Of a stretch of 64,000 bases of DNA, positions 1-64,000 are shown one piece after another. Numbering within the stretch: position 1 is the first letter of the stretch; each line of letters begins with the position of its first letter. Position numbers and translations under genes: made by a program. Source of the DNA: an uncultured Prochlorococcus sp. (GTDB lineage Bacteria > Cyanobacteriota > Cyanobacteriia > PCC-6307 > Cyanobiaceae); NCBI GenBank assembly GCA_902622705.1, contig CACNQT010000003.1:36903-100902 (forward strand), read 5' to 3'. The notes beneath the pieces are model-generated. The model was not told where the DNA came from. It saw only the letters and a list, made by a program, of their open reading frames with translations, and did no database searches.

Positions 1-133
1 AGAAATAAATATTTCAGGAAGAAATAAAAACAATCTCTTTAATAAAAAATGGTCTTTCCTATTAATTTAACGGCAAATTATTTCGATATGATTAAAATAT
101 CAAATATGTTTCTAAGTAAATATACTTTCTCAA

Positions 134-2887
134 ATGTTTTACTGTCAGAAGCAAAAATGTATCCCCTATCATATATTTTTACTGTGGTTTTTAATTAACT
201 ATGTCCCAAAAAGTTATGCAGAAATAAATTTAGATAAAAATATTCAATCCGCAACAATAATTAATGCGGTAGAAGGGGGTAAATGCATAACTGGAAATTG
301 CATAGTTTCTGGAGGAGATAAGAGTGGTGCCAATATCTTTCATCGATTTAATTCATTCGATACTAGAGGTTCAATAAATAGTGTTCTTTTTAAAAATGAG
401 AACTATAAAAATGTAATTGTTGGAGTATCTTCGTCAAGAGGAAGCTTTATAAATAAACCAATATCTTTATCTGAAAAAGGAAATTTATTTTGGATTTCAC
501 CTGGAGGCATAAGTTTTGATAGTGGAGCAGATTTTATAAACACTTCTCAACTTCATTTGAGCACTTCTAATACATTAGATTTTTCAAATGGGGTTTTTGA
601 TGTTTTTAGTAACAAAAAATATCATTTAAACCAATTAAATAAAAAACCTTCTATTGTCGCAGATACGACTGCTCCTTCCGTCAAAGAGATTAAAACAAAA
701 AATAAAAATGGCTCATATAAAAAAGGAGATCAAATTGAAATAAACATAAAATTTTCAGAGCCTATTTACGTAATTGGGAATACTGATTTAACATTAAATA
801 CGGGAAATAAGGCTATTTATTCCTCTGGGAATGGGACGGACAATCTAACATTTATATACAAAATTAAAGATGGGGATAGCACCTCAAAACTTGATTATGC
901 ATCCGAAAATGCATTATCTGGGAACCTTAAAGATAGGGCTTTTAATAATGCGATCCTTACTCTTTCGACACCTGGTAAAGGATTTGGAAAATCTATTTCA
1001 ATTAATGTTATACCAACTAACTTTGAAACACCAAGCGAAAAAGTTACTACTCCAAAACCAACTTCACTAACTATTAGGGGTGGTGATACTAACTCAGCAA
1101 ATCCCTCTTCTTTTGTAAGTGGAGGTAGAGGTCCTTCACAAATAAGAGTTTCTGAAGGCGGCCCTGTTTCCCCACCAAGAAGCATTGGTGGCGATGGAGT
1201 AAGAGTAAGTTTAACGCTCGATAGTACTCAAGGAATGGCTGACAAAGCCCCGCCAGCTCCCTCTTCTGATCTAGGAGGAAGAGATCCTTCCTCTATAAAA
1301 GAAGAAAGGAAAAGCAAATCTTCTAGCACTAAAAATAAAAGCTCATCCTCTGACTCCCGAGGTAATAAATCAGTTGATAAAAATTATTCTGATTCAGAAA
1401 AAGTAAATAAAAAAACTTCAAAGCCCTCAAAAACTCCAGGAGATAGGAACAAAAAAGGGGGAGATTTAACAAAAGAGAATATTAATGAAGCAAGAAGAAT
1501 TACCTTTGCAAAAGTTCCAAATAAGGAAGTCCTCGCAAACTTAAATAAATTTATGAATAGAAACATAACAAATACTATTGATGTTCTTAATTTAGATAAA
1601 TCACTTAATTCTGGAAGAAATCTATTTGATATACAAAGGGATTTCAAAATAGCCAAATCAAAGATAAGAAATACCTCATCTCTCTCAACATTATTTTATG
1701 GAGAAAAATTATATGCCTCTAACTCCCAATCTCCGGACTACAAAGCTTCAAAAATGTTTTTTGAACGGAGTTTTTATAACCCTGCCGTAATGCATATTCG
1801 ATTTACTAAAGCTTCAGGAAAAACAACTACAGAAAATACAGATTCCTTTCTTGATATAACTTTGATTCCATCTGAAGGCGAAGTGATCGGGAAAAGAGTT
1901 GAATTATCAATGAAAGAATTTGGTAAAAATTTAGGACTTTTATATTCACAATTATCGCGACAAGAAAACTTGAATATTGAACTTGAATCTTCTCCTTCGA
2001 GAGTTTTAAATAACATGATTTTTGAGAGTATTAAGCCTGATTTAGAAAGATTAAAAGTAACTACATTACTTATTTCTGCAGATAGAGGACTGCAAGCAAT
2101 TCCTTATGCTGCCCTACATGATGGGGAAAATTACTTTGGTGATTCCTATGCTTTTTCACTTACACCTTCTCTAGGTTTAACAGATATTAGTATCTCTGAT
2201 AGTGAAGATAAAAAGTTACTAGCAATTGGAGCTTCAGAATTTAGAGAATTAGCTCCTTTACCTCTGGTAGGACAAGAATTATCAAAAATTGGAGGCACAA
2301 AAAACAAAGAAATTATTTTCAATAAAGAATTCACACCAGAAAGTTTCTTTGAAAAAGCAATTCAGGAAAAGTATGACATGATACATATTGCTACACATGC
2401 CGAATTCAAACCTGGGGGTCCTAATGCATCAAGATTATTTTCAGGGACAACACCAATAACATTAGATAATTTTTCAATTCTTAGGAAAGGACGAATTGGT
2501 AATCCTCTAGATTTGGTTGTTTTTAGTGCTTGTAGGACTGCTTTGGGTGATCCAGAAACAGAATTAGGGTTTAGTGGTTTGGCCCTACAGGCTGGAGCAA
2601 AAAGTGCCATCGGTACACTTTGGTATGTGGATGATGTAATGACATCTGCTTATTTTGTACAAATGTATAAGTTTTTAGATTTGGGCATTCCAAAAGCAGA
2701 AGCCATGCAGTTAACAAGAAGACTTTTTGCTCAAAAACTTATAACTTTAGAAGATGATAAATTAATTGGATTTAATAATTTACCTCTACTAGAAAATTTA
2801 ACATTATCTCAAAAAAGGCTTATTAAAAATGGTTTGAATAACCCATTTTTCTGGGCAGGGATAGAACTAATGGGTTCGCCTTGGTAA
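134..2887 (+). CDS. Exported CHAT (caspase-like) protease with N-terminal haemagglutinin/TPS secretion domain and an Ig-like repeat
   Basis: Signal-like N-terminus; TPS motifs (SGGDKSGANIFHRFNSF, NLFWISPGGISF); adhesin-type repeat DTTAPSV...FSEP...YSSGNGTDNLTF; S/K-rich linker; CHAT motifs LQAIPYAALHDG, HIATHAEF, VFSACRTALG, AIGTLWYVDD, NPFFWAG. Confidence 0.85.
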   Translation: MFYCQKQKCIPYHIFLLWFLINYVPKSYAEINLDKNIQSATIINAVEGGKCITGNCIVSGGDKSGANIFHRFNSFDTRGSINSVLFKNENYKNVIVGVSSSRGSFINKPISLSEKGNLFWISPGGISFDSGADFINTSQLHLSTSNTLDFSNGVFDVFSNKKYHLNQLNKKPSIVADTTAPSVKEIKTKNKNGSYKKGDQIEINIKFSEPIYVIGNTDLTLNTGNKAIYSSGNGTDNLTFIYKIKDGDSTSKLDYASENALSGNLKDRAFNNAILTLSTPGKGFGKSISINVIPTNFETPSEKVTTPKPTSLTIRGGDTNSANPSSFVSGGRGPSQIRVSEGGPVSPPRSIGGDGVRVSLTLDSTQGMADKAPPAPSSDLGGRDPSSIKEERKSKSSSTKNKSSSSDSRGNKSVDKNYSDSEKVNKKTSKPSKTPGDRNKKGGDLTKENINEARRITFAKVPNKEVLANLNKFMNRNITNTIDVLNLDKSLNSGRNLFDIQRDFKIAKSKIRNTSSLSTLFYGEKLYASNSQSPDYKASKMFFERSFYNPAVMHIRFTKASGKTTTENTDSFLDITLIPSEGEVIGKRVELSMKEFGKNLGLLYSQLSRQENLNIELESSPSRVLNNMIFESIKPDLERLKVTTLLISADRGLQAIPYAALHDGENYFGDSYAFSLTPSLGLTDISISDSEDKKLLAIGASEFRELAPLPLVGQELSKIGGTKNKEIIFNKEFTPESFFEKAIQEKYDMIHIATHAEFKPGGPNASRLFSGTTPITLDNFSILRKGRIGNPLDLVVFSACRTALGDPETELGFSGLALQAGAKSAIGTLWYVDDVMTSAYFVQMYKFLDLGIPKAEAMQLTRRLFAQKLITLEDDKLIGFNNLPLLENLTLSQKRLIKNGLNNPFFWAGIELMGSPW

Positions 2888-2924
2888 AAATTGTTATTCT
2901 TTAGTAAATAAAGATTTTAGAACT

Positions 2925-3566
2925 TTGAAAAATCTCGCATTTATTTTTTTAATAGTCTCATCACTTATCTTTCCTAATAAAATAAAAAGTCAAGATGAGA
3001 TGGTGAATATTGGTTTAGCTTTCCCTGGCAGGAGAGTTGGAGGAGGTACTAGAGGTGAATGTAGTGCAAGAAAAATAATGCATCTTGTCCCAGAGTCAAA
3101 TATTGCTTTTCAAAATGAGTTAGGTCATTTTGCATTAATTATTGGGCCTTCAAATGATCCTAAAGACATTAAAATTAACTTTAAAGAATTTGAAGAAACA
3201 CAAAAAAATAAGATTGATTTAAATGATTTTAAAATAAAAGCTTCTAAAGAAAAAGTATTTTTAATTTCAATTCCCAGCCAAGATGTTCCTTTTATTTTGG
3301 AATCTTCATTTAATTGTAATGATAATACTGATATGGGTTTTGACTTCAATTTTATACAAGATGATTCACCACCTGCTCAAACTTTAATCGCACCATCAAG
3401 TTACCAGGGAAATAAGAATAAAGAAGATAAAATGGTTTGGCTTTCTAAATTTTGTGATAGCAATATTTCACAGAGTTCTTTAAGCGAGAAATTCCAAATT
3501 GGTGAATTTTTTGATGAAAATTGGGCGAAAGAGATCAATGTTACTTGTATAAATAAACTATCTTAA
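2925..3566 (+). CDS. DUF928-like exported protein
   Basis: Signal peptide followed by PGRRVGGGTRGEC, typical of DUF928; lies between the CHAT and CHASE2 genes as in other cyanobacteria. Confidence 0.7.
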   Translation: MKNLAFIFLIVSSLIFPNKIKSQDEMVNIGLAFPGRRVGGGTRGECSARKIMHLVPESNIAFQNELGHFALIIGPSNDPKDIKINFKEFEETQKNKIDLNDFKIKASKEKVFLISIPSQDVPFILESSFNCNDNTDMGFDFNFIQDDSPPAQTLIAPSSYQGNKNKEDKMVWLSKFCDSNISQSSLSEKFQIGEFFDENWAKEINVTCINKLS

Positions 3567-3574
3567 ATGAAGAT

Positions 3575-5431
3575 ATGTTTAAGAAATTAATAAAAGCCTC
3601 AATCAATTCAAGTTTCTATTTATTAGTTATTTTATTTTGCTCCATTTTATCTTTTAGAGGTGTCACACAAAATCTAGATCTTATAATTTATGACTCATTA
3701 TTAAATAAATTTCCTAAAAAAAATAAATCAGAATCTAAAACTATAGTTGTTGGGATAACAGAAAAAGATATTGAAAAATATGGATGGCCCATTGATGATA
3801 TTTATCTTTTTGAAGTAATTAAAAATTTAGATAATGCTGGCTCTTCTAGTATCGTTCTTGACTTATATAGAAATGTAGGAGTAGGAAAAGGTGCAGATCA
3901 ACTTTCTTCCTTTAGCAAAGAGAATCCAAAGGTAATTAGTATTTTTAATGTTGCAGAAGGGATATCCTCAATTCCAGACTTTCCTGTAGAGAGGCAGGCT
4001 TTTAATGATATCCCGGTTGATGTAGATAATGTAATCCGAAGAAATTTGGTAGGGGTAGATCTTAAGAAATTTAATTTACCTCCACAATTTGTAAGCATTC
4101 CTTCAAGGATGGTTGAAATACATCAAAAATTAAATAATGAAATTTTTGATATAGACAAACAATTTAGTGAGGAGAAAATTAACACTATTAAAAAATATTC
4201 TGGAGGTTATACCAATGTTGATTCAAATGGATTTCAAATTTTAATAGACTACCCAAGATCAAATTATGTTCCAAAATATAGTATTGAATCGATATTAAAT
4301 AAAAACTTTTCTAAAGATTTTTTTAAAAACAAAATGGTTGTTATCGGCGCAACTGCACCATCACTTAAAGATATTTTCGCTTTCCCTTCGAGCAGATTCA
4401 TAAAAGATAGCCAACTTATGTATATAAGTGGAGCCGAAATTCATGCGCACAGAGCGAATCAACTTCTCTCTCTGCAAAATGGAAATAACCTACAAATTAA
4501 TACCATAAATCCAACACTCGAATTATTCCTAATAATTCTATTAATATTATCGACAGCTTTATATATAGAAAAAAGCAAGAAAATTTTGTATGGATTATTA
4601 GGTTTAATAATCATAATTTCATCTTTATCAATAGCTGTATTTTTATCATTTATTTCAGGATATTGGATTGAATTTTCCCTACCAATTATTTCTATTATTT
4701 TAGTTTCTACAATTTCATGGGTTAAAAAAGCCGCAGAACAGCAAAAACAAAAAGCTTTGATGCAAAAACTTTTAGGTCAAACTACATCCCCAGAAGTTGC
4801 GGAAGAATTATGGAAACAAAAAGATTCACTAATCGAGAACGGCAAGTTTCCAGGGACCGAATTACCTGTAACTATTCTATTTAGTGACACCGTTAGTTTT
4901 AGTAGTGTTTCAGAGAAAATGACCCCTACAGAATTATTAGACTGGCTTAATAATGGTATGGAAAAATTTGTAAAAATAATTTCAGAAAATGGAGGAATGG
5001 TAAATAAGTTTACTGGTGACGGATTCCTTGCCGTCTTCGGGGCACCTGTAAGAAAATCATTAGAGGAATCTTCCAATGCTTCAATTAAAACTGCAATTGA
5101 GATTAGAAATGCAATAGATTCTCTTATAGAGGATTCAAACAAAAAAAATCTTCCGCCTCTACGCTTAAGGATTGGGATTCATAGTGGAAAAATTATTACT
5201 GGATCTATGGGAGGCGCTGAAAAGATTGAATATGCTCTAATCGGAGATAGCGTAAATGTAGCTGCCAGACTTGAATCACTAAATAAGGAGAAGATGAACA
5301 ATAACTGTAGAATTCTTGTTTCTGGAGATAGTCTTAAGTTTTTAAAAAAAGAAAATTATAATATTGAGAATTGGGGAGAGTGCAAAGTTAAAGGGAGAGA
5401 ATCACTTGTCGAAGTTTATGAAATTCTTTGA
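3575..5431 (+). CDS. CHASE2-domain class III adenylate/guanylate cyclase
   Basis: CHASE2 motifs (VGITEKDI..YGWP, LDLYR, D.DNVIRR, VVIGATAPSLKD, GAEIHA), three TM helices, cyclase motifs LFSD, KFTGDG, RIGIHSG, IGDSVNVAARLES, VKGR. Confidence 0.92.
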   Translation: MFKKLIKASINSSFYLLVILFCSILSFRGVTQNLDLIIYDSLLNKFPKKNKSESKTIVVGITEKDIEKYGWPIDDIYLFEVIKNLDNAGSSSIVLDLYRNVGVGKGADQLSSFSKENPKVISIFNVAEGISSIPDFPVERQAFNDIPVDVDNVIRRNLVGVDLKKFNLPPQFVSIPSRMVEIHQKLNNEIFDIDKQFSEEKINTIKKYSGGYTNVDSNGFQILIDYPRSNYVPKYSIESILNKNFSKDFFKNKMVVIGATAPSLKDIFAFPSSRFIKDSQLMYISGAEIHAHRANQLLSLQNGNNLQINTINPTLELFLIILLILSTALYIEKSKKILYGLLGLIIIISSLSIAVFLSFISGYWIEFSLPIISIILVSTISWVKKAAEQQKQKALMQKLLGQTTSPEVAEELWKQKDSLIENGKFPGTELPVTILFSDTVSFSSVSEKMTPTELLDWLNNGMEKFVKIISENGGMVNKFTGDGFLAVFGAPVRKSLEESSNASIKTAIEIRNAIDSLIEDSNKKNLPPLRLRIGIHSGKIITGSMGGAEKIEYALIGDSVNVAARLESLNKEKMNNNCRILVSGDSLKFLKKENYNIENWGECKVKGRESLVEVYEIL

Positions 5432-5461
5432 AAATAGTTTGAGAAAAATTTAATAAGAGTT

Positions 5462-6139
5462 TTATTTTTTATTAGATCTTACTAGCTTGTAACAGAGATT
5501 TTTAGCTATAAGCGAATTTAACTTTTCAAATAATTCTGGTTTTCTATCTTTAATCTTTTGAAGTTTTGATTTACTCCAACTTATTGCATAAATATCTTTT
5601 GAAATAACATTTGCTGAGGTCTTATCGCCTGTTATAAAGGAAAATTCTGAAATCCAATCACCTTTTTTGAGAGAAGCAACTTCTTTACCATTCTCTAAAG
5701 TAATAGAAGCTCCACCATCAACTACAAATGATAAGTATTCAAATTCACTATCTTTTTTAACTAACTCAAGAGGACTTTTATTACTATGTTTCACTATTTC
5801 TGCAAAACTCAACATTTTTTTAAATTCAAATGGGAGAAAAATAGAAAAATATTTCTTATATGTTTCTCTCCAACCCAAAGGCAAACATTTTATTGATCTT
5901 GAATAGTAGTAAAGACTAATCATATAAAAATTTAAACTAAAATGAAGTACCGCCAGAAATAGTATTGATAAATTTTCAGCGGAATCTAATCCTGTCCAAA
6001 AACAAAAAATAAAGTTTGCGATTGATAAAAATAAAATTATGAATCTTAATGCTATTAATGAAGTACAAATAAATGAAAGGCCTTCACAAGTACCTAAAAA
6101 TGCCTCTACATAATCTGGGGTAATTATAAAGTTAATCAT
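5462..6139 (-). CDS. Membrane-anchored cyclic-nucleotide-binding protein (Popeye-domain-like)
   Basis: About three N-terminal TM helices, YKKYF...FEFKKML linker, cNMP-binding beta-roll (LSFVVDGGA...LKKGDWISEFSFITGDKTSANV). Confidence 0.75.
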   Translation of the reverse strand: MINFIITPDYVEAFLGTCEGLSFICTSLIALRFIILFLSIANFIFCFWTGLDSAENLSILFLAVLHFSLNFYMISLYYYSRSIKCLPLGWRETYKKYFSIFLPFEFKKMLSFAEIVKHSNKSPLELVKKDSEFEYLSFVVDGGASITLENGKEVASLKKGDWISEFSFITGDKTSANVISKDIYAISWSKSKLQKIKDRKPELFEKLNSLIAKNLCYKLVRSNKK

Positions 6140-6297
6140 TTATAACCATTAATAAATTAAAGTTCTTATTAATTAAAAGCATAAATAATTTTTGAAATAC
6201 TAGGTTAAAGAATGTTCTTATATCAAGATTTACTCAAAATTATATTTTTAAATATAATTAGATATATAACTTATAAATAAAGTAATAAATTTAAGAA

Positions 6298-7680
6298 ATG
6301 AAAAATCTAAGAAAAGATTCAGGATTTTTTAGACCTGGATTATCTAATTTTTCATCTATTCAAACTTTATTTGGAGATTTCATAAACGATAGAACTTCTC
6401 CAAGTCTTTTAAAAAATTATCACGATAAAAAAGCCAAAATTCTTACTGAAAAGAAATGGGATAATGGAGCACCTTACGAAAGAGTAATAGAAACCAACGA
6501 AGATCTAAAAGAAATTATTCAGAATCCAAACATCATAAAAAATTCTATTTGCATAATCGAACCAGCAGATCATGTTGGAAAGAATTTAATTGGAGAAGAT
6601 GTAAGAGCTTCTTCTAATATTGCATCTCTATGCCAATTCATATCAGATTGCGATTCAATACTTATACCTTTATGGAAGACAGGAACACTCGATAATAAAT
6701 TATTAATTGATTTATTACAAAACTCATTAGCAGTTTTTGTTGAAGGAGGTCATCCAACAGTAAAAGATGCAAATAGTTTTAAAGATTTAAATATATCATT
6801 AGATGAATTACAAGAATTTACTGAAGAATTAATACTTTCAAGAGGACTCAAAACTGCTCCATCTATATTTATTTGTCTTGGCCATCAATTAGCTGCTCAG
6901 GCTCATATTAGGCTTATAAAAAAGGCAGCCAATCAGATCGTAAATTTGATGAAGCCAGAAGTTATCTGTTCCAAGTGTCATTACGAAAATCTCTTAAATA
7001 CTTGCAAAGAAATAATAAATACTGGAGAAAATTTATCTATTTATAAGGATGATGATACTCAAGATGATATTCCCGAAATAGAAGTAGCTAAAGGTTGGGA
7101 TGATCCATGTTTTGCTGTAGCCCTAAATGAAGTTCCTGAAGTCGGTCAAGTTGAACTATTACATTATTCTCATGATGGCATTCATCAAAGTAAAGATTTT
7201 TCAAAATTACTATTGCATCATGAATTAACGAGTGAACAAAATGTAGGAATTGTTGAACAGTCAGTAACTTTCGAAAAAAATTTAAACATAGTTATGTTTC
7301 ATAGTGACGAGGTAAATGAAGAAGCAATATTATTTGCTAATTGGGCTTACGGGAAACTCCATAATTCAATTGCTCCAATAAGGAAGAATATCTCAGTTTC
7401 TGAATTTTCTTGGCTTTTAAGTTTACCAGATTCAATTGAAATCGTTTGTTCCACTAGTGCACAAGGGAAGCTATGTACTCAAGTTTCTGCAACTTGCATC
7501 AACTACACAGATTATGAGACACAACATAAAAGGAGATCTTTCACCTTCCAATTTCATCCTGAATTACTTGAAGATCTTAGGGAATTTAATAAATCTGGAA
7601 TGCCATCCTATGAAAAACTAAAAAATGATGATGGAATAAGAATGTTGATTAGGGTTATATACGAATCGATTACTGATTAA
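6298..7680 (+). CDS. Class I glutamine amidotransferase-like protein
   Basis: EGGHP oxyanion strand, FICLGHQL nucleophile elbow, FHSDEV, FQFHPE His-Glu pair. Confidence 0.7.
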   Translation: MKNLRKDSGFFRPGLSNFSSIQTLFGDFINDRTSPSLLKNYHDKKAKILTEKKWDNGAPYERVIETNEDLKEIIQNPNIIKNSICIIEPADHVGKNLIGEDVRASSNIASLCQFISDCDSILIPLWKTGTLDNKLLIDLLQNSLAVFVEGGHPTVKDANSFKDLNISLDELQEFTEELILSRGLKTAPSIFICLGHQLAAQAHIRLIKKAANQIVNLMKPEVICSKCHYENLLNTCKEIINTGENLSIYKDDDTQDDIPEIEVAKGWDDPCFAVALNEVPEVGQVELLHYSHDGIHQSKDFSKLLLHHELTSEQNVGIVEQSVTFEKNLNIVMFHSDEVNEEAILFANWAYGKLHNSIAPIRKNISVSEFSWLLSLPDSIEIVCSTSAQGKLCTQVSATCINYTDYETQHKRRSFTFQFHPELLEDLREFNKSGMPSYEKLKNDDGIRMLIRVIYESITD

Positions 7681-7789
7681 TTTTTATAATTAAATTTTTT
7701 GAATAACATTTTACTGAGTAAAAAATCCTATTTTTATATTCTTGTATTTTTGAATACTTATCAAGGGGTTACCTAAATCAGATTATAAA

Positions 7790-7951
7790 ATGAGTCGCAT
7801 TTTCAACATGACTCAAAATTCCATGAATACTCCTTATGCAAAAAGAGTAGCTGAAAAATTTAGAGAGGCTCAAAACTATTTAAAAACTAATGGTTTTAGT
7901 AGATCAACTAAACATTTACTGGAAGATATTGAAAATTCTGCTGAAAAATAA
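7790..7951 (+). CDS. Small hypothetical protein (53 aa; may start at a later Met)
   Basis: Hand-translated ORF MSRIFNMTQNSMNTPYAKRVAEKFREAQNYLKTNGFSRSTKHLLEDIENSAEK; stop overlaps next ATG (TAATG). Confidence 0.5.
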   Translation: MSRIFNMTQNSMNTPYAKRVAEKFREAQNYLKTNGFSRSTKHLLEDIENSAEK

Positions 7952-8109
7952 TGCCGATACCCCCTCACTTACCACAACTACAATATGGCTACGATGATGG
8001 CTTTACAACCATCGTTTTTGGGTTATTAGGAAGTTGCTTAGGATGTATTTTAATTTTATTAATTTCTTTTTTTGAATTTAAATTAAAAAAGCAAAATAGT
8101 AAGCCCTAA
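7951..8109 (+). CDS. Small single-TM hypothetical protein (52 aa)
   Basis: Hand-translated ORF MPIPPHLPQLQYGYDDGFTTIVFGLLGSCLGCILILLISFFEFKLKKQNSKP; hydrophobic helix followed by basic tail. Confidence 0.55.
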   Translation: MPIPPHLPQLQYGYDDGFTTIVFGLLGSCLGCILILLISFFEFKLKKQNSKP

Positions 8110-8117
8110 GAGACTTA

Positions 8118-9209
8118 CTAAACGTTAAATAAGAACTCCATTACATCACCTTCGTTAACAATATATTCCTTACCTTCACTTCTTAAAAGACCTTTAGTTT
8201 TTGCATTGGCAATTGAACCTGAATCAATTAAATTTTGATACGAAATAGTCTGAGCTCTTATAAATCCTTTTTCAAAATCAGTATGAATTACTCCTGCTGC
8301 CTGTGGCGCAGTCATCCCATCTTTTATTGTCCAAGCTTTTGTCTCCTTTTCTCCGGTAGTGAAATAAGTTTTTAATCCCAATAATTTATATGTTGATCTA
8401 ATTAATGAACTTAATCCCCCTTCTTCTACTCCTAAGCCAATAAGGTAGTCTTTTTTATCTTCTGGTTCTAACTCTATTAATTCAGATTCGACTTGCGCTG
8501 ATATTTTTATACATTCTGTATTTTCATTGCTTGCAAAACTCTGAACTGTTGATGAAAAATCATTACCTTCAGCTAAGTCATTTTCATTCAAATTAGTTGC
8601 GTAAATAATTGGTTTAGCAGTAAGGAAGCCTAATTGCTTAATTATTAAATTTTCTTCTTCATTCAAAGATATTGATCTAACTGAAAGGCCTTTCTCTAGC
8701 TCTTCTTCAATTTTTTCTAGTAAGGTATCTTCTTTAGCTGCCTCTTTACTAGTTCTAACCTGTTTTTTAATTCTTTCTCTTCTTTTTTGGAGTTGAGATA
8801 AATCAGCTAAATTCAATTCCAGATTAATTATCTCAATGTCATCCAGGGGATCTACCTTTCCAGAAACATGAATTACATCACTATCCTCAAAGCATCTTAC
8901 AACATGAACTATTGCATCAACCTCCCTAATATTTGATAAAAATTTATTTCCCAAACCTTCGCCTTTACTAGCTCCTTTTACTAGTCCTGCGATATCTACA
9001 AATTCAATTTTTGTTGGGATAATATTTTGGCTAGAACTTAAATTACCTAACTCTTGCAACCTTTGATCTGGGACTGAAACTATGCCTTTATTAGGTTCTA
9101 TAGTACAAAAGGGAAAATTAGCCGCTTGGGCCTTAGCATTTTCTACAAGTGCATTAAATAGAGTTGATTTTCCAACATTTGGTAATCCAATAATACCTGC
9201 TTTTAACAT
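8118..9209 (-). CDS. ychF: Redox-regulated ATPase YchF
   Basis: GLPNVGKST, NFPFCTIEPN, DIAGLVKGAS..EGLGNKFL, C-terminal TGS domain. Confidence 0.97.
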   Translation of the reverse strand: MLKAGIIGLPNVGKSTLFNALVENAKAQAANFPFCTIEPNKGIVSVPDQRLQELGNLSSSQNIIPTKIEFVDIAGLVKGASKGEGLGNKFLSNIREVDAIVHVVRCFEDSDVIHVSGKVDPLDDIEIINLELNLADLSQLQKRRERIKKQVRTSKEAAKEDTLLEKIEEELEKGLSVRSISLNEEENLIIKQLGFLTAKPIIYATNLNENDLAEGNDFSSTVQSFASNENTECIKISAQVESELIELEPEDKKDYLIGLGVEEGGLSSLIRSTYKLLGLKTYFTTGEKETKAWTIKDGMTAPQAAGVIHTDFEKGFIRAQTISYQNLIDSGSIANAKTKGLLRSEGKEYIVNEGDVMEFLFNV

Positions 9210-9353
9210 TTGAAAAAACTTATGGAAAAATTATCAAGAAAACATCTTCTAGTAATATAGTATTTACTTAACCAATCTTGGATAAGTTAATTATAATCGT
9301 CTTGATTATTTATTTAGTTCCTAAATATTCTCTAATTCTGCTTTTAAAAAGAA

Positions 9354-10415
9354 ATGTTTGATTTAATTAAAAAAAATATAAATCTAAGAAGTGGAATTAT
9401 ATTGCTTTCTCTAGCTATATTTTTCGTTTTTATAACCAATTCCTTCAAGAAAAATAAGTCAAAAGATATTTCTGATTTTGTGGTTCAAGTTGAAAAAGGA
9501 ATCCTCTCAGATTCAATTAATACTAGTGGTGAAGTAAAAGCAATAAGGACAAGCAATATTGGGCCTCGGAAGCAAGGCGTAATAAAAGAAATCAAAGTAG
9601 ATGAGGGCGATCTTGTAAAAAAAGATCAGGTTTTAGCTTCTCTTGATGATGAAGATTTTATCTATAAAATTGAAGAACTTGAATTAAATGTAGAAAAACA
9701 AAAATCTGAATTTTTAAGAAGGGAATATTTATATCAAGAAGGCGCAGTAAGTAAAGAAGACTATGAAAGTTATAAAAATAACTACAACATTAGTAGCGCA
9801 AAACTTAATGATGCAAAAGCTGAAAAAAGTTTCTATCTAATTAAAGCTCCTTATGGAGGAAAGATAACTGCAAAATATGCTGAGATAGGATCTTATGTCA
9901 CACCAAGTACAAACTTAAGTTCAGACCCTAAGACCAAAAACTTTATTTTTGAACTATCAGAGGGCCTAGAAATTGTTGCTAAAGTTCCTGAGAGTGACAT
10001 TGGCAGAATAAATATAGGTCAAGAAGCCTCAGTAAGAATTGAGGCTTATCCCTCAAAAAAATATAGTGCCATAGTTAAAAAAATAGCTACAAGAGCTGTA
10101 AAAGATAATAATGTAACCTCATTCGAAGTAACTTTAAATTTTAAAGATAATTCTGAAGAAATTAAAATTGGAATGACTGCAGATCTTGAATTTAGAGTCG
10201 AAGGTAATGAAGAAAAAATCTTAGTACCAACAGTTTCTATTGTCACTGAAAAAGGTGAAAAAGGAATTTTGAAAGTTGATAAAAACAATTCTCCCAAATT
10301 TGAAAAAATCGAAATTGGTATTAGTAGTGGAAATAAAACTTCAGTAATTGATGGATTAGAACCTGGAGAGCAAATCTTTATTGATATTCCACCTTGGGCT
10401 AAGAAGAGAAAATGA
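9354..10415 (+). CDS. RND/ABC efflux periplasmic adaptor (membrane fusion protein)
   Basis: N-terminal TM, lipoyl-like GVIKEIKVDEGDLVKK, IKAPYGG, VPESDI, GMTA. Confidence 0.9.
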   Translation: MFDLIKKNINLRSGIILLSLAIFFVFITNSFKKNKSKDISDFVVQVEKGILSDSINTSGEVKAIRTSNIGPRKQGVIKEIKVDEGDLVKKDQVLASLDDEDFIYKIEELELNVEKQKSEFLRREYLYQEGAVSKEDYESYKNNYNISSAKLNDAKAEKSFYLIKAPYGGKITAKYAEIGSYVTPSTNLSSDPKTKNFIFELSEGLEIVAKVPESDIGRINIGQEASVRIEAYPSKKYSAIVKKIATRAVKDNNVTSFEVTLNFKDNSEEIKIGMTADLEFRVEGNEEKILVPTVSIVTEKGEKGILKVDKNNSPKFEKIEIGISSGNKTSVIDGLEPGEQIFIDIPPWAKKRK

Positions 10416-13342
10416 GTTTAAAATCTAAAAACTCTAAAAAACCAATTTTACTTTTAGTCGATGGCCACTCACTTGCTTTTAGAAGCTTCTATGCATTTAG
10501 CAAAGGGATTGATGGAGGTTTAACTACCAAAGAGGGATTTCCAACAAGTGTCACTTATGGATTTCTAAAAAGCCTTCTGGATAATTGTAAAAATATTAGT
10601 CCTGAGGGTGTTTGTATTACGTTTGATACAGAAAAACCTACTTTCAGACATGAATTAGATCCAAATTATAAGGCCAATAGAGATGTAGCACCAGATGTTT
10701 TTTTTCAGGATATTGAACAACTAGAAATCATTTTAGAAGAAAGCCTTAATTTACCAATTTTCAAATCTCCAGGATACGAAGCAGATGATCTCCTAGGCAC
10801 AATTGCAAATGATGCTTCTTCTAAAGGATGGTGCGTGAATATTCTTTCTGGAGATAGGGACTTATTTCAATTAGTAGATGATCAAAAAGATATTTATGTA
10901 CTTTATATGGGTGGTGGTCCATATGCGAAAAGTGGAAATCCAACTCTTATGAATGAAAATGGAGTAAAAGAAAAATTAGGTGTTGCGCCAGAAAGAGTAG
11001 TTGATCTCAAAGCCCTAACTGGTGATAGTTCTGATAATATTCCAGGTATTAAAGGAGTAGGGCCAAAAACTGCAATTAATCTACTAAAAGAGAACGATAC
11101 GCTTGATGGAATCTATCAGGCTTTGGACAAGATTCAGCAGAACAACGATAAGAAATATAAAGGATTCATCAAAGGTTCAGTTATAGAAAAGCTCAGAAAC
11201 GATAAACATAATGCTTTTCTTTCCAGGGATTTAGCAAAAATAAATACTGAGGTGCCTTTAATTTTAAGTAACGGTTATGAATTAAAAAATATAAATCAAG
11301 AACTACTTTCAGAGTCACTGAAAAAATTAGAACTATCAACACTACTTAGACAAATTGATATTTTCAATTCAACTTTCAGCAAAGGTGGTTTTGACAAAAA
11401 TAATGTAGCTAAAGAGGAGGAGAAGGCACCAAAAGTCTCAGGCAATAATGAATTAGAAAATAGTGAAAATAAAATCCCTAAAATCAACGTAACTGTTGTA
11501 AATGATTTCGAATTACTTGATAAATTAATTCAAAGATTAGACAAGACTAATCAAATAGTTTCTTTAGATACAGAGACCAATAGTTTGAATCCAATCGATG
11601 CGGAACTTGTTGGGATAGGGTTATGTCTTGGAGAAGAAAATGATGATTTATTTTATATACCCCTTGGTCATCAAACAAAAAAGGAGATCCCCAATCAATT
11701 ATCAATTGAAGATGTTTTCTCAAAGCTAAGAAATTGGATAGAAGATCCAAAAAAAGAAAAGGCACTCCAAAATTCTAAATTTGATAGGCAAATATTTTTT
11801 AATCATGGACTTGATCTTAAAGGCGTAACCTTTGACACCTTGTTAGCAGACTACCTTCTTAATAATCAGGAGAAACATGGGTTAAGTGAAATTAGTTTTA
11901 GATTATTTGGATTTAAGCCTCCTTCATTTAAGGAGACAGTTGGTAAAAATAAAGACTTTTCATTTGTTGATATTGATGAAGCAAGTATTTACTGCGGTTA
12001 TGATGTTTTTCTAACTTTTAAGATTGTCAAAATTTTTAAAGAAAGTTTTTCAAAGGAAAAAGATGAATTAATCAAATTGTTCGAAGAAATCGAGCTGCCC
12101 TTAGAGCCGGTATTGTCTCAAATGGAAATGAATGGGATAACCATAGACATACCTTATTTAAACAAACTCTCAAAAGAATTAAAAAGTACCTTAGAAGATA
12201 TTGAAAGTAAAGTTTATGAATTAGCAAAGGAAAGTTTCAATCTATCTTCACCAAAACAACTTGGTGAGATCTTGTTTGAAAAATTAAATTTGGATAAGAA
12301 AAAATCAAGGAAAACAAAAACAGGATGGAGTACAGATGCAGTAGTTCTTGAAAGATTAGTCGACGAACATGAAATAATCCAACATTTAATAAAACACAGA
12401 ACTCTTAGCAAATTACTTAGCACCTATATTGATGCACTTCCAAATCTTATTAACGAAAAGACAGGAAGAGTTCATACAAACTTTAATCAAGCTGCTACAG
12501 CGACTGGGAGACTAAGTAGTAGCAATCCTAATCTTCAAAATATCCCTGTTAGGACTGAATTTAGTAGGAGAATCAGAAAAGCATTCTTGCCTGAAAAAAA
12601 TTGGAAACTTTTATCAGCTGATTATTCTCAGATCGAATTAAGAATACTTGCTCACTTAGCGGATGAAGAAATACTAATAAATGCATTTCATAAAAATGAT
12701 GATATTCATTCTTTGACTGCAAGATTAATTTTCGAGAAAGAAGAAATATCCTCTGACGAAAGGAGAGTTGGGAAAACAATAAATTTTGGAGTTATCTATG
12801 GTATGGGGATAAAAAAGTTTGCCCGTTCAACAGGAGTAAGTACTCCAGAGGCAAAAGAATTCCTAATAAAATACAAAGAAAGATATTCAAAAATTTTCAA
12901 GTTTCTTGAACTCCAAGAAAGACTTGCCTTATCAAAAGGTTATGTAAAAACAATTTTCGGTCGAAAAAGAGAATTTAAGTTTGATAAAAATGGACTTGGA
13001 AGATTAATAGGGAAAGATCCTTACGAAATTGACCTGCAATCTGCAAGAAGAGCTGGAATGGAAGCACAGTCATTAAGAGCCGCAGCTAATGCACCAATTC
13101 AGGGTTCAAGTGCAGACATTATTAAAATTGCAATGGTTCAACTAAATAAGAAATTTATAGAAATGAATGTTCCCGCCAAAATGCTTTTACAAGTACATGA
13201 TGAATTATTGTTTGAAGTTGAACCAGATTCTTTGGAAATTACGACGAAATTAGTAAAGAAGACTATGGAAGATTGTGTAAAATTAAATGTGCCTCTTTTA
13301 GTTGATATTGGAATTGGAGACAATTGGATGGAGACAAAATAA
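10412..13342 (+). CDS. polA: DNA polymerase I
   Basis: 5'-3' exonuclease (LVDGHSLAFR, YEADD), 3'-5' exonuclease domain, polymerase motifs ADYSQIELR and LQVHDEL. Confidence 0.98.
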   Translation: MSLKSKNSKKPILLLVDGHSLAFRSFYAFSKGIDGGLTTKEGFPTSVTYGFLKSLLDNCKNISPEGVCITFDTEKPTFRHELDPNYKANRDVAPDVFFQDIEQLEIILEESLNLPIFKSPGYEADDLLGTIANDASSKGWCVNILSGDRDLFQLVDDQKDIYVLYMGGGPYAKSGNPTLMNENGVKEKLGVAPERVVDLKALTGDSSDNIPGIKGVGPKTAINLLKENDTLDGIYQALDKIQQNNDKKYKGFIKGSVIEKLRNDKHNAFLSRDLAKINTEVPLILSNGYELKNINQELLSESLKKLELSTLLRQIDIFNSTFSKGGFDKNNVAKEEEKAPKVSGNNELENSENKIPKINVTVVNDFELLDKLIQRLDKTNQIVSLDTETNSLNPIDAELVGIGLCLGEENDDLFYIPLGHQTKKEIPNQLSIEDVFSKLRNWIEDPKKEKALQNSKFDRQIFFNHGLDLKGVTFDTLLADYLLNNQEKHGLSEISFRLFGFKPPSFKETVGKNKDFSFVDIDEASIYCGYDVFLTFKIVKIFKESFSKEKDELIKLFEEIELPLEPVLSQMEMNGITIDIPYLNKLSKELKSTLEDIESKVYELAKESFNLSSPKQLGEILFEKLNLDKKKSRKTKTGWSTDAVVLERLVDEHEIIQHLIKHRTLSKLLSTYIDALPNLINEKTGRVHTNFNQAATATGRLSSSNPNLQNIPVRTEFSRRIRKAFLPEKNWKLLSADYSQIELRILAHLADEEILINAFHKNDDIHSLTARLIFEKEEISSDERRVGKTINFGVIYGMGIKKFARSTGVSTPEAKEFLIKYKERYSKIFKFLELQERLALSKGYVKTIFGRKREFKFDKNGLGRLIGKDPYEIDLQSARRAGMEAQSLRAAANAPIQGSSADIIKIAMVQLNKKFIEMNVPAKMLLQVHDELLFEVEPDSLEITTKLVKKTMEDCVKLNVPLLVDIGIGDNWMETK

Positions 13343-13366
13343 ACCTCATGAAATACTTATTTTAAG

Positions 13367-14836
13367 ATGATCAAATTTTTTAATACTTTAAGTAAAAAAG
13401 TTGAGGTTTTTAAGCCTATTGATGATGTAGTAAAAATTTATTGTTGTGGGGTAACTGTTTATGATTTATGTCATCTTGGTCATGCCAGAAGTTATATCGC
13501 TTGGGATGTATTGAGAAGATTTTTAATTTACAGTGATTTTAAAGTGAAGTATGTTCAAAATTTTACAGATATTGATGACAAGATCTTAAAAAGAGCGAAA
13601 GAAGAAAGCAGTTCAATGAAGGAAGTATCTGAAAAGAATATCATTGAATTTCATAAAGATATGGATTCTTTAGGAATAATGCGTCCGGATAGCATGCCAA
13701 GAGCAACGAATCATATATGCAATATCTGCTCCTTCATAACAATCCTTGAAGACAAAGGTTATGCATACTCTAGGGATGGAGACGTTTATTATTCTGTTTT
13801 CAAAAATAAAAATTATGGAAAGCTAAGTAATCAAAATTTACAAGAACAAAATATCAATCAGCAAGGAAGAATGGTTAATGAGGAAAATAGTAAAAAACTT
13901 AATCCGCAAGATTTTGCGCTATGGAAAAAAGCCAAAGATGATGAACCATTTTTTGATTCGCCATGGGGGAAAGGTAGGCCAGGATGGCATATTGAATGTT
14001 CAGCGATGGTTAAAGATGAATTAGGAGATACTATCGATATCCATTTAGGTGGTTCTGATTTGATTTTTCCACATCATGAGAATGAAATCGCCCAATCAGA
14101 AGCAGCTAATGGCAAAAAGCTAGCGAACTATTGGTTACACAATGGGATGGTCAATGTAAATGGACAAAAGATGAGTAAATCCCTTAAAAATTTTAAAACT
14201 ATCAGAGAGCTAATTAAGTCAGGTATAAGCCCAATGACTTTGCGATATTTTGTTATGACTGTGAATTATAGAAAACCACTTGATTTTACTGAAGAAGCTT
14301 TAAGGAGTGCTTCAGAAGCTTGGAAAAATATTAATGTAGCCCTTTCTTTTATGGATCTTACAAAAGGTGTTTTTAGATCTATTGATAAAGATGAATCTAT
14401 CGAAGAAGAATATAAAGAGAAAATAAGTTTTGAGTTATCTCAAAAAAAGCTTAAATTTTCTGAGGTTCTGGGAAATGACCTTAATACAGCAGGTGCTATT
14501 GCAATTGTTTACGATTTAGCGAAACCATTAAAAAACTTTTTAAACCAATTTCAAAGAGTTGAAGGTTTTGAAATAGACCTCAATGAAAAATTTTTTCTAC
14601 TTGAGAATTTTAAAACTCTTGAAAATTTGACTGAGGTACTTGGTCTTAAAAAAGAAGATTCAGTAAAAGAAAGCAAAATAAAAGAAGAAGAAATATTATC
14701 GCTTATTGATGAAAGATTAGTAGCAAAAAAGGATAAGAATTATGCGAAGGCCGATGAAATCAGGAATTTGTTAAAAGAAAAAGGTATTGAACTTGTTGAC
14801 CAATCAAAAGAAATCACAACATGGATAAGGATCTAA
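13367..14836 (+). CDS. cysS: Cysteinyl-tRNA synthetase
   Basis: CGVTVYDLCHLGHAR, GRPGWHIEC, KMSKS. Confidence 0.98.
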   Translation: MIKFFNTLSKKVEVFKPIDDVVKIYCCGVTVYDLCHLGHARSYIAWDVLRRFLIYSDFKVKYVQNFTDIDDKILKRAKEESSSMKEVSEKNIIEFHKDMDSLGIMRPDSMPRATNHICNICSFITILEDKGYAYSRDGDVYYSVFKNKNYGKLSNQNLQEQNINQQGRMVNEENSKKLNPQDFALWKKAKDDEPFFDSPWGKGRPGWHIECSAMVKDELGDTIDIHLGGSDLIFPHHENEIAQSEAANGKKLANYWLHNGMVNVNGQKMSKSLKNFKTIRELIKSGISPMTLRYFVMTVNYRKPLDFTEEALRSASEAWKNINVALSFMDLTKGVFRSIDKDESIEEEYKEKISFELSQKKLKFSEVLGNDLNTAGAIAIVYDLAKPLKNFLNQFQRVEGFEIDLNEKFFLLENFKTLENLTEVLGLKKEDSVKESKIKEEEILSLIDERLVAKKDKNYAKADEIRNLLKEKGIELVDQSKEITTWIRI

Positions 14837-14918
14837 ATTTTAAGAAAAAAACCAATTTGAAATTTTTGTTTTTTAAATACACCTTTAAATGGGAAGATAT
14901 TAGAAATATTAGAGAAAA

Positions 14919-16148
14919 TTGAAATACATTACTGTGCTCGGTTCTACTGGTTCAATAGGGACTCAAACTCTCGAAATAGCTAGTGAGCAGCCTGATAAGT
15001 TTAAAGCCGTAGCTCTTTCTGCAGGAAGAAATATTAATTTATTAACTGAACAAGTTAAAACACATAAACCAGAGGTAGTTGCAATTGAGGATGAAAATCT
15101 CATAGAAGATTTAAAAGATAATATTAATAACTTAGATTTGGATAGTGCTCCCTTAGTTTTGGGTGGAAAGGAGGGTATTAACGCAGTTGCAGCTTGGGAT
15201 AAGGCAGATACTGTGGTAACCGGGATAGTAGGCTGTGCAGGCTTAATCCCAACGATGTCCGCAATTAATTCTGGGAAAAATATAGCACTTGCTAACAAAG
15301 AAACCTTAATTGCAGCAGGGCCAATTGTTATTCCTGCATTAAAGAAAAATAATAGTAGGCTTTTACCTGCTGATTCAGAACACTCTGCCATCTTTCAATG
15401 TTTACAAGGATTGTCTAATTTTGAAAATGCAGATTTTTCAACAGGAGAGATGCCTAAGGGTTTAAAAGCCATACATTTAACAGCTTCTGGTGGTGCTTTC
15501 AGAGATTGGGCCATTGAAGATTTAAAGCATGTCACAGTTGAAGATGCGACTTCACATCCTAATTGGGATATGGGAAAAAAAATAACTGTAGATTCTGCAA
15601 CTCTAATGAATAAAGGATTAGAAGTTATAGAAGCTCATTATTTATTTGGGACCTCTTACGAAAATATCGAAATAGTTATCCACCCTCAAAGTATTATTCA
15701 TTCAATGATTGAGATGGAAGATTCTTCAGTATTAGCTCAATTAGGTTGGCCAGATATGAAGCTACCTATTTTATATGCGATGAGTTGGCCTGAAAGATTT
15801 AAAACAAATTGGAAAAGATTAAATCTAAGTGAAATAGGGAAATTAACTTTTAAAGAACCAGACGAGTTTAAATATCCATGCATGGGACTTGCCTATGCGG
15901 CAGGAAAATCTTCTGGAACTATGCCTGCAGTCTTAAATGCTGCTAATGAAATGGCTGTTGAACAATTCCTTAAAGAAAAAATTTCTTTTCAAGAAATTCC
16001 ATTATTTATAAGTAAAGCTTGTGAATCACATATGGAGAATTTGAATTTGAGTCCCAAATTGGAGGATATTCTTGAAGTAGACAATTGGGCCAGACTTTTT
16101 GTTAAGCAAGAAATTAAAAAAGGGAAAAAATACGTAAGTATTGGATAA
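14919..16148 (+). CDS. dxr: 1-deoxy-D-xylulose-5-phosphate reductoisomerase
   Basis: [42 protein letters not shown]. Confidence 0.98.
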
Positions 16149-16376
16149 AAGTGAATATTAAAAAGCATCTAAGACTCTAAACCCATTTACACCCTTTCAA
16201 GAAATCGCTAAGAACCCAGTTATTTCAATGAGTTTAAAGCATTAGATAAAGAGAGAGAGTAGCTAGTAGTGGGAGTAGTAAGCGTTTCATTTTTCTAGCT
16301 ATGGTATGAATAAATTTTAAAATTTAAATTATTCTTAAACTTTAATTGGTATTTTTAAATTATATATTCTTGGTAT

Positions 16377-17162
16377 TTGAAGATATTAAATCTAATTTTC
16401 AGAAGAAATTTAATAATTAAAAAAATTAAAGATATTCAATTTTTTATTATTATATTTCTATTATTCAAAATTCTTATAAATTTATTTAGTTTAGAATTTA
16501 TTGAGATGAACGATTTATTTTCTATACTAGTTGGATCAAATATTTTTCTTTTAAGTTTTTTATTAACAGGTGTACTAACAGATTTTAAGGAGGCAGAAAA
16601 GATCCCACCAAATCTTGCAACTAAAATTCATTCCCTTTACTTAGAAATTAATGCGATTAAATCATATAACCCTGAAGCAAACTTAGAGAGAACTCAAATT
16701 TCAATATTATCTTTATCTAAGTATTTATTAAATTGGTTAAAAGGATTTTCTTCAACTGATAAATTGATAGAAACTTATAATTCAGCTCACAATGACGTTG
16801 TTCAAGCCTCTAAAAATTATAAGGGGGATGTATCTAGTCTAAGAGGACGTTTGATGGGATTAATGAATGGAATACTTCAAGATGTTAATAGAGTAAGAGT
16901 TGTTAGAGAGACAGATTTTGCACCTTTTGTGGCATGGATGGCGAATTTTGTATCATATACACTACTTATTGGATTAGTTTTCGTTAAATCAAATGATCTT
17001 TTTAACTCATTATTTTATTTGTTTATAATTTCATTTTTTATATTATTGCTATTAAAAATTATTAGAGATATCGATAATCCATTTGATGTATCAAATCCTA
17101 AATCAATTGAAAATATTTCATTATTTCCTTTAGAAAAAGTGATAGAAATTATTTCTCATTAG
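16377..17162 (+). CDS. Four-TM membrane protein, bestrophin/DUF4239-like
   Basis: Two TM pairs flanking a helical cytoplasmic loop; IIRDIDNPF after the last helix. Confidence 0.55.
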   Translation: MKILNLIFRRNLIIKKIKDIQFFIIIFLLFKILINLFSLEFIEMNDLFSILVGSNIFLLSFLLTGVLTDFKEAEKIPPNLATKIHSLYLEINAIKSYNPEANLERTQISILSLSKYLLNWLKGFSSTDKLIETYNSAHNDVVQASKNYKGDVSSLRGRLMGLMNGILQDVNRVRVVRETDFAPFVAWMANFVSYTLLIGLVFVKSNDLFNSLFYLFIISFFILLLLKIIRDIDNPFDVSNPKSIENISLFPLEKVIEIISH

Positions 17163-17296
17163 CCCCTTAATTTAGATTGAATGTCAATCATTAATATCTA
17201 TATTAGTTTCTTTAACCTTTGTTAAAGAAGTTTCTTACAGTAGCTTGTAACATTGCCTAGAATCATCTAAAAGCAGTAAGGAAAAGGGATTTAAAG

Positions 17297-17644
17297 ATGA
17301 CAACATGGGTAAATAAACACCTTCTACTGTGCGCAACACCAACAAAACAGAAATGCTTTAAAGGCAATGAAGGTCAAAAAACATGGGAATGTCTGAAAAA
17401 GACTTTAAAAAAATTTGAGAATGATCCCTGTACAAAAAACGTTCATATATTAAGATCAAAAGCTGATTGTTTAAGGATATGTAAGAACGGCCCAATTCTT
17501 CTTGTTTGGCCTGATGGTATTTGGTATGAGAAAGTTTCTCCAGAAAAAATTTCAGAAATTTTTACCTCACATATTATTAACGGTAAGCCAATAGAAAAAT
17601 GGATTTTTAAAAAAACACCATTTTTAAATAGTCCTATATACTAA
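17297..17644 (+). CDS. Thioredoxin-like [2Fe-2S] ferredoxin
   Basis: HLLLCATP...KC, ADCLRICKNGPILLVWPDGIWY. Confidence 0.88.
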   Translation: MTTWVNKHLLLCATPTKQKCFKGNEGQKTWECLKKTLKKFENDPCTKNVHILRSKADCLRICKNGPILLVWPDGIWYEKVSPEKISEIFTSHIINGKPIEKWIFKKTPFLNSPIY

Positions 17645-18719
17645 TGAACCAGTTCTTTACGACTTCGTCTGACCAGCAGCCATTAATCGAGTGAAAACCA
17701 TTATGACCTCCTTTTTCAGTTATAAAAATAGTAAATTTATCAATAAATTTTCCTCTTAAATTCAATGTTGCATTATATGGAACCCAAGGATCATTCTTGG
17801 CATGAATAAAAAGCATTTGAGGTAATTTTTTTATTGAGTTTTGGATTCTAAATATTGGAGAAGCTTTAACATAATAATCTTCTAAAGAATTGAATCCCCA
17901 ACTAGGAGCTGTAAATTTCTGATCAAATTCCCTTATACTTTTTAAACTTCTAATTTTTTTTCTTAATTTCTCATTATTAAGAATTTTGCCTTCATCATTA
18001 AATCCGTCCCATAACTGATTTTTTAAGCGATGAAGTAACCATTTTTGGTAGATATAATTTCTAGATTTTTCAATACAGAGACTGCATGATGATAAATCTA
18101 AAGGGCTACTCACACAAGCTAGGCCATCTAAAAGTTTTTCTCCTTTGTTTTCATCGTAATCTAAGCAGGCATTTAAAAGAATTGTTCCGCCTAAAGATAA
18201 TCCAACTCCGTAAATTGGAAGATTATTCATCTTAATTAGATCTTTAAACTCTAAATTAATGAATTTTTTAAAATGATTAATTGCTGAAATAACATCACTG
18301 GAGCATCTAGCACAATAATTTCCTTTAGCTAAATATCTCGCAGATCCAGATCCTCTTAGATTCAATTTAAGAACTCCAAAACCATTATTTGCTAATTTCC
18401 TAGAAATTCTTCTTAAACCAAACCGTTTAGTTGAGCCCCCTAAACCATGAGTAACGATCACAAAACCTCTAAGCGAGTTTAAGTTTTCAGGTAATTCTAA
18501 AAACCCTAGAAGATAATCAAATTCAAATTTTTTAGAAAGAATTTTATTAATCGGAAAAAATATTTTTTTATTTTTTTTTGATTTACCAAAATCAATAACA
18601 AAAGTATCTCTCAAAGTTTGTAAGTCGCCACCTATCCAAGGTAAGACTTCTCTAAATGGTTTATTTTTTAAGTAATCTGAAAAACTAAAAGATATACTAT
18701 TATTTCTCCCCAACTCCAA
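17634..18719 (-). CDS. Alpha/beta hydrolase (YheT-like)
   Basis: HGLGGS, GLSLGG, NDPWVP, GGHNGF. Confidence 0.88.
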   Translation of the reverse strand: MELGRNNSISFSFSDYLKNKPFREVLPWIGGDLQTLRDTFVIDFGKSKKNKKIFFPINKILSKKFEFDYLLGFLELPENLNSLRGFVIVTHGLGGSTKRFGLRRISRKLANNGFGVLKLNLRGSGSARYLAKGNYCARCSSDVISAINHFKKFINLEFKDLIKMNNLPIYGVGLSLGGTILLNACLDYDENKGEKLLDGLACVSSPLDLSSCSLCIEKSRNYIYQKWLLHRLKNQLWDGFNDEGKILNNEKLRKKIRSLKSIREFDQKFTAPSWGFNSLEDYYVKASPIFRIQNSIKKLPQMLFIHAKNDPWVPYNATLNLRGKFIDKFTIFITEKGGHNGFHSINGCWSDEVVKNWFISI

Positions 18720-20139
18720 GATCCTTTAATTCTCCAATCAAATCATTTAGCACCTTTTTTGCATCACCAAAGACCATTGAGGTATTTGGCAGATCAAATA
18801 AATCATTCTTTATTCCGGAGTAACCTGCACTCATACCCCGTTTAATTACAAATACCGTTCTTGCTTCCTGCACATCAAGAACTGGCATGCCATATAAGGG
18901 AGAAGAGCTATCATTTTTAGCTTGAGGATTAACCACATCATTTGCTCCTAAAACTAAAACAACATCCGTTGCTGGAAAATCAGGATTTACAACGTCCATC
19001 TCTTTAAGTTGTTCGTAAGGAACATCTGCTTCTGCTAAAAGTACATTCATATGTCCAGGCATCCTCCCTGCTACAGGATGAATTGCGTAAACAACTTCAA
19101 TACCATTTTGCTCTAGTTTTTTTGTCACTTCCCTCAAAGTATGTTGAGCTTGAGCTACTGCTAGACCATAACCAGGAACAATAATTACCTTGTTGGCTGC
19201 CTCTAAAGTCAATGCACATTCTTCAACACTGCAAGAAGTTATATTTGTATATTCTCCTGAACTAGAAGATGCTGTAGTTTGTGCCGATAAAGATCCTCCA
19301 AAAAGAACTGAGACCAATGATCTATTCATACCCTTGCACATTACTTGAGTAAGTATTAGTCCAGCCGCTCCAACCATTGCGCCTGCTACTATCAAAAGCT
19401 GACTATCTACAACGAAACCTGCTGCTGCTGCTGCAATCCCTGAATAGCTATTTAATAAAGATATAACCACTGGCATATCAGCTCCACCAATTGGCAAAGT
19501 AACTCCAATACCTAATAAAGAAGAAACTATAACTAAAAGCCAAATAGAACTTGTATTGCCGTTTATCAAATCAAAAAAGGCTATCAATGAAGCAACTGCA
19601 AAAACAATATTTACAAAATGTCTAACTTTGCTCTGAGTCCATGCTGGAGTTGACAACCAACCCTGTAACTTTGCCATAGCCACAATTGAACCTGTGAAAG
19701 TTATGGCGCCAACAAATATAGAAACAGATATTGAAACTTCGTTAATCAGTGACTTAAAAAAATCAAAATTTTCTAGGCCACCAGATATAGGAAAAATAGC
19801 TACTCCTAAGGCCACTAAAAGTGATGACATTCCTCCACAACCATTGAACAATGCCACTGTTTCAGGCATTGATGTCATAGGTACTTTTTTTGCAAGAATT
19901 GCTCCGAATAAACTACCTATGATTGATCCAATTATTATCCAAATCCAAGACTGAATAGCAATTCCAGAAGTGCCTAAATAATAAGATAGTAATCCTACTA
20001 CTGATAGAGACATTGCAAATGCAGCTAATCTATTGGCATCCCTTGCTGATTTTACTTTTGACAATCCTTTTATTCCCAAAGCCAGTAAAAGTACTGCTAG
20101 AAGGTCAATAACGAATTTAATGATTACAGGTAGATTCAT
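18700..20139 (-). CDS. pntB: NAD(P)+ transhydrogenase beta subunit
   Basis: GGADMPVVISLLNSYSG, HPVAGRMPGHMNVLLAEA. Confidence 0.97.
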   Translation of the reverse strand: MNLPVIIKFVIDLLAVLLLALGIKGLSKVKSARDANRLAAFAMSLSVVGLLSYYLGTSGIAIQSWIWIIIGSIIGSLFGAILAKKVPMTSMPETVALFNGCGGMSSLLVALGVAIFPISGGLENFDFFKSLINEVSISVSIFVGAITFTGSIVAMAKLQGWLSTPAWTQSKVRHFVNIVFAVASLIAFFDLINGNTSSIWLLVIVSSLLGIGVTLPIGGADMPVVISLLNSYSGIAAAAAGFVVDSQLLIVAGAMVGAAGLILTQVMCKGMNRSLVSVLFGGSLSAQTTASSSSGEYTNITSCSVEECALTLEAANKVIIVPGYGLAVAQAQHTLREVTKKLEQNGIEVVYAIHPVAGRMPGHMNVLLAEADVPYEQLKEMDVVNPDFPATDVVLVLGANDVVNPQAKNDSSSPLYGMPVLDVQEARTVFVIKRGMSAGYSGIKNDLFDLPNTSMVFGDAKKVLNDLIGELKDLGVGEK

Positions 20140-20147
20140 GTTAAAAA

Positions 20148-20441
20148 TTACTTCTTATTTGATGGTTTACGACTAAACATCGCCAGCATTCGATCAGTTA
20201 CAAAGAAACCGCCTACAACGTTGAAAAGAGCAAATCCAAGAGAAACTGAACCAATGACTAAAAGTGGTATGTTATTTTCTGCTTTTACAATTAAAGTCAA
20301 GGCTGCAAGCATTGTTATTCCTGAAATTGCATTTGCTCCACTCATAAGAGGTGTGTGAAGAGTAGGAGGAACTTTTCCAATTAACTCGAGGCCTAATAAA
20401 CTACCAAGTAAAAGAACCCAAAGAAGACTTATAAAAGACAT
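20148..20441 (-). CDS. pntA: NAD(P)+ transhydrogenase alpha subunit part 2
   Basis: VPPTLHTPLMSGANAISG. Confidence 0.95.
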   Translation of the reverse strand: MSFISLLWVLLLGSLLGLELIGKVPPTLHTPLMSGANAISGITMLAALTLIVKAENNIPLLVIGSVSLGFALFNVVGGFFVTDRMLAMFSRKPSNKK

Positions 20442-20453
20442 AATTTTAAAACC

Positions 20454-21584
20454 TCAATTTTCAAAAACTTTATTTTGAAGAACAACTCCTTCATCGCTTA
20501 ATAAACATCCAGAAATGAGTTCATCCTCTTTATCTAATTTAATTACACCATCTTTTATAAAAGGTGTAATCAAAGATGTTAAGTTCTTAGCATAAAGTGA
20601 ACTTGCATCATAAGGAACTGAAGAGGGTAATTCGCCCGCTCCTATAAGTTTTACACCATCTTTAATGATAGTTTCGTTTGATTTTGTACCTTCGCAGTTC
20701 CCTCCCTGAGAAACTGCTAAATCAATAACTACTGCTCCAGGTCTCATTTTTTCAATCATGGTAGAGTCTATTAAAAGAGGAGCTTTTTTACCTAGGACTT
20801 GTGCAGTACATATAGCAACATCTGCTTCAGATAAATATTTAGTTAAAGTAGCCTTCTGTTTTGAGAGAAATTCGGGTGTTACAGCTTTTGCATAACCTCC
20901 AGACTCTCCTGGTTTTTCGTCCACTTCAGGAAGTTCTATAAATCTTGCTCCGAGGGACTCTACTTGTTCTTTAACAGCAGGTCTAATATCAGATACAAAT
21001 ACTATTGCACCAAGTCTTTTTGCTGTCGCAACTGCCTGCAATCCTGCAACTCCTCCTCCTAGTATCACTACTTTGGCAGGTTGGACTGTGCCTGCTGCAG
21101 TCATAAGCATTGGAAAATATCTATCTAACTCACTTGCAGCTAAAAGAACTGCTTTATATCCGGCGATATTGGCCTGAGAAGAAAGAACATCAGAAGATTG
21201 AGCTCTACTAATCCTCGGAAGCAATTCTAGTGATAAAGCTGAAATACTATTACTATTAATAATCCTTAGAAGCTCCTTATTACCGTATGGGTTAAGAAGA
21301 CCAAGGAGAACAGCGCCTTTCTTTAATTTAGTTAAATTATCCTCTGATGGAGTTTGAACACAAAAAATTAAATCCGCTTCACCCCAAATTTTTTGGTCTA
21401 TGTTACTTATTATTATTCCGCCCGATTCCTTATAAGATAAGTCACTAAATCCTGATAATTTTCCTGCTGAACTTTCAATATAAACATCACATCCAAGGCT
21501 TTTTAATTTCTTTACCGCTTCTGGTGTAGCTGAAACTCTCCTTTCACCAGAGCATGTTTCGGAAGGAATAAGTATTTTTGTCAA
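20454..21584 (-). CDS. pntA: NAD(P)+ transhydrogenase alpha subunit part 1
   Basis: PRISRAQSSDVLSSQANIAGYKAV, GGGVAGLQA. Confidence 0.96.
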   Translation of the reverse strand: MTKILIPSETCSGERRVSATPEAVKKLKSLGCDVYIESSAGKLSGFSDLSYKESGGIIISNIDQKIWGEADLIFCVQTPSEDNLTKLKKGAVLLGLLNPYGNKELLRIINSNSISALSLELLPRISRAQSSDVLSSQANIAGYKAVLLAASELDRYFPMLMTAAGTVQPAKVVILGGGVAGLQAVATAKRLGAIVFVSDIRPAVKEQVESLGARFIELPEVDEKPGESGGYAKAVTPEFLSKQKATLTKYLSEADVAICTAQVLGKKAPLLIDSTMIEKMRPGAVVIDLAVSQGGNCEGTKSNETIIKDGVKLIGAGELPSSVPYDASSLYAKNLTSLITPFIKDGVIKLDKEDELISGCLLSDEGVVLQNKVFEN

Positions 21585-21711
21585 TTTATTTATTTTTTTA
21601 ACATACTAAATATAGATTGAAGAAAGTCAAAAGTCTTGGATTTTTGTTAAAAATATATTTTCATTTCTTTAAAAAATAGCTATCTAGAATATATAAATAC
21701 TAAATAATCCA

Positions 21712-22290
21712 ATGAGTATAAAAGCAATCGAATGTCCTGATGGAGTATGTCACAGTCATCATGGTGGTCATGCCGTTCCAAGGCAAGCTATGCAGAGAAA
21801 TTTAGAAAAGCATGGTAAAGACTGGTGTGAGAAATTAGCAGAGAGAATTTATGAAATGTCAGTTGATACTTATTCACAGACAGTCATGCCTAGTCTCCAC
21901 TCGGCAGGTTGGCAGAGAAGACATTTAGATTGGGAATTTAAGCTGGCAGAAAATAATTCTGAACCTGATGAAGCTCTTGTTGAAGGAATTATTAATGCCA
22001 CAGAAAGCTTTCTAAGGAGTAGTGAGGTGCATCGATTATTTATTCAAGAATTAGTCCAGGGCACATTTGAAGAAGCAAATGACAAAAAAATAATTTCTAA
22101 AGCAATAAAATCTATCATTGAAGAAGAAATTGTTAGTTCACTGAGAGAAAAAAAAGAAACTCTTTTAAAGAAAATATCCGCAAAGTTAATATCAGAAGAA
22201 AAAGTTAGCGAGGAACTTGCAATAAATTCAGCCAAAGAGGGTTTTGAGGAAGTTGAAAGGCTACTTGCAAATCATAGCGAGGCTGTTTAA
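21712..22290 (+). CDS. Conserved picocyanobacterial hypothetical protein with N-terminal Cys/His motif
   Basis: 192-aa ORF beginning CPDGVCHSHHGGH, helical remainder. Confidence 0.75.
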   Translation: MSIKAIECPDGVCHSHHGGHAVPRQAMQRNLEKHGKDWCEKLAERIYEMSVDTYSQTVMPSLHSAGWQRRHLDWEFKLAENNSEPDEALVEGIINATESFLRSSEVHRLFIQELVQGTFEEANDKKIISKAIKSIIEEEIVSSLREKKETLLKKISAKLISEEKVSEELAINSAKEGFEEVERLLANHSEAV

Positions 22291-22444
22291 CCCTGTTTCT
22301 TTATATTTTCTTTATAATTTCATTGAAAATTGGCTCAAATATAAATTAAAGATTAAATTATTGTTTGGAAGTACAAAGTTGTAACTTATTAGACAATAAA
22401 TATACCTTTTAATGTGTTTATCTATAAGGAACTTTTAAGTTTCA

Positions 22445-22669
22445 ATGGACAACTTCATAAGAAAAAGAATTGATATCTCTACCTGTTGGGCTACCAATAG
22501 AATTTCTGCAATGGATACTTTAGAAAGATATGAAGACAGTTATGCAATAGCAGAAGAATTTAGAGAGTGGATACTACATATCGGAGAAAAGAACGAAAAT
22601 TTAAAAGATTCTGTTTTAAATTTTCCAAATGAATTAAAAAAATTACTAGACCAAAAAGTCAACGATTAA
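22445..22669 (+). CDS. Small hypothetical protein
   Basis: 74-aa ORF with ATG start and non-random composition (YEDSYAIAEEFREW). Confidence 0.65.
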   Translation: MDNFIRKRIDISTCWATNRISAMDTLERYEDSYAIAEEFREWILHIGEKNENLKDSVLNFPNELKKLLDQKVND

Positions 22670-22748
22670 ATAATAAATCGATCGAGTGGTATCCGCCTTA
22701 CATAATTGGGGTTTATTTATTATTATAAGTAGTGAAATTAGAAAATAA

Positions 22749-24125
22749 ATGGAAAATAAAGAGAAGACTTCAAACGTAGAAAATGTTGTAATTATAGGCT
22801 CGGGACCTGCAGGTTATACAGCTGCAATATACGCAGCAAGAGCCAATCTTCAACCTTTACTCGTAACAGGATTTAATTCTGGTGGAATTCCTGGTGGGCA
22901 ATTAATGACTACAACATTTGTTGAAAATTATCCAGGTTTCCCAGATGGAGTTCTAGGACCTGAATTGATGGATCTAATGAAGGCTCAAGCAGAAAGATGG
23001 GGCACTAATTTATACGAAAGTGATGTTATCTCAATAAATACTGATTCACATCCCTTTGAATTAAAAACTCTTGAAGGGACTATAAAAGCTAACTCAATTA
23101 TTATTGCAACTGGAGCAAGTGCTAATAGATTAGGCGTCATAAATGAAGATAAATTCTGGAGTAAAGGAATAAGTGCTTGTGCAATTTGTGATGGAGCAAC
23201 TCCACAATTCAGAAATGAAGAATTAGCTGTTATAGGAGGAGGCGACTCTGCATGTGAAGAAGCAGCATACCTCACAAAGTATGGCAGCAAAGTGCATTTA
23301 ATTGTTAGATCAGAAAAATTAAGGGCTAGCGCAGCAATGGTTGATAGAGTTAAAGCTAATCCAAAGATAGAAATCCATTGGAGCACAAAAGTTGATAAAG
23401 CTGATGGTTCTGAATGGCTTGAGGAAATAGAAACTATTAACTCTCAAAAGGGTAAAGGAGTAATTAAAATAAAGGGTCTTTTTTACGCAATAGGCCACAC
23501 ACCAAATACGAAGTTCTTAGGAAACAAAATTGATTTAGATAGCAAAGGATATATTGCTTGCAAGTCAGGAAGGCCAGAAACATCTATTGAAGGCATTTTT
23601 GCAGCAGGTGATGTTGTTGACTCTGAGTGGAGACAAGGAGTTACCGCTGCAGGAACTGGATGCATGGCAGCATTAGCTACCGAAAGGTGGTTATCCGAGA
23701 AAAACCTAGCAAAAACTATAGTCAGAGAAACACCCGAACCAGAAAAAAAACTTCATTCGACAGATTTTAATGAAGAAGAAGTTAATGAAGATACTTTCGA
23801 TTCAAACTCTGAATGGCAAAAAGGGAGTTATGCATTAAGGAAACTTTATCACGAGAGTAAAAAACCTATCTTAGTAATTTTTAGTTCCCCAAGCTGCGGC
23901 CCTTGTCACGTTCTAAAACCTCAGTTAAAAAGAGTAATTAAAGAACTTGATGGGGTAGTGCTGGGCGTTGAAATAGATATTGATAAAGATCAGGATATTG
24001 CAAAACAAGCTGGTATTAAAGGCACACCAACAGTTCAACTTTTTAAAGAAAAATTATTAAAAAAACAATGGCAAGGTGTTAAACAAAGAAGTGAGTTTAA
24101 AGAAGCGATAAAAAATATCATATAA
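22749..24125 (+). CDS. trxB: Thioredoxin reductase fused to a C-terminal thioredoxin (NTRC-type)
   Basis: IGSGPAG, CAICDG active site, C-terminal CGPC thioredoxin domain. Confidence 0.95.
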
Positions 24126-24131
24126 AACTGT

Positions 24132-24401
24132 TTACTTATTATTCCTCTTAGGATTGTTTTTATTAGTTGTAGGTCTAGCACCCCCGCCTGCATTCCTCTC
24201 TCGATAAGTTATTCTACCTCTAGAAAGATCATAGGGACTTATCTCAACTAACACTTTGTCTCCAGCCAATAATTTAATTCTAAATTTAGTCAATTTACCT
24301 GCTGCTCTGCATAAACATTGATGTCCCTCAGGTTGCTCTAAGGTAACCAAATAAAATCCATTTCCCTGCTCTTTTTCTATTACACCTGAAGTTTCAATCA
24401 T
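24132..24401 (-). CDS. infA: Translation initiation factor IF-1
   Basis: GDKVLVEISPYDLSRGRITYR. Confidence 0.95.
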   Translation of the reverse strand: MIETSGVIEKEQGNGFYLVTLEQPEGHQCLCRAAGKLTKFRIKLLAGDKVLVEISPYDLSRGRITYRERNAGGGARPTTNKNNPKRNNK

Positions 24402-24493
24402 TAATTAAGTTTTTACTAAATTAATAATATCAGAAAAAGATTGGCCAAAATTGATTAAAGAGAATTGCATTCCTAAAAAATATTTAATTTACT

Positions 24494-24706
24494 TTAAATT
24501 GAAAATTTAATTTCATTAATTATTTGAAGTTGACCATAGTAAAAATTGGCTTTCGCAATTTTTTCAGAATCTTCTAATTGATCAAAAAAAACAAATCCAA
24601 GGCTTTCCCATAATGAAGAACCGCAGACATTATTCAGTTCATTTTTTGCTTCTTTTGCAAAATTATCTAATTTTCGTTCAAGATTTTTAGATTTGGAAAC
24701 TGACAT
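24494..24706 (-). CDS. Small hypothetical protein (about 70 aa)
   Basis: Probable start MSVSKSK chosen to avoid overlap with the upstream gene. Confidence 0.6.
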   Translation of the reverse strand: MSVSKSKNLERKLDNFAKEAKNELNNVCGSSLWESLGFVFFDQLEDSEKIAKANFYYGQLQIINEIKFSI

Positions 24707-24758
24707 AGAAGCTAATATATATAGTACAAATATACTATGCAAGTCCAAAATTGCAATA

Positions 24759-25721
24759 TTAAAAAGGTAATCTCTTTTTTTCTTCAATGTTTAGATCTGC
24801 TTCCATTTCCCTTAATCTTTTTAGAATTTGTTGGTAGTACTCTTTAATATAATTCTCTAATGACGTCATATCCTCTTTTTTGAATTCTAATATTTCATAA
24901 GTTTTGCTCATATCTGCATCTAGTGATTCTCCACTACTGGTTACTTCTGCAAAAGCCAATCTTTCAGCAACGTTCAAAGAATCCTGGAAAAAAGAAACTA
25001 ATTTTTGAGTAATATTTATAAGGAAAGGGGAAACTCTAAAAATTTTTGCCTTTTTTTCGCTAAATTTTTCACATAGTGATATGACCTCGTTTGAGTCCCA
25101 AGCGGTTGGGCCAACTAATGGCAGCGTAGTTCTTTTAGTTTTTGGATTATTCACCGCTGCGACAATAACTTTTGCCATATCTTGGGTATTCATATAAGCG
25201 ATTTTGGTTGGGGTCCCACTCATCCATACTGCTTGACTATCTAATATTGGGATTGCAAATTGACCTATAACTCCTTGCATAAAGGCTGCACATTTGAAGA
25301 TTGTATAATCAAGATCAGATTTCTCAAGAAGTTTTTCGGTGCAAAACTTAATATCCATTAATGGAACATTCCTGAATTTCTCTGTTAATAGTATTGAAAG
25401 GAATATCACCCTTTTTATATTTAAAGATTCACAAGCATTAAATAAGTTGAGTTTTCCATCCCAATCTATTTCATAAATACTTTTAGGATCATCAGGTCTA
25501 CTAGTTGCAGCATCAATAACTGCTTCAATGTCTTGCAATGCATATTCAATATCTGAAGGATTTAATATATTACCTTTTGTAAGCTCACAACCCCACTCCT
25601 GTAGAAAAGAAGCTTTTCTTGGGTTTCTAACAAAGCATCTTACTTCATGTCCATCTTCTATGGCTTGCTTTGCTATTTGCCTTCCAAGAGTCCCTGTTGC
25701 TCCTACTAAAAGAATCTTCAT
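24759..25721 (-). CDS. ycf39: NAD(P)H-binding NmrA/Ycf39-family protein
   Basis: MKILLVGATGTLGRQI Rossmann start; cyanobacterial Ycf39-like sequence. Confidence 0.8.
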   Translation of the reverse strand: MKILLVGATGTLGRQIAKQAIEDGHEVRCFVRNPRKASFLQEWGCELTKGNILNPSDIEYALQDIEAVIDAATSRPDDPKSIYEIDWDGKLNLFNACESLNIKRVIFLSILLTEKFRNVPLMDIKFCTEKLLEKSDLDYTIFKCAAFMQGVIGQFAIPILDSQAVWMSGTPTKIAYMNTQDMAKVIVAAVNNPKTKRTTLPLVGPTAWDSNEVISLCEKFSEKKAKIFRVSPFLINITQKLVSFFQDSLNVAERLAFAEVTSSGESLDADMSKTYEILEFKKEDMTSLENYIKEYYQQILKRLREMEADLNIEEKKRLPF

Positions 25722-25778
25722 ATTTAAGATTTGCTTAACCTGTAGACCATAACTCAATTTGTTATGTATTCGTGAGAA

Positions 25779-25877
25779 TCAATCTCCCTGAAACTTTAAT
25801 AATAATGCTCCACCAACCAATCCTATAGGTATCAGTATCCAAAAAACTGCTGCAATACTAAAAATTTCTTTAGCCAT
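25779..25877 (-). CDS. petM: Cytochrome b6f subunit 7 (PetM)
   Basis: Hand-translated [32 protein letters not shown] (32 aa), below the ORF-track cutoff. Confidence 0.93.
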
Positions 25878-25969
25878 AGTAAAACGTAATCGTTAATATA
25901 ATTTACATTCAATATACATTTAATTGTTAAAAAAGTAGATAATGCAAATAACTTGAAAATTTTAACTAT

Positions 25970-26914
25970 ATGAATAGCAACTTTAAAGAAGAAAATATTA
26001 ACTACCCTAATTACTGGAATTGGAATGGTTTTAAGATTTGTTGGAGTGTTACTGGAGAAGAAAATAAAATTCCAATTATCTTTCTACATGGATTCGGTGC
26101 TAGTCGAAAACATTGGAGAAACAATTTAGAGTATTTTGCAAAAAGGGATTGTGCCTCTTATTCTTTGGATTTAATAGGATTTGGCGATTCAGACCAACCT
26201 GGCATAAAACAAATTGAAAAATTAAATAATGAGATTTGGTGCAATCAAGTGAAGGACTTTATTACACAGGTTATAAGACCAAAGAATTCTGGGAAAGTAG
26301 TTCTCATTGGCAATTCTCTTGGATCATTAGTGGCTTTAACATGTGCTGTTTTAATAGAGGACCAAATTGCAACAGTTATTGCATCTCCTTTACCAGATCA
26401 AATTCAGAAAAACGAAAAGAAAGAAAAAGAAAAATCATTATTTAAAAAACTTAAATATGGATGCATAAAAATATTTTTTATATTCTTCCCTTTAGAGATT
26501 ATTCTATTTTTAATTACAAAACTAGGGGTTATAAGGCTAGGCCTAAATTCTGCCTATTTCAAAAAAGATAACATTGATACAGAATTAATTGATTTAGTAA
26601 CAAAACCAGTTCTAAGGAGGTCTGCAGCTAGATCATTAAGAGCAATGTGTATTGGAATGTCTTCAAGAGATGAAATTTTTCAAGCCTCTTACCTTTTAAA
26701 AAAACTAAGTGCCTCAAAAAAAGTCCCTTTATTATTAATTTGGGGAGATAAAGATAATTTCATACCTTTGTTTCTTGGTAAAAAGATTGCAAATTTCTAT
26801 AGATGGGTAAAATTAAAAATAGTATCCAATGCAGGTCATTGCATACATGATGAAGATCCTTCAGTATTCAATAGTATCTCTTATGAATGGATTAGAGATT
26901 TAAAAACCTTTTAA
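25970..26914 (+). CDS. Alpha/beta fold hydrolase
   Basis: LHGFGAS, DLIGFGDS, GNSLG, AGHCIHDE. Confidence 0.9.
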   Translation: MNSNFKEENINYPNYWNWNGFKICWSVTGEENKIPIIFLHGFGASRKHWRNNLEYFAKRDCASYSLDLIGFGDSDQPGIKQIEKLNNEIWCNQVKDFITQVIRPKNSGKVVLIGNSLGSLVALTCAVLIEDQIATVIASPLPDQIQKNEKKEKEKSLFKKLKYGCIKIFFIFFPLEIILFLITKLGVIRLGLNSAYFKKDNIDTELIDLVTKPVLRRSAARSLRAMCIGMSSRDEIFQASYLLKKLSASKKVPLLLIWGDKDNFIPLFLGKKIANFYRWVKLKIVSNAGHCIHDEDPSVFNSISYEWIRDLKTF

Positions 26915-26917
26915 AAT

Positions 26918-27442
26918 ATGAAACATACACTATCAGTTCTTGTTGAAGACGAATCTGGGGCCTTGAGTAGAATTTCGGGTCTCTTTGCTAGAAGAGGATT
27001 TAATATTGATAGCCTAGCAGTAGGTCCTGCAGAATCCAAAGGGATTTCAAGGTTGACAATGGTCGTAGAGGGTGACGATGAAACTCTTCAACAAATGACT
27101 AAGCAACTGAATAAGTTATTTAATGTTCTTGGAGTTGTAGATTTTACTAATCTCGCAGCTGTGGAGAGGGAATTAATGTTACTAAAAGTTTCATCTAAAG
27201 AAGATACTAGAAGTAATATTTTAGATATTGTTCAAATATTCCGTGCAAAAGTTGTTGATGTTTCAGATTTAGCCTTAACTCTCGAAGTGGTTGGAGACCC
27301 CGGGAAGTTAGTTGCTCTAGAGAAGTTGCTCGAACCTTACGGGATTCTTGAGATAGCTAGGACTGGCAAGGTAGCTTTAAAACGCTCTTCAGGAGTTAAT
27401 ACCGAAATGTTGAAAATAAATAAATATTCTCTAGAAATTTAA
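26918..27442 (+). CDS. ilvN: Acetolactate synthase small subunit
   Basis: [36 protein letters not shown]. Confidence 0.96.
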
Positions 27443-28050
27443 TTTGATATCTTGACTTCCTTGATATAGTCTTCTTTCATGATTTTTTCTAGTATATCTA
27501 TTCCTTTTATAATTTTCCCAAAAATTGAATATCTTCCATCTAATTCAGGAATCTTATTAGTTACAAAAAAAAACTCAGTAGATGAAGAATTATTCTTACC
27601 GCTCTTAACCATAGCGATTGATCCCTTGTTGAAAATATTAACTAAATTTTTAGTCTCATAAGGATCTTTTATTTGATAATTATACCTTGGTTTGATTTCT
27701 TCTTTAAATTTTATTTCTAAAGGTATTGAGGCACTTGTCTTATTTAGAGTTTGATTATGTTCAATATAAAATTTATTTTCTGGATTAACTCCTCCGTGTA
27801 TAAATTTTATTTGGGGATAGTTGATTATTTTATAAAATTTTTTATTTTTATAAATATTATTATTAATATTGTCTATAAAATTTGAGACTGTAACTGGATT
27901 ATCTTTGCCAAATAATCTAACCTCGAAATCACCTTTTGAGGTTTTAAAATAAGCTACTTTATTTTCTTTTTTACAAATTAATTTAAGTTTTTGGCAGTAA
28001 TAATCTGAATCAATCTCATTTTTAAAACTACAAGCTGGTAACAAAAACAA
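27439..28050 (-). CDS. Cyclophilin-type peptidyl-prolyl isomerase (possible lipoprotein)
   Basis: TSKGDF...[25 protein letters not shown]; LLPAC lipobox-like; true start may lie slightly upstream. Confidence 0.85.
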
Positions 28051-28091
28051 AATCTGAATTAAAAATAATGCTTTAAATAGATATTTTTTTT

Positions 28092-28649
28092 TTATTTTAA
28101 ACCCTCCAAATTAACATTCAAAAATTTAGCAAGTCTCGCACCTTCTTCTTCAACTTGAAGAAGTGGTTTAAGTTCACCTGCTCCGCTTAGCGGAAGAGTT
28201 TTTTTTCTACCTTTGAGTACTAAGGCGATTCTCCTTCTAGGATTAAATCCCTCACTTATATCCAACTTAACTGATTTAATTTCATCGAAATTTAATTTGA
28301 CTTCAATATCTTTAAATAATCCTTTTCTTTTTATTTCTACAGATTTTGATGATTTGTCAAAATAATTACTTCCGGAACCGAAATTGATATAGACCAAATA
28401 CCATAAATAAAAATTTAATAAATTTGCTATTACTCCATATGCTCCCATTATTATTCCTTGAGGTATAAACAATAAACTTGAAGGATTTCCTAAAGGTAAT
28501 AAATCCCTTCCCGTGTAGCTAGATAAAGAGGCCAAAAGAAACCCAATTCCTCCTATTGTTAGCATTCCTCCAATAATATAATTTGAAATTTTTCTTGATC
28601 CACCAATTTTTTGTTCGATTTTATCGAAAGACGTGAGGTCTGAGTTCAT
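28092..28649 (-). CDS. ycf4: Photosystem I assembly protein Ycf4
   Basis: GSRKISNY, FIPQGIIMG, LAKFLNV. Confidence 0.95.
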   Translation of the reverse strand: MNSDLTSFDKIEQKIGGSRKISNYIIGGMLTIGGIGFLLASLSSYTGRDLLPLGNPSSLLFIPQGIIMGAYGVIANLLNFYLWYLVYINFGSGSNYFDKSSKSVEIKRKGLFKDIEVKLNFDEIKSVKLDISEGFNPRRRIALVLKGRKKTLPLSGAGELKPLLQVEEEGARLAKFLNVNLEGLK

Positions 28650-28829
28650 TTTTATCTTTTTAGGGCCTAATTCAGATAATTTAACAAACTAAGGGAGTAT
28701 TCTTACCTAATTTTTAATAAAAAAGTCAGGAAAGCTTTACAAGGCATTTCAGATATACAAATATTTCCCCACATTACTCTCAATCTTTGTTACAGTCACT
28801 GCGTATCCCGAAGCTAAAAACGATTTCTC

Positions 28830-29906
28830 ATGACGATCGCAGTTGGTAGCGCCCCACAAAGAGGATGGTTTGATATCCTCGATGATTGGTTGAAGCGCGA
28901 CCGCTTTGTATTTATTGGTTGGTCCGGACTACTTTTACTGCCTTGCGCATATCTTGCCATAGGCGGTTGGTTCGTTGGAACAACATTTGTTACCTCTTGG
29001 TACACACACGGAGTTGCAAGCTCATACCTTGAAGGTTGTAACTTTTTAACAGCAGCTGTAAGTACCCCTGGTGATGCCATGGGACACAGTCTTCTATTTT
29101 TATGGGGTCCTGAAGCCCAAGGTAGTTTCGTAAGATGGCTACAACTTGGTGGTCTTTGGAACTTCGTTGCATTACATGGAGTATTTGGCCTCATTGGTTT
29201 TATGCTTCGTCAGTTTGAAATTGCAGGTCTTGTTGGAATTAGACCATACAACGCACTTGCTTTCTCAGCAGTAATTGCAGTATTCACAAGTATTTTCCTT
29301 ATCTATCCTTTAGGACAGCATAGTTGGTTTTTCGCACCTTCATTCGGTGTTGCAGCAATCTTCCGTTATATCCTGTTCATTCAAGGTTTTCATAACATAA
29401 CCTTAAATCCATTTCATATGATGGGAGTAGCTGGAATCCTGGGTGGTGCTCTACTTTGTGCTATTCATGGAGCTACAGTTCAGAATACTTTGTATGAAGA
29501 TACAAGTATTTATACAGATGGAAAGGTACAAAGTTCAACCTTTAGAGCTTTTGATCCAACTCAAGAAGAAGAAACTTATTCAATGATCACAGCGAATAGA
29601 TTCTGGAGTCAAATCTTTGGTATAGCTTTCTCAAACAAGCGTTTCTTACACTTCTTGATGCTATTTGTACCTGTTATGGGCATGTGGACATCTTCAATTG
29701 GTATTGTCGGATTAGCACTAAACTTAAGAGCTTATGATTTTGTAAGCCAAGAAATACGTGCTGCAGAAGATCCAGAATTTGAAACTTTCTATACAAAAAA
29801 TATACTTTTGAACGAAGGTATGCGAGCATGGATGTCTTCTGTGGATCAACCACACGAAAACTTTGTATTCCCTGAGGAGGTTCTTCCACGTGGAAACGCC
29901 CTTTAA
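28830..29906 (+). CDS. psbD: Photosystem II D2 protein
   Basis: [14 protein letters not shown]...[10 protein letters not shown]. Confidence 0.99.
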
Positions 29907-31272
29907 TAATTTATTAAGAGCTCCAAACCAAAGTATTGAAGAAACTGGCTATGCCTGGTACGTAGGTAACGCTAGATTAATCAATTTATCTGGACGTTTA
30001 TTAGGAGCTCACATTGCTCACTCTGGACTTATAGTCTTTTGGGCGGGAGCAATGATGCTCTTTGAGGTTAATCATTTTACTTTTGATAAACCAATGTGGG
30101 AGCAAGGTTTAATCTGTATGCCTCATGTTGCGATGTTTGGCTACGGAATTGGACCTGGTGGTGAAGTTACTGATATCATGCCTTTCTTCCAGGCAGGCGT
30201 GGTTCATTTAATAGCTTCTGCTGTTCTTGGTTTTGGTGGTATTTACCATTCATTAGCAGGACCAGAAAAACTAGAAGAGGATTTTCCTTTTTTCTCTACT
30301 GATTGGAGAGATAAGAATCAAATGACTAATATCCTTGGATATCATTTGATTGTTTTAGGTGTAGGAGCTTTAGCATGGTCAGTAAACTGGTGCTTTATCG
30401 GCGGTGCATACGACACATGGGCACCAGGCGGTGGAGAGGTTAGACTTGTTAATCCAACTTTAGACCCAAGAGTTATTCTTGGTTATCTATTTAGATCTCC
30501 TTGGGGTGGAGCTGGTTCTATAATCGGTGTTAACTCCATTGAAGATATTGTTGGTGGTCATGTTTATGTGGGTATTACTGCAATAATTGGAGGAATATTC
30601 CATATCTTCACCAAACCCTTTGGATGGGCAAGAAGAGCATTCATCTGGAATGGTGAAGGACTATTAAGTTATGCTCTTGGAGGAATTTGTGTAGCAAGTT
30701 TTATTGCTTCAACATTCATCTGGTTTAACAATACTGCTTACCCTTCAGAATTTTACGGTCCAACAAATGCTGAGGCTTCACAGGCTCAAAGTTTTACTTT
30801 CCTTGTGAGAGATCAAAGAATTGGAGCTAACGTAGGTTCAACAATGGGACCAACTGGTCTAGGTAAGTATCTCATGAGATCTCCTACAGGTGAAATTATA
30901 TTTGGTGGTGAAACAATGAGATTTTGGGACTTCCGAGGTCCATGGTTAGAGCCTTTGAGAGGCCCTAACGGATTGAGCCTTGAAAAGATTCAAAATGATA
31001 TTCAGCCTTGGCAAGTAAGAAGAGCGGCTGAATATATGACTCATGCTCCTAACGCTTCTATCAACTCTGTTGGTGGAATCATTACTGAGCCAAATGCCGT
31101 TAACTTCGTTAATTTAAGACAATGGTTAGCTGCAGCTCAATTTTTCCTAGGATGGTTTACATTCATCGGTCATCTTTGGCATGCTGGTCGTGCTAGAGCA
31201 GCCGCTGCTGGTTTCGAAAAAGGAATCGACAGAAAGAGTGAACCAGCTCTAGAGATGCCTGATTTAGATTAA
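29890..31272 (+). CDS. psbC: Photosystem II CP43 protein
   Basis: GTG start overlapping the psbD end; [27 protein letters not shown]. Confidence 0.98.
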
Positions 31273-31284
31273 TTTCTTTATCAT

Positions 31285-31318
31285 AAAAACCCTATCTGAA
31301 AAGATAGGGTTTTTTTTT
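31285..31318. terminator. Intrinsic terminator after psbC (probably bidirectional)
   Basis: AAAAACCCTATCT-GAAA-AGATAGGGTTTTTTTTT hairpin. Confidence 0.9.
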
Positions 31319-31329
31319 GCTCAATTTTA

Positions 31330-31941
31330 CTATCTATACAAACTTTTTCTGAGCCATGGCAAACTTAAACCCATTACATTACTGAAACAACCATCTATTT
31401 GTTCTATATATTTACCGCCTATACCTTCCAAGGCAAATCCTCCGGCGCAATATAAAGGTTCATTTGTATCTACATAACTCTTGATTTCCCAATCTTCCAA
31501 CTTAGAAAAATAAACTCTTGAACTTACTGTTTTTTTTATTATCTTAGTAATTTCAAGAATTTTGGAAGTTGAATCAAGGTTGCCAATTATTAGTGTATGA
31601 CCTGTATGTAAGAATCCAAATTCTCCAGACATTTTTTTCCATCTAATAAATGCCTCCTCTTTATTAAATGGTTTTCCATAAGCTTCTCCTTTAAATTCAA
31701 AAATTGAATCGCACCCAAGTATTTCCAAAGGACCATAATTAAATTCTTCGGGTAATGATATATTTTGAATATTCTCAGATAAACTATTAGCCTTTTGAAA
31801 AGATAATTCCAAAGCTAAATTAATGATATTTTTTTCTTTTACTGAATTTTCATCAAAATCACTTGATATTTGAATAAATTCAATTTGACAGTTTTCAAGT
31901 AATTTCTTTCGGGATTGTGAAGCAGAGGCTAGAATTAACAC
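31330..31941 (-). CDS. maf: Maf-family nucleoside triphosphate pyrophosphatase
   Basis: [29 protein letters not shown]. Confidence 0.92.
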
Positions 31942-32007
31942 AAATTTTTTATCAAATTATAATTCAATTCACTGATTAATAAATTTCAAAATTAATATAA
32001 ATTACGA

Positions 32008-33537
32008 ATGGAGTTAGAAGCAAAATTACATTCAATAAAGAGACCAATAATGGTCTTAGGTACTTCTAGTGGAGCAGGAAAATCATTAACGGTTACTGCT
32101 ATTTGTAGGATTCTTAAAAACTTAGGAGAAGAACCAATTCCTTTTAAAGGGCAAAATATGAGTAATAACGCTTGGGTTGATTGGGAAGGTGGAGAGATGG
32201 CATATTCACAAGCACTTCAAGCCTTCGCATGTGGTATAAATCCTTCTTCAGAGATGAATCCCGTCTTATTAAAACCACAAGGGAATTCAATAAGCGAGGT
32301 AATTCACCTTGGCAAAAGTATGGGCATTACAACTGCGAAAAGTTACTACAAAGATTGGTTTATTCCAGGATGGGAAGTAATTAAAAAAAGTTTAAACTCT
32401 ATTTATAAACGAAATCCAAATTGTCGTTTAATTATCGAAGGAGCTGGCAGCCCAGTAGAAATGAACTTAATTCATAGAGACCTTACTAATTTAAGAATTG
32501 CAAAGTATTTGAAAGCCAACTGCATTTTAGTTACAGATATTGAAAGGGGGGGGGTATTTGCGCAAATAATAGGAACCCTGGAATTAATGAAACCTGAAGA
32601 AAAGAAACTTATAAAGGGGATTATTATAAATAGGTTCAGAGGAGACCTTTCATTATTTAAAGAAGGGAAAAATTGGATAGAGAAAAAAACTCAAATTCCT
32701 GTAATTGGTATTGTTCCATGGTTAAATGATTCATTTCCTCCAGAAGATTCTTTAGACTTATTAGAAAAAAAATCTCGTTTTACAAATCCTGAAATTAAAG
32801 TTGGAATCATAAAATTACCATCTATAAGTAACTTCTCAGATTTTGATCCATTAGAAAATGAGGAATCAATATTAATTGAATGGATTAAAGAATCGCAAAA
32901 CTTAAGCAAGTATGACTTTGTTATTCTTCCAGGTAGCAAACAAACTATTAAAGATCAAATATTTCTCGAAAAATCAGGTTTATCTCATGACGTAAGGGAA
33001 TATTCAAATAATAAAGGGAATATTATTGGGATTTGTGGAGGCTTACAAATGCTAGGTAAAACACTTGAAGATCCATATTTTAAAGAGGGTTCCAAAAATT
33101 ATTCTGAACAAAAAATTAATGGGATTGGATTGCTACCTTTAAAAACGACTTTCTCTGAAAAAAAATTAACACGTCAAATAAGCTCTGAATCTGTTTGGCC
33201 ATGTCAATCAAAAATTGATGGGTTTGAAATTCATACTGGTCAAACTAAATTGGAAGATATAAAAAGCGCACAAAAGATTAAAACTATTTTTAAAGACTTA
33301 GATCTTGGTTGGTACAAAGAAAATAATGGGGGTGGGACTATTGCAGGAACATATATTCATGGGATCTTTGAAAATGACCATTGGAGAGATCAATATATTA
33401 ATTTAATAAGGAAGAGTAAAAACTTGCCAATATTAAATAAAAAATCAATATCTTATAAAAAGAAAAGAGAATCCATTATCAATAATCTTGCTAATGAATT
33501 CGATAAACATCTAAACCTCACATCATTTATTAATTGA
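32008..33537 (+). CDS. cobQ: Cobyric acid synthase
   Basis: GTSSGAGKS, PFKGQNMSNN, EGAGSP, GICGGLQMLG, GTYIHG. Confidence 0.96.
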   Translation: MELEAKLHSIKRPIMVLGTSSGAGKSLTVTAICRILKNLGEEPIPFKGQNMSNNAWVDWEGGEMAYSQALQAFACGINPSSEMNPVLLKPQGNSISEVIHLGKSMGITTAKSYYKDWFIPGWEVIKKSLNSIYKRNPNCRLIIEGAGSPVEMNLIHRDLTNLRIAKYLKANCILVTDIERGGVFAQIIGTLELMKPEEKKLIKGIIINRFRGDLSLFKEGKNWIEKKTQIPVIGIVPWLNDSFPPEDSLDLLEKKSRFTNPEIKVGIIKLPSISNFSDFDPLENEESILIEWIKESQNLSKYDFVILPGSKQTIKDQIFLEKSGLSHDVREYSNNKGNIIGICGGLQMLGKTLEDPYFKEGSKNYSEQKINGIGLLPLKTTFSEKKLTRQISSESVWPCQSKIDGFEIHTGQTKLEDIKSAQKIKTIFKDLDLGWYKENNGGGTIAGTYIHGIFENDHWRDQYINLIRKSKNLPILNKKSISYKKKRESIINNLANEFDKHLNLTSFIN

Positions 33538-33785
33538 AAGAAACAAAAATTAAAATTTCATGGCCAAACAATAATGAAACGTTTGTTTCAGAGGGAGATG
33601 ATTGGTTTTCTAGTGCAGAAAAAGCGGGTTTAGAAATCCCAACTGGTTGTCTTACAGGAAGTTGTGGAGCCTGTGAAATAGATGTAAATGGTGAAACAGT
33701 AAGAGCTTGTATCAATAATATTAAAAAAAATAAAAAAAATATATTAAAGGTTTCTTTGACTACAGATCCCTTCTGGGAAGACTAA
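33534..33785 (+). CDS. [2Fe-2S] ferredoxin-like protein
   Basis: GCLTGSCGAC...RAC. Confidence 0.88.
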   Translation: MKETKIKISWPNNNETFVSEGDDWFSSAEKAGLEIPTGCLTGSCGACEIDVNGETVRACINNIKKNKKNILKVSLTTDPFWED

Positions 33786-34339
33786 ATCTTCTTTTATTAT
33801 TGTTAGATACTAAAGTTAAATTTCAATTAAACCGAAATTGACTCATAACAATTAATATAGAAACCTTTGAAAATTTATAATTCTGAGAATAGAATAATTT
33901 AAATTGATATAAAAATTTCAACAATAGTAGTAAATATCCATAAAAAAAACCCCCTTATTAAAGAGATCTTTTTCTAGTTTTACTCAATTAATGTGTTTCT
34001 TTGTTTTCACAAATTCAATAAAACAACTCCTCTACTTTTCAAAATTAGTAAATTATTTCTTTCATGTGAAAAGGAAGAATAGAATGTTACCTAAATGCAA
34101 CATATGCCAGTTTATTGATTTCAGTAAATTTGACCAAGACCCCTACTATAAAAATTGTTCTTTAAGTTGGAAGTAGATATTACTACCATGCGCTAAAGAT
34201 TTAATAAGGTAAAAAATGACTTTATAATTTTGCCTAAGTGGAAATGAGTAGACTTATAAAGACTGAGAGGGGGCTATTCTACCTAAAACCATAAAAGCAG
34301 TTGTAGGAGGGCTACGGACTAAATTTTCCTCATAAGAAG

Positions 34340-34367
34340 AAATATCCACCAACACCACCACCAACAC
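34340..34367 (+). repeat. Left copy of 28-bp direct repeat (2x CCACCAACAC)
   Basis: AAATATCCACCAACACCACCACCAACAC; 27/28 identical to 36515-36542. Confidence 0.9.
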
Positions 34368-34465
34368 AAAAATCTTGTCTACAAAAGATGGATGTTTTTT
34401 GCATTAAAATTTTCAAATATTTCTTGATTTTTTAAGATATAATTTAAATTGTTGCTTTATAAATA

Positions 34466-35287
34466 ATGAATAGAAATGATATATCTCAACTAATATTGCA
34501 AAGATTCAACGAAAATAGCATAGATATTCTTAAAAAAAAATATTTACAATCAAGTTCAATAAACTACCTTGTAATTGATAATTTACTACCAAATGAAATC
34601 GCATCAAAATTAAGTGTAGATTTTCCTGAAGAAAAAGAACTTACTCATTTAAATGGTCCTCAAGAAAATAAATATGTAGGTATACATTTTCCTGAAAAAC
34701 AGAAATTAATAGAAGAGTGTCTATATGCGTTTCAAGAAGAAAATATAGTTCAAAAAATTGGAGAGATAACAAATATAAAAAACTTGATAGGTGATCCAGA
34801 ATTATATGCTGGAGGGATATCAAGCATGAGTAAAGGATGCTTTCTTAATCCGCACATAGATAATTCTCACGATAGAAATCTAGAAAACTATAGAAGACTA
34901 AATCTTCTTTATTACGTCAATAAAGATTTTCCTCCTAAATCAGGAGGAGGTGAATTAGTTCTCTATCCAGATGGGATTAGAAATAAAGAGTTAAAAATAA
35001 AATGTGACTTTAATAGACTCGTGATTATGCGGACTGATAACCAATCTTTACATGGAGTTAAAAAAATCTTGTCAATTTCAAAAAGAAGAAAGTGTATAAG
35101 TAACTATTATTTTTCAAATAATTCCCCTTCATATAAAAAGTATTATCACTCAACCTCTTTTCGTGGATTTAAGGGAGAAATCATTAAAGGAACTTATTTA
35201 AGATTAAATGCTGTTAGCAGGACTTACGTAAAAAAATTAATCCATAAACTTACAGGAAAATCTATTTCAACCAATTATCATAAATAA
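34466..35287 (+). CDS. 2OG-Fe(II) oxygenase family protein
   Basis: LYAGG, HID...RRLNLLYY, GGELVL, FNRLVI, SLHGV...R: HxD...H triad plus 2OG-binding Arg. Confidence 0.88.
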   Translation: MNRNDISQLILQRFNENSIDILKKKYLQSSSINYLVIDNLLPNEIASKLSVDFPEEKELTHLNGPQENKYVGIHFPEKQKLIEECLYAFQEENIVQKIGEITNIKNLIGDPELYAGGISSMSKGCFLNPHIDNSHDRNLENYRRLNLLYYVNKDFPPKSGGGELVLYPDGIRNKELKIKCDFNRLVIMRTDNQSLHGVKKILSISKRRKCISNYYFSNNSPSYKKYYHSTSFRGFKGEIIKGTYLRLNAVSRTYVKKLIHKLTGKSISTNYHK

Positions 35288-35564
35288 AATGGAAAAATTC
35301 TCCAATAGAATTTAGTTCCTTTTCTTTTTAATATGAGTTAATTAGAAGTTACTGTAATTTGCAATTACAAGAAGTAAAAGGAGGAATGTATTAAGTGTCA
35401 AAATCTAAAAAAGTTTTTTTAATTTTATTCTAAAATCTTTTTTACAAAATTTATTTTTAATTTATTTTACAAGTTTACTTAATCACTTCTAACATTAATT
35501 TACTAGTAAACTACTATAAACTTTATTCCATTTGCATTAGTAAATAACATAAAAAAAACATAAA

Positions 35565-36449
35565 GTGAATTTATTATTTTTAAAATTATTAAAACCTAGA
35601 ATTTGGAAAAGAATCTACAAAGAGAGATTAGGTGAACCTTTTATCTATAATTTAATATCTATATTGGTTTATATTTTTGGTGATTTCATAAAAAAAATAA
35701 ATTATGACTTGGTCCCAAGACACCCTTATGCATTTGGAATTAATGAAGCATTTAAGATCGCAAAAGAGGAAAATATCAATAAAATTATCCTAATAGAATT
35801 TGGTGTTGCAGCAGGTGCAGGACTATTTAATATGTCTTACATTGCCTCAAAACTAAGCAAGATTTATTGTATAGATTATGAAATTATAGGATTTGACTCT
35901 GGAGAAGGAATGCCGGAACCGATTGATTATAGAGATCATCCTGAAAAATATCGGAAGGGGGACTTCCCATCATTATTATTAAAAGAGTCAGATTTACCTA
36001 AAAAATGCAAAATCATTTTTGGTTCTATTCAAGATACATTAAAAAAATTTATTAGAGATTTAGAAAAGAAAGAAAGTAAAATAGGATTCGTTTCCGTTGA
36101 TGTTGATTATTACACAAGCACCAAAGAATGTTTAAATATTTTCTTAATTGATAAAGATAGTTACTTATCTAAAGTAGTAACTTATTTTGATGATATTTAT
36201 ATGGTTGATCATAATATTTACTGTGGTGAACTTCTTGCAATTGAAGAATTCAATGATAAAGATTCTATGAGGAAGATTTGCAAAATGAATCAACTTAGAA
36301 ATACTAGAGTATTTAAAAATTCAATATATCTTGATCAAATGTTTTTTTGTCATATTCTTGATCATAAAAGAAGAGATCCGTCTATATGGGTAAATGAGAA
36401 AAAGGTAATTTTGAGTAATCCCTATAGAAAACTCTTGAATGATTTATAA
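35565..36449 (+). CDS. TylF/MycF-like SAM-dependent O-methyltransferase
   Basis: IEFGVAAGAG, GFDSGEGMP, VDVDYY, FDD, GELLAIEEF. Confidence 0.7.
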   Translation: MNLLFLKLLKPRIWKRIYKERLGEPFIYNLISILVYIFGDFIKKINYDLVPRHPYAFGINEAFKIAKEENINKIILIEFGVAAGAGLFNMSYIASKLSKIYCIDYEIIGFDSGEGMPEPIDYRDHPEKYRKGDFPSLLLKESDLPKKCKIIFGSIQDTLKKFIRDLEKKESKIGFVSVDVDYYTSTKECLNIFLIDKDSYLSKVVTYFDDIYMVDHNIYCGELLAIEEFNDKDSMRKICKMNQLRNTRVFKNSIYLDQMFFCHILDHKRRDPSIWVNEKKVILSNPYRKLLNDL

Positions 36450-36514
36450 GTTTTTGTAGTTATTTATCGTCCAACACACTTACTTTGTCCAACTCATATC
36501 CACCAATACAAACA

Positions 36515-36542
36515 AAATATCCACCAACACAACCACCAACAC
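36515..36542 (+). repeat. Right copy of 28-bp direct repeat (2x CCACCAACAC)
   Basis: AAATATCCACCAACACAACCACCAACAC; extra degenerate unit CCACCAATAC at 36500-36509. Confidence 0.9.
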
Positions 36543-36654
36543 CAAATTAAGCATATAATGGAAGGGAGTGGATTACTTTGGACGATTAACTCCCAAAAGT
36601 CCTTTTATAACTGCCTTATATGCTTACCTGCGACCACACAGGACTAAAAGAAAA

Positions 36655-36739
36655 CGGAGAGGGTGGGATTCGAACCCACGAATAGTTACCTATTAAACGA
36701 TTTCGAGTCGTTCGCTTTCGACCTCTCAGCCACCTCTCC
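36655..36739 (-). tRNA. tRNA-Ser(CGA)
   Basis: GGAGAGG/CTCTCC acceptor stem, AACGA-CT-CGA-AA-TCGTT anticodon arm, long variable arm, GGTTCGAATCC T-loop; CCA not encoded. Confidence 0.96.
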
Positions 36740-36793
36740 TTGCTTAATATATAAATTATATTTAGGAATTCTATATTAGGCTTTTATTCGACT

Positions 36794-37816
36794 TTAATCC
36801 CAGCCTGCTTCTTTCATCAATTTTATTGCAAGAGAATTATTAACACCAAGATCTTCTACAGTAACTTTATCAGGAGTAAATGGTCCAAAGTCCTTAACGA
36901 TAGGATTTTGATTGACCTCCTTTAATGGATGTTCAAAAGTAGGCGCTGCTAACCCCTCACTTCCACTAGGAGAGGCTAAATATTCAAGTAACTTTATAGC
37001 TGCAGTTTTGTTTGTTGCATATTTAGCTACACCACCAGCACTAATATTTACATGTGCAGGATTAGGAGTAAGTACTACTGTTTTTTTTGCATATAAAGCA
37101 TCTCTTCTTCCATTTACCCCAGCCAGCATTCTTGCAACATAATAATGGTTTACAATTCCTACTCCACACTTTCTCTTAGAAACCGCTCTTACGATAGAAA
37201 TATCCCCTGGGAAAAAAGGTTTAGATACATTTGAAATCATCCCATTAAGCCAATTTTTTGTAGCCTCTTCACCCTTATTAATTATTTGATTTGCTACCAA
37301 AGATTGATTGTAGGGACTTTTTCTATTCCGTAAACATACTTTTCCTTTTAAAGATGGGTCTGCTAAATCAGTGTAATCATTAATTTTGCTTAAATCTACC
37401 ACCTTTGGATTTACTACCATAACTCTTACTCTTCTTGTTAATGCATACCATTCCTTATCAGGATCTTTTAATCCGACAGGGACATCATTTTCTAAATTAT
37501 TAGACTCAATGCTCTGCAGCAATCCTAATTTTGCAGCATTAGTAATTCTTGCAGCATCAACAAGCAAAATTAGATCGGCTTGAGAATTTTTCCCTTCTCT
37601 TTTAAGTCTTTCAATCAAGGAGATACCAGCAGCTTCAATTAGTCGAACTTTTATCCCAGTTTCTTGTGCAAATTTTTTATATACACTTCTATCTGTATTG
37701 TAATGTCTCCCTGAAAAAACTTTGACTTCTTTTTCTGTTGAATTAACAGGTATATTAAAGTTCAATAAAAATGTACATGCTAATGCTGAATAAATTACTT
37801 TTTTAAATTTTTGCAC
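36794..37816 (-). CDS. idiA: Fe(III) ABC transporter substrate-binding protein IdiA/FutA
   Basis: FSGRHYNTD, EGKNSQADL, YNQSLVA, NHYY iron-binding tyrosines, HVNISAGG. Confidence 0.93.
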   Translation of the reverse strand: MQKFKKVIYSALACTFLLNFNIPVNSTEKEVKVFSGRHYNTDRSVYKKFAQETGIKVRLIEAAGISLIERLKREGKNSQADLILLVDAARITNAAKLGLLQSIESNNLENDVPVGLKDPDKEWYALTRRVRVMVVNPKVVDLSKINDYTDLADPSLKGKVCLRNRKSPYNQSLVANQIINKGEEATKNWLNGMISNVSKPFFPGDISIVRAVSKRKCGVGIVNHYYVARMLAGVNGRRDALYAKKTVVLTPNPAHVNISAGGVAKYATNKTAAIKLLEYLASPSGSEGLAAPTFEHPLKEVNQNPIVKDFGPFTPDKVTVEDLGVNNSLAIKLMKEAGWD

Positions 37817-37918
37817 TTTTTAAAAATAGTATCTATGGTTACTTTATACCTATAAAAACAGTTCAAACTTTAAAAGCGAACTTCTATACATTGAGATGTA
37901 TCATTTTTTATATTTCAA

Positions 37919-38584
37919 ATGAATTATTTAATCCATCAATTATTAAACACTGAAGAAATAAATTTAATAAAAAAAGAATTAGAGAAATATCCCCAAGATT
38001 GGGAAGATGGAAAAAAAACAGCCGGCAGTCACGCTTCATTGGTAAAAAATAACTTGCAACTAAATAGAAATTCTGAGATATCAAAAAAATACTCTCAATT
38101 AATAAATAAAAAAATCCTCTCGAACCAATTAATTAAAAGTTTCTCTTTACCTAAAAGAATCCATGGAATAATGTTTACAAAATCATCAAAAAATATGCAT
38201 TATGGCAGACATATTGATAATCCATACATGTCTTCAGGTAGATCAGATTTATCTTTTACTATTTCATTAACGAATAAAGAGTTTTATGAAGGTGGAGAAT
38301 TAATTATTGAAACAATGAATTCAGAAGAGAAATTTAGGTTAAATGCTGGAGAAATAATTATATATCCAAGTTCCTATTTGCACTCAGTAAGTGAAGTAGT
38401 TAATGGTGAAAGATTAGTTTGTGTAGGTTGGATAGAAAGTTATGTTAAATCAACTGAGGAAAGGGAATATTTATTTGATCTTGACGCAGGAGCAAGAGGA
38501 ATTTTAGCCAAATACGGGAGGTCAGATGAGGTTGATTTAATTTTTAAATCCTATTCAAATTTGTTAAGAATATTAGGTAATTAA
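37919..38584 (+). CDS. PKHD-type Fe(II)-dependent hydroxylase (PiuC/YbiX-like)
   Basis: WEDGKKTAG..VKNNLQ, HIDN, RSDLS, YEGGEL, YPSSYLH, NLLR. Confidence 0.92.
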   Translation: MNYLIHQLLNTEEINLIKKELEKYPQDWEDGKKTAGSHASLVKNNLQLNRNSEISKKYSQLINKKILSNQLIKSFSLPKRIHGIMFTKSSKNMHYGRHIDNPYMSSGRSDLSFTISLTNKEFYEGGELIIETMNSEEKFRLNAGEIIIYPSSYLHSVSEVVNGERLVCVGWIESYVKSTEEREYLFDLDAGARGILAKYGRSDEVDLIFKSYSNLLRILGN

Positions 38585-38657
38585 TAGATCATTTTATACA
38601 TCAAATAGAAAAAGTCATTAGAGATATTTAGAATAATTACTATATATATAATTAAAA

Positions 38658-38885
38658 ATGCCAAGAAAAAGTTCACTCGCAATATTTATAGCCGCAACTA
38701 GTGCGCTAGCAATTTCATCACCTATTAATGCAAGAGATCAAGATTTAGGTGGACTTAAGGAATGGAATACTGATATGTCAATTGATGCAGATTTTATTCT
38801 TGATGAAGATGCTCAAAAAATCGCTGACGAAGCTGCAAAATCTAGTACATGCATTCCTGTTGGGGAAGGAGAGAACTGCTGGTAA
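38658..38885 (+). CDS. Small exported acidic protein with C-terminal Cys pair
   Basis: Signal peptide ending INA; ends CIPVGEGENCW. Confidence 0.75.
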   Translation: MPRKSSLAIFIAATSALAISSPINARDQDLGGLKEWNTDMSIDADFILDEDAQKIADEAAKSSTCIPVGEGENCW

Positions 38886-39085
38886 TTATTAAAAGTAATT
38901 AATAATATAGATTTAGGAATTAAAGGTGAAATGAAAATAAAAAATTTTCATAGATTACTTATAAAAATAAAGTATTTTTTTTTAATTTATATGTTTAAAT
39001 TTTTTCAATTTTTATAAATGAGATTATATTTTTTATTAATTAATAAAAATCTAAATAAGAATCCTTTTTAGTGCTTTAAGTTAAC

Positions 39086-39116
39086 AAAAAAAAACGCCTC
39101 TTATTGAGGCGTTTTT
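39086..39116 (-). terminator. Intrinsic terminator of the porin gene
   Basis: AAAAAAAAACGCCTC-TTATT-GAGGCGTTTTT hairpin. Confidence 0.9.
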
Positions 39117-39134
39117 AATATTCAAAGAACTAAT

Positions 39135-40379
39135 TTAGAATTTGAATGTTGTTTGTAGGAGATAACCAGACATATCAGCTTCAACACCATCAGCATTCTT
39201 GGATGTTCCACCAAAAATTGTAGGTGTAATAGAAACTGAATCATTTACTTTGTATTTGTAGTAAATTTCGTATAAGAATGGATCAATAGTTTCTCCCTCA
39301 ACTTTTTGAGGCTGACCAAATGCTATACCAATTTTGTCATCAGGATTAAGTGTATCAGTCCAATTAAGCCCTACAAAATAAGCAGTTGTATTAGAATTTG
39401 CGGCAGCATCTGTCTCTGAAGTATCATAACCAACAGAAATTGCAGGCATTGCAGTTCCAGAATCATCTGGTCTCCACCATGCTCTTAAACCATAGTTAGT
39501 ACTATTACCATCACCTGGTCTTGCTTGACCGTCAGTTGTCATGAAGTAAGAATCAGTCCAGCCATTATATTTCATATTAACCATTGCTGAAACAGAATAG
39601 TTAGGCTTTGTATAACCAACTTGAGTTGCCCAACTTTGTGAAACTTCATCGGTTAAGAGACCGTTTTTAGATGTAATGTTAGAACTAACTGCAAAGCCAT
39701 TATCACCTGTATATGCCCAACCAGCTCCAGGTCTTGTACTTGCACCATAAGCTGCAGCATTTCCTCCAAGGGTAAATGCCTTTAGTACTGGTTCATATAT
39801 CGAAGGAGTTGTAGCATGCATATAATAGTTTTCAATCTTAGGACCGAAAGTTACTGTATGATTGCTATCACCTATTGGAGTTGTGTACCAAAGTTTATCA
39901 ACCTTCAGGACATCACCATTTCCATTACCTGAACTTAAATAAGTGTTGTAAACAGATTTTGTTTTAGACCAAGAAGAATGGTTTCCAGTTTTGATTCTTG
40001 TATAAAGATTGTCATCACCAGTAAAACTAGTATTTAAGTTCAGTGTATATGTATACATGAACTGTGTTTTACCATCGTAAGTATCATCATCAGTGTCAAC
40101 ACTACCTACGTCAAAGATTGCCTTTCCATCTAAAACTGTTGTATCAGAAAAGCCACCAGCTTCGAATGCATTCATTCTGGATTCAATACCATCAACTCTC
40201 TCATTAGCATTTGCTAATTCGTTTGCGAAAGTTTTGCTATCGAACTGTTTGTTTGAAGATTTGCTGCTACGTGAATAGCTACCCATTTCTTCAATATTAA
40301 CGTCAGATGCTTGTGCAACTAATGGAGTCATTAAACTCAAAGAAACACCTGCAACCAACATTTGTTGGAAGAGTTTCAT
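39135..40379 (-). CDS. som: Som-type outer membrane porin
   Basis: MKLFQQML signal, FEAGGFSDTT, LNLNTSFTGDDNLY, C-terminal TTFKF beta-signal. Confidence 0.92.
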   Translation of the reverse strand: MKLFQQMLVAGVSLSLMTPLVAQASDVNIEEMGSYSRSSKSSNKQFDSKTFANELANANERVDGIESRMNAFEAGGFSDTTVLDGKAIFDVGSVDTDDDTYDGKTQFMYTYTLNLNTSFTGDDNLYTRIKTGNHSSWSKTKSVYNTYLSSGNGNGDVLKVDKLWYTTPIGDSNHTVTFGPKIENYYMHATTPSIYEPVLKAFTLGGNAAAYGASTRPGAGWAYTGDNGFAVSSNITSKNGLLTDEVSQSWATQVGYTKPNYSVSAMVNMKYNGWTDSYFMTTDGQARPGDGNSTNYGLRAWWRPDDSGTAMPAISVGYDTSETDAAANSNTTAYFVGLNWTDTLNPDDKIGIAFGQPQKVEGETIDPFLYEIYYKYKVNDSVSITPTIFGGTSKNADGVEADMSGYLLQTTFKF

Positions 40380-40383
40380 TTTA

Positions 40384-40391
40384 CCTCACAC
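40384..40391 (-). promoter_or_regulatory. Yfr1 sRNA target site over the porin ribosome-binding site
   Basis: mRNA reads GUGUGAGG-UAAA-AUG, complementary to CCUCACAC in the conserved Yfr1 motif ACUCCUCACAC. Confidence 0.75.
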
Positions 40392-40514
40392 TAAAATTGC
40401 CCACAAAGTGGGTACATAAATTGTATCGGAAGTAACTTTTTAAGGTAGGTATATCAGATTCATCCTCGTGTAACAAATTTTACCTTATCTCCTCAAAAAC
40501 TCATCCAAAAGATT

Positions 40515-41387
40515 TTATTTTTCTAGCAAGGGAAAATTCAAGGAATTTCTCTCTTCTGTCCAAGAAGATGCGACTTCTTTAGCCAACTTTCTAATTTTTT
40601 CTATATATTGAGCACGATCTGTTACTGAAATCACACCTCTAGCATCAAGCAAATTAAAAGTATGACTACACTTTAAAACATAATCAAGGGCTGGATAAGT
40701 TAGTTTCTTTTCAATTAATAAATTCGCTTCATCTTGATAGATTTCAAATAATTTTCTGAGATTTTGGGGATTTGATTCAGAAAAATTATATGAGCATTGC
40801 CCTTTCTCAAATTGGAGCCAGATATCGCTATATTTCAGATTTTGATTCCAGTTTAAATCCCAAATACTTTCTTTATCTTGCAAGAACATCGCAATTCTCT
40901 CTAAACCATATGTAATTTCAATTGGTATTGGTTGGCAATCTACTCCGCCACATTGTTGAAAATATGTAAATTGAGTAACTTCCATGCCATCCAACCAAAC
41001 TTCCCAGCCTACTCCCCATGCTCCAAGAGTTGGCGACTCCCAATTATCTTCAACAAATCTAATATCGTGATCTTTAGGATTTATTCCAAGAGACTCTAGA
41101 GATTTCAAATATTTTTCTTGTATCCCATCAGGAGAAGGCTTAATTATTACCTGATATTGAAAATAATGTTGCGCACGGTTCGGATTTTCCCCAAATCTTC
41201 CATCAGTAGGCCTTCTACATGGCTCTGCATATGCAACGGACCAAGGTTCTGGTCCAATAGCCCTCAAGAAAGTATGAGGATTCATTGTGCCAGCACCCTT
41301 TTCCGTATCGTAAGCCTGCATAATCAAACAACCTTCATCAGACCAGAAATTATTGAGATTTTGGATTATATCCTGAAAAAACATCAA
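40515..41387 (-). CDS. glyQ: Glycyl-tRNA synthetase alpha subunit
   Basis: [32 protein letters not shown]. Confidence 0.98.
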
Positions 41388-41537
41388 ATTTTAAAAAAGT
41401 GGAGAATTTAGACCAATGCCAGTAAATATAATAACAAAGCTTAAAAGCAAAAAAGTTTTCAACTCTGAGTTTTGAAGATTATTATCTGGTAAAAACTTTC
41501 ATAAAATTAAACTCTTTATTAAGACCTAACTGAAGAA

Positions 41538-41927
41538 TTAATTATGAAAAAAATCTAATGGCAATGGTCCAAAAGTATCTGACTCTGAAGCATTTTCATC
41601 ATACTGATATGTTATTAAAATTCCTTCTCCAAGACCATTTTCAGATCTAATCAAAACATTACTAGTTTTTTGATTAGCTTTTAAAAAAACACTTCCATTA
41701 GCAGAAAGAGAATCTAAATTACCAAACTTGATTGAAGAGTATTTTTTAGAAATTGATTGCAATGCTTCAACAGCCTTAATATCACTAGGTGCCATTATTC
41801 CTATTGTCATCCAATCTGCCTTAGATATATTTGATTCTAATTCTCCAAAAAGTTTTTTTACTTGACTATTGTTTAATTTAGGAGCAACTCTGAAACTGTT
41901 TAAATCAACTAACTTATTTATTTCCAT
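41538..41927 (-). CDS. DUF1824-like protein
   Basis: DWMTIGIMAPS, GSVFLKANQKT, FGPLPLDFF. Confidence 0.75.
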   Translation of the reverse strand: MEINKLVDLNSFRVAPKLNNSQVKKLFGELESNISKADWMTIGIMAPSDIKAVEALQSISKKYSSIKFGNLDSLSANGSVFLKANQKTSNVLIRSENGLGEGILITYQYDENASESDTFGPLPLDFFHN

Positions 41928-41951
41928 TGAATTTATATTTAAAAATAATTC

Positions 41952-42284
41952 TTATCCAAAGGTTCTTCCATTCCAAGCCCACATTGAAGCAGGGACATCC
42001 TCAAAAGAAATATAAATTTTATCTATTGGAATTCCCATTTTCTCAAATACAAAATTAGATATTTCCTTTGCCATTTCAGATGGATTTAAAGAGCCTATTG
42101 ACTTAATCTCTAAAAAACAACAAGGGGTTTTGTCTCCAAAATACATTTGGGAATTATCTTCTAATTTAGCCATAACAAATCTTTTCGATTTATTAGTTAG
42201 TGATGAAACTAGTATTGAAATTTCTTCAAGTAATTTCTTCTTATCATCTACCTTGACTGAAGTAGAAACATTGATATAAGGCAT
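41952..42284 (-). CDS. MIF-family tautomerase
   Basis: N-terminal catalytic Pro (MPYIN), EIKSIG, C-terminal WAWNGRTF. Confidence 0.9.
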   Translation of the reverse strand: MPYINVSTSVKVDDKKKLLEEISILVSSLTNKSKRFVMAKLEDNSQMYFGDKTPCCFLEIKSIGSLNPSEMAKEISNFVFEKMGIPIDKIYISFEDVPASMWAWNGRTFG

Positions 42285-42286
42285 AT

Positions 42287-42457
42287 TTATGCAGCTAAAT
42301 AATCTTTTTGGGAATCAGCTTCTAAATGAACAGTTTTAGATTTTTGGACTTTTTTTGATGACAAATATGTCATATCGTATGAGCTTATTCCATTTTTATA
42401 GGGATTGAAAAGGGCATTTTTAGATCTACTTTTTTTGCTCCTTTTGAATTCAATCAT
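42287..42457 (-). CDS. Small basic hypothetical protein (56 aa)
   Basis: Hand-translated MIEFKRSKKSRSKNALFNPYKNGISSYDMTYLSSKKVQKSKTVHLEADSQKDYLAA; stop 2 nt before the MIF ATG. Confidence 0.6.
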   Translation of the reverse strand: MIEFKRSKKSRSKNALFNPYKNGISSYDMTYLSSKKVQKSKTVHLEADSQKDYLAA

Positions 42458-42611
42458 TTTTAATTAAATTATTAACCAATAATTTAACTTTTTTTCTATA
42501 TATGTCTAGGTTTTTAAAAGTATTTTTAATTAATTAGATATAAAAAACCTATCTAAATCACACTATAAATTTCTATTTACTAAATTTAAGTTACATCTAA
42601 TAATAAATTTT

Positions 42612-43250
42612 TTGGAAGTTTTAAATAATTATCAAAGAAAAAAGCTTGATGAAACTAATGATGAAGAATTTTATTCTGACCCAAAATTTGTTTATCATCT
42701 GGATGCAAATTTCAGACAAAATTTATCGAATGTTTATAAAAATGAAATTACAGATTATTCAACTGTCATTGATTTAATGTCTAGTTGGGACAGTTATTTG
42801 CCTTTAGAAAAAAAATATAAAAAAGTTATTGGGCATGGATTAAACAAACAAGAACTTGAAAAAAACAAAATTTTTGATTCTTATTGGATACAAAATTTCA
42901 ATTTAAATCAAGAACTTCCTCTTGATAGCAAGAGTGTTGACTATTGTTTAATGGTGGCTGCTTGGCAATATTTACAATATCCAGAGAATTTAACTAAAGA
43001 AATCGCAAGGATTTTGAATAATCAGGGCAAATTTATAATTGCTTTTTCAAATAGAGCATTTTGGCATAAGGCTCCAAATATATGGACCACTTCTACTGAG
43101 GAAGAGAGAATCAAGTATGTAAGAAAAGTATTAATCACAAACGGATTTAACGAGCCAAATATTATTAAAAAATTTAATCAACCGGCCCTTAATATCTTTA
43201 ATTTTTCAAATAAAGATCCTTTTTATTGTTTGATTGCAACTAAAGAGTAG
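42612..43250 (+). CDS. SAM-dependent methyltransferase-like protein
   Basis: DLMSSWDSYLP, GHGLN, FSNRAF. Confidence 0.85.
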   Translation: MEVLNNYQRKKLDETNDEEFYSDPKFVYHLDANFRQNLSNVYKNEITDYSTVIDLMSSWDSYLPLEKKYKKVIGHGLNKQELEKNKIFDSYWIQNFNLNQELPLDSKSVDYCLMVAAWQYLQYPENLTKEIARILNNQGKFIIAFSNRAFWHKAPNIWTTSTEEERIKYVRKVLITNGFNEPNIIKKFNQPALNIFNFSNKDPFYCLIATKE

Positions 43251-43357
43251 AAAATTCCCATATCAAATTCAGCGGATTGATAATTAATGGTATAAATCAT
43301 AGTCGATAGCCATACTTTCAAATTTTTACTAATATTGGATAGTTAAAATTAATAATT

Positions 43358-43603
43358 ATGGGTTCAAAAAGAGAAAAATATCCTGAAAAATGCCCTTGGG
43401 ACCTCGGACCTAATCAACATTTAGCCAAAGAAGAAAATTGGACTTTAAGATTAGGAGAAGCAAACGTATGCTTTAGTAAAAACAAATTGGATAATAATTA
43501 TTTTCATGTAATAAGCAATGAAAATGAAGAACAAATTTTAGCCTTTAGAGCAAGACTTCTTTATCAGAAACTACTTGATAAAGGATTTAGATTGGTTGAA
43601 TAG
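43358..43603 (+). CDS. Small hypothetical protein
   Basis: 81-aa ORF; ARLLYQKLLDKGF C-terminus resembles DUF1651-type small Prochlorococcus proteins (tentative). Confidence 0.6.
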   Translation: MGSKREKYPEKCPWDLGPNQHLAKEENWTLRLGEANVCFSKNKLDNNYFHVISNENEEQILAFRARLLYQKLLDKGFRLVE

Positions 43604-43609
43604 AGTAAT

Positions 43610-44263
43610 CTAATTCAATAAACTTAATTCTTCAAAAACAAATTTCTGTATTTCTTCTTCCTGGTTATCGTTTAAGTATTTTATTGTTCTTGAATTCAAA
43701 ATCCAATCATCATTTGTACTTATATTTATAAATTCATCTATGTATTCTAATTTTTGAGAATTCGGTATAAGAGTATTAGGGTCAACTTGTTGACTGGTAT
43801 ATTTTTTGCTAAGTAAACCATCCCCTGTGTTTAAAAACTCGTCAACAAAAATTTCTATTATAGTTCCGTGGATTTTTCTATAAACCATATTAATCCCAAG
43901 ATCTTTGACCCTATATTTATCTCCATCATTTTTACCTGAAACCTTCATTTCTATTCCATTTTCGGAACTCTTTATTAGATTAAAATTATTTTCTGAATGT
44001 ATAGAATGAAAATCTCTTCTTACTCTGTGAATTGAAACTTCAAACAATTGAGAGGCAATGCTTTTAACAATATTCTCATCATCTATATTTTGAATATTTG
44101 GTTTAAAGTCTTTGCCTAATAAGAATTTACCTTCATGAATATTATTTTTATTAATAAAAGTGCATTTACCTTGGTAACCATTAAAATCATTTTTCCAGGT
44201 GTACCTATTTTCATATGCCTTTTGAAAAATTTCCTTACAATTAATTTCTTTTAGCTTCTCCAT
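43610..44263 (-). CDS. DUF3386-like protein
   Basis: AYENRYTW..F.GY, EVSIHRVRR. Confidence 0.8.
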   Translation of the reverse strand: MEKLKEINCKEIFQKAYENRYTWKNDFNGYQGKCTFINKNNIHEGKFLLGKDFKPNIQNIDDENIVKSIASQLFEVSIHRVRRDFHSIHSENNFNLIKSSENGIEMKVSGKNDGDKYRVKDLGINMVYRKIHGTIIEIFVDEFLNTGDGLLSKKYTSQQVDPNTLIPNSQKLEYIDEFINISTNDDWILNSRTIKYLNDNQEEEIQKFVFEELSLLN

Positions 44264-44295
44264 AAATTTTTATAAACCGGTATTGATAATTCTAC

Positions 44296-44329
44296 AAAAA
44301 AACCTCTTTACTTAATAGAGAGGTTTTTT
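44296..44329 (-). terminator. Intrinsic terminator downstream of pcb/isiA
   Basis: AAAAAAACCTCT...AGAGGTTTTTT hairpin. Confidence 0.8.
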
Positions 44330-44341
44330 ATAAAAATTAAA

Positions 44342-45400
44342 CTAATTTTGAGTAATTTTTGTATTTTCTATGTTGTCAAATGCTTGTCCGATTTTCTTAA
44401 AGTCAAATCCCATAGCCCTTAATGCGTGCCAAAGATGACCTTGTAAGAAAAAGAAACCTAAATAGAAATGAGTATTGGCAAGCCAAGCTCTTGAACTGTA
44501 AGCTCCTGAACCTAAATCAACCGTATCAGTAAAATAAGGTGCAAATTCAAATTGAAGCTTTAAAGGCTCTCCATATAAATCAACTGGATATATAGTTGTG
44601 TTTGAAGCACACCAAAAGGCAGCGACAAAAGCCATATAAGAAACACCAACTACTGAGTAAGACAATATTGCCTCAGCTCCAAGCAATCCTTTACCTTTAA
44701 ATTCTGTATATTCTCCAAATTGTTTAGTACAAATATGGAAAACACCTCCGATTATCTCAAGGAAAGCTAGAAAAGCATGTCCTCCCATGACATCCTCTAG
44801 ACTATCAATTTTTAAAAAATCAAATTGATGATTCCAAATAGCTGCAATATCTAAATTGTAAACAACTTGTCTTGTAGATCCGATTGCAGGATCGTAAATT
44901 CCATGAATGCGGGCCCACTCAACGAACATTATTGCTCCAAGACCAAGAAAAATTAGATGATGACCAAGTATAAAAGTTAATTTATCTGGATCATCCCACT
45001 CAAAATCGAATTTTTGAGGCTTACTATTTTCAGGATAGTCTCCAAGATCACCTGCAAATTTATTGGAATGAAGTAATCCCCCAGCACCTAATACCGCTGA
45101 AAAAATTAGATGTAATGTGCAAATTACAACAATTCCATATGGTTCTGTAATTACACCATTTTCAACGCCTCCAATTCCAATTCCTGCTAGGTGAGGCAAA
45201 ACAATTGCTTTCTGTGCACCCATTGGAATACTGGCGTCGTAACGAGCTAATTCGAATAATCCAAAAGCTCCTGCCCAGAACATCATTAATCCTGCATGGG
45301 CTGCATGAGCTGCTATGAATTTACCTGAACGGCCAACAACACCAGAATTTCCTGCGTACCAGTCATAGGTGACATCAGATTTTCCGTAAGTTTGTAACAC
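44342..45400 (-). CDS. pcb: Chlorophyll a/b-binding antenna protein of the Pcb/IsiA family (probably the iron-stress paralogue)
   Basis: QTYG...YDWYAGN, AAHAAHAGL, GHHLIFLG, GHLWHALRA; six-TM CP43-like; adjacent to flavodoxin. Confidence 0.93.
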   Translation of the reverse strand: MLQTYGKSDVTYDWYAGNSGVVGRSGKFIAAHAAHAGLMMFWAGAFGLFELARYDASIPMGAQKAIVLPHLAGIGIGGVENGVITEPYGIVVICTLHLIFSAVLGAGGLLHSNKFAGDLGDYPENSKPQKFDFEWDDPDKLTFILGHHLIFLGLGAIMFVEWARIHGIYDPAIGSTRQVVYNLDIAAIWNHQFDFLKIDSLEDVMGGHAFLAFLEIIGGVFHICTKQFGEYTEFKGKGLLGAEAILSYSVVGVSYMAFVAAFWCASNTTIYPVDLYGEPLKLQFEFAPYFTDTVDLGSGAYSSRAWLANTHFYLGFFFLQGHLWHALRAMGFDFKKIGQAFDNIENTKITQN

Positions 45401-45544
45401 TTGATTTAAGTAAACAGCAAGTTGAGCATATTGCTAATCAGTATGGTTTTTTACATGTTGTTTACAGATTTAATTACTTTTGTAAAAAAAACATATTGAG
45501 AAAGAACAAATGTTACAAATCTGGAAATTAATATCTTTGAAAGC

Positions 45545-46069
45545 TTACGCCAGAGTGGGGATTTCACCTTTTAGCTGAGAAGCCCATGTTTCAAGGCGTG
45601 AATCTGTTAAATCAGATTCACTATCCTCATCTAGAGGTAATCCACAAAAAGTTTCTCCTATGACACTTTTAGACTCATCAAATGTATATGAAGATTTATC
45701 TACGTAACCGACCATTTCTGCTCCTGCTTTAATGAAATAACTATGTAGTTCTTCCATTGCATCACAATAATTTTCTGTATAAGTAGAAGAATCGCCTAAC
45801 CCGAAAATTGCAACCTTCTTTCCTGATAAACTTAGTTCACCAATATCCTCTAAGATTGAATCCCATGCAGTTCCTGATCTTTCTTCATCTGCTCCAGTAT
45901 TCCAAGTAGGTATTCCGCAGATAATTCCATCAAGGCCTTCAAATTCTGAGAGATCATCTACATCAGATACGTCTTTAGGTGCTTCTGCTGAAGAAATAAA
46001 GTTGTGAAGACGATCAGCTACGTCTTCAGTTTTTCCAGTTGTAGTTGCGTAATAAATTCCTACAGTCAT
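45545..46069 (-). CDS. isiB: Flavodoxin
   Basis: YATTTGKTE, PTWNTG, FGLGDS. Confidence 0.96.
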   Translation of the reverse strand: MTVGIYYATTTGKTEDVADRLHNFISSAEAPKDVSDVDDLSEFEGLDGIICGIPTWNTGADEERSGTAWDSILEDIGELSLSGKKVAIFGLGDSSTYTENYCDAMEELHSYFIKAGAEMVGYVDKSSYTFDESKSVIGETFCGLPLDEDSESDLTDSRLETWASQLKGEIPTLA

Positions 46070-46212
46070 AACTTCAAAATGTTTACCTTAAAATAATAAA
46101 ATCTAAAAACGCTAAATTAATTTCTTTAGAAACTTTTTCATGTAAAATTTTATACTAAATAAAGTAAGAAAAATTTTTTTAGGGTAATTTACCAAAAATT
46201 ATTTAAATCGTT

Positions 46213-46947
46213 GTGACTGATAAGTTAAAGAAAAATATCCAAAATCTTGTTGAGGAATTTAATTTTAAAGGGGAGAAAAAATTTAAATTAATTATTTTAT
46301 TTGGTTTATTAGGAGATTTTGATAGCTTTGAATATGCATTTAATTTGAAAAACTTCATTAATAATAATCAAGCTGAAAATTTAGATATTTTTGCCCTTGG
46401 TATTGGGAACAAAAATGGAAAAGAAAAATTCTGTAACTTCACTGGATTTTGTAAAGAAAATCTAGTAGTTGTTTCTGATAATCAAATTCATAATAATTTA
46501 GAAGTCTCAAGAGGATTAGATATAGGTTTAGGAGGTTGGATCAATATGCTGTTGATGCTATCTGGAATAAATTCCTTTAAAACTATAAAAGAAGTTTTTA
46601 GAGGTTATACAGGAGACCGTAAAGCAAAGCAAATCTATTCAGAAATTGACAATATTGACATTCTAAAATTTATAAAATTTTCAGGTAATAATTTCAGACT
46701 GGTTTTCGGGGATGGTTATTTGAGACCATTTGAATTGGCAACATTTAGATTGAATAATATGTATGAAATAATCCAAAATTGGGAAGATTACATTCTTGAT
46801 GAAAAATACCTACCCCAAAGAGGGGCTTCTTTTTTATTAAATGATAAAAATCAAATCATTTATAAATTTTTTTCAAGTGATGTGCTTGGATATTCATCAA
46901 ATATGAGAGACCCTTTAGAATTTTTATCTAATTTAATTAAAGAATAG
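46213..46947 (+). CDS. AhpC/TSA-like (thioredoxin-fold) protein
   Basis: LGDFDSFEYA, RPFELAT.RL, QRGASF. Confidence 0.75.
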   Translation: MTDKLKKNIQNLVEEFNFKGEKKFKLIILFGLLGDFDSFEYAFNLKNFINNNQAENLDIFALGIGNKNGKEKFCNFTGFCKENLVVVSDNQIHNNLEVSRGLDIGLGGWINMLLMLSGINSFKTIKEVFRGYTGDRKAKQIYSEIDNIDILKFIKFSGNNFRLVFGDGYLRPFELATFRLNNMYEIIQNWEDYILDEKYLPQRGASFLLNDKNQIIYKFFSSDVLGYSSNMRDPLEFLSNLIKE

Positions 46948-46960
46948 TTTTAGAAAATTT

Positions 46961-47218
46961 ATGATAGTAGAAATATTTGGGTATATTGCAGCAATCCTAA
47001 CAACCACGGCATTTCTTCCTCAATTGATCAAAACTTTAAAAACAAAAAAGGCAGATGATGTGTCTTTGATAACTTTAATTATGTTTATTATTGGGGTTTT
47101 GTGTTGGATTATTTACGGTTATAAAATCTCGTCAATCCCAATATTATCAGCTAATATAATAACCTTAATTTTAAATCTTTTGATATTAATTTCAAAAATA
47201 TATTTTTCAAAAAGCTAA
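46961..47218 (+). CDS. SemiSWEET/PQ-loop transporter
   Basis: Three TM, AFLPQ, WIIYG, AN. Confidence 0.9.
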   Translation: MIVEIFGYIAAILTTTAFLPQLIKTLKTKKADDVSLITLIMFIIGVLCWIIYGYKISSIPILSANIITLILNLLILISKIYFSKS

Positions 47219-47313
47219 AGTTAACAATAATTATATTAATAGTGTTAATTTACCAATACTTTATTAAAATCTTGATTATTACTTGATTAATATAAGTTTA
47301 AATTATTCTTATC

Positions 47314-47538
47314 TTGAAAACTTCAAAATGCTGGGTTTGGTTTAAAGGTAGCCTTAACAACAGTGGTTATTGGAAAGAAGGTTTTACTTGTACTTTTGAT
47401 GAGAAACCAGGAGTTTTTATAGAAAGTCCTGCCTACGTATCTTGCAGGGTTCCAAACTGGAGAGTCCTGACTAAAGAACCTGAAGATTTATATAAATCTC
47501 CACTAATTCCTGATAAAGCAATTTGGAAAATAATTTAA
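47314..47538 (+). CDS. Small Trp-rich hypothetical protein
   Basis: 74-aa ORF (CWVWFKG...CRVPNWRV). Confidence 0.65.
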   Translation: MKTSKCWVWFKGSLNNSGYWKEGFTCTFDEKPGVFIESPAYVSCRVPNWRVLTKEPEDLYKSPLIPDKAIWKII

Positions 47539-47651
47539 ATTAACAATACAAAATTAAAAAACTTTTTTACTGCGCCCCAACAGGTTAATATTGCTTTATT
47601 AAATATTTAACAAATAACATCTACTCTCTTTTTATAAATATTATTCCTTTC

Positions 47652-48536
47652 TTGATTTTTGGTTTTTTTCTTGGGAAAAAAAAACCAAAAATTTCTGAAT
47701 ATATTGCAAGGCCATTAATAAGATTTGGAATTCCACTTAGTGTAATGGGCCTTTTATTAAAAGAGGGTATAGATTTAAACCTCATTAAAAGTGCATTATT
47801 AGCATTTTCCACAATAGGATTTTTGATAGTTCTCTTGAATACATTCCCAATATTTAATAATAGACTTCCAAATTACACCTTGCAGCTTGCAGGACTAATA
47901 GGAAATACTTCTTTTCTTGGAATACCAATTGCAATAGCACTTCTCCCTACAAAAACAATTAACTTTACTATAGGATTTGACTTGGGAACAACTCTATTTG
48001 CTTGGATATTTGGACCTCTCTTTCTTCAAGAAAAATCTCTAGAAAAGAACATTCCAAATATCAAAGGATTATTAAATGCATTGATAAATAGTCCTGCCTC
48101 AAGAGGGATAATAGGAGTACTTCTAGCATACATTTTTCAAATAGATGGGATATTGGGCAACTATCTATGGATACCTGCAAGAATAGTTATTGCTCTGGCA
48201 ATAATAATTGTGGGAACAAGACTTGGATTAATAACAAATCAAAAGGGTAATTTTTTTGATCTTAATAAAGAAATTAAATTCTCAATTTTATTAAAGTTAT
48301 TTATTCTTCCTTTTATTATTTTTTTTGTAAGCAAATTATTAAATTTTGACTTTTATCAATCATCAGCAGTGATTCTTCAGGCAGGGACCCCAACAGCAAT
48401 ATCAACAATTTTAATGGCAGAGGCTTATGGAGTAAAACAAAAAATTGCTTCCAAAATACTTTTTACTACAACTTTAATTTCAATAGTTACAATTCCACTA
48501 TTAAAGGTTGCTCTAAACATATCTGGCTCAACATAG
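47652..48536 (+). CDS. AEC (auxin efflux carrier) family transporter
   Basis: GNTSFLGIPIA, LLKLFILP, QAGTPTAIS; start uncertain. Confidence 0.88.
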   Translation: MIFGFFLGKKKPKISEYIARPLIRFGIPLSVMGLLLKEGIDLNLIKSALLAFSTIGFLIVLLNTFPIFNNRLPNYTLQLAGLIGNTSFLGIPIAIALLPTKTINFTIGFDLGTTLFAWIFGPLFLQEKSLEKNIPNIKGLLNALINSPASRGIIGVLLAYIFQIDGILGNYLWIPARIVIALAIIIVGTRLGLITNQKGNFFDLNKEIKFSILLKLFILPFIIFFVSKLLNFDFYQSSAVILQAGTPTAISTILMAEAYGVKQKIASKILFTTTLISIVTIPLLKVALNISGST

Positions 48537-48565
48537 GGTTAGAACACAATTGATCTAAATTGTAA

Positions 48566-48594
48566 ACATTATGTCCTGATAACTACATAATGTC
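48566..48594. promoter_or_regulatory. Putative operator: tandem ACATwATGTC boxes
   Basis: ACATTATGTC (48566-48575) and ACATAATGTC (48585-48594), each self-palindromic, 14 nt upstream of a gene with an RHH-like fold. Confidence 0.45.
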
Positions 48595-48608
48595 TTAAGA
48601 TTTAGGTT

Positions 48609-48860
48609 ATGAAGTCAGCAAACCCTGAAAATGAATATATTCCTTTAGATATTAGGATTTCTGTGAGAAGAGATACTCTAAGGCTCATCTCAGAGATGGC
48701 GCAAGATATGGGGATAAGCATTAATGAGGTTTTTAGTTTTTTAGCTGAAGATTCAGTCATTGATCTCGAATTAATCGAAGATTTGAATGGAATTGAAATA
48801 CCCAATAAGTGCAGTCTTGATGATCTAAAAAACGAGCTACTAAAAAAAAGGCTATGTTAA
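48609..48860 (+). CDS. Small protein with ribbon-helix-helix-like motif
   Basis: IRISVRRDTLRLISEMAQDMGISINEVFSFLAE matches the beta-alpha-GxS-alpha RHH pattern. Confidence 0.6.
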   Translation: MKSANPENEYIPLDIRISVRRDTLRLISEMAQDMGISINEVFSFLAEDSVIDLELIEDLNGIEIPNKCSLDDLKNELLKKRLC

Positions 48861-50662
48861 AATTTCTCAACTTTTATATTCTTCCAATTAGATTTATATC
48901 CACTATTAATTAAAAATTCTGAATATTCGTTCAAATCTTTTTTATTTATTCGCCACAAATTATATATTCCATATCGCCCCAATTTTTCATGATTAATATT
49001 TGACCAATGCTCTTCTTGAGAAGAATAATCATCTATGACTATCAATAAAGATTTGTATTCATAATTAGGCTCATCCTGATAATTTTTTCTTCTATCCATA
49101 TTTAGTCTTTCTGTCAGGTTAATTAATCCCTCTTGAGTGTTAGCTTCATAAAAAACTATTTGTCGAGAATAATAATGTAAAGATGGTTTTCTTATGCCAA
49201 TCATTGCCAAGGTTTCCTTTCCTTCGCGATTATCTAAAATTAATTTTGAGATATTCCTCAAAGGTAATTGCCTTGAAGTATCCGCTAATTTTCTGATTGG
49301 AGACATCAAAAAATATTGCCCTATAAAAAGTACAATTTGGAGATAAAGAAATATATTTTTGGATTTAAAAGAGAATAAGATTATTGCACTAATTGTGAAT
49401 AAAAAGAAGAAAAATTTGGCTTTAAAAATTATTCCAGAGCTTATTAATTCAGATGCAAGATTAGGCATCTCGGGATCATTTATTAAACCTAACCAAATAT
49501 TTGAGAAAAAGAATGCAATTGAGATTCCGAAAAAAATAAAAATATTAAAGATCCATAAATATACATAAGTTTTATTTGTATTTTTTAAGCCTATAAAGCT
49601 ATTACTTATTAGAACAGCCGCTGCTGGAATTGCTGGCAACCAATAGCTTGGGAGTTTCGTTGCAGAAATACTAAAGAAAATCAATACTGCCGATAGCCAG
49701 CACAGAGAATATGTATAAAGACTGTTAGAGAGCTCACAACTCTCTTTTAAACTTTTCAAGATATCCTCAAAGGTTTTAAATATTCCATGATACAAAAAAG
49801 GGGTGAATGGTAACGAAGCCAAAATCATTATGTAAAGAAAAAACCATGTCGGTTCTGAATGATTATTAACAACAGATGTATACCTTTGGAAATTATGATA
49901 ACCAAAAAAGTTTTCCCAAAAAGGCTTTCCTTCTTTCAGTAATTCCAAGACGTACCATGGAACACTTATTAGGATTGTTATTAAAAAACCTTTCTTAGGG
50001 TTTATCTTGTAAAGCAAACTTCTCCAATCTTTTTGAATAATTAAAAAAAATGTGATCGTCAATGTTGCCAAAACAAATGCAACAGGTCCTTTAGTTAAAA
50101 TTGCAAAACCCAAAAATGCCCATGCTGAAATACATTCATCATTATTTTCACTTGCCATGCGTCTCCAAAACAAAAGGAGACTGATCCCTAAAGTTCCTGT
50201 TAAAAGAGCATCACTTACAGCAGTTCTACTCCAGATGATTATTAAAGGAGACAGAGCGAAAGCTAGTGATGCCACTATTGGAGTAAGAAATTGCTTATCA
50301 CCTTTCTGCGGCCAACAAAACAACGTATCTGCAATCATCAACATTAAAAATAGTGATGCCAAAGATGAAGGGAGTCTTGCAGAGAGAGTCCCTAAACTAT
50401 CCCAAATCTCAATTTTCGGCAATGAATAAAAAAAACCCATTAACCAATAAATTAGTGGAGGCTTATCAAAACGGAATATGCCATTAACTTTTGGAGTTAA
50501 CCAATCACCAGATTCACTCATTGCTCTTGCGGCAGCTGCGAATAAAGGGGGCGTTTCATCTACCAGTCCTGTTTTTCCTAAATCTAGAATAAATATAATG
50601 ATCGCAAAGATTAAAACTAACAATAAAGTTGCCAGCCTTTTTTTTGAGTTAAGAAGAATCAT
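48857..50662 (-). CDS. ArnT/PMT-family (GT39/GT83) membrane glycosyltransferase
   Basis: DETPP, FDKPPLIYW, ARLPS, LTKGPV, TKLPSY; multi-TM. Confidence 0.9.
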   Translation of the reverse strand: MILLNSKKRLATLLLVLIFAIIIFILDLGKTGLVDETPPLFAAAARAMSESGDWLTPKVNGIFRFDKPPLIYWLMGFFYSLPKIEIWDSLGTLSARLPSSLASLFLMLMIADTLFCWPQKGDKQFLTPIVASLAFALSPLIIIWSRTAVSDALLTGTLGISLLLFWRRMASENNDECISAWAFLGFAILTKGPVAFVLATLTITFFLIIQKDWRSLLYKINPKKGFLITILISVPWYVLELLKEGKPFWENFFGYHNFQRYTSVVNNHSEPTWFFLYIMILASLPFTPFLYHGIFKTFEDILKSLKESCELSNSLYTYSLCWLSAVLIFFSISATKLPSYWLPAIPAAAVLISNSFIGLKNTNKTYVYLWIFNIFIFFGISIAFFFSNIWLGLINDPEMPNLASELISSGIIFKAKFFFFLFTISAIILFSFKSKNIFLYLQIVLFIGQYFLMSPIRKLADTSRQLPLRNISKLILDNREGKETLAMIGIRKPSLHYYSRQIVFYEANTQEGLINLTERLNMDRRKNYQDEPNYEYKSLLIVIDDYSSQEEHWSNINHEKLGRYGIYNLWRINKKDLNEYSEFLINSGYKSNWKNIKVEKF

Positions 50663-50675
50663 TTACTAAATTATT

Positions 50676-51752
50676 TTACTTATATTCATTGATTACTTTA
50701 TTAAGCCAGTTCACAACCTTGTTAGCAAATATCTCTGTAGAAGCATTTTTTTCTACCCATTCTCTACACTTTTTGCGCTTTATTTTTTCAATAATTTCTA
50801 CATAAGAAAGCATGGTTTCTTTATCATCGGGATCTGCAAGATATCCTGTTTTGCCATGCTGAATAATTTCACTAGGTCCTCCTCTTTTGTAAGCTATTAC
50901 TGGCACCCCACAGGCTAAAGCTTCTACAATAACGTTTCCATATGCTTCATTCCATTTCGGGGTATTTAACAAAACCCTACATTTACCAAGTTGTTTTTGT
51001 AATTCATCTGTAGATAAAAACCCCATCCAATCTATAGTTCCTCGCGGATATGATCGTTCTATTTTTGAGGCGTAGTTCTCATCTTCTATGACTCCCCAAA
51101 CATTTAGTTTTTCTTCAAGTTCGTTTGCGACATAAACTGCATCTTCTAAACCTTTTTCCGGAGCAACTCTTCCAACCCAACCCAATGGTCCCTTAATAGA
51201 GTCTTGAAAAATATAATTGTCTAATTTAAAACCATTACCAATTATTGTTGGTTCTTTTATAAATGGATAATCATTGGCTTGTATTTTTGAATGAAAAGCA
51301 AAATTATGTGGATATTTTGTATATACCTTTGAAATTAAATTAAAAATTACTGAACTTTCAGAACCCATACTAATAAGATGGGCAATGGGGATATCTACAT
51401 TTAATGTCATCCAAATAGGTAACCAATCATAAGACATGTTCAACAATATATCTGCTTTTTTGGCAATATCTAATCCTTTTTCAAGCATGCCTGCTAGAAG
51501 CGAATTGTCAGGAATACTTGCAGGGGAATTGTAATTTTGATGCTGCCAACTGACTTGATCTTCACCCTCTACAAAATGTAATATTGCTTTTTCATTACTT
51601 TCGTATAATTTAGAATTTTTAGGAGCTATCACCTCTACCGAGTGACCTAAAGAAAGCAAACCTGAAACTAAGGAATTAAGAGTTAATTCAACTCCTCCGC
51701 CTTTACCGCTTCCTAGGAAACCTATTGGAGTACTAATTAAAACTATTCGCAT
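50676..51752 (-). CDS. Glycosyltransferase family 4
   Basis: GRVAPEKG, EAYGNVIVEALACGVPV; start placed at MRIVLIS. Confidence 0.9.
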   Translation of the reverse strand: MRIVLISTPIGFLGSGKGGGVELTLNSLVSGLLSLGHSVEVIAPKNSKLYESNEKAILHFVEGEDQVSWQHQNYNSPASIPDNSLLAGMLEKGLDIAKKADILLNMSYDWLPIWMTLNVDIPIAHLISMGSESSVIFNLISKVYTKYPHNFAFHSKIQANDYPFIKEPTIIGNGFKLDNYIFQDSIKGPLGWVGRVAPEKGLEDAVYVANELEEKLNVWGVIEDENYASKIERSYPRGTIDWMGFLSTDELQKQLGKCRVLLNTPKWNEAYGNVIVEALACGVPVIAYKRGGPSEIIQHGKTGYLADPDDKETMLSYVEIIEKIKRKKCREWVEKNASTEIFANKVVNWLNKVINEYK

Positions 51753-51780
51753 TATTATACTTTTTACTTTCAGAAACTTC

Positions 51781-52722
51781 CTAAATAGTAGTATCAGTAG
51801 ATCTATTTTCCCATAATGACCTTCTCTGGCTAACAAAAAATACCGAGATAAGAACAAACATGACCCCTATCCATTGAATAATGGTAAGCCTTTCATCTAA
51901 CCAAAAGCCTCCACTTAAAAGAGCAAATATAGGTGTCAAAAATGCAAGAGTACTAAATCCAGTTATCTCTTTATTATTTGCAAAGTAGAAAAACAATCCA
52001 TAAGCTATTGCTCCCCCAAAGATACTTGCGAATGACATAAGACCCCAATCAAATATTGACCAATTTGGAATTATTTGAAAATTTGATTGTAAGCAATGCT
52101 TGATAATTAAGGGCACACTTCCTAAAACCATGTGCCATCCAGTAACTGTAACTGGATCACTTTTAGTACAAGTGAACCTTATTAAAATTGTTCCTAGTGC
52201 CATTGCCAGAGAAGCGGCAAGCATCCAAAGTTCTCCAAAATTGAAGGTCACATCACTTATAGCCTTATCAGACATAAGCCACCAGTTTTCCAATAATTCT
52301 TGAGGGACACCTAAGAATACAATTCCTCCCAAGCCAAAAAGTAAACCTAACCACCCTATTGGATTAATTAAATTTCCAAAGATTGCCCTAGCTAAAATTG
52401 CCACCAAAAGTGGTTGAGAATCAATCAATACAGACCCGAGACCTGCACCAGTTTTTGCGATTCCATAAGTTAAAAATAACTGAAAAAAAGTAGCATCTAC
52501 TATTGTAAAAACGAAAAACCACTTCAAATCGCACTTATAAATTTTTAAATCTCTTTTTAACAAATATGTTGTTATTAGAACAAGAATTCCTGCAGGGAGT
52601 AATCTCAAAGAAGCCACTAACTCTGGACCAGCACTAGATACTAAAGGAGTCATGGCGGCCATTGAAGTCCCCCAAAGTGCGAAAGGGAGTATCATTAAAA
52701 ACCAATTTAGGATTGAATTCAT
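51781..52722 (-). CDS. DMT/EamA-family transporter
   Basis: Ten TM, two EamA repeats (LWGTS, DSQPL, FLTPIFA). Confidence 0.9.
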   Translation of the reverse strand: MNSILNWFLMILPFALWGTSMAAMTPLVSSAGPELVASLRLLPAGILVLITTYLLKRDLKIYKCDLKWFFVFTIVDATFFQLFLTYGIAKTGAGLGSVLIDSQPLLVAILARAIFGNLINPIGWLGLLFGLGGIVFLGVPQELLENWWLMSDKAISDVTFNFGELWMLAASLAMALGTILIRFTCTKSDPVTVTGWHMVLGSVPLIIKHCLQSNFQIIPNWSIFDWGLMSFASIFGGAIAYGLFFYFANNKEITGFSTLAFLTPIFALLSGGFWLDERLTIIQWIGVMFVLISVFFVSQRRSLWENRSTDTTI

Positions 52723-52774
52723 TAGGTCTGCTGATAATCTTTTTAAAGTAGTTTTATGTTTTTACCTAAAAAGA

Positions 52775-53584
52775 ATGATTTGGCCTTTTAGACGAAAGTC
52801 AAAAAAAAGAATGGCTCGTATTTTAATTAATGAGCCTATTACAAGTTCTACAAGAGATTCTGTCCTAAAAGCTCTTAAACAAATAGAGGATAGAGAATTT
52901 CCTGCTTTAATCGTGAGAATTGATTCTCCAGGAGGTACTGTTGGTGATAGCCAAGAAATATACTCTGCCATCAAAAGATTAAAAGATAAGGGGTGTAAAG
53001 TCATTGCTAGTTTTGGGAACATATCGGCATCTGGAGGTGTTTACATTGGTGTTGCATCTCACAAGATAGTTGCAAATCCTGGGACAATAACAGGATCTAT
53101 AGGAGTAATTATAAGAGGAAATAACTTATCTGAATTGTTAGACAAAGTTGGCATAAAATTTGAGACTGTTAAAAGCGGTGTATTTAAAGATATACTTTCT
53201 CCAGATAAACCTTTAAGTGAAGAAGGTAGAGGACTGCTTCAAGGCCTTATTGATGAAAGTTATAAACAATTTACCGAAGCTGTTGCTGAAGGAAGAAATT
53301 TACCTGTTGAAGAAGTAAGAAAATTTGCCGATGGAAGAATTTTCACTGGAACGCAAGCAAAAGAATTAGGTCTTGTTGATGAAGTTGGAGATGAGTTTGT
53401 TGCCAGGGAACTTGCCGCAAAAATGGTTAATATTGATCCTAAAATTGAGCCTTTAACATTTGGAAAGAAAAAAAAGAAAATACTTGGACTAATTCCGGGA
53501 GGTAAAATTATCCAAAAAGTAATCAATAGTATCTTTTTTGAGATTGATTCATCTAATAAAATACTTTGGTTATATAAGCCCTAG
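52775..53584 (+). CDS. sppA: Signal peptide peptidase SppA
   Basis: RIDSPGG, SASGGVY, TGSIGV, DGRIFTG; start placed at MIWPF. Confidence 0.93.
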   Translation: MIWPFRRKSKKRMARILINEPITSSTRDSVLKALKQIEDREFPALIVRIDSPGGTVGDSQEIYSAIKRLKDKGCKVIASFGNISASGGVYIGVASHKIVANPGTITGSIGVIIRGNNLSELLDKVGIKFETVKSGVFKDILSPDKPLSEEGRGLLQGLIDESYKQFTEAVAEGRNLPVEEVRKFADGRIFTGTQAKELGLVDEVGDEFVARELAAKMVNIDPKIEPLTFGKKKKKILGLIPGGKIIQKVINSIFFEIDSSNKILWLYKP

Positions 53585-53590
53585 ATCTAT

Positions 53591-53974
53591 ATGTACGAAA
53601 AAACAAAAAATAATTATAACATTGCATTTATTCGAGGAGCTACTACAGCATCTGGTAATTCCGTTAAAGAAATTGAGGATGCTGTAGTTGAATTAATAGA
53701 TGAATTAATTTCACGGAACAACCTAATTAAAACAAACTTATTATCCATAACATTTACCGCAACAAAAGATTTAGATGCATGTTTCCCTGCTTCAATAGCA
53801 AGGAAATGTAACGGACTTGATTCAGTAGCTTTTATAGACTGTCAACAAATGTATGTACCTAACGATATAGATTTTTGTATAAGAATAATGGCACAAGCCC
53901 TGTTACCGCAAAATAATCCCATAAACCATCCTTATTTAAGAGGTGCTTCAAAATTAAGGGCAGATAGATGTTAA
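53591..53974 (+). CDS. aroH: Chorismate mutase, AroH type
   Basis: IRGATT, DLDACFPA, CIR, HPYLRGASKLR. Confidence 0.92.
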   Translation: MYEKTKNNYNIAFIRGATTASGNSVKEIEDAVVELIDELISRNNLIKTNLLSITFTATKDLDACFPASIARKCNGLDSVAFIDCQQMYVPNDIDFCIRIMAQALLPQNNPINHPYLRGASKLRADRC

Positions 53975-54044
53975 TCTTAGTAAAACAATATTCCAGCTTA
54001 AATTTGGATAAACCCACTTAATCCTTTAAAAATTTATTTAATCA

Positions 54045-54626
54045 ATGTTAAAAAAAACAAATAAACATGCTTTAAATTTTAAGATTTTAAAATTTTTTCT
54101 TATCCCTACAATTTTAGTTTCAACTCCATTTTTTAATAACCTCCAAGATGCCAAAGCAGGGTTAGAATTCCAGTGGGATCAAGACTCGGGGTATAGACGA
54201 TTGAAGTGGTTTCAAAAAGAAAATAGACGTAAAATTAGAAATACGATTTATTTTTTCTTGAGACCATCCGACAGAAGAACTGATCTTTTAAAAATAAATC
54301 TAGCCATTCCTAAGAGTTTCAAAGCAAATTTAGATACAGAAAAAATAAGTATTTGTAAGGTAAAAATAGGTGGTTTTGAAAGTCGTACAAAATGTTTAGA
54401 GGATCTTCCAGCAGATATTGAAATCAATACAGATCAATCTTCACTTCGTTCTTTAAACATTTATCCTTATAGCCCAATTCCTTCTGATAAAGAAAGTTAT
54501 GCCATTGTATTAAAAAAAGTAATTAATCCAAAAAGATCAGGGCTATATCAATTCCATTCATTTGGTCAGCCTAAAGGGGAATCCGTTTCAAGATATTTAG
54601 GAAGCTGGACCATAGTGATCGATTAA
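54045..54626 (+). CDS. DUF2808-like exported protein
   Basis: Signal peptide; NPKRSGLYQF...YLGSW. Confidence 0.75.
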   Translation: MLKKTNKHALNFKILKFFLIPTILVSTPFFNNLQDAKAGLEFQWDQDSGYRRLKWFQKENRRKIRNTIYFFLRPSDRRTDLLKINLAIPKSFKANLDTEKISICKVKIGGFESRTKCLEDLPADIEINTDQSSLRSLNIYPYSPIPSDKESYAIVLKKVINPKRSGLYQFHSFGQPKGESVSRYLGSWTIVID

Positions 54627-54656
54627 ATGATAAATTAATTAAGGGTATTTAAAAAA

Positions 54657-54794
54657 ATGACTAAAAGAACTTTTGGCGGGACTTCAAGAAAAAGAAAACG
54701 TGTGTCTGGTTTTAGAGTGAGAATGCGTTCTCATACTGGCAGAAGAGTTATTAAAAGTAGAAGGCAAAAAGGTAGAGAAAGGATAGCTGTCTAA
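54657..54794 (+). CDS. rpmH: 50S ribosomal protein L34
   Basis: Hand-translated [45 protein letters not shown]. Confidence 0.97.
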
Positions 54795-54806
54795 TTCAAA
54801 ATTTTA

Positions 54807-55193
54807 ATGGCCTTACCTAAAGATATGCGTTTAAAAGGTCATAGGACTTTTAATTATATTCATAAAAATTCAATAATATATCATGGAAAATTGATGACAT
54901 TTAAAGTAGCAAAATCAAATCCAAAAATCCTCTTATCCCATAAATTTACAAATTGCTCAAACAATTTTAGAGTTGCAATTGCTATTAGCAAAAAAGTTTC
55001 AAAAAAAGCTGTAGAAAGAAATAAATTAAGAAGAATTCTCCAAGAGTGGTTATTATCAAATATTCAAAAAATTAATAACCACAAACCTTATTGGTTACTT
55101 GTTAACCTAAGATTTGGAGATTTCTGCAATGATAAAACTAGACTTTTGGAGGAATTTCAAAACTTAATGTTCAAATCTCGTCTAATCAAATGA
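54807..55193 (+). CDS. rnpA: Ribonuclease P protein component
   Basis: ISKKVSKKAVERNKLRR; position after rpmH. Confidence 0.95.
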   Translation: MALPKDMRLKGHRTFNYIHKNSIIYHGKLMTFKVAKSNPKILLSHKFTNCSNNFRVAIAISKKVSKKAVERNKLRRILQEWLLSNIQKINNHKPYWLLVNLRFGDFCNDKTRLLEEFQNLMFKSRLIK

Positions 55194-55603
55194 TTAACAT
55201 GAATGAAGAAATCTTTTATGAAGGTGGTCCTGCAAAAAGTGATTTAATAATAAATTTACTAGCAGGGGTAACTATTCTTGGTTTGCCATTTACCTTTGCT
55301 GCGATAGTTAGAGCTTTGTGGTTGAGATATAAAATTACAAACAAAAGAATTACAATAGATGGCGGGTGGTTTGGCAAAAACAAAACACAAGTATCATTGA
55401 GCAATATCGAGGAAATCAGATCTATTCCAAGGGGATTTGGATCATATGGAGATATGGTTCTTATTCTTAATGACGGGTCAAAGGTTGAAATGAAATCATT
55501 ACCTTTATTTAGAGAAAAGCAAAAGTTTATTGAAGAAAAAATAAGTAAGGGATCACAAGTTTCAAATCTTAACGAGGTAGAAGGATTTGCTACTAAATCC
55601 TAA
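55190..55603 (+). CDS. Bacterial PH-domain membrane protein
   Basis: YEGGP, RYKITNKRI, YGDMV; conserved position between rnpA and yidC. Confidence 0.85.
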   Translation: MINMNEEIFYEGGPAKSDLIINLLAGVTILGLPFTFAAIVRALWLRYKITNKRITIDGGWFGKNKTQVSLSNIEEIRSIPRGFGSYGDMVLILNDGSKVEMKSLPLFREKQKFIEEKISKGSQVSNLNEVEGFATKS

Positions 55604-55675
55604 ATAAACTAATTACAAAAACCTTATTTTCCTGTAAAATAAAATGTCTAATAAAATTACACTCTCTTTAGTATC

Positions 55676-56818
55676 GTGATAGGGTTCATTTCTGAAAAAC
55701 TACTTATCCCGATTCTAGATTTTTTCTACGGTCTAGTCCCTAGTTATGGTTTAGCAATTGTTGCATTAACAGTTGTAATTAGAATTGCACTTTTCCCTTT
55801 AAGCGCTGGTTCCATTAGAAGTGCCAGAAGAATGAAGATTGCTCAACCAGTAATGCAAAAAAGGCAAGCAGAAATAAAATCTAGGTTTTCAGGTGATCCA
55901 AAGAAACAGCAAGAAGAATTAGGAAAACTAATGAATGAGTTTGGAAGTCCTCTAGCGGGTTGCCTTCCATTAATCGTACAAATGCCTGTATTATTTGCGT
56001 TATTTGCTACATTAAGGGGCTCACCATTTGCTGATGTTCCATACAACATAAATCTTAAGGTGGTTCCACAGGATCAAATTGCAGCTATTGATCCAAAACC
56101 ATATAAATCTCCAAGACACTCCATATTTATTACAGAAAAATCTCATTTTCCTGTAATAGCAACCATTCCTAATGGAACAAAATTAGGAACAGAAGAATCA
56201 ATCAAAATAAATTTGCAAACAACAAATGGAAATAATTATTCGGAAGTTTTATCAAAATACGATGATGGTTCTAAATTTCTCCCTACTTGGAAGGTTTCAA
56301 AAGGGTCTGAAATCCTTAAAGTTTCCCAAGATGGTACCGTAACTGCAATTAAACCTGGTGATGCAACAATTGAGGCTAAAATTCCTGGTTTAGCTGCCAA
56401 AAGCGGTTTTCTTTTTATTAAGGCTCTTGGTCAAGTTGGCTTTTATGTAGATGGAGCTATTAATTGGGATATTGCTGCACTTGTCGGTGCCTTTGGATTA
56501 ACCCTACTTCTCTCACAACTTTTGTCCAGTCAGGGTATGCCTGCAAATCCACAGCAATCAACGGCCAACAAAATTACACCAGTCATGATTACTGGTATGT
56601 TTCTGTTTTTCCCTCTACCAGCAGGCGTATTGCTATATATGGTTGTTGCCAACATATTTCAAGCATTTCAAACATTTCTTCTTAATAAAGAAGCTCTTCC
56701 TGAGAATCTACAGAAAATTTTGGATCAACAATTACTAGCCAAAAATGAAGTTATAACAACCTCAGCTTCAACTATCTCAGATAAAAGATTGCCTTTTGAA
56801 CCAAATAGCAAAAAATAG
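55676..56818 (+). CDS. yidC: Membrane protein insertase YidC
   Basis: [29 protein letters not shown]. Confidence 0.96.
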
Positions 56819-56833
56819 TCTTAGTCTTAAATA

Positions 56834-58300
56834 ATGAATTCTTGGTGTAGAAATTTAGAATTACTTATAAAATCAAGATCTTCATTAATTTGGATAAGGA
56901 CTAAAGAAGAGGAAAGATTAGAAAAGTTAGTATATTTATCTTGTAAAAAGTTAAATATAAAAAGATTCGTTTCCTGGGATTGCGTTAGCGGTATTAAAGG
57001 ATTAATAAATGAAGAACGTAAGTTTTCCAACAATCCATTAGGAGTGCTTAATTGGCTTAAGGAACAAAATCCTGGAGCATCGACAATATTATTGGTTAAA
57101 GATTTTCATAAATTTTATGATGATCCAACTATTAATAGAACTATCAAAGAATTATCTTCTGGGCTTAAGGAAACTAGTCATAATCTAATTATTAGTTCAC
57201 ATCTATTTCCTTCATCAGAAGAGCTTGATGAATTAATGACAATTATAAACTTACCTTTACCTGATCAAAATGAATTGAAAAATCTAATAAAAAAAATTGC
57301 TGCGAACAGCAATTCAAATCTTGATGAACAAGACTTAAATAAACTTTCTGAAGCTGCAAGCGGATTAACAGAAATAAAAGTAAAGCAAGTTACTGCAAAG
57401 GCACTTGCTCAAAGAGGGAAATTAAGTAAAAAAGATATCAAAGATATTCTTGAAGAGAAAAAACAAGTAATTGCCAGAAGTGAAATTTTAGAATTTTTTG
57501 AAACAAAATCAAGTCAGGATGATATTGGTGGTTTAAATGTCCTAAAAGTTTGGCTTAATCAAAGATATAGTGCCTTTTCTAAAGAAGCTAGAGACTATGG
57601 ACTTCCTATACCAAAAGGAGTTTTACTTGTTGGAGCACAAGGAACAGGGAAATCTCTTACTGCAAAATCAATTTCTAAGAGTTGGTCTATGCCACTTCTA
57701 AGGTTAGATGTTGGAAGACTATTTTCTAGCCTTGTTGGTTCAAGCGAAGCAAGAACAAGAGAAACAATATCAAGAGCTGAGGCGATGTCCCCTTGTATTC
57801 TTTGGATTGATGAAATTGATAAAGGCTTTGGTGGCGATGCTAGAAGCGATGGAGGGACAAGTCAAAGGGTATTGGCAAGTTTGTTAACTTGGATGTCTGA
57901 AAAAGAATCCGCCGTATTTGTAATTGCAACTGCTAATGCTATAGATAAACTTCCTGCTGAATTATTAAGAAAAGGCAGGTTTGATGAAATATTTTTTCTT
58001 GATTTACCAAATTCAGAAGAAAGATCAAGCATTCTTGATTTGCACTTAAAAAAAAGAAGACCAAATTATAGTTTCCCTCTCTCTACCATTATTGACAGAA
58101 CAGATGGATTCTCTGGGGCTGAACTTGAACAAGCAGTAATAGAGGGTATGCACATTTCATTCTCTGAAAATAGAGAGCTTATGGAGAAAGATTTAATAAA
58201 GGCAGTTTCTGAATTAGTTCCTTTATCCAGAACAGCCAAAGAGCAAATTGATTTACTAAAACAATGGTCATCTACAGGCCGGGCTCGTTCTGCATCGTAA
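56834..58300 (+). CDS. ycf46: Ycf46-family AAA ATPase
   Basis: GAQGTGKS Walker A, LWIDEIDK Walker B, PAELLRKGRFDE. Confidence 0.88.
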   Translation: MNSWCRNLELLIKSRSSLIWIRTKEEERLEKLVYLSCKKLNIKRFVSWDCVSGIKGLINEERKFSNNPLGVLNWLKEQNPGASTILLVKDFHKFYDDPTINRTIKELSSGLKETSHNLIISSHLFPSSEELDELMTIINLPLPDQNELKNLIKKIAANSNSNLDEQDLNKLSEAASGLTEIKVKQVTAKALAQRGKLSKKDIKDILEEKKQVIARSEILEFFETKSSQDDIGGLNVLKVWLNQRYSAFSKEARDYGLPIPKGVLLVGAQGTGKSLTAKSISKSWSMPLLRLDVGRLFSSLVGSSEARTRETISRAEAMSPCILWIDEIDKGFGGDARSDGGTSQRVLASLLTWMSEKESAVFVIATANAIDKLPAELLRKGRFDEIFFLDLPNSEERSSILDLHLKKRRPNYSFPLSTIIDRTDGFSGAELEQAVIEGMHISFSENRELMEKDLIKAVSELVPLSRTAKEQIDLLKQWSSTGRARSAS

Positions 58301-58426
58301 TAACTTTCTAATTTATTAAAAATACTGCATAAGTTAGGAATCATTAATTTAGTTAATTTTTCATCAAAAATCTCTAATAATGATTTTAGATTAACTATCT
58401 TAATTAAGGTATAGAACAAAAAAAGA

Positions 58427-59704
58427 GTGTTAGATCAAAAATTAATAAGAGAAAATCCAACATCTGTTGAAGAGAATTTATCCTTAAGAGGAAAAGTTTA
58501 TAATATATCCCACATTCACGAATTAACCGTTAAAAAAAAAGAAATTGATATAGAAATATCCAGTCTCCAATCTGAAAGCAAAAAATTAAGTAAATTAATT
58601 GGTCAAGAAATTAGCAAATCTCAAAACAATGATTCTCCAGAACTCAATAATTTAAAGAAAAAAGGAAACGATTACAGAACCAGAATTTCTGAATTTGAAG
58701 AGAAAAAAAGAATATTGGATAAACAAATACATAATGAGATAAGTAACTTGCCAAATTTTCCGAGCAAAGATGCACCTATTGGAAAAGATGAAAGTAATAA
58801 TATCCAAGTGAAAACTTGGGGAGACCCTTTGATTAAAGATAACCTTAAATCTCACTGGGAAATAGGCGAAAGTCTAAATCTTTTTGACTCAATAAAATCA
58901 ACAAAAATTTCAAAAAGTCGTTTTATTACACTTATTGGTAATGGCGCCAGATTAGAAAGGGCATTGATTAATTTCATGCTCGACATGCATACTAAAAATG
59001 GTTATTTAGAGTTGATGCCTCCAGCTTTAATAAATTCAGAAAGTCTCCAAGGATCTGGGCAGTTACCTAAATTTTCCAACGAGAGTTTTAAGTGTTCTAA
59101 TGATGATTTATGGCTTTCTCCCACAGCTGAAGTTCCACTAACTGCTTTTCATAAGAAGGAGATTATTGATCCCAACCTTTTACCCATAAAGTATGTTGCA
59201 TATAGTCCATGTTTTAGAAGGGAGGCTGGAAGTTACGGGCGGGACACTAAAGGTTTAATAAGACTTCATCAATTTAATAAGGTTGAGCTATATTGGTTTT
59301 GTGACCCCAGTAAATCCTTAAAGGCTCATAAAAATATTACTGCTGATGCGGAAAGCATTTTAAAAAAACTAAACCTACCCTACAGGTTGGTAGATATATG
59401 CACAGGAGACTTAGGCTTTTCTTCCAGTAGAACTTTTGATCTAGAAGTTTGGCTGCCAAGTAGTAAAAGTTATAGAGAAATTTCAAGTTGCAGCAATTGT
59501 TTAGATTTCCAAGCACGCAGATCATCAATAAGAACAAAAATTGATAAAAAGAATACATATTTACATACCTTAAATGGCAGTGGTCTTGCAATTGGGAGAA
59601 CAGTAGCTGCAATACTTGAGAATGGCCAACAACCTGATGGGAGCGTAAAGATTCCAGATGCTTTAGTTCCTTATTTTGGGTCAAATTTTTTAAAAACTAC
59701 TTAA
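58427..59704 (+). CDS. serS: Seryl-tRNA synthetase
   Basis: [43 protein letters not shown]. Confidence 0.98.
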
Positions 59705-59713
59705 TATAAAATA

Positions 59714-60793
59714 ATGAATGTTTTAACTTCAATAACAGTTCTGGGATTTCTCATTTTTTTTCATGAGATGGGACATTTTCTTGCAGCAATTTTACAAGGT
59801 ATTTACGTTGATGGATTCTCAATTGGATTTGGACCCTCAATAATTCAGAAAAAATATAAAGATATTACTTATTCATTCAGAGCTTTTCCTCTAGGGGGCT
59901 TCGTTTCCTTCCCTGATGAAGAACTTAATAATATTGACTCTAAAGACCCAAATCTTCTAAAAAATAGACCAATAATTCAGAGAGTAATTGTGATCTCAGC
60001 TGGAGTATTCGCTAACCTAATCCTTGCTTATTCAATCTTAATTATAAATGTAGCTACTGTGGGAATTCCCTTCGATCCCGAACCTGGAATTTTAGTCTTG
60101 GCTACACAGCCTGAAAAGGCTGCTTATCTTGCAGGATTAAAACCAGGAGATAAAATCTTAGAAATTGAAACTAATACTTTAGGATCTGGAGATCAAGCTG
60201 TTTCCACCTTAGTAAAAGAGATTCAAAATTCATCAGAAAACCCAATTTCAATAAAAATTGAGAGAGATGGAATTTTTAAAGATTTAACTTTGACACCCAA
60301 AAATATTGATGGTAAAGGCACAATAGGAGCTCAATTACAGCCCAATATAAGAAAAGAGACTAAGAAGACAAAAAACTTTTATGAACTTTTTAAATATACT
60401 AATAATCAGTTTTCATCTCTTTTGGTAAAAACAATTCAAGGTTATAAAGGATTGATAACAAATTTTTCATCAACAGCTCAACAATTAAGTGGTCCAGTCA
60501 AAATTGTTGAAATTGGCGCTCAACTTTCCCAACAAGGCGGAACAGGGATACTATTATTTGCAGCTTTAATTTCAATAAATTTAGCAGTTCTCAATTCATT
60601 GCCTTTACCACTATTAGATGGTGGGCAACTTGTTTTCACTTTAATTGAGGGGTTTAGGGGGAAACCTGTACCAGTTAAGATACAAATGCTTGTTACTCAA
60701 TCCAGTTTTTTTCTTTTAGTTGGACTAAGTGTGCTCCTCATCATTCGGGATACTAGTCAGCTTCTAATAGTACAAAGATTATTTAACCAATAA
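59714..60793 (+). CDS. rseP: RIP metalloprotease RseP
   Basis: HEMGH, PDZ domain, NSLPLPLLDGG. Confidence 0.95.
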   Translation: MNVLTSITVLGFLIFFHEMGHFLAAILQGIYVDGFSIGFGPSIIQKKYKDITYSFRAFPLGGFVSFPDEELNNIDSKDPNLLKNRPIIQRVIVISAGVFANLILAYSILIINVATVGIPFDPEPGILVLATQPEKAAYLAGLKPGDKILEIETNTLGSGDQAVSTLVKEIQNSSENPISIKIERDGIFKDLTLTPKNIDGKGTIGAQLQPNIRKETKKTKNFYELFKYTNNQFSSLLVKTIQGYKGLITNFSSTAQQLSGPVKIVEIGAQLSQQGGTGILLFAALISINLAVLNSLPLPLLDGGQLVFTLIEGFRGKPVPVKIQMLVTQSSFFLLVGLSVLLIIRDTSQLLIVQRLFNQ

Positions 60794-60854
60794 ATAATTT
60801 TTAAAAAAAGTTATTCAAGCTGTTAGAATAGTAAAACTAATAAAATTATTTTAA

Positions 60855-61157
60855 ATGGCTAAAAAGTCCATGATTGCTAGAGAGGTCAAACGCAAAAAGC
60901 TAGTAAAAAAATATGCTGCAAAAAGAAAATCATTATTAGATGAGTTTAATGCCGCGAAAGATCCTATGGAAAGATTAGAAATCCATCGAAAGATCCAAGG
61001 ATTACCAAGAAACTCAGCTCCAAACAGAGTTAGAAATAGATGTTGGGCAACTGGCAAGCCTAGAGGAGTATATAGAGACTTTGGATTATGTAGAAACCAA
61101 TTAAGACAAAGAGCCCATAATGGTGAATTGCCAGGTGTTGTAAAGTCAAGTTGGTAA
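60855..61157 (+). CDS. rpsN: 30S ribosomal protein S14
   Basis: [10 protein letters not shown]...[11 protein letters not shown]. Confidence 0.98.
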
Positions 61158-61332
61158 TAAATTATTTTATTAAAATTCATTACCTAATTTTTTAAAATGA
61201 AGAAATGGCAAGGATTTGCAGATAATTTTAATGTCTTACTTAAAAAAAAATTAAATCATATTTAAATAAATACTCAATATGTCCCTATTAGATGTAAGAA
61301 TAAATCATGTATACGAATTCATAATTTAAAAA

Positions 61333-63498
61333 GTGGAAGGACAAAATAAGTCGATCACGTTTGACGGACGAGAGATACGACTAACTACAGGACTATATGC
61401 GCCTCAGGCAAATGGATCAGTATTGATTGAATGTGGAGACACTTCTTTATTAGTTACTGCAACAAAAACCACAAAAAAAGAGGCTTCAGACTTTTTGCCT
61501 CTAATATGCGACTATGAGGAAAAACTATATGCTGCAGGCAGGATACCCGGTGGATTCATGAGAAGAGAGGGACGTCCTCCAGAAAGAGCCACATTAATAG
61601 CAAGATTAATTGATAGGCCTATGAGACCACTTTTCCCTAGTTGGATGAGAGATGAGATCCAAATTGTTGCTTCTTGTCTTTCTCTTGATGAAAGGGTGCC
61701 TGCAGATGTTCTTGCTGTGACTGGAGCATCAATAGCAACACTATTGGGAGAGATCCCTTTCTACGGGCCAATGGCCGCAGTAAGAGTTGGCCTTTTAGGC
61801 GATGATTTTATCCTTAATCCAAGTTACCGAGAAATCGAGAAGGGTGATCTTGATATAGTTGTCGCAGGGTCAAACGAGGGGATTGTAATGATTGAGGCTG
61901 GTGCAAACCAACTTTCTGAACAAGATACTATTGAAGCTATAGATTTCGCTTATGAAGCTGTTACTGAATTAATAAAATCTCAAGAAACCCTTCTCGAAGA
62001 ATTAGGGATCAAGCAATCAAAGCCTGAAGATCCAGAGCAAGACAACACATTAATAAGTTATCTAGAGAAAAATTGCTCCAAGCCTATTGATTTAATCTTA
62101 AAGAAATTTGACCAGTCAAAAGAGGAAAGAGATCTAGAGCTTGAGAACATAAAAGCAGATGTTCAAGATAAAATAGATTCTCTTAAGGATGATAATCAAG
62201 TGAAAATACTCACTGCAGAAAATGATAAATTAATACATTCTGATTTTAAAAAATTAACCAAGAAATTAATGAGATTACAAATCATAAATGATGGGAAAAG
62301 GGTTGATGGTAGAGATCTAGACGAAGTAAGAAAAATATCTGCTGCTGCAGGAATACTCCCAAAAAGAGTTCACGGTTCAGCTTTATTTCAAAGAGGTTTA
62401 ACACAAGTATTATCAACAACTACTCTTGGCACTCCAAGTGATGCTCAAGAGATGGATGACCTAAATCCAAGTACCGAAAAGACTTATTTACACCACTATA
62501 ACTTTCCTCCATATTCAGTGGGTGAGACTAGGCCAATGAGAACTCCAGGAAGGAGAGAAATTGGTCATGGAGCCTTAGCTGAAAGAGCAATAATACCTGT
62601 TTTACCAGGGAAAGAAACATTCCCTTACGTACTAAGAGTAGTTAGTGAGGTTTTAAGTTCTAATGGATCTACATCAATGGGATCTGTTTGTGGAAGTTCG
62701 TTATCTTTACTTGATGCTGGTGTTCCCTTAAAAGCTCCTGTAAGCGGCACTGCGATGGGCCTAATTAAAGAAGGCAAAGAAATTAGAATTCTTACAGATA
62801 TTCAAGGAATTGAAGATTTCCTTGGAGATATGGACTTCAAAGTTGCGGGGACTGAAAAAGGAATCACAGCTTTGCAAATGGATATGAAAATTAAAGGCTT
62901 ACCCGTTTCTGTAATTTCCGATGCCATAAAAAAAGCTCGTCCCGCAAGATTACATATATTAGAAAAAATGCAAGAAGCGATTGAAAAACCTAAAGAATCA
63001 TTATCTCCTCATGCCCCAAGACTTTTAAGTTTCAGAATTGATCCTGAACTTATAGGTACTGTGATCGGTCCAGGTGGTAGAACTATCAAAGGTATTACAG
63101 AAAGGACAAACACCAAAATTGATATTGAAGATGGGGGCATTGTTACTATAGCCTCACATGATGGAGCAGCTGCAGAGGAAGCTCAGAAGATAATAGAAGG
63201 CTTAACAAGAAAGGTTCACGAAGGTGAAATCTTTTCAGGAGTAGTTACTAGAATTATTCCTATAGGAGCTTTCGTTGAAATACTCCCTGGTAAAGAGGGT
63301 ATGGTTCACATATCACAATTATCAGAGGCTAGAGTTGAGAGAGTAGAGGATGTTGTCAGGCAAGGTGATGAAGTAACAGTGAGAGTTAGGGAAATTGATA
63401 GTAGAGGTAGGATAAATTTAACCCTTAGAGGTGTTGGTCAGAATAATGGGATGTCCTATCCTGAACCAACTCCAACACCTGTAGCACCTCTCAATTAA
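61333..63498 (+). CDS. pnp: Polyribonucleotide nucleotidyltransferase
   Basis: Two RNase PH domains ([16 protein letters not shown]), KH and S1 domains. Confidence 0.98.
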
Positions 63499-64000
63499 TC
63501 GAAAGGATATAAATCGAATTTTCTTATAATTTGCATTATTTCTGAGCATATACTTTTATGAGAAAATTTATCACTTGTAGCGACTATTATTCCACCTTGC
63601 TCAAAATTTGAGTCTCCATAGGATAATTCATCATTATTTAGATTGGTCAAAGAACCACCAGCAGTTTTTAAGATAGCTTCTGGCGCAGCAAAGTCCCAGT
63701 CTTTAGGTGAACTTTTACCTGGTAGGCTCAAACAAATATAAATATTGCTTTCTCCTCTTAAAATTGAAGCAATCTTACACCCAACACTTCCCATAACAAT
63801 TTGATCTTTAAAGTTTAATTTTTCAATTACCTTTTTTAAAGTGTTATTCCTATGATTTTTACTTGTAACAATGGTCATATCATGAATTCTTCTCTTATTT
63901 TGAAGAAGATTAGTTTTTAAGTGAGTTCCATCTCTCGATTCGCACCAACTTTTTCTTCCGTTAGAAATCCATAATTGATTCTTCTCGGGAATAAGAACAA
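63495..64000 (-). CDS. cysQ: 3'(2'),5'-bisphosphate nucleotidase CysQ / inositol monophosphatase family (5' part outside the window)
   Basis: [16 protein letters not shown]...AGG; frame stays open to the window edge. Confidence 0.85.

Follow-up and report, generated by a model that had tools for sequence, protein, structure and literature searches.

A picocyanobacterial gene block linking a TpsA-CHAT protease, a DUF928-like protein and a CHASE2 cyclase, and its high-light Prochlorococcus form

Gene content of the locus

The window, the whole 64,000-nt stretch of DNA that was analysed, comes from an uncultured Prochlorococcus sp. An earlier sequence-only reading had described five ORFs at its start, and these were recovered as first read, with the same intergenic gaps of 37, 8, 30 and 158 nt. 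The TpsB gene that it had proposed to look for upstream is present, divergent and on the minus strand, with its start at window position 33. With this TpsB pore and a DUF3307 gene immediately upstream, the unit exceeds five genes.

L001:10011-10340, DUF3307 gene (DUF3307, 1e-9), next after the TpsB gene and co-directional with it
L001:10348-12033, TpsB (ShlB/FhaC-type) outer-membrane transporter, full gene, 561 aa
1..33, minus strand, 5' end of the TpsB gene (ShlB 6e-12, POTRA_2 2e-4), which leaves the window
134-2887, plus strand, TpsA-CHAT fusion, 917 aa
625..1480, plus strand, variable passenger region, from orthologue comparison
1520..1672, plus strand, two-helix hairpin (aa 463-513), part of a separase/Csx29-like fold
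1772..2884, plus strand, CHAT protease core with His755 (2396-2398) and Cys800 (2531-2533)
2925-3566, plus strand, DUF928-like exported protein, 213 aa
3021-3062, plus strand, invariant Gly/Arg-rich N-terminal motif of the DUF928-like protein
3575-5431, plus strand, membrane CHASE2 class III nucleotide cyclase, 618 aa
5462-6139, minus strand, Popeye-like membrane protein with a cNMP-binding domain, 225 aa
6298-7680, plus strand, class I amidotransferase-like enzyme (GATase), 460 aa

The dN/dS ratios of all seven genes are between 0.04 and 0.34. Of 24 metatranscriptome runs listed, 4 have contigs that span 29-30 of 30 bins, though transcription, strand and level are not readable from contigs. 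A promoter and terminator scan gave fewer sites than in shuffles and is uninformative. The order of the genes gives no direction of signalling.

The filament and its predicted protease

The TpsA-CHAT fusion has a signal-like N-terminus, a TPS-like domain, one Ig-like domain, a Ser/Lys/Gly/Pro-rich linker, the helical hairpin and the CHAT protease, in that order. It had been labelled a TPS-domain CHAT protein. The CHAT half of that label stands (Pfam 3e-39; 135.6 bits against a cut-off of 24), and the TPS half is weaker, at 3e-5 and below the TIGR01901 cut-off (23.8 bits against 29.1 required). The adjoining TpsB has the POTRA domain and ShlB barrel of a two-partner secretion system, of which the fusion would be the passenger. 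Most of the filament body is missing in the window allele, which lacks the long passenger stretch borne by its orthologues after the TPS-like domain. These orthologues (917-1764 aa) have other modules in 625..1480, including a long repeat stretch, FG-GAP, Ig and Ser/Asp/Glu repeats, and contigs in three of the four metatranscriptome runs have loose ends at 624 and 1480. An assembly artefact as the source of the short allele was rejected, since the 917-aa form is found on four NCBI contigs.

The His755 and Cys800 dyad of a separase-like clan CD protease is present in all 53 CHAT ORFs. The CHAT profile matched nothing in the PDB by sequence, but the fold search did, aligning the protease with Csx29 (7y9x_B; Z 28.2, rmsd 3.4, 336 aligned). 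Invariant aspartates, read against the corresponding separase positions, may point to a preference for Arg at P1.

Some relatives have the fusion split into two proteins (L026 and L073 by HMM, L069 and L060 by eye). In these the hairpin remains on the TpsA C-terminus, and the CHAT protein has its own signal-like start; stand-alone CHATs lack a TPS domain. A free protease with its own signal-like start, together with a filament that retains the hairpin of the protease fold, suggests that the protease is likely to sit in the periplasm. It had been described as extracellular, which the split relatives do not bear out.

The DUF928-like protein and the cyclase

The 213-aa protein has no match at the Pfam gathering score to DUF928 (PF06051), the family to which it had been assigned, and its best relative has an E value of 0.003. 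It is instead a remote homologue, with 99% by profile-profile comparison over 103 columns (hhalign), and the DUF928-like profile reaches six true DUF928 members at E 4e-7 to 3e-6. The N-terminal motif and a beta-sandwich are shared with these members, and the C-terminal helical part is unaligned. The protein is predicted to be exported and to form an Ig/FnIII-like sandwich, and it has four invariant Cys. A Foldseek search with its model found no significant match, and VIA-align gave no more than Z 5-6.4, for Ig/FnIII sandwiches, which are a common arrangement. The DUF928-like gene lies at most 300 nt from the CHASE2 gene in 73 of the 78 cases where both are present; for CHAT, a distance this short from the DUF928-like gene is seen in just 35 of 54 cases.

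The cyclase (CHASE2 4e-41, Guanylate_cyc 9e-29) has one TM helix, the CHASE2 domain, three TM helices and the catalytic domain. Alignment to the CyaC and Cya2 structures identifies D438, K478, D482, N561 and R565, each in 72/72 sequences; these are the two metal Asp, the transition-state Asn and Arg, and the adenine-specifying Lys of class III cyclases. The second adenine-specifying position, canonically Asp or Thr, is Ala554 here (Ala in 71/72, Gly in 1/72), a non-canonical specificity residue that speaks against the reading of a cAMP product. Lys478 indicates ATP as substrate, and the product is most likely the cyclic purine nucleotide cAMP. The catalytic residues of both protease and cyclase are intact. 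This is the one class III cyclase in each of the three carrier genomes tested, so that cyclic-nucleotide signalling in these genomes would be a gained-and-lost island trait.

The Popeye-like protein

N-terminal membrane helices, two of them above the hydropathy threshold, precede a cNMP-binding fold in this protein. The Pfam cNMP_binding match (7e-7) is above its cut-off and that to POPDC1-3 (7e-5; 23.5 bits against 28.1) is below. Glu165 is kept, and Thr174 takes the place of the phosphate-binding Arg of CRP in all 13 Popeye-like proteins; the MscS-cNMP relatives retain this Arg in 38 of the 50 in which the motif was read. The POPDC motifs DSPE and FQVT (PMC6562197) are also absent from the alignment. 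With these and the canonical Arg missing, cAMP binding by the Popeye-like domain is uncertain.

Distribution and inheritance

Of the high-light Prochlorococcus genomes searched, some 5% carry the block. Among 285 genomes of the genus, the cyclase and the Popeye-like gene mark an identical set of 13; they are convergent and adjacent in each, and the carriers form one lineage with two subtypes. Strong CHAT orthologues are present in 12 of the carriers and in one genome with a contig that ends inside the CHAT gene. Of 15 close metagenome loci, 13 have the cyclase and the Popeye-like gene side by side, and the remaining two break off just past the cyclase. The adjacency has held between the subtypes, which are dS 1.7-2.0 apart, and also in G164 and G033, where alleles were replaced in place. 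Two genomes have lost the block by deletions with breakpoints inside DUF3307 and inside the GATase gene (G133 and G034). These results support inheritance of the genes as one unit.

The DUF928-like profile also identified 68 loci in other picocyanobacteria, 28 of them full-length, with a native copy in Synechococcus WH7803 (L059). Gene order varies widely among the 68, which contain cyclase in 65, CHASE2 in 62, MscS+cNMP in 46, TpsB in 42, CHAT in 41 and DUF3307 in 39. In the full-length loci the corresponding numbers are 28, 28, 22, 25, 25 and 17. The block in these relatives is mostly at the alaS-speA-ndk site (speA in 38/68), where no neighbouring defence genes were seen. In Prochlorococcus, narB is present in 6 of 13 carriers versus 45 of 272 other genomes, and G033 (99% complete) lacks it. 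The idea that the block hitch-hikes on the nitrate island was rejected on these counts; the block lies near that island and is not part of it.

None of the 68 other loci has the Popeye-like gene or the GATase gene. Since most of those loci have an MscS-cNMP channel and none a Popeye-like gene, the membrane receptor appears to have been swapped in high-light Prochlorococcus, and the Popeye-like protein is likely to be the receptor in place of the channel. None of five cassette genomes tested has a cNMP-fused MscS. G000 and G033 have a single further cNMP domain, in a 256-aa frame that non-carriers also have and that is probably NtcA. The Popeye-like profile had no match in other genera of the family, from which 147 genomes were sampled, and nine distant matches had no cyclase in the flanking DNA searched. 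The ten high-light CHASE2 sequences form one clade in a quick tree, so the 13/13 count and the receptor swap represent one event.

The GATase (Pfam 5e-5, slightly above cut-off) has a Cys193/His420/Glu422 triad that is invariant in 37/37 homologues. It has no cNMP domain; no solved relative was found, nor any copy in viral contigs. The gene is present in 13/13 carriers, adjoining the block in 12 and in two different positions, a linkage that is confined to high-light Prochlorococcus. In 11 other cyanobacteria it has unrelated contexts, unlinked to the module. It also occurs without the block in G251 (70% complete), and in G426 (99% complete) with no match to the DUF928-like profile. It changes position, occurs alone elsewhere and is probably a passenger, and its proposed role as circuit output appears weak.

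Proposed circuit and alternatives

The region may be the form taken in high-light Prochlorococcus by a picocyanobacterial block made up of TpsB, a variable filament-CHAT protease fusion, DUF3307, the DUF928-like protein, the CHASE2 cyclase and a membrane cNMP-binding protein, with the Popeye-like protein replacing MscS-cNMP and the GATase a probable passenger; we give this an even chance. We are equally divided on whether its genes carry a surface cue, through periplasmic proteolysis, to DUF928/CHASE2, cAMP and a membrane receptor. In two-partner secretion of the FhaB/FhaC or CdiA/CdiB type, the C-terminus is modelled as retained in the periplasm. Here TpsB would export the filament N-terminus first, leaving linker, hairpin and protease in the periplasm. 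When the variable outer part is engaged or lost, the hairpin may change and switch the protease, which would cut or bind the DUF928-like protein at its invariant Gly/Arg-rich loop; by gene linkage, that protein would be the partner of CHASE2. The cyclase, whose residues are in place, would make a cyclic purine nucleotide, of which cAMP is the likeliest, and the membrane receptor would change ion flux or a membrane partner. A more specific version is tentative and somewhat doubtful: the filament is the trans-envelope trigger, the hairpin completes and switches a periplasmic separase-like protease that cuts the DUF928 loop, DUF928 is the long-sought CHASE2 ligand, and interchangeable membrane receptors, here the Popeye-like protein, read cAMP. 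If true, it would be a contact, grazer or particle sense for wild Prochlorococcus, and DUF928, CHASE2, bCNG channels and bacterial Popeye-like proteins would all gain a function together.

The logic may also run in reverse, by analogy with LapD/LapG control of an adhesin: DUF928/CHASE2 would sense a periplasmic cue, CHAT would mature or release the filament, and cAMP would be a parallel output. The counts in the 68 loci and the DUF928-CHASE2 proximity fit this equally, and a protease fused to, or completed by, the filament C-terminus has the filament itself close by its active site. However, no site of cleavage was found within the filament, and the intact cyclase, with a linked cNMP receptor that comes in two independent forms, favours outside-in signalling, which makes the reverse order unlikely. 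We consider it quite unlikely that the block is an anti-phage or anti-predator suicide module, with a Pycsar-like cyclase and membrane cNMP effector set off by envelope attack. The patchy island distribution (13/285), the hypervariable surface part and a generic likeness to PycC and Pyc effector models (PADLOC) agree with such a role, and DdvA, a periplasmic CHAT protein, is described as controlling a defence island in the text available (PMC11506125). The PADLOC matches, however, span the catalytic and cNMP domains only, Lys478 points to ATP, and the site in relatives has no defence genes seen adjoining.

The circuit as first drawn, with a protease acting outside the cell and the GATase as output enzyme, seems very unlikely. 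The constant presence of the GATase in carriers and its intact triad speak for it, but the gene is missing from the other module loci, occurs apart from the block and encodes no cNMP domain, and stand-alone CHATs have no TPS domain. Hardly probable at all is a Popeye-like gene that is an unrelated island neighbour, leaving the cyclase with no receptor in the block. The single origin of the cyclase-Popeye linkage, the missing Arg and the nine distant matches are in its favour; against it, the adjacency was kept across subtypes and allele replacements, and the gene fills the slot of a channel that is absent from the carrier genomes tested.

Comparison with known systems

In FhaB/FhaC and CdiA/CdiB systems, a TpsB with POTRA domain and ShlB barrel is encoded beside a TpsA of variable body. 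The window protein differs from FhaB and CdiA in carrying, as C-terminal cargo, a caspase-clan protease with linkage to a cyclase, and in lacking most of the filament body. Pycsar combines a soluble pyrimidine-specific cyclase with a cNMP effector, unlike the membrane CHASE2 cyclase of the window with its Lys478. No paper joining CHASE2, CHAT and DUF928, or CHASE2 and a CHAT domain, was found in the literature searched, outside which most subscription papers lie; DUF928 occurred there in one paper.

Syn_GI122 (Dore et al. 2020, PMC7522525) is very likely the homologous locus. It is described as having secreted CHAT proteins, cell-surface proteins and adenylate cyclases near cNMP-binding proteins or cAMP-regulated MscS. 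The portions of the paper available give island content and no mechanism, do not name DUF928, TpsB or Popeye-like proteins, and concern Synechococcus/Cyanobium, not high-light Prochlorococcus. Two of its supplements had no matches, and the Prochlorococcus copy may be among the entries of its island tables.

The NsrA/CyaD1, CyaD2, CyaK/Clr system of Sinorhizobium meliloti (PMC13001267) shares an outer-membrane beta-barrel, CHASE2 cyclases, cAMP and a dedicated receptor, and responds to a protein signal. As far as the available text describes it, it has no CHAT protease, TpsA or DUF928, and its receptor is not a membrane protein but a transcription factor of the CRP family. Myxococcus DdvA/DdvS (PMC11506125) shares a periplasmic separase/craspase-type CHAT domain in trans-envelope signalling, and the active site of DdvA is thought to be completed by helices of another chain. 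In the account available, this system has an anti-sigma/ECF output and a TPR sensor, without a cyclase or two-partner secretion.

The bCNG channels (PMC13591265) and animal POPDC proteins (PMC6562197) are, in the sections available, likewise membrane proteins with a C-terminal cNMP-binding fold. The Popeye-like protein differs from the former in having no MscS domain and from the latter in having no DSPE/FQVT. bCNG-like genes occupy the receptor slot in relatives, and the swap is comparative evidence for a cyclase that signals to a membrane protein. The physiological roles of bCNG channels are, in the part of the review available, described as not understood (PMC13591265); the block ties this question, the ligand of CHASE2 and the function of DUF928 to one testable circuit.

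Gene content of the block

The sequence-only reading described five frames, whose strands and gaps (37, 8, 30 and 158 nt) all match:

134-2887, plus strand: TpsA-CHAT fusion (917 aa)
2925-3566, plus strand: DUF928-like protein (213 aa)
3575-5431, plus strand: CHASE2 cyclase
5462-6139, minus strand: Popeye-like cNMP protein
6298-7680, plus strand: GATase-like enzyme (460 aa)

Pfam backs the CHAT, CHASE2 plus cyclase and cNMP-binding domain labels; the POPDC match of the Popeye-like protein is sub-threshold, and the GATase match of the 460-aa enzyme is weak. For the TPS label of the CHAT protein, the domain match falls below the cut-off. The DUF928 label has no Pfam match, but the family profile finds six true DUF928 members, and profile-profile alignment of the 213-aa family to these gives 99% over 103 columns.

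A TpsB gene had been suspected upstream and was found; it is on the minus strand, and its start is at position 33 of the window. After it, upstream of the window, come a DUF3307 gene, small genes, and homologues of napA, narB, mobA and moaA. The TpsB start (window 1-50, minus strand) has a short N-terminus without basic residues and an atypical signal peptide; some orthologues start 5 codons earlier. The same island also encodes an ordinary GMP-synthase-like GATase of 245 aa, distinct from the 460-aa enzyme, 2.4 kb past DUF3307 (L001:6834-7571, in the source locus).

Distribution within Prochlorococcus

The block is real, selected and mobile. The cyclase occurs in 13 of 285 genus genomes (5 of the 92 that are at least 90% complete), the Popeye-like gene occurs in the identical 13, and the two are convergent and adjacent in every carrier. 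Strong CHAT orthologues are present in 12 carriers; the exception is G143, whose contig stops before the CHAT position. Genome G166 also has one, with a contig end inside the gene. In a quick tree the CHASE2 domains of the carriers form one clade with two subtypes, so the carrier genomes are not independent. narB is found in 6 of 13 carriers versus 45 of 272 other genomes, so the block does not simply belong to the nitrate cluster.

All seven genes of the block have dN/dS of 0.04-0.34. In genomes G133 and G034, junctions fuse a 3' remnant of DUF3307 to a 3' remnant of the GATase; these mark the deletion of about 9.2 kb and 9.5 kb. The junctions (L119:7342-7349 and L121:9438-9443, respectively) have 6-8 nt overlaps; the DUF3307 breakpoints lie within 7 nt of each other, while the GATase breakpoints differ. 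For genomes G164 and G033 the cyclase is 97% identical, yet the Popeye-like allele (window 5462-6139) is 77-78% identical, a pattern that suggests in-place allele exchange between subtypes. One more Popeye-like/cyclase subtype, the third, is on a metagenome contig (L139:441-7176) at 67% identity; the genes upstream of it are different and may be part of a mobile element.

Related loci and the putative receptor

Species genomes were scanned with the DUF928-like profile; the best 80 of 87 matches fall into 79 loci, of which 68 lie outside high-light Prochlorococcus. Neighbours were called with our own HMMs, and many loci are cut by contig ends. These 68 loci contain cyclase in 65 cases (28 of the 28 full-length loci), CHASE2 in 62 (28), an MscS plus cNMP-domain protein in 46 (22), TpsB in 42 (25), CHAT in 41 (25) and DUF3307 in 39 (17). 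Gene order is highly variable, and the location is mostly near alaS-speA-ndk. Freshwater Cyanobium-type loci (L031, L033, L035, L037, L044-L047, L072) additionally contain a SIMPL gene, FecR-like genes (one or two per locus) and, adjoining speA, a second cyclase of the CHASE2 type. CHAT proteins, cyclases and a cAMP-regulated MscS have been described together on a Synechococcus island, with no mechanism given in the portion consulted (Dore et al., PMC7522525).

The Popeye-like gene is absent from the same 68 loci (best 80 of 87 matches), its single cross-hit being an MscS-cNMP protein, and cNMP-fused MscS is absent from 5 of 5 carrier genomes tested. This points to a membrane receptor slot filled by a bCNG-like channel in the relatives and by the Popeye-like protein, as putative receptor, in the window version. 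Its cNMP domain keeps the Glu and has Thr at the phosphate-binding Arg position, and the POPDC motifs, as given in the part of PMC6562197 consulted, are missing. The sole other cNMP domain in carriers G000 and G033 is a 256-aa frame also found in non-carriers. Near the block, carrier G012 additionally encodes a type I secretion ABC transporter that has a cNMP domain and could be a second target of cAMP. In this genome, subtype B of the block (L008:1976-3937 and 14750-18012; L123:12800-17648) has as its neighbours a serralysin-like RTX protein, DUF6447, a PA14/Ig/RTX protein, and the type I secretion system to which that transporter belongs.

The GATase is the weakest member of the block. Its catalytic triad is intact in sequence and it is present in all 13 carriers: in 7 it adjoins the Popeye-like gene, in 5 it follows DUF3307, and 1 copy is unplaced. 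An HMM search found it in 0 of the 68 other module loci (best 80 of 87 matches), and 11 of 250 sampled cyanobacteria have it in unrelated contexts, one with a cyclase 5.5 kb away. Its proposed role as circuit output is thus not upheld.

Cyclase, DUF928-like protein and protease

The catalytic residues and ATP-type Lys of the cyclase are kept in 72 of 72 sequences; the second specificity position is Ala. The DUF928-like protein is predicted to form an Ig-like sandwich plus a low-confidence N-terminal segment, which has 13 invariant or near-invariant Gly/Arg/Pro-rich residues. Its gene is no more than 300 nt from CHASE2 in 73 of 78 cases, and equally close to CHAT in 35 of 54. This suggests the protein as the natural partner of CHASE2 and as a candidate protease substrate.

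His755 and Cys800 are kept in 53 of 53 CHAT ORFs. The predicted structure of aa 458-917 (pLDDT 84) resembles Csx29, separase and DdvA, and the resemblance extends over the two helices preceding the protease core. Four relatives have the gene split in two at exactly this hairpin (L026 and L073 by HMM, L069 and L060 by eye): the filament gene terminates in the hairpin, and the CHAT gene has its own signal-like start and lacks a TPS domain. In four further loci a free CHAT with a signal-like start occurs as a second paralogue. The modules that separate the TPS-like domain from the hairpin differ, the whole protein spanning 917-1764 aa across orthologues; the short window allele (917 aa) is found on four contigs.

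Another exported CHAT protein, unrelated to the first and about 900-1300 aa long (L151:5571-9128 in G042, L152:4296-8246 in G006, L153:7903-11730 in G002), adjoins a conserved exported gene of ~250 aa in the three loci read, where it has no cyclase, TpsB or DUF928-like neighbour. Weak matches occur in 25 other genus genomes.

The most likely arrangement, which we give about an even chance, is an outside-in circuit. The filament would signal inward to a periplasmic protease, which would act on DUF928/CHASE2; these would lead to cAMP, read by the membrane receptor. In the main rival the protease step runs in the reverse direction, which we consider rather unlikely. The core idea of the sequence-only reading, protease-gated cyclic-nucleotide signalling, is kept as a hypothesis within the outside-in circuit. 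No study of the circuit was found in the literature searched, with thin coverage of subscription journals.

The protease had been proposed to be extracellular, a placement that is not upheld. A signal peptide without a TPS domain, as in the free CHAT of the split relatives, is expected to lead to periplasmic retention, so the protease most likely acts in the periplasm, tied to the filament C-terminus. The C-termini of FhaB and CdiA are likewise retained. The likeness to DdvA, as far as described in the part of PMC11506125 consulted, also supports a periplasmic placement.
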